Shown here: piece by piece, positions 1-19,758 of the stretch
Layout of the letters: every line of letters begins with the position of its first letter
How positions within the stretch are numbered: the first letter of the stretch is position 1
From: Chloroflexota bacterium
Lineage (GTDB): Bacteria > Chloroflexota > Anaerolineae > Caldilineales > Caldilineaceae
Direction: 5' to 3'
DNA: 19,758 nucleotides
Assembly (NCBI GenBank): GCA_039029935.1
Contig: JBCCFC010000074.1
Coordinates: forward strand, 1-19,758
Notes under the pieces: generated by a model
Told to the model about the DNA's origin: nothing
The model's database searches: none
What the model saw: only the letters and a program-made list of their open reading frames with translations
Made by a program: the position numbers and the translations under genes

Positions 1-360
1 ACAGAAGAGTCTGGTGTTGCTACTGGACGCTATCAGCAAGAACTCGCTGATGTCCAGCAGAAATTGTCTGACGCAGAACAGCAACTTCGGACCCAAACAG
101 AAGAGTCTGGTCTCGCCACCGAGCGTTATCAGCAAGAACTCGCCGAGGTCCAGCAGAAATTGGCTGACGCAGAACAGCAACTTCGGACCCAAACAGAAGA
201 GTCTGGTCTCGCCACCGGACGCTATCAGCAAGAACTCGCCGATGTCCAGCAGAAATTGGCTGATGCAGAACAACAACTTCGGACCCAAACAGAAAAGTCT
301 GATGTCGCCACCGGACGCTATCAACAAGAACTCGCCACTGTTCAACAGCAGTTAGCCAAC
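1..360 (+). repeat. 96-nt in-frame tandem repeat, about 3.7 copies, about 90% identical, encoding 32-aa coiled-coil units.
   Basis: gcagaacagcaacttcggacccaaacagaagagtctggtctcgccacc... recurs at 73, 169 and 265. Confidence 0.85.
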
Positions 361-789
361 GCAGAGCAACAACTTGCGAACGCCAAGCAAGAATTATCCG
401 TGACAAGTGAACAACTCTCTGCTGCACAAACGGAGAACACAGCTTTACAGAGTCAACCTGCGTCTTCATCAGAAGATTCAGACTGTTCGGCACAGGTTGC
501 AGCGGCTGTTGCACCGCTCAATGAACAGATTGCTAATCTGCAAAGACAGTTAAAGGATTTGACCGCTGCTCGATTTGAACGCGATAACCTCAAAAAGATC
601 AAAGGTATCGGTAATGCCTATGAACGACGACTCAATCAGGCAGGTATCTACACATTTAATCAACTTGCCGCTGTCACAACCGAAAAAATTGAGGAGATTG
701 TTGCAAACGAAGATTGGCAAGCCGTTGATATCCAATCGTGGATTGAACAAGCGGCTGAACTTACCGAGCAACCTAAACAATCTTCATAA
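1..789 (+). CDS. 5'-truncated coiled-coil tandem-repeat protein with a C-terminal DUF4332-like helix-hairpin-helix domain. The reading frame is open from nt 1, and the first in-window Met at 64 is not the real start.
   Basis: Frame 1 is open from position 1 and stops at TAA 787-789. Residues read (T)EESGVATGRYQQELADVQQKLSDAEQQLRTQ... with a 32-aa period (96 nt) repeated about 3.7 times, with heptad-like coiled-coil character. The C-terminus ...LKKIKGIGNAYERRLNQAGIYTFNQLAAVTTEKIEEI... matches the HhH motif typical of DUF4332 proteins. Confidence 0.75.
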   Translation, partial: TEESGVATGRYQQELADVQQKLSDAEQQLRTQTEESGLATERYQQELAEVQQKLADAEQQLRTQTEESGLATGRYQQELADVQQKLADAEQQLRTQTEKSDVATGRYQQELATVQQQLANAEQQLANAKQELSVTSEQLSAAQTENTALQSQPASSSEDSDCSAQVAAAVAPLNEQIANLQRQLKDLTAARFERDNLKKIKGIGNAYERRLNQAGIYTFNQLAAVTTEKIEEIVANEDWQAVDIQSWIEQAAELTEQPKQSS

Positions 790-816
790 CGCTGGCTGTA
801 CGTCGTTTTTCATTCA

Positions 817-825
817 TGGTATAAT
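817..825 (+). promoter_or_regulatory. Candidate extended -10 element (TGgTATAAT) for the giant gene.
   Basis: cattcaTGgTATAATcg in the 93-nt intergenic spacer, about 70 nt upstream of the start codon. No strong -35 box is present, as is usual for extended -10 promoters. Confidence 0.35.
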
Positions 826-882
826 CGAATTATAGAATAATTGCCTAATTAAATCGTTTGACAGAGCCAATCGTACACACAG

Positions 883-3800
883 ATGGAGGATGCCTTTATG
901 GCAGATAAAGGGCGCACACCTAGAGATATATGGCGTTTTGACCTCGCCAAGTTTATTGTTTTGCTTCTCGCAGTTCTTGTACTTATTTCCCTGTTAATTT
1001 CCAGAGGTTGCTCGAACCGTTTGGAGGAATTAGCACTCATTGAAGGTGTAGATGAAAGCATTCTGGAGACAGAAGTCAAAGAATTGTCTTCGACACCCAT
1101 TCCTGTCTTTACGTCAGAAGCCGAATCTGCAACAAATGAAACCACTGTGCTAGAACTTAATTCGCCTGCGGATGGGGAAGAGCTAGATGCTGGTGCGATC
1201 GTCTTTGCTGGGACCAGTGCGCCCAATTCCATTGTACGTATCTTTGTAGATGATTTGATGACCGGGGTTGTTGCCACCGATAATACTGGCACATGGACTT
1301 ATGATGCAATGCTCATGGAGCTAGGTCAACACTCAGTTTGGGTTGAGTCCGTTGACGCCAAAGGAAATGTCGCTGCGCAATCTGAACCCGTTTCCATCTC
1401 TGTGATTGCACCACCTGTGACTGAGGATGCTCCATCAGTTGCGACAGCATCTGTAGAAGAGGATGCAGTCGAAGAGGATGCAGTCGAAGAGGATGCAGTC
1501 GAAGAGGATGCAGCAGGTGACGCCGCCACTGATGATGCCACTGCTGCGCCTGCGGCTGATATTGCACCCAATGTGGCTGATGAAGAGAACGTCGAAGCGG
1601 ATACATCTTCTGATGACAGTACAACTGATGACAGTACAACTGATGACAGTACAACTGATGACAGTACAACTGATGACAGTACAACTGATGACAGTACAAC
1701 TGATGACAGTGCAACTGATGACAGTGCAACCGACCCATCTATGATCGGGGGGGACGGCGAGGCTGATGAAACGGCTGCTACAGATGACGTTGCTGATTCA
1801 TCGACTGAGAACGCTGTCAATGATGAAACAGCGGGCGATGAAACAACAGAATCTGACACAGGTGTAGACCCCGCTGGTGATGTTGTGACCGAAACCTCTA
1901 CAACAGAAAGCGATGGCAATTCCGATGAAACGACAGTGACCGATGACACGACTGATGCTAATACATCTACAGATGATGGAACAACAACGTCTGATACAGG
2001 GATGACATCTGCTGCTAATACCATAGACGAAGAATCAGCCAATAAGGATGCTGCTGATACCGACATGGCTGTCGAGGATAGTACTGTCGAGGATAGTACT
2101 GTCGAGGATGGCACTATTGAGGATGGTACAGAGTCTAATACAGATGAAGAATCAGTCGATGAGGCCACAGAGTCTAACACAGATGAAGAATCCACGGTAG
2201 ATGGTGACACGGCTGATACGAGCAGTGACACCGCTGACGTAACAGAAGATGAGGAGGTTGTCGAAACTGAACCTTCTAGCGAAGAAGCTGCAGTTGCGGA
2301 CGAAGAGGCCGCACAAGAATCGACTGAAGCGACTGAGACCGAGACAGAATCAGAGGCAGATACAACATCTGCTGTTGACACTGTTTCTGAGGAGACGACT
2401 ATAGAGCCAACGGTCACACCGATTTTGCCTTCATTTGATATGTCAGGGTTCCTCGACCGTATTGGTTTGGGCGCGTCTACATTAGAAGGGACGGGAGAAC
2501 CCGGCTCTGAAATCGAAGTCGTCATTGATGGCGAGGTTGTCGATACAGTCACTATCGGTGAAGATGGGACATGGTCCTATGATGCCGAACTTAACGAGCC
2601 CGGCCAACATTCAATCCGACTCAACTTGGTTAACTCGATTGGTGAAATCATCCAGTCATCGCTACCATCCATCTTTAGCGTACCCACTGCAACACCTGAG
2701 CCGACAGCTACGCCCGAGCCGACTGCAACGTCAACCGAAACCGCGACAGCCACAGCTACACCAGAACCAACCAGCACACCAACAGCGACTGCCACTGATA
2801 CGGCAACGCCAACAACAGAACCGACTGCAACGCCCATTGCACCTGTGATTGACGTAAGTGTTCTGGAGCAAGTGTTTGCCATTGGTGAAGAAATCAGTCT
2901 GAATGGTTCCGGTCAGCCAAACGATACACTGGAATTGTTGGTTAATGGTAATGGCGTTGACTCAACCACGGTTGACAGCGATGGCTCATGGGCAATGAAT
3001 ACAACGTTTGATGAGGGTGGAAACTATGGCCTGAGCCTCAATATAGTGGATGAGGACGGCAATGTTACTGATACGACGCTGCCAACATATATCTCTGTGC
3101 CAACATCCACGCCTGTGCCAACTGCCACATCCACTGAAACACCGACCGCTACACCAACCGAGACAGCAACAGCAACAGCCACATCAACGGCAACTGCTAC
3201 GTCAACGGCAACTGCTACGTCAACGGCAACTGCTACGTCAACGGCAACTGCCACGCCAACCGAGACAGCAACTGCTACGCCAACCGAGACAGCAACTGCT
3301 ACGCCGACCGAGACACCGACTGCTACACCTATTGCACTTGAGATTGATGTCGATGTGGTTAGCCCGAACATCATCTCCTTAGCGGGTGCAGGGGCACCGG
3401 GTACCCAGATTGGTTTACGCCTCAACGGGCTGGACATGGGCGATGTTGTTGAGGTGGGTGAAGACGGTCAATGGTCGCTGACCAAGACATTGGATATACC
3501 CGGCAGATATACATTGCGCTTGGATGCGTTGGATGTGGATGGTAACGAACTAGAGGGGATCACGGTTATCCCATCGGTGGTTGATGTCGCTACGGTCACA
3601 CCTGTGCCGACAACAACGCCGACAGCCACGTCAACACATACACCAGAACCAACTGTAACCAATACGGCGACACCAACGCCTGTAACTTATGCCTTTGATA
3701 TGACTATCCTAGAAAGCGAGGTCATTTCGGCGACGGGAACTGGCACACCTGGAATGATGCTCGGTCTATCCTTAAACGGGCTTGAGCCGGCAGTGACAAC

Positions 3801-6800
3801 TGAGGTAGATGAAAATGGTGAATGGGTACTCGAAACATTGGTGACAACACCGGGTAAATATCAAGTTCGAGTAGTTGAACTTGACGACGCAGGCGAAACT
3901 ACGTCTGATACCGTGTTGCCGTTACGCATGAGTATGGCGACGCTGACAATGACACCAACGCCCACATCAACCAATACACCTACACCAACTGATACTGCTA
4001 CTCCAACTGATACCCCAACTAGCACGGCTACCGCTAAACCGACGGCAACTGCGACTGAAACGGCTACGCCAACCGAAACACCCACACCAACTGCTCCACC
4101 AACGGCAACACCCATACCACCGATGATTGATGCCAGCGCGCTTGACACCGAATTTGTGATCGGTGAAGAAGTCAGTCTGAGTGGTTCAGGCCAGCCAGAC
4201 ACAATGCTGGAATTGCTGGTGAATGGCGACGGTGTTGACTCTGCAACCGTAGACACTGATGGCGCGTGGGCAATGAGTGCAACCTTTGAAGAGGGTGGCA
4301 ACTATGGGTTGAGTCTGAACACAGTGGATGAGGATGGCAATGTCACCGACACAACACTGCCAACCTACATTTCTGTACCCACAGCCACACCTGTGCCGAC
4401 GGCTACAGCGACCGAGACTGCTACACCAGAACCAACCAGCACAGCGACCGATACTGCTACGCCTGAGCCTACCAGTACATCCACACCAACGGCGACTGAG
4501 ACGGCTATGCCAACAGCAACAGCTACGCCTGAACCAACAGCCACTGCAACAGCCACGCCAATTATACCAATGATCGACCTGAGTCTTTTGGAGGATGCTG
4601 ATGGTGGCGCAGTCGCGATAGACGAGATTGAGATTGGTGATGTGATCAACTTAAGTGGTTCTGGTGAACCAGCAACTGAGGTTGAACTGCTGGTAGATGG
4701 CATTGGTGTTGACAGCACAACGGTCAATACTGAGGGTCTATGGGCGTTGAGTACGCGCTTTGATGAGGGTGGCATCTATGCTCTGAGTTTGAACACGCTC
4801 GATGGAGAGGGTGAGGTCACAAACACAACGCTGCCAACCTTCATCACGATTCCCACACCTGTCCCCACCGCAACCAGTACGCCAACCGAGACACCGACAC
4901 CTGCACCATCACCGACACCTGTTGTTATCACAGTTACAGAGGTGGTTACACAATCTGTCACAGAGATTATTACGCAGGTGATTACTGTGACAGTTGATTC
5001 CGGCATTGGTGCTACCGGGCTTGAGGATACGGATACCACGTCCAATGTGGATGAATCAAATGATACCACAGTTGTAGATGTAGCTGATGAAGGCATATCT
5101 GCTCAGGGAGAACCAACGCCAGAGCCGCTGTCATTCCTGATTAGTGCATCCAGTCACGAATCTATTTTGTTGGCTGGTTCTGGTACACCAGGCAATCAGG
5201 TTGAACTCTTGGTAGATGGCGAGATCAGTGGTCAGACAGTGACTGTCGATGAAAATGGTCAATGGGAACTTGACGCCATCATTGATGAATCCGGCACACA
5301 CACGCTGACGCTCAATGCCTTGGATGCGGATGGCAATCTGTTGCCTGAGCGTGTTGTCCTGTTGACAATGGACATCATCACGTCAGATGCCCCAGAAGAC
5401 ACATCTCAAGAAGATACATCGCCGGAAGAATCTTCGACGGACGATAGCACTTCTTGGGCGGACTCTGTGACACAGCCTGTGCTTGCTACGCTTGATTTGC
5501 GTATCAAAACATTCAACGACGATGGTACTTGGTTCTATGCCGATAGCACTTTTACACCGGACAGCGCGCAGACGCAGTTTGCCGAGCCATCCCACGGTAT
5601 TCAGTTGATTGCGCACTCGCAGATGCCAGACGCAAACGAGTTTCTGCAATCGGCTACGAACTATGAACTTGATATTGCTGTGCTTGAGAATCAGGTGATC
5701 ACACTAACAGGCGAGGGCTTCCCTGGCACAACGGTGGGCTTGTCCATTAATAGCATGGGACCAGTGGAAACAGCCGATGTTGATGCCGATGGCAAGTGGG
5801 TATTGAGTACACTCTTTAAGGATGCCGGCTATTATCGTATTGGTGTCCATGAGTTGGATGCAGATGATGGCTCATTGCTCGACACAGTACCACCGCTCAA
5901 TGTCGGCATGGCAACGGTGACACCTGTGCCAACCCCAGCCAACACTGGTGCTATGATGCCGGAGCCTCTGACCTTTAATGTCGATATACGCGACAGCGAT
6001 GTTGTACAACTCAAAGGTTCTGGAGAATCAGGTACGTTGATTAACTTGTTTATTGATGGTGTTCACGAAGGCGATGTTGCGGTCGTCAATGAAAATGGGG
6101 CTTGGGAACTTGATCGTGAGCTAAATGAGCCAGGCACATATGCGCTGACGCTACGCGCGACCGATGCCGAAGGTGGTCCATTGCCCGCCTTGATTATCCC
6201 TTCCTCTATCATTATCGCAACACCCACCCCAAGTGTTTCTCAACCCACACCATCACCGACCGTGCCGCCAACCTCAACGCCAGTACCAACCGCGACACAA
6301 ATTGCGCCCGTCATCGATATGTCATCACTGCCAACCGAGATCACCTTGGGGGATGTTGTCAATGTAAGCGGTTCTGGCGAGCCAGAGACAACGTTGGAAC
6401 TGCTTGTGGATGGCGCAGGTGTCGATAGCACGGATGTAGACCCGAATGGCTCTTGGGACATGAGTACCACCTTTGACGAGGGCGGAACCTATGCCTTGAG
6501 TTTAAATACATTGGATGAGGATGGTCAGGTAACAGATACAACGTTGCCAACCTTTATCTCGATCCCGACACCCACACCACTGCCATTGCCAACCCCAGAA
6601 ATTATTACAGAGACCGTGACACAAGTCATCACCGTCACTGCGCAGCCGATTACTGTCACCGTGATTGCTCCGACCTTGACGCCAACACCAGAACCGTTGA
6701 TCTTTAATGTCGATGCACTGGGCAACGAAACTGTTTTCTTGATGGGTGAAGGCGAACCTGGCACACAGGTACAGCTTTTGGTCAATGGCCTAGACTTGGG

Positions 6801-9800
6801 CGATGTAACTACTGTAGACAACAGCGGCACATGGTCACTCAATCGCACGCTGACGATTCCGGGCAACTATGCTCTCAGTTTAATGTCGATGGATGAAGAT
6901 GGTAACACGCTCTCAGCACCCATCATACCATCGTCGATTATTGTTGCGACAGCCACACCGATGGCAACGGACACGCCAAGTCCAACACCAACGGATACAC
7001 CGATGCCGACCTCCACCGATATACCAGCACCAACGGACACACCAGTACCAACGGACACACCAGTACCAACGGATACACCTGTACCGACAGATACACCAGT
7101 ACCAACAGATACACCTGTGCCAACGGCCACATCGACGGACACGCCTATACCGCCTGTGCTAAATCTGTCTGGCTTCTTGGCGGGCTTTGGCGCAAGCGAT
7201 CAACAAGATAATAGTGCGCAGGCAAGAAGCAATGATAGCGCGGATGATGCATCTGCTATGTTGGATGGAACAGGTGCGCCTGGTTCACAGATTGAGATTG
7301 TGGTTGATGGTGAGGTTGTAGATACTGTAACTGTCGGCGACGATGGTAACTGGTCCTATAATTTTGCTGAGAATGACACCTTTGGTGATGCAGACAAATA
7401 TATTCTGAGTTTGAATCTGTTGGATGAAAATGGCGATGTCGTGCAGTCCACCGAGCCATCTATTGTGCTGCTCCCCACTGCCGCACCGACAGCGACGCCA
7501 GTGCCAACAGATACACCGTTGCCAACAGAGACACTAGCCCCGACGGAAACGCCAGTGCCGACGGATACACCAACACCGGAAGCAACCGAAACCAAGACGC
7601 CACGCCCAACACCGCCAACCTTTGAACTCTTTGGCTTGTCCAATGATTTGACAGTGGGGCAAATTCGGCTGAAAGGGTCGGGCATGCCCAATACACAGGT
7701 GGAGGTTCTGGTTGATGGCGAACCTGTTGATATTGTTGATGTAGATGAAGAGGGTGTATGGCAACTGCCTGTCACCTTTACAGAGCCAGGGCGTCATGCA
7801 ATCTCAGTCAACATGTTGGATGAAGATGGCGATGTGGTCAATGTCTCACCACCAGTGATGATTTCGATTCCAACGCCACAGCCAACACGCACGGCAACAT
7901 CGACCTATACCCCAGAGCCAGTGGAAGCAGAGCCAACGTCAACAAGCATTGCCACGGCGACACCACGCCGTCCAATGCTGGATATCTATAAATTACCTGT
8001 GCGCATGGATGTCGGTGAGACAACGTTGCTGGGAACAGGCGTTGCTGGCTCCACACTAGAAATTGTGATTGACGATGAGGTAGTTGATGAGGTCATGGTT
8101 GCCAAGGATGGCACATGGTCCTATGATGTGACCTTTGATGAGCCAGGCAAGTATGCAGTTGTGTTGCGTGTCAAAGAGGATGATAACGAATACAGTTATG
8201 TATCGTTGCCATCTATTCTGAGCATTCCAACGGCCACACCGACTGAAACCAGCGTGCCAACGGATACACCTGAGCCTACAGCGACACCTGTGCCGACGGA
8301 TACACCTGTGCCCACAGACACCCCTATGCCAGCCAGTACGGCCACGGCCACATCTGAACCAACCGCAACTGCAACAATGGTTCCATTGAGCTTTAACCTG
8401 TCCTTATCGGCAGCAGATCGGACTGATAGCACCGTTGATGGGCAGACGCCATTGTCGGGTGAAGGTCAACCAGGGTCAACCGTTCAGATATTGGTGGATG
8501 GTGAGGTGGTTGATGAAGTGGTTGTGGAGGAGGATGGCTCATGGCATTATGACATAAATTTGGATGAACCGGGCAAGTATGCCGTGAGCCTGAATATGGT
8601 CGATGAGGAGGACAATGTCCTCTTTACATCACTGCCTTCAATCGTGAGCATTCCAACGGCTACCCCAACTGAGACAGCGACCGCCACAGAAACGGCCACA
8701 CCTGTGCCGACAGCAACGTCTACGCCTACCAATACGAATACGGCGACAGCGACTGCGACACCAGAGCCGACTGCGACACCAGAACCGACATCCACGGCAA
8801 CGGATACAGCAACCGCCATTCCACTGAGCTTTGACTTGTCTGTACCAACATCAAGGACGAGTCGTACAGAAGGCCAGACTCAGCTAATGGGTGCAGGTGA
8901 GCCAGGAGCGATTGTTCAGATACTGGTCGATGGTGTTGTTGTTGATGAGGTCATCGTTGGCGATGATGGCGCATGGGCTTATGATGTCAATTTAGATGGG
9001 CCAGGCAAATATGCTGTGAACTTGAATGTTGTGGATGAGGCGGGCAATGTACTCTTCACATCTCTGCCTTCAATTGTCAGCATTCCAACGGCTACACCAA
9101 CGGATACACCCGTGCCAACGGATACACTCGTGCCAACGGCCACGCCAGAGCCAACGGCCACGCCAGAGCCAACCAACACAGCAACATCTGCACCGCCGAC
9201 CTCGACCAGCATCCCAACGGCCACAACACGTCCACCAGTGTTGGATATCTATAAATTACCCATTCTCATGTCTGTGGGTGAGACAACTCTGGAGGGAACG
9301 GGTGTTGCTGACACCACGCTACAAATTCTGATTGATAGCGAGGTTGCAGATGAAGTCATGGTTGCGAAGAATGGTACGTGGTCCTATGAGGCCACCTTTG
9401 ACGAACCAGGTAAATATGCTGTGGGTATACGCGTCAAAGAGGATGATGGTACATTGGGGTATACATCTCTGCCAATCATTCTCAATATTCCGACAGCCAC
9501 GCCAACGGCAACGCCTGAGCCAACGGCAACGCCTGAGCCAACGGATACACTTGTGCCCACTGATACACCTGTACCCACAGCCACGGCAACACCGACCAGC
9601 ACGGCAACACCTGAACCAACCGTTATTCCGTTGAGCTTTGTGTTCCCATCGTTTGGCCTTTTGAGTGCAGATGCAGATAGTGATGTAGGTAATGCAGATG
9701 CAGCAGGCGACAGTGCAACACAATTATCCGGTCAAGGCGAGCCAGGGTCAACCGTACAAGTGTTGATTGATGGTGTTGTGGTTGATGATGTGACGGTGGA

Positions 9801-12800
9801 TGAAGAAGGCAATTGGGCATATAACATCAATTTGGATGGACCAGGCAAGTATGCAATCAGCCTGAATGTTGTGGATGAAGAAGGCAATACGGTATTCACA
9901 TCCTTACCAGAAGTTGTCAATATCCCGACCGCAACTGCTGAACCGACCGCTACGGCCACAGCGACCGTTGAACCGACAACGACAGCAACTGCGACAGCAA
10001 CTGCCACAGCGACAGCAACTGCCACTGCCACAGCAACTGACACAGCCACAGCGACTCAGGAGCCAACAGCAACCTCTCGACCATCCATATTCAATCTATT
10101 ACCATTACATACGGAAGTCAAGGATGGTGTACTGGCGATTCGAGGTAGTGCCAAACCAGATACATCGGTACGCATCTTGGTCCGAGGGCAAGAAAGAGCC
10201 AATGTAACTGTGGATGATAATGGTCGCTGGGATGCGGCTGTTGAGCTAGACGAGCCAGGTGCTTACACCGTTGTCGTCCAGTCGATGGATGTAGACGGTC
10301 AAAGAGTGTTGTCATCTGCTGTCTTGCGCGCACGTATTGTCGCACCAACTGCGACAGCAACAGCAACTGCGACAGCAACTGCGACAGCAACCGCAACTGC
10401 GACAGCAACCGCAACTGCGACAGCAACCGCAACTGCGACAGCAACCGCAACTGCGACAGCAACCGCAACTGCGACAGCAACCGCAACTGCGACAGATACA
10501 GCGACACCTGAACCTACAGCAACGCCGGAGCCAACTGCCACACCAGAGCCAACTGCAACGGCAACGGATACTGTGACGCCGGAGCCGACTGCAACGGCAA
10601 CGGATACTGTGACACCAGAGCCGACTGCTACTGCAACAGCGACGGGACTGCCACCTGTCTTTAACCTTTCGCCATTTGATGCGGAGGTTAAAAATGGCGT
10701 TTTGGATATGAGCGGTCTCGGTGAGCCGGATACATTCGTCCGCATTTTGGTCAATGGACAGACCGCCGCTCAGTCAACTGTGGATGAAGATGGTGGCTGG
10801 TCCGCATCTATCGAACTAGAAAAATCAGGGTCATATAATATTGTGGTGCAGTCGATTGGTGAGGATGGCGAAACGGTAGAGTCGTCGGCTATCCTACGCG
10901 CACGTGTCGTTCCACCAACGGCAACACCAACAGATACACCTGTACCAACGGCAACAGCGACGGCGACTGATACAGCGACACCTGTACCAACAGCGACGGC
11001 GACTGATACAGCAACACCTGTACCAACAGCGACGGCGACTGATACAGCAACACCGGAACCAACGGCAACCAATACACCTGTTGCACCATCGATTGACTCG
11101 TCATCACTACAAGACAGCATTGATGCTAGCTATGCTGGCGAGAATGGTGCTGGCAGTAATGGAGATAGTGGTGATGCAAATTTGATGCTTGCTGGCACTG
11201 GTGAGCCAGGGTATCAGCTTGAGGTTGTGGTTGACGGTGTTGTGGTTGATACAGTCACAGTCGATGACAATGGCAAATGGGTATATAATTTGGCCGATGC
11301 GGATGTGATTGATGAAGCGGGTAAGTATGCGATTAGCGTGAACTTATTGAATGCCGATGGCGAGGTTGAAATGACCACACTGCCGTCAATGATCAGCATT
11401 CCAACGGCAACGCCAACGGATACACCAGTGCCCACAGATACACCTGTGCCGACAGACACACCTGTGCCGACAGACACACCAACACCAACAGACACACCAA
11501 CACCAACGGCGACAGCGACGGATACACCAACACCGCCACCACCTGTGTTTAATCTGTTGCCATTTGACGCAGAGGTCAACAATGGCATGTTGGCGGTGAG
11601 TGGTAGCGCAATGCCAGAATCGTCAGTACGGATTTTGGTGAATGGTCAAGTGGCGGCTGATGTCACAGTTGATGAAAATGGCAACTGGTCTACAAGCATT
11701 GAGTTGGATAAACCAGGGTCCTATAACGTTGTTGTCCAATCAATTGGGGCTGATGGTGTCTCTGTTGTCTCATCGGCTATCTTGGGCGCACGGGTCCCTG
11801 CGCCAACAGCGACACCGACTGACACGGCGACAGCGACACCTGTGCCAACCCATACACCAACGGCAACACCGACGGATACGGTGACAGCGACACCTGTACC
11901 AACCCATACACCAACACCGACAGAGACAGCAACGCCAACAGCAACACTGTTGCCTGTAATCTTTGATTTGTCTGTCTTTGATGCGGAGGTACTTGGCGAT
12001 AATATAAAGGTAAGCGGTATTTCTGATCCGACAACGGTTGTGCGTATTCTGGTCAATGGTCGATTGATTGATACAACCGAGGTCAGTGAAGATGGTGGCT
12101 GGTCAATGACGATTCCGTTTGATGGACCGGGCAGCTACAATATTGTTGTACAGTCTGTGGACTCGCTGGGTGAAGTCATCGGTTCGTCAGCCATTGTGCG
12201 AGCAATTGTGCCAACCAAGACGCCAACACCAACGGCTACATATACACCAACGCCGACGGATACACCAACAGCAACTGCAACAGATACGCCTGAGCCAACC
12301 AGTACACCAACGCCAACGGATACACCAACACCAACGGCAACATTGCTGCCTGCCGTGTTCAACCTGTATGCCTTTGATGCGGAGGTAAAGAGCGACCAAC
12401 TGCGCTTAAGTGGGACTGCGGACCCAACGACAATGATCCATGTTGTGGTGAACGGTACAGTTGCTGCCATTGCGACACCAAATGAAAATGGTCGCTGGTC
12501 AACCGTTATCCAGTTTGAGCGTTCTGGCCGTTATAATATCATTATTCGGTCTGTAGCAGAGGATGGTGAGGTGGTTGAATCGTCTGCGATTACACGTGCG
12601 GACGTGGCTATACCAACACCGACGCCAACACCAACCGAGACGCCAACACCGACCGCCACAGAAACACCCGTGCCAACGGCGACATTTACACCAACGCTGA
12701 CGCCAACGTTCACGCCACCACCGACAGCGACAGCACAAGCGGATGTCGATGGTTCTGCACAATCTGATGCTGCTCCAGCGGACCAAACACCCTCGACCCG

Positions 12801-16709: not shown

Positions 16710-17714
16710 ATGTCGTATCTACTCGCTGGCGATATTGGGGGGACAAAGACGAGCCTAGCGATTATTTCCGCAGAGGCAGGGCCGGGTGCGCCTTTGCAAG
16801 AGGCGACGCTGCCGAGTGGGGCGTATGATAGCCTAGAAGCGTTAACCACTGAATTTTTACAGGATGTTGAGTACACCGTTGACCGTGCCTGTTTTGGTGT
16901 CGCGGGTCCGGTCGTGGGTGGCAACGCAACCATCACCAACTTGCCTTGGGTGATGAGCGAAACCCACTTGGCCGAAACGCTCAATCTACAACGCGTGGAC
17001 CTCATCAATGACTTGGTGGCTGTGGCAACGGCTGTACCCAATCTGCCGCCAGAGGACTTGCATGTCCTCAACGATGCTCAGGCCGACCCTACTGGTCCCA
17101 TCGCAGTTTTTGCACCGGGGACGGGGCTGGGTGAGGCGTACTTGGTGCATAATGGCCGTCATTACCGCGCCTATCCGTCCGAAGGGGGACATGCTGACTT
17201 TGCGCCCAATGATCTATTGGAAGCAGAGCTGTGGCGATTTTTGTTTGAGAAATTTCAAGGACATGTAAGCTGGGAGCGTGTGTGTTCAGGCATTGGCATC
17301 CCCAATATCTATGAATTTTTCAAAAGCCGCAATCCTGGCGAAGAGCCTGCATGGTTGGCGGCGGCACTGGCGGAGGCAAGCGACATCACACCCATCATTG
17401 TCAACGCCGCGTTGAGCAAAGAGACAAATCCAGAAAACTATTGCAGCTTATGTGCGCAGACGCTCGACCTGTTTATTGCCCTCATGGGGGCAGAGGCGGG
17501 CAACCTTGCACTCAAGGTGCTATCAACGGGTGGTGTCTATCTTGGTGGTGGCATCCCGCCACGCATCCTCTCCTCGATTGAGCAGGGGCGATTTATGGAG
17601 CGCTTCTTGGACAAGGGCAGACTCTCGCCAGTGTTGGAAAAGACACCCGTCTATGTTATCTTAAATGCACAGGCCGCACTCTTTGGTGCGGCCTGTTATG
17701 GATTAGAGAATTGA
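16710..17714 (+). CDS. glk: Glucokinase (Glk family, PF02685).
   Basis: RBS [27 protein letters not shown]... corresponds to E. coli Glk [55 protein letters not shown] corresponds to Glk [54 protein letters not shown] corresponds to ERVLSGPGLVNLYRA. Confidence 0.9.
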   Translation: [334 protein letters not shown]

Positions 17715-17784
17715 GGTATTTAGATTGGTCCAATCTTCTTATCACGAAACATCAACTTACCTTGTCATTCATAAGGAATAGAAA

Positions 17785-19476
17785 ATGAGTCAACTCACAA
17801 CAACATTGGGTATCAACAACGTAGACAACTATCAGGCAGATATTGACGCGGCCATAACCGCTGCACAGGACGGCTCTATCGTCTCTCGCATTTGGGACCA
17901 TGACCACACCGTTTGGCGACCCGACCCCACCGAAATTACCAATCGCTTGGGCTGGCTGCATAGCCCTGTCAACATGCGTGAAAACATCGCAGGCATCACA
18001 GCACTGGTCGATGCTGTTAAAAGCGATGGCTATGAGCGTGTTGTCGCACTCGGCATGGGTGGCTCTAGTCTTGCGCCCGAAGTCTTCCAGAAAGTCTATG
18101 GCAAGCCTGCTGGACCTGATAATGACTATCTGGCAGTGACTATTTTTGATAGCACAGACCCTGATATGCTGCGTGATCTAGAGAGTAACATTGAGTTGAG
18201 CAAGACGCTAATCATCGTCGCCACCAAATCAGGTGGAACCGTAGAGACGCTCTCGGGCTTTAAGTATTTCTACAACCGTATAGTTGACACTCTGGGTGCA
18301 GAAAATGCGGGTCAACATTTTGTCGCTATCACCGATCCGGGGAGCCGATTGGAGGACATTGCGCAGAAATTTAACTTCCGTGAAACCTTCCTTAACGACC
18401 CCAACATTGGCGGACGTTATGCAGCCTTATCCTATTATGGCATGGTGGCTGCGGGGTTGGTTGGCGTGGACATGGCGACGCTGTTAGATCGGGCAGCGGT
18501 GATGTCCTGTAATAATGCGAGTCAAGGGGCAGGAAAGGACACTGAGAATCTCGGTACAAAAATTGGTATCATTATGGGTGTACTTGCCAAAGCGGGACGC
18601 GACAAAATCACCTTTATTGCCTCGCCCGCCATTGAATCTTTTGGCGATTGGGTCGAGCAGTTAATCGCTGAAAGTACAGGCAAAGAAGGCAAGGGCATTC
18701 TCCCTGTTGTGGGCGAAGCAGTGGGATCGCCAGATGTCTATAGGGATGACCGACTGTTTGTACATCTTCGTTTGCCAGAAAACAATGCTGATCCCCATGA
18801 TGCTGCCGTGCAGTCCCTTATCGACGCAGGTCAGCCTGTCCTCACCTTGACCCTCACCGACCTCTATGACCTGGGTGGGCAATTCTTCCTCTGGGAGGTG
18901 GCAACCGCTATTGCCAGCCATGTCATCGACATTCAGCCCTTTGACCAGCCCAATGTCGAGTCAGCCAAAGTGCTGGCGCGTCAGATGGTGGCCGAGTATA
19001 TGGAGAAGGGTGAGCTACCAGCAGGTGAAACGGCTCCACTGACCGCCGCGTCGCTGGAGACATTCCTAGCGCAGGCGAAAGCTGGCGACTATATTTCCAT
19101 TCACGCCTATGTCAACCCAACCGCTGAAGCCAACGCAGCCGTTAATGAGCTACGACTGGCACTACGCGATAAGTTAAAATTAGCAAGCACAGTCGGCTAC
19201 GGACCACGCTTCCTGCATTCAACAGGTCAACTGCACAAGGGTGATGGTGGCAACGGGCTATTCATTCAGTTCACCACCGACGCCATTGAGGATGTGGATA
19301 TTCCTGACGAGGCGGGTGAGACGGCATCAACCATGAGCTTTGGGGTATTGAAGAATTCGCAAGCGCTGGGTGATGCACAGGCATTGCTTGGCGAAGGACG
19401 ACGAGTCATCCGTTTTAATCTGGGACAGGATGTTGTGGGTGGTGTTGCTTCTTTGACAGAATCACTTGGTTCATGA
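17785..19476 (+). CDS. pgi: Glucose-6-phosphate isomerase (SIS-type PGI, 563 aa), of the form found as the PGI half of bifunctional transaldolase/PGI enzymes.
   Basis: RBS AAGGAA. RIWDHDHTVWRPDPTEITNRLGWL resembles the Tal-Pgi motif LWAKDASLW...EIANRLGWL. The SIS motif ERVVALGMGGSSLAPEVF is present. The protein is about 560 aa. Confidence 0.75.
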   Translation: MSQLTTTLGINNVDNYQADIDAAITAAQDGSIVSRIWDHDHTVWRPDPTEITNRLGWLHSPVNMRENIAGITALVDAVKSDGYERVVALGMGGSSLAPEVFQKVYGKPAGPDNDYLAVTIFDSTDPDMLRDLESNIELSKTLIIVATKSGGTVETLSGFKYFYNRIVDTLGAENAGQHFVAITDPGSRLEDIAQKFNFRETFLNDPNIGGRYAALSYYGMVAAGLVGVDMATLLDRAAVMSCNNASQGAGKDTENLGTKIGIIMGVLAKAGRDKITFIASPAIESFGDWVEQLIAESTGKEGKGILPVVGEAVGSPDVYRDDRLFVHLRLPENNADPHDAAVQSLIDAGQPVLTLTLTDLYDLGGQFFLWEVATAIASHVIDIQPFDQPNVESAKVLARQMVAEYMEKGELPAGETAPLTAASLETFLAQAKAGDYISIHAYVNPTAEANAAVNELRLALRDKLKLASTVGYGPRFLHSTGQLHKGDGGNGLFIQFTTDAIEDVDIPDEAGETASTMSFGVLKNSQALGDAQALLGEGRRVIRFNLGQDVVGGVASLTESLGS

Positions 19477-19497
19477 TAAAATAAGTAAGGAATTGAT

Positions 19498-19557
19498 ATG
19501 GTCAGACACAGCTACCTAATAAAAACTAGGTAGCTGTGTCTGACCATATTTCTATTT
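19498..19557 (+). terminator. Rho-independent terminator with an unusually long perfect 21-bp stem.
   Basis: atggtcagacacagctaccta / taggtagctgtgtctgaccat with loop ataaaaac, followed by atttctatttt. Confidence 0.75.
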
Positions 19558-19603
19558 TATATGACCTAAATTTCGATGTGGTGATTGAGGAGAAAACATC
19601 CTG

Positions 19604-19758
19604 ATGATAAAAATACCATATGCTGTACGTGATTTTGATGCATTAATTACCGAAAACTATCTCTATCTGGATCGAACAGACCGTATCCCTGTCATGGAAG
19701 ATTTAGGCAAAGAACTCCTCTTTCTACGTCCGCGTCGTTTTGGCAAGAGCCTGTGGCT
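19604..19758 (+). CDS. 3'-truncated AAA-ATPase-like protein with a C-terminal PD-(D/E)XK nuclease domain (PF09820/DUF1703 family). Only the N-terminus is in the window.
   Basis: RBS GGAG at 19589-19592, 11 nt before the ATG at 19604. MIKIPYAVRDFDALITENYLYLDRTDRIPVMEDLGKELLFLRPRRFGKSLW matches the family-defining N-terminus (MKKLPIGIQDFEKLRTENYLYVDKT...YFLSRPRRFGKSL). Confidence 0.7.
   Translation, partial: MIKIPYAVRDFDALITENYLYLDRTDRIPVMEDLGKELLFLRPRRFGKSLW

Follow-up and report, generated by a model that had tools for sequence, protein, structure and literature searches.

How is a protein of 4080 residues, with a hydrophobic export-type helix near its N-terminus and an LPXTG-type tail at its C-terminus, held in the envelope of a Chloroflexota bacterium, and which of its parts would face the outside? 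This question is raised by the stretch of DNA analysed here (the window, 19,758 nucleotides), which comes from a Chloroflexota, Anaerolineae-like genome, as judged from a neighbouring vault-like gene with 75% identity to a gene in a Chloroflexota MAG and from one family member of the giant protein that is named as an Anaerolineae bacterium protein. At the locus of that vault-like relative the giant gene is absent upstream, the locus not being syntenic there. Sequence comparisons indicate that the giant gene is the second gene of an undescribed conserved pair spanning Chloroflexota and Deinococcota, and this pairing bears directly on the topology predicted for its product. The features concerned are as follows:

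1..789, + strand: 3' part of the partner gene, frame 1 open from base 1 and cut by the window edge
883..13125, + strand: giant ORF of 4080 aa, uninterrupted from ATG to stop
898, + strand: alternative start ATG of the giant ORF, with GGAGG at 886-890, 8 nt before
913..951, + strand: N-terminal motif RTPRDIWRFDLAK, aa 11-23, predicted cytoplasmic, with the signature [YF]D-x-x-K directly before the helix
952..1002, + strand: N-terminal hydrophobic helix, aa 24-40, hydropathy maximum 3.06, followed by R-G-C (Cys43)
1141..1407, + strand: Ig-like domain 1, aa 87-175 (E 1.9e-25 with the HMM of the protein's own repeat)
1408..2427, + strand: acidic low-complexity segment, aa 176-515, 340 aa, encoded by 15-nt tandem repeats
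2428..12609, + strand: 24 Big_6-type Ig-like domains (2-25), from Pfam, the self-HMM and an AF2 model
12610..13005, + strand: C-terminal spacer, aa 3910-4041, Pro/Thr-rich, then Gly/Asp/Thr-rich
13006..13020, + strand: LPTTG pentapeptide, aa 4042-4046, the sole LPxTG in the protein
13048..13122, + strand: hydrophobic helix, aa 4056-4073, and DRRRRDK, with the stop codon at 13123-13125
13163..13216, + strand: terminator-like hairpin, 20-bp stem and T run, 38 nt past the stop

No other long ORF accompanies the giant frame in this region, and a chance origin of 4080 open codons is impossible given that about three stops are expected per 64 codons. The true start may be Met6, encoded by the alternative ATG. 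The net charge of the whole protein is about -549, with aspartate and glutamate making up 34.7% of the acidic segment, which contains one basic residue, and only two segments, those of the N-terminal and C-terminal helices, reach membrane-helix hydrophobicity. A search of the window against Rfam returned no matches.

The body of the protein is a long domain array. An HMM built from the giant protein and iterated against itself recovers exactly 25 copies of a domain of about 87 aa, the first at aa 87-175 and the other 24 within aa 516-3909. In Pfam the whole protein matches Big_6 (PF17936; E 3.7e-63, 210.2 bits versus a gathering cutoff of 27.6), the Pfam model reporting just 6 of the 25 copies as separate significant stretches and domain 1 giving weak matches to Big_13 and Big_6. 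The copies constitute a divergent Big_6 sub-family with a mean column identity of 35%, and a conserved G/W/G core is present in every one of them. At 45% identity or more they fall into four groups, namely {3,6,7,11}, {15,18}, {16,17,19} and {20,21,23,24,25}. An AF2 model of the individual domain is a seven-strand Ig-like sandwich (pLDDT 84.7), for which Foldseek returns Fn3/Ig modules (TM 0.6-0.7), SiiE and Bap; consistent with this, the domain profile retrieves from the PDB the RII domain of MpIBP (4p99, 3.9e-17), the B/C region of Bap (7dm0, 1.3e-13) and SiiE (2yn3, 5e-11). Between domains 2-25 lie 23 linkers of 17-103 aa each, 1261 residues in total, with a composition of 36.7% threonine, 18.2% proline and 15.4% alanine, and the array also holds two beta-rich 'VTQxITVTV' stretches and a non-repeat insert (aa 1500-1591), which matches no Pfam family. 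An exhaustive profile search of a library of 1.84 billion proteins yielded 23,761 proteins matching the repeat, many of them carrying 20-69 copies; judged by these homologies, the repeat is a common "extender" module of giant adhesins. The original prediction, made from the letters of the window, of a single intact 12.2-kb ORF with about 25 Ig-like domains of at least three subfamilies, Pro/Thr/Ala linkers and a hyper-acidic segment of some 330 aa is thus borne out in each of these points, including by the two checks that it had proposed, HMM annotation of the Ig modules and AlphaFold modelling of single domains.

The partner gene terminates 93 nt before the giant ORF on the same strand, with no promoter-like or terminator-like site in the interval. 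Word-indexed searches, run with the last 258 aa and with an N-terminal alignment, yielded next to nothing because Pro/Thr low complexity dominated the matches; the orthologues of the giant protein were recovered by the exhaustive profile search. In all four orthologue loci a gene of the HHH_5/DUF4332 type is found upstream, and the partner product aligns with these genes, each of which immediately precedes its orthologue. When metagenomes were scanned with the partner protein, 60 loci showed its membrane-helix signature, and in 45 of them a gene with the [YF]D-x-x-K motif lies directly downstream, at gaps of about -10 to +107 nt. Nine loci have no downstream room, which leaves 45 paired among about 51 informative ones; the remaining six include two with obvious relatives missed by the regular expression and two with little downstream room. 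Among 25 control loci with the HhH domain only, the motif-bearing gene was found in none. TrkH is encoded upstream in three of the orthologue loci, and given this synteny, simple shared ancestry could account for some of the linkage that the closest orthologues display; the pair also recurs in unrelated neighbourhoods, in Oceanithermus (Deinococcota), in Anaerolineales and on a JGI contig.

The downstream products share the [YF]D-x-x-K signature and a membrane helix some 17-22 aa long, and at their C-terminal ends they carry LPXTG, SH3b, LysM or Ig arrays, for the most part modules that bind the wall, with SH3_3, LysM and Fasciclin plus Big_6 among the C-terminal modules recognised. Some are of about 200 aa and comprise little beyond the N-terminal module, a linker and SH3b; some neighbours with Ig and fasciclin domains are without a recognised wall-binding module. 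In the giant protein the signature reads F19-D-L-A-K23, directly followed by the helix (RFDLAK plus helix), and the RTPRDIWRFDLAK-type motif is also present in the family members P0048, P0086, P0134 and P0053 and in others. The helix itself could be either a signal peptide or a signal anchor. R[GS]C follows it in a subset of the family, the cysteine being present in about 18 of 47 members. A lipoprotein reading of R-G-C was considered and not adopted, as neither the arginine at -2 nor the helix length of about 17-22 residues suits a classical lipobox and the cysteine is restricted to that fraction of the family. S-R-G before Cys43 does satisfy the -3/-1 rule of signal peptidase I, so that cleavage, and hence a topology with a distal N-terminus, would be feasible.

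The partner is encoded in part as coiled-coil repeats, in 96-nt tandem units at 1-375, which are followed by a C-terminal helix-hairpin-helix domain (Pfam HHH_5 at aa 175-212 of its ORF). Its homologues have one membrane helix with the signature GW[LV][IV]EW[IL]IDW...WRR, a cytoplasmic coiled-coil stalk and at least one helix-hairpin-helix domain; by comparison with them the partner of the source genome, the 5' end of whose gene lies beyond the window, would likewise possess this membrane helix. For both proteins the positive-inside rule was the only criterion by which topologies were assigned, and it would place the N-terminus of the partner outside and the HhH domain in the cytoplasm. The reverse, ComEA-like orientation with an extracellular HhH domain was rejected, the N-terminus being without charge and RFWRR following the helix. 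The predicted model of the partner protein comprises a single helix (residues 2-72) and then a compact helical domain (pLDDT 88), and its profile matches, in the PDB, protein-O (8yy9_O, 9.3e-11) and the 41-kDa subunit of complex I (9wqv_a). The family numbers more than 1000 hypothetical proteins described as 'helix-hairpin-helix' or 'flap-endonuclease-like', the labels in the sources being 'predicted flap endonuclease-1-like 5' DNA nuclease' and 'helix-hairpin-helix domain-containing protein'; the nuclease label is likely a mis-annotation.

Conservation of the N-terminal motif across phyla, together with its coupling to a membrane partner, fits better with a module that is retained or specially recognised. 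Hence, we favour, while giving it about an even chance of being right, a tether or loop between membrane and wall, whose N-terminus is retained and associated with the partner, over a fibril with a free distal N-terminus. A giant polyanionic envelope protein would be exported via its N-terminal helix; its body would be formed by 25 Ig-like extender domains on Thr/Pro/Ala linkers; its C-terminus would be fixed in the wall through the LPXTG-type signal; and its N-terminal module, kept or specifically recognised, would pair with the partner at the membrane's cytoplasmic face. On this reading the protein would stand at the upper length limit of a tether family that links membrane and wall, and it might form, in the wall and above it, a flexible loop or brush of great length and negative charge. 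What the sequences show is the integrity and architecture of the gene, the domain family, the conservation of the motif and the gene pairing; sortase processing, N-terminal retention, contact with the partner and the physiological role are inferred from them.

The main competitor of this tether, which we regard as rather unlikely, is that the signal peptide is cleaved and the C-terminus is fixed by sortase, so that a fibril of about 0.3-0.5 micrometre projects Ig-like domain 1 and the acidic segment at its distal end and functions in adhesion or biofilm formation. The conserved, three-part C-terminal signal, the fit of S-R-G to a signal-peptidase site, and the homology of the repeat to extender domains of proven adhesins (MpIBP, SiiE and Bap) are all in keeping with such a fibril, in which the n-region motif would act as a specialised signal for secretion, akin to YSIRK-G/S, and might be read by the partner. 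However, the n-region is conserved between Chloroflexota and Deinococcota, and its motif is tied to the membrane partner across very different passengers, including proteins of about 200 aa. Moreover, of the components that define fibrillar adhesins the repeated stalk is present, with its 25 repeats, but a distinct adhesive or ligand-binding domain at the tip was not found with Pfam, which recognises Ig-type families only, and domain 1 is itself one of the repeat copies. The original prediction had placed the N-terminus at the distal tip, thereby assuming a cleaved signal peptide, and had envisaged an adhesin with differently specialised segments; the partner-linked, cross-phylum motif speaks against the former, and the latter finds no support, the repeat matching the extender and not the binding modules of known giant adhesins and Pfam showing no ligand-binding or tip domain.

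The C-terminal signal is common to both the tether and the fibril. LPTTG is situated 34 residues from the C-terminus, and the helix that follows has a hydropathy of 2.27. In all five close orthologues with a readable C-terminus the LPxTG is kept, as LPTTG, LPETG, LPDTG, LPSTG and LPPTG, each time with a helix and an R-rich tail and with variable flanks, and these same five proteins share the N-terminal motif too. This conservation argues for a functional sorting signal, through which a sortase-type transpeptidase would most likely attach the protein covalently to peptidoglycan. The signal had been described as canonical: its three parts are indeed all there, but it stays below the curated LPXTG models and the spacer between LPxTG and helix is long, at about 10 residues. 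The giant tail gives no match to Pfam Gram_pos_anchor (PF00746) at E<=10 or to NCBIfam LPXTG_anchor (TIGR01167) at E<=1, with the proviso that HMMER filters may conceal very weak matches to these models, and the best orthologue tail reaches 13.2 bits against a cutoff of 15.9. No sortase gene adjoins the giant gene in the four orthologue loci, nor was one detected in the 380 kb of fetched loci by regular expression or by phmmer with a Staphylococcus aureus SrtA query; full-text literature searches combining sortase with Chloroflexi, Chloroflexota or its classes produced nothing on the subject.

These observations leave room for an improbable alternative to sorting, whereby no sortase acts on the protein, the helix and DRRRRDK serve as a second membrane anchor so that it is membrane-held at both ends, and the LPxTG is otherwise used or is recognised by a C-terminal sorting enzyme other than a sortase. 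Apart from the sub-threshold HMM scores and the failure to find a sortase in any fetched locus, it draws on weak similarities of the giant tail to a myxosortase-dependent protein (0.0024) and to GPS-CTERM (0.064), and on matches of orthologue tails to Loki-CTERM and IPTL-CTERM. Yet these other-CTERM matches are far under their cutoffs and cover just the helix and the basic tail, 380 kb is far too small for excluding a sortase, and the four LP-x-TG positions are invariant in five of five orthologues amid variable flanks, which is the pattern expected of a sortase site.

It is hardly credible that the giant ORF arose by misassembly or represents a pseudogene in decay, made of low-complexity repeats: a public short-read assembly of the same organism does break within the gene (a 6.2-kb contig, L001, starts with its last 38 codons and otherwise holds downstream genes only), the exact protein is absent from the public collection by exact look-up, and the orthologue P0053 carries a frameshift close to its 3' end, but the frame runs for 4080 codons without a stop, every repeat copy keeps the G/W/G core, both termini agree with the orthologues, and DNA identity between the copies is just 60-79%, which marks the array as old and not as an assembly duplication or a collapse of reads.

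Returning to the favoured tether, the gene pair invites a wider and fairly doubtful generalisation, namely that it constitutes a trans-envelope module in which a cytoplasmic coiled-coil/HhH protein is coupled through membrane helices (GWLIEWIIDW versus [YF]DxxK) to a protein fixed to peptidoglycan via SH3b, LysM or sortase. The HhH protein would in that case possibly bind DNA or a complex, the extracellular spacer would range from about 100 to about 4000 residues, and the cytoplasm would be physically linked to the wall. The giant version, with its charge of about -549 and probable glycosylation, might on this view also act as a protein polyanion of the wall, in the role that teichoic acids have elsewhere. 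On its own, the giant protein belongs to a very large class, with more than 23,000 carriers of the repeat, many of them larger; the little that it adds is the conservation of LPXTG-type tails in an Anaerolineae-like lineage, a group in which wall anchoring has received hardly any study. The pairing is the new and useful result, as it supplies a testable hypothesis on the connection between membrane and wall in Chloroflexota and Deinococcota and alters the predicted topology of the giant protein, and hence what should be expected from surface proteomics and microscopy.

Among known systems, the Gram-positive LPXTG stalk proteins (SasG/Aap, Bap and Rib/alpha-C) resemble the giant protein in their export helix, Ig-like stalk and LPxTG with helix and basic tail. 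It differs from them in its host, a member of the Chloroflexota, in a tail that falls under the curated thresholds, in the Thr/Pro/Ala linkers between its domains and in being without an A-region or tip domain. To our knowledge, neither the [YF]DxxK-helix module nor the partner gene is a feature of proteins of these types. YSIRK-G/S signal peptides contain a conserved motif in the export segment of staphylococcal and streptococcal LPXTG proteins that is independent of the passenger. A functional analogy may be drawn with [YF]DxxK, both being N-terminal motifs of wall-anchored proteins; their sequences are unrelated, and [YF]DxxK, unlike YSIRK-G/S, has a dedicated partner gene next to it and also occurs on proteins that end in SH3b or LysM.

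The giant RTX/T1SS adhesins (MpIBP of Marinomonas primoryensis, SiiE and LapA/LapF) use the same family of extender domains and are similar in size, acidity and the spacer role of the repeats; many of the top library matches are of this type, with 2-7 kaa and 20-69 repeats. In contrast to them, the giant protein has membrane helices at both ends, lacks any Pfam match to RTX/HemolysinCabind and any T1SS C-terminal signal, ending instead in LPXTG and a helix, and has non-contiguous domains, which makes calcium-rigidified junctions like those of MpIBP unlikely.

For the partner, the DUF4332 literature offered nothing relevant beyond the paper on protein-O of the Dinoroseobacter shibae RC-LH1 complex, a protein in which a flexible linker joins the membrane domain at the N-terminus to a C-terminal domain whose function is called obscure there (PMC12079452). 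A C-terminal domain of the HHH_5/DUF4332 type is carried by protein-O and by extensions of NuoE, L21 and S2 of Alphaproteobacteria, as it is by the partner. What sets the partner apart from protein-O is a different membrane helix (GWLIEWIIDW), a coiled-coil stalk and the near-constant presence of a [YF]DxxK-helix neighbour.

The dominant ORF of the window comprises 4080 codons from ATG to stop, and the features considered here, with the subdivisions of its product, are as follows.

1-789, forward strand: partner gene, open from base 1 and therefore cut by the window edge; coiled-coil repeats and a C-terminal helix-hairpin-helix (HhH) domain
883-13125, forward strand: giant gene
Residues 87-175 of the giant protein: first Ig-like domain copy, delineated by a self-derived HMM
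After copy 1: acidic segment of 340 residues, 34.7% Asp+Glu with a single basic residue
After the acidic segment: 24 further domain copies, with linkers of 17-103 residues that are 70% Thr/Pro/Ala
13396-13653, forward strand: small ORF of 85 aa with the look of an XRE-type helix-turn-helix (…MTQAELAEKSGMNKTYLVRVESGDRNITFKTAERIAGAL…)
13894-15282, forward strand: vault-like protein of 462 aa, a relative of the major vault protein (MVP) of eukaryotes
17785-19476, forward strand: 'PGI' protein of 563 aa, matching NF007080

A second ATG at 898 lies 8 nt behind a perfect GGAGG (886-890), and hence the true start of the giant protein may be Met6. Only two segments reach the hydrophobicity of a membrane helix (aa 24-40 and 4056-4073), and the single LPxTG, LPTTG at aa 4042-4046, is followed by a spacer of about 10 residues, the second helix and DRRRRDK. 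Its net charge is about -549, and its only two cysteines are Cys43, behind the N-terminal helix, and one within the C-terminal helix. Iterating a profile HMM derived from the protein over its own sequence recovered 25 copies of a domain of about 87 aa; in Pfam this domain is Big_6, with a score of 210 bits where the cutoff is 27.6. When one copy was modeled with AlphaFold, the 25 copies serving as alignment, the result was a seven-strand sandwich (pLDDT 84.7) with structural likeness to Fn3/Ig modules of chitinases and CbhA, as well as to SiiE and Bap; by sequence the profile matches Bap, SiiE and the extender region of the ice-binding adhesin from Marinomonas (4p99, 3.9e-17). The original prediction had described a single long ORF with two helices, Ig-like domains in at least three sub-families, an acidic segment, linkers and a tail, all of which are present, the copies falling into the sub-families {3,6,7,11}, {15,18}, {16,17,19} and {20,21,23,24,25}. 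Among 1.84 billion representative proteins 23,761 match the domain profile at E<=0.001, many of them 2-7 kaa long with 20-69 repeats; hence a giant array of such domains is ordinary.

Outside the Ig repeat, two odd linker stretches, VVITVTEVVTQSVTEIITQVITVTV (aa 1347-1372, window 4921-4998) and EIITETVTQVITVTAQPITVTVI (aa 1906-1928, 6598-6666), alternate beta-branched and Thr residues and look strongly beta-prone or amyloid-like. A non-repeat, Trp/Phe/His-rich insert between domains 8 and 9 (aa 1500-1591, window 5380-5655; …LRIKTFNDDGTWFYADSTFTPDSAQTQFAEPSHGIQLIAHSQMPDANEF…) has no Pfam match, the top hit being Mrr_cat at E 0.17, and could be a small unrelated domain.

In all four loci encoding orthologs that share both ends with the giant protein, the ortholog gene is immediately preceded, on its own strand, by one for a protein of 134-178 aa that combines a membrane helix at the N-terminus (FWLGLVAGLIIGWVIEWIIDWRFWRR) with a coiled coil and an HHH_5/DUF4332 domain. 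The partner gene of the window belongs to the same family; within its positions 1-375 a 96-nt unit is repeated in tandem 3.9 times (88% matches), each full unit encoding a 32-aa coiled-coil repeat (AEQQLRTQTEESGLATGRYQQELADVQQKLAD), and the coiled-coil stalk is thus expanded here relative to the 134-178-aa orthologs. No promoter-like or terminator-like site was found between partner and giant genes, and a terminator-like hairpin with a 20-bp stem lies 3' of the latter. The partner is modeled as a single helix (residues 2-72) followed by a small helical domain (pLDDT 88). Its family has more than 1000 members, labeled in their sources 'helix-hairpin-helix domain-containing protein' or 'predicted flap endonuclease-1-like 5' DNA nuclease', and its HhH domain belongs to a type that also forms the C-terminal part of a complex I subunit and of RC-LH1 protein-O; the authors of the protein-O structure called the function of the domain obscure (PMC12079452). 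In one sub-family (loci L060, L062, L066, L067 and L068) partners of 580-654 aa combine the same N-terminal helix with five to seven tandem HhH domains, and neighbor a [FY]DLMK-helix protein of about 590 aa with Big_6/Big_13 and a fasciclin domain.

To survey this pairing a metagenome collection was scanned with the partner protein, together with the ortholog, Oceanithermus and Anaerolineales loci. The membrane-helix signature of the partner was recovered in 60 loci, in 45 of which the product of the next gene opens with [YF]D-x-x-K followed by a membrane helix; this gene usually starts -10 to +107 nt from the partner gene. Nine contigs end too early for the next gene to be judged; the six remaining loci, which lack a match to the regular expression, include two clear relatives, two with little downstream room and two real exceptions, these last being near-identical loci. 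None of 25 control loci matching only the HhH domain has the motif gene. The pair recurs in unrelated gene neighborhoods: an Anaerolineales genome and a 246-kb JGI contig each carry it, as does Oceanithermus (Deinococcota), with 1 nt between its two genes. The two-gene unit is unnamed, and we found no description of it.

The motif-gene products have only their N-terminal module in common. At the C-terminus, those of about 170-260 aa have SH3_3; others have LysM preceded by a few Ig domains, a combination of fasciclin and Ig domains, a long Ig array, or LPXTG. Of these, SH3b, LysM and LPXTG are established means of attachment to peptidoglycan. In the smallest products the conserved parts are the cytoplasmic motif and helix at one end and the wall-binding domain at the other. 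To our knowledge ordinary signal peptides are neither conserved in sequence between phyla nor tied to a dedicated neighboring membrane protein, and for this reason we think that the N-terminal module is retained in the mature protein or specifically recognized. A cysteine directly follows the helix in the giant protein (aa 41-43, window 1003-1011) and in L021, L022, L025-L028, L036, L040, L042, L045, L046, L053, L057, L058, L093, L094 and L106, about 18 of the 47 family members in all; the surrounding sequence is R-[GS]-C or else G-G-C, P-R-C or S-R-C. The position is lipobox-like, but with Arg at -2.

At both ends the giant protein agrees with several of its best matches: RTPRxIxR[FY]DxxK[YF] and a helix (with or without R[GS]C) at the N-terminus, and LPxTG, about 10 residues, a helix and an Arg-rich tail at the C-terminus. 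The orthologs carry LPETG (P0048), LPDTG (P0086), LPSTG (P0134) and LPPTG (P0053). The true end of P0053 (L024 15000-16660, on a 1.14-Mb contig), LPPTG...RLRRRK, lies in another frame: a frameshift near the 3' end, probably an assembly error in the repeats, makes the called product end in an out-of-frame linker, and the LPPTG, helix and RLRRRK tail are called as a separate 109-aa gene. That all five proteins keep L-P-x-T-G while its flanks vary argues strongly for a functional motif. The tail had been called a canonical sorting signal; its LPTTG, helix and basic residues are there, but 'canonical' overstates the case, as it gives no match to TIGR01167 at E<=1 or to PF00746 at E<=10, and the best ortholog tail scores 13.2 bits against the 15.9 cutoff of the curated LPXTG model. 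The giant's tail thus has the descriptive features of an LPXTG signal while falling below the HMM thresholds; it is a conserved, candidate sortase substrate. No sortase gene adjoins the ortholog loci or lies within 380 kb of fetched loci, an amount far too small to be informative, and a literature search on sortases in Chloroflexota gave nothing on the subject. Sortase anchoring may nonetheless reasonably be inferred.

By the positive-inside rule the N-terminus of the partner is predicted to lie outside, with a cytoplasmic coiled coil and HhH domain, and the short N-terminus of the envelope protein inside, so that the conserved charged residues of both, E18/D22/WRR of the partner and the D and K of [YF]DxxK, would meet at the cytoplasmic face. 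The giant protein would be exported through its N-terminal helix and remain associated with the membrane and the partner, with LPTTG as the site where its C-terminus passes to peptidoglycan. Its 25 Ig domains and some 1600 residues of acidic and Thr/Pro/Ala spacer, the spacers probably O-glycosylated, would then make up a polyanionic loop or brush, long and flexible, in and above the wall, not a rod with a free adhesive tip. We regard this mechanism as a whole as evenly poised between right and wrong. The topology proposed earlier, with a cleaved signal peptide and a distal N-terminus, is rather unlikely given the conserved pairing and N-terminal motif, but stays alive in view of the S-R-G before Cys43, which would be acceptable to a signal peptidase. 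A double membrane anchor by the two helices, without sortase processing, appears improbable beside the LPxTG kept in every ortholog. That the giant gene is an artefact or pseudogene is highly improbable: an exact look-up in a public protein collection did not find the protein, and the gene is interrupted by a break in a short-read assembly of this organism, but the domain copies are only 60-79% identical at the DNA level and the array is therefore not an assembly artefact. The giant gene is real; its product is a largely ordinary member of the giant Ig-repeat envelope proteins.

Downstream, the 85-aa ORF sits in an AT-rich 768-bp gap 3' of the giant gene, with a terminator-like hairpin (13689-13719) after it. 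The 462-aa protein is, judged by sequence, a bacterial vault-repeat/shoulder protein: it matches Pfam MVP_shoulder (28.1 bits, cutoff 25), Vault_3/4 more weakly, and MVP chains in the PDB (4hl8, 4.8e-11) over aa 62-425. It is 75% identical to a protein in a Chloroflexota MAG, and its other relatives are mostly from Anaerolineae, Thermoflexales and Ardenticatenales; genomes of Chloroflexota, Oscillatoria (Cyanobacteria) and Cloacimonadota encode relatives with 44-75% identity. The neighboring genes place the window in Chloroflexota, and the recorded source of one family member is an Anaerolineae bacterium. The 563-aa 'PGI', whose gene adjoins glucokinase and AlkZ-like DNA glycosylase genes, matches only the isomerase half of NF007080 (bifunctional transaldolase/phosphoglucose isomerase; profile positions 386-782 of 949) at 3.9e-179, below the model cutoff.

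Among known systems, giant RTX adhesins share the extender domain with the giant protein, a Big_6 member, which is itself not an RTX/T1SS adhesin. It also falls outside the definition of a fibrillar adhesin, the architecture named in the original prediction, as an adhesive domain is absent. In function the protein resembles the LPXTG-anchored repeat-stalk proteins of Gram-positive bacteria. What is added here is that its gene is conserved as a pair with that of a membrane-anchored coiled-coil/HhH protein and that the N-terminal motif is shared; both findings alter the topology that is likely for the giant protein and delimit an envelope module of Chloroflexota and Deinococcota that can be tested.
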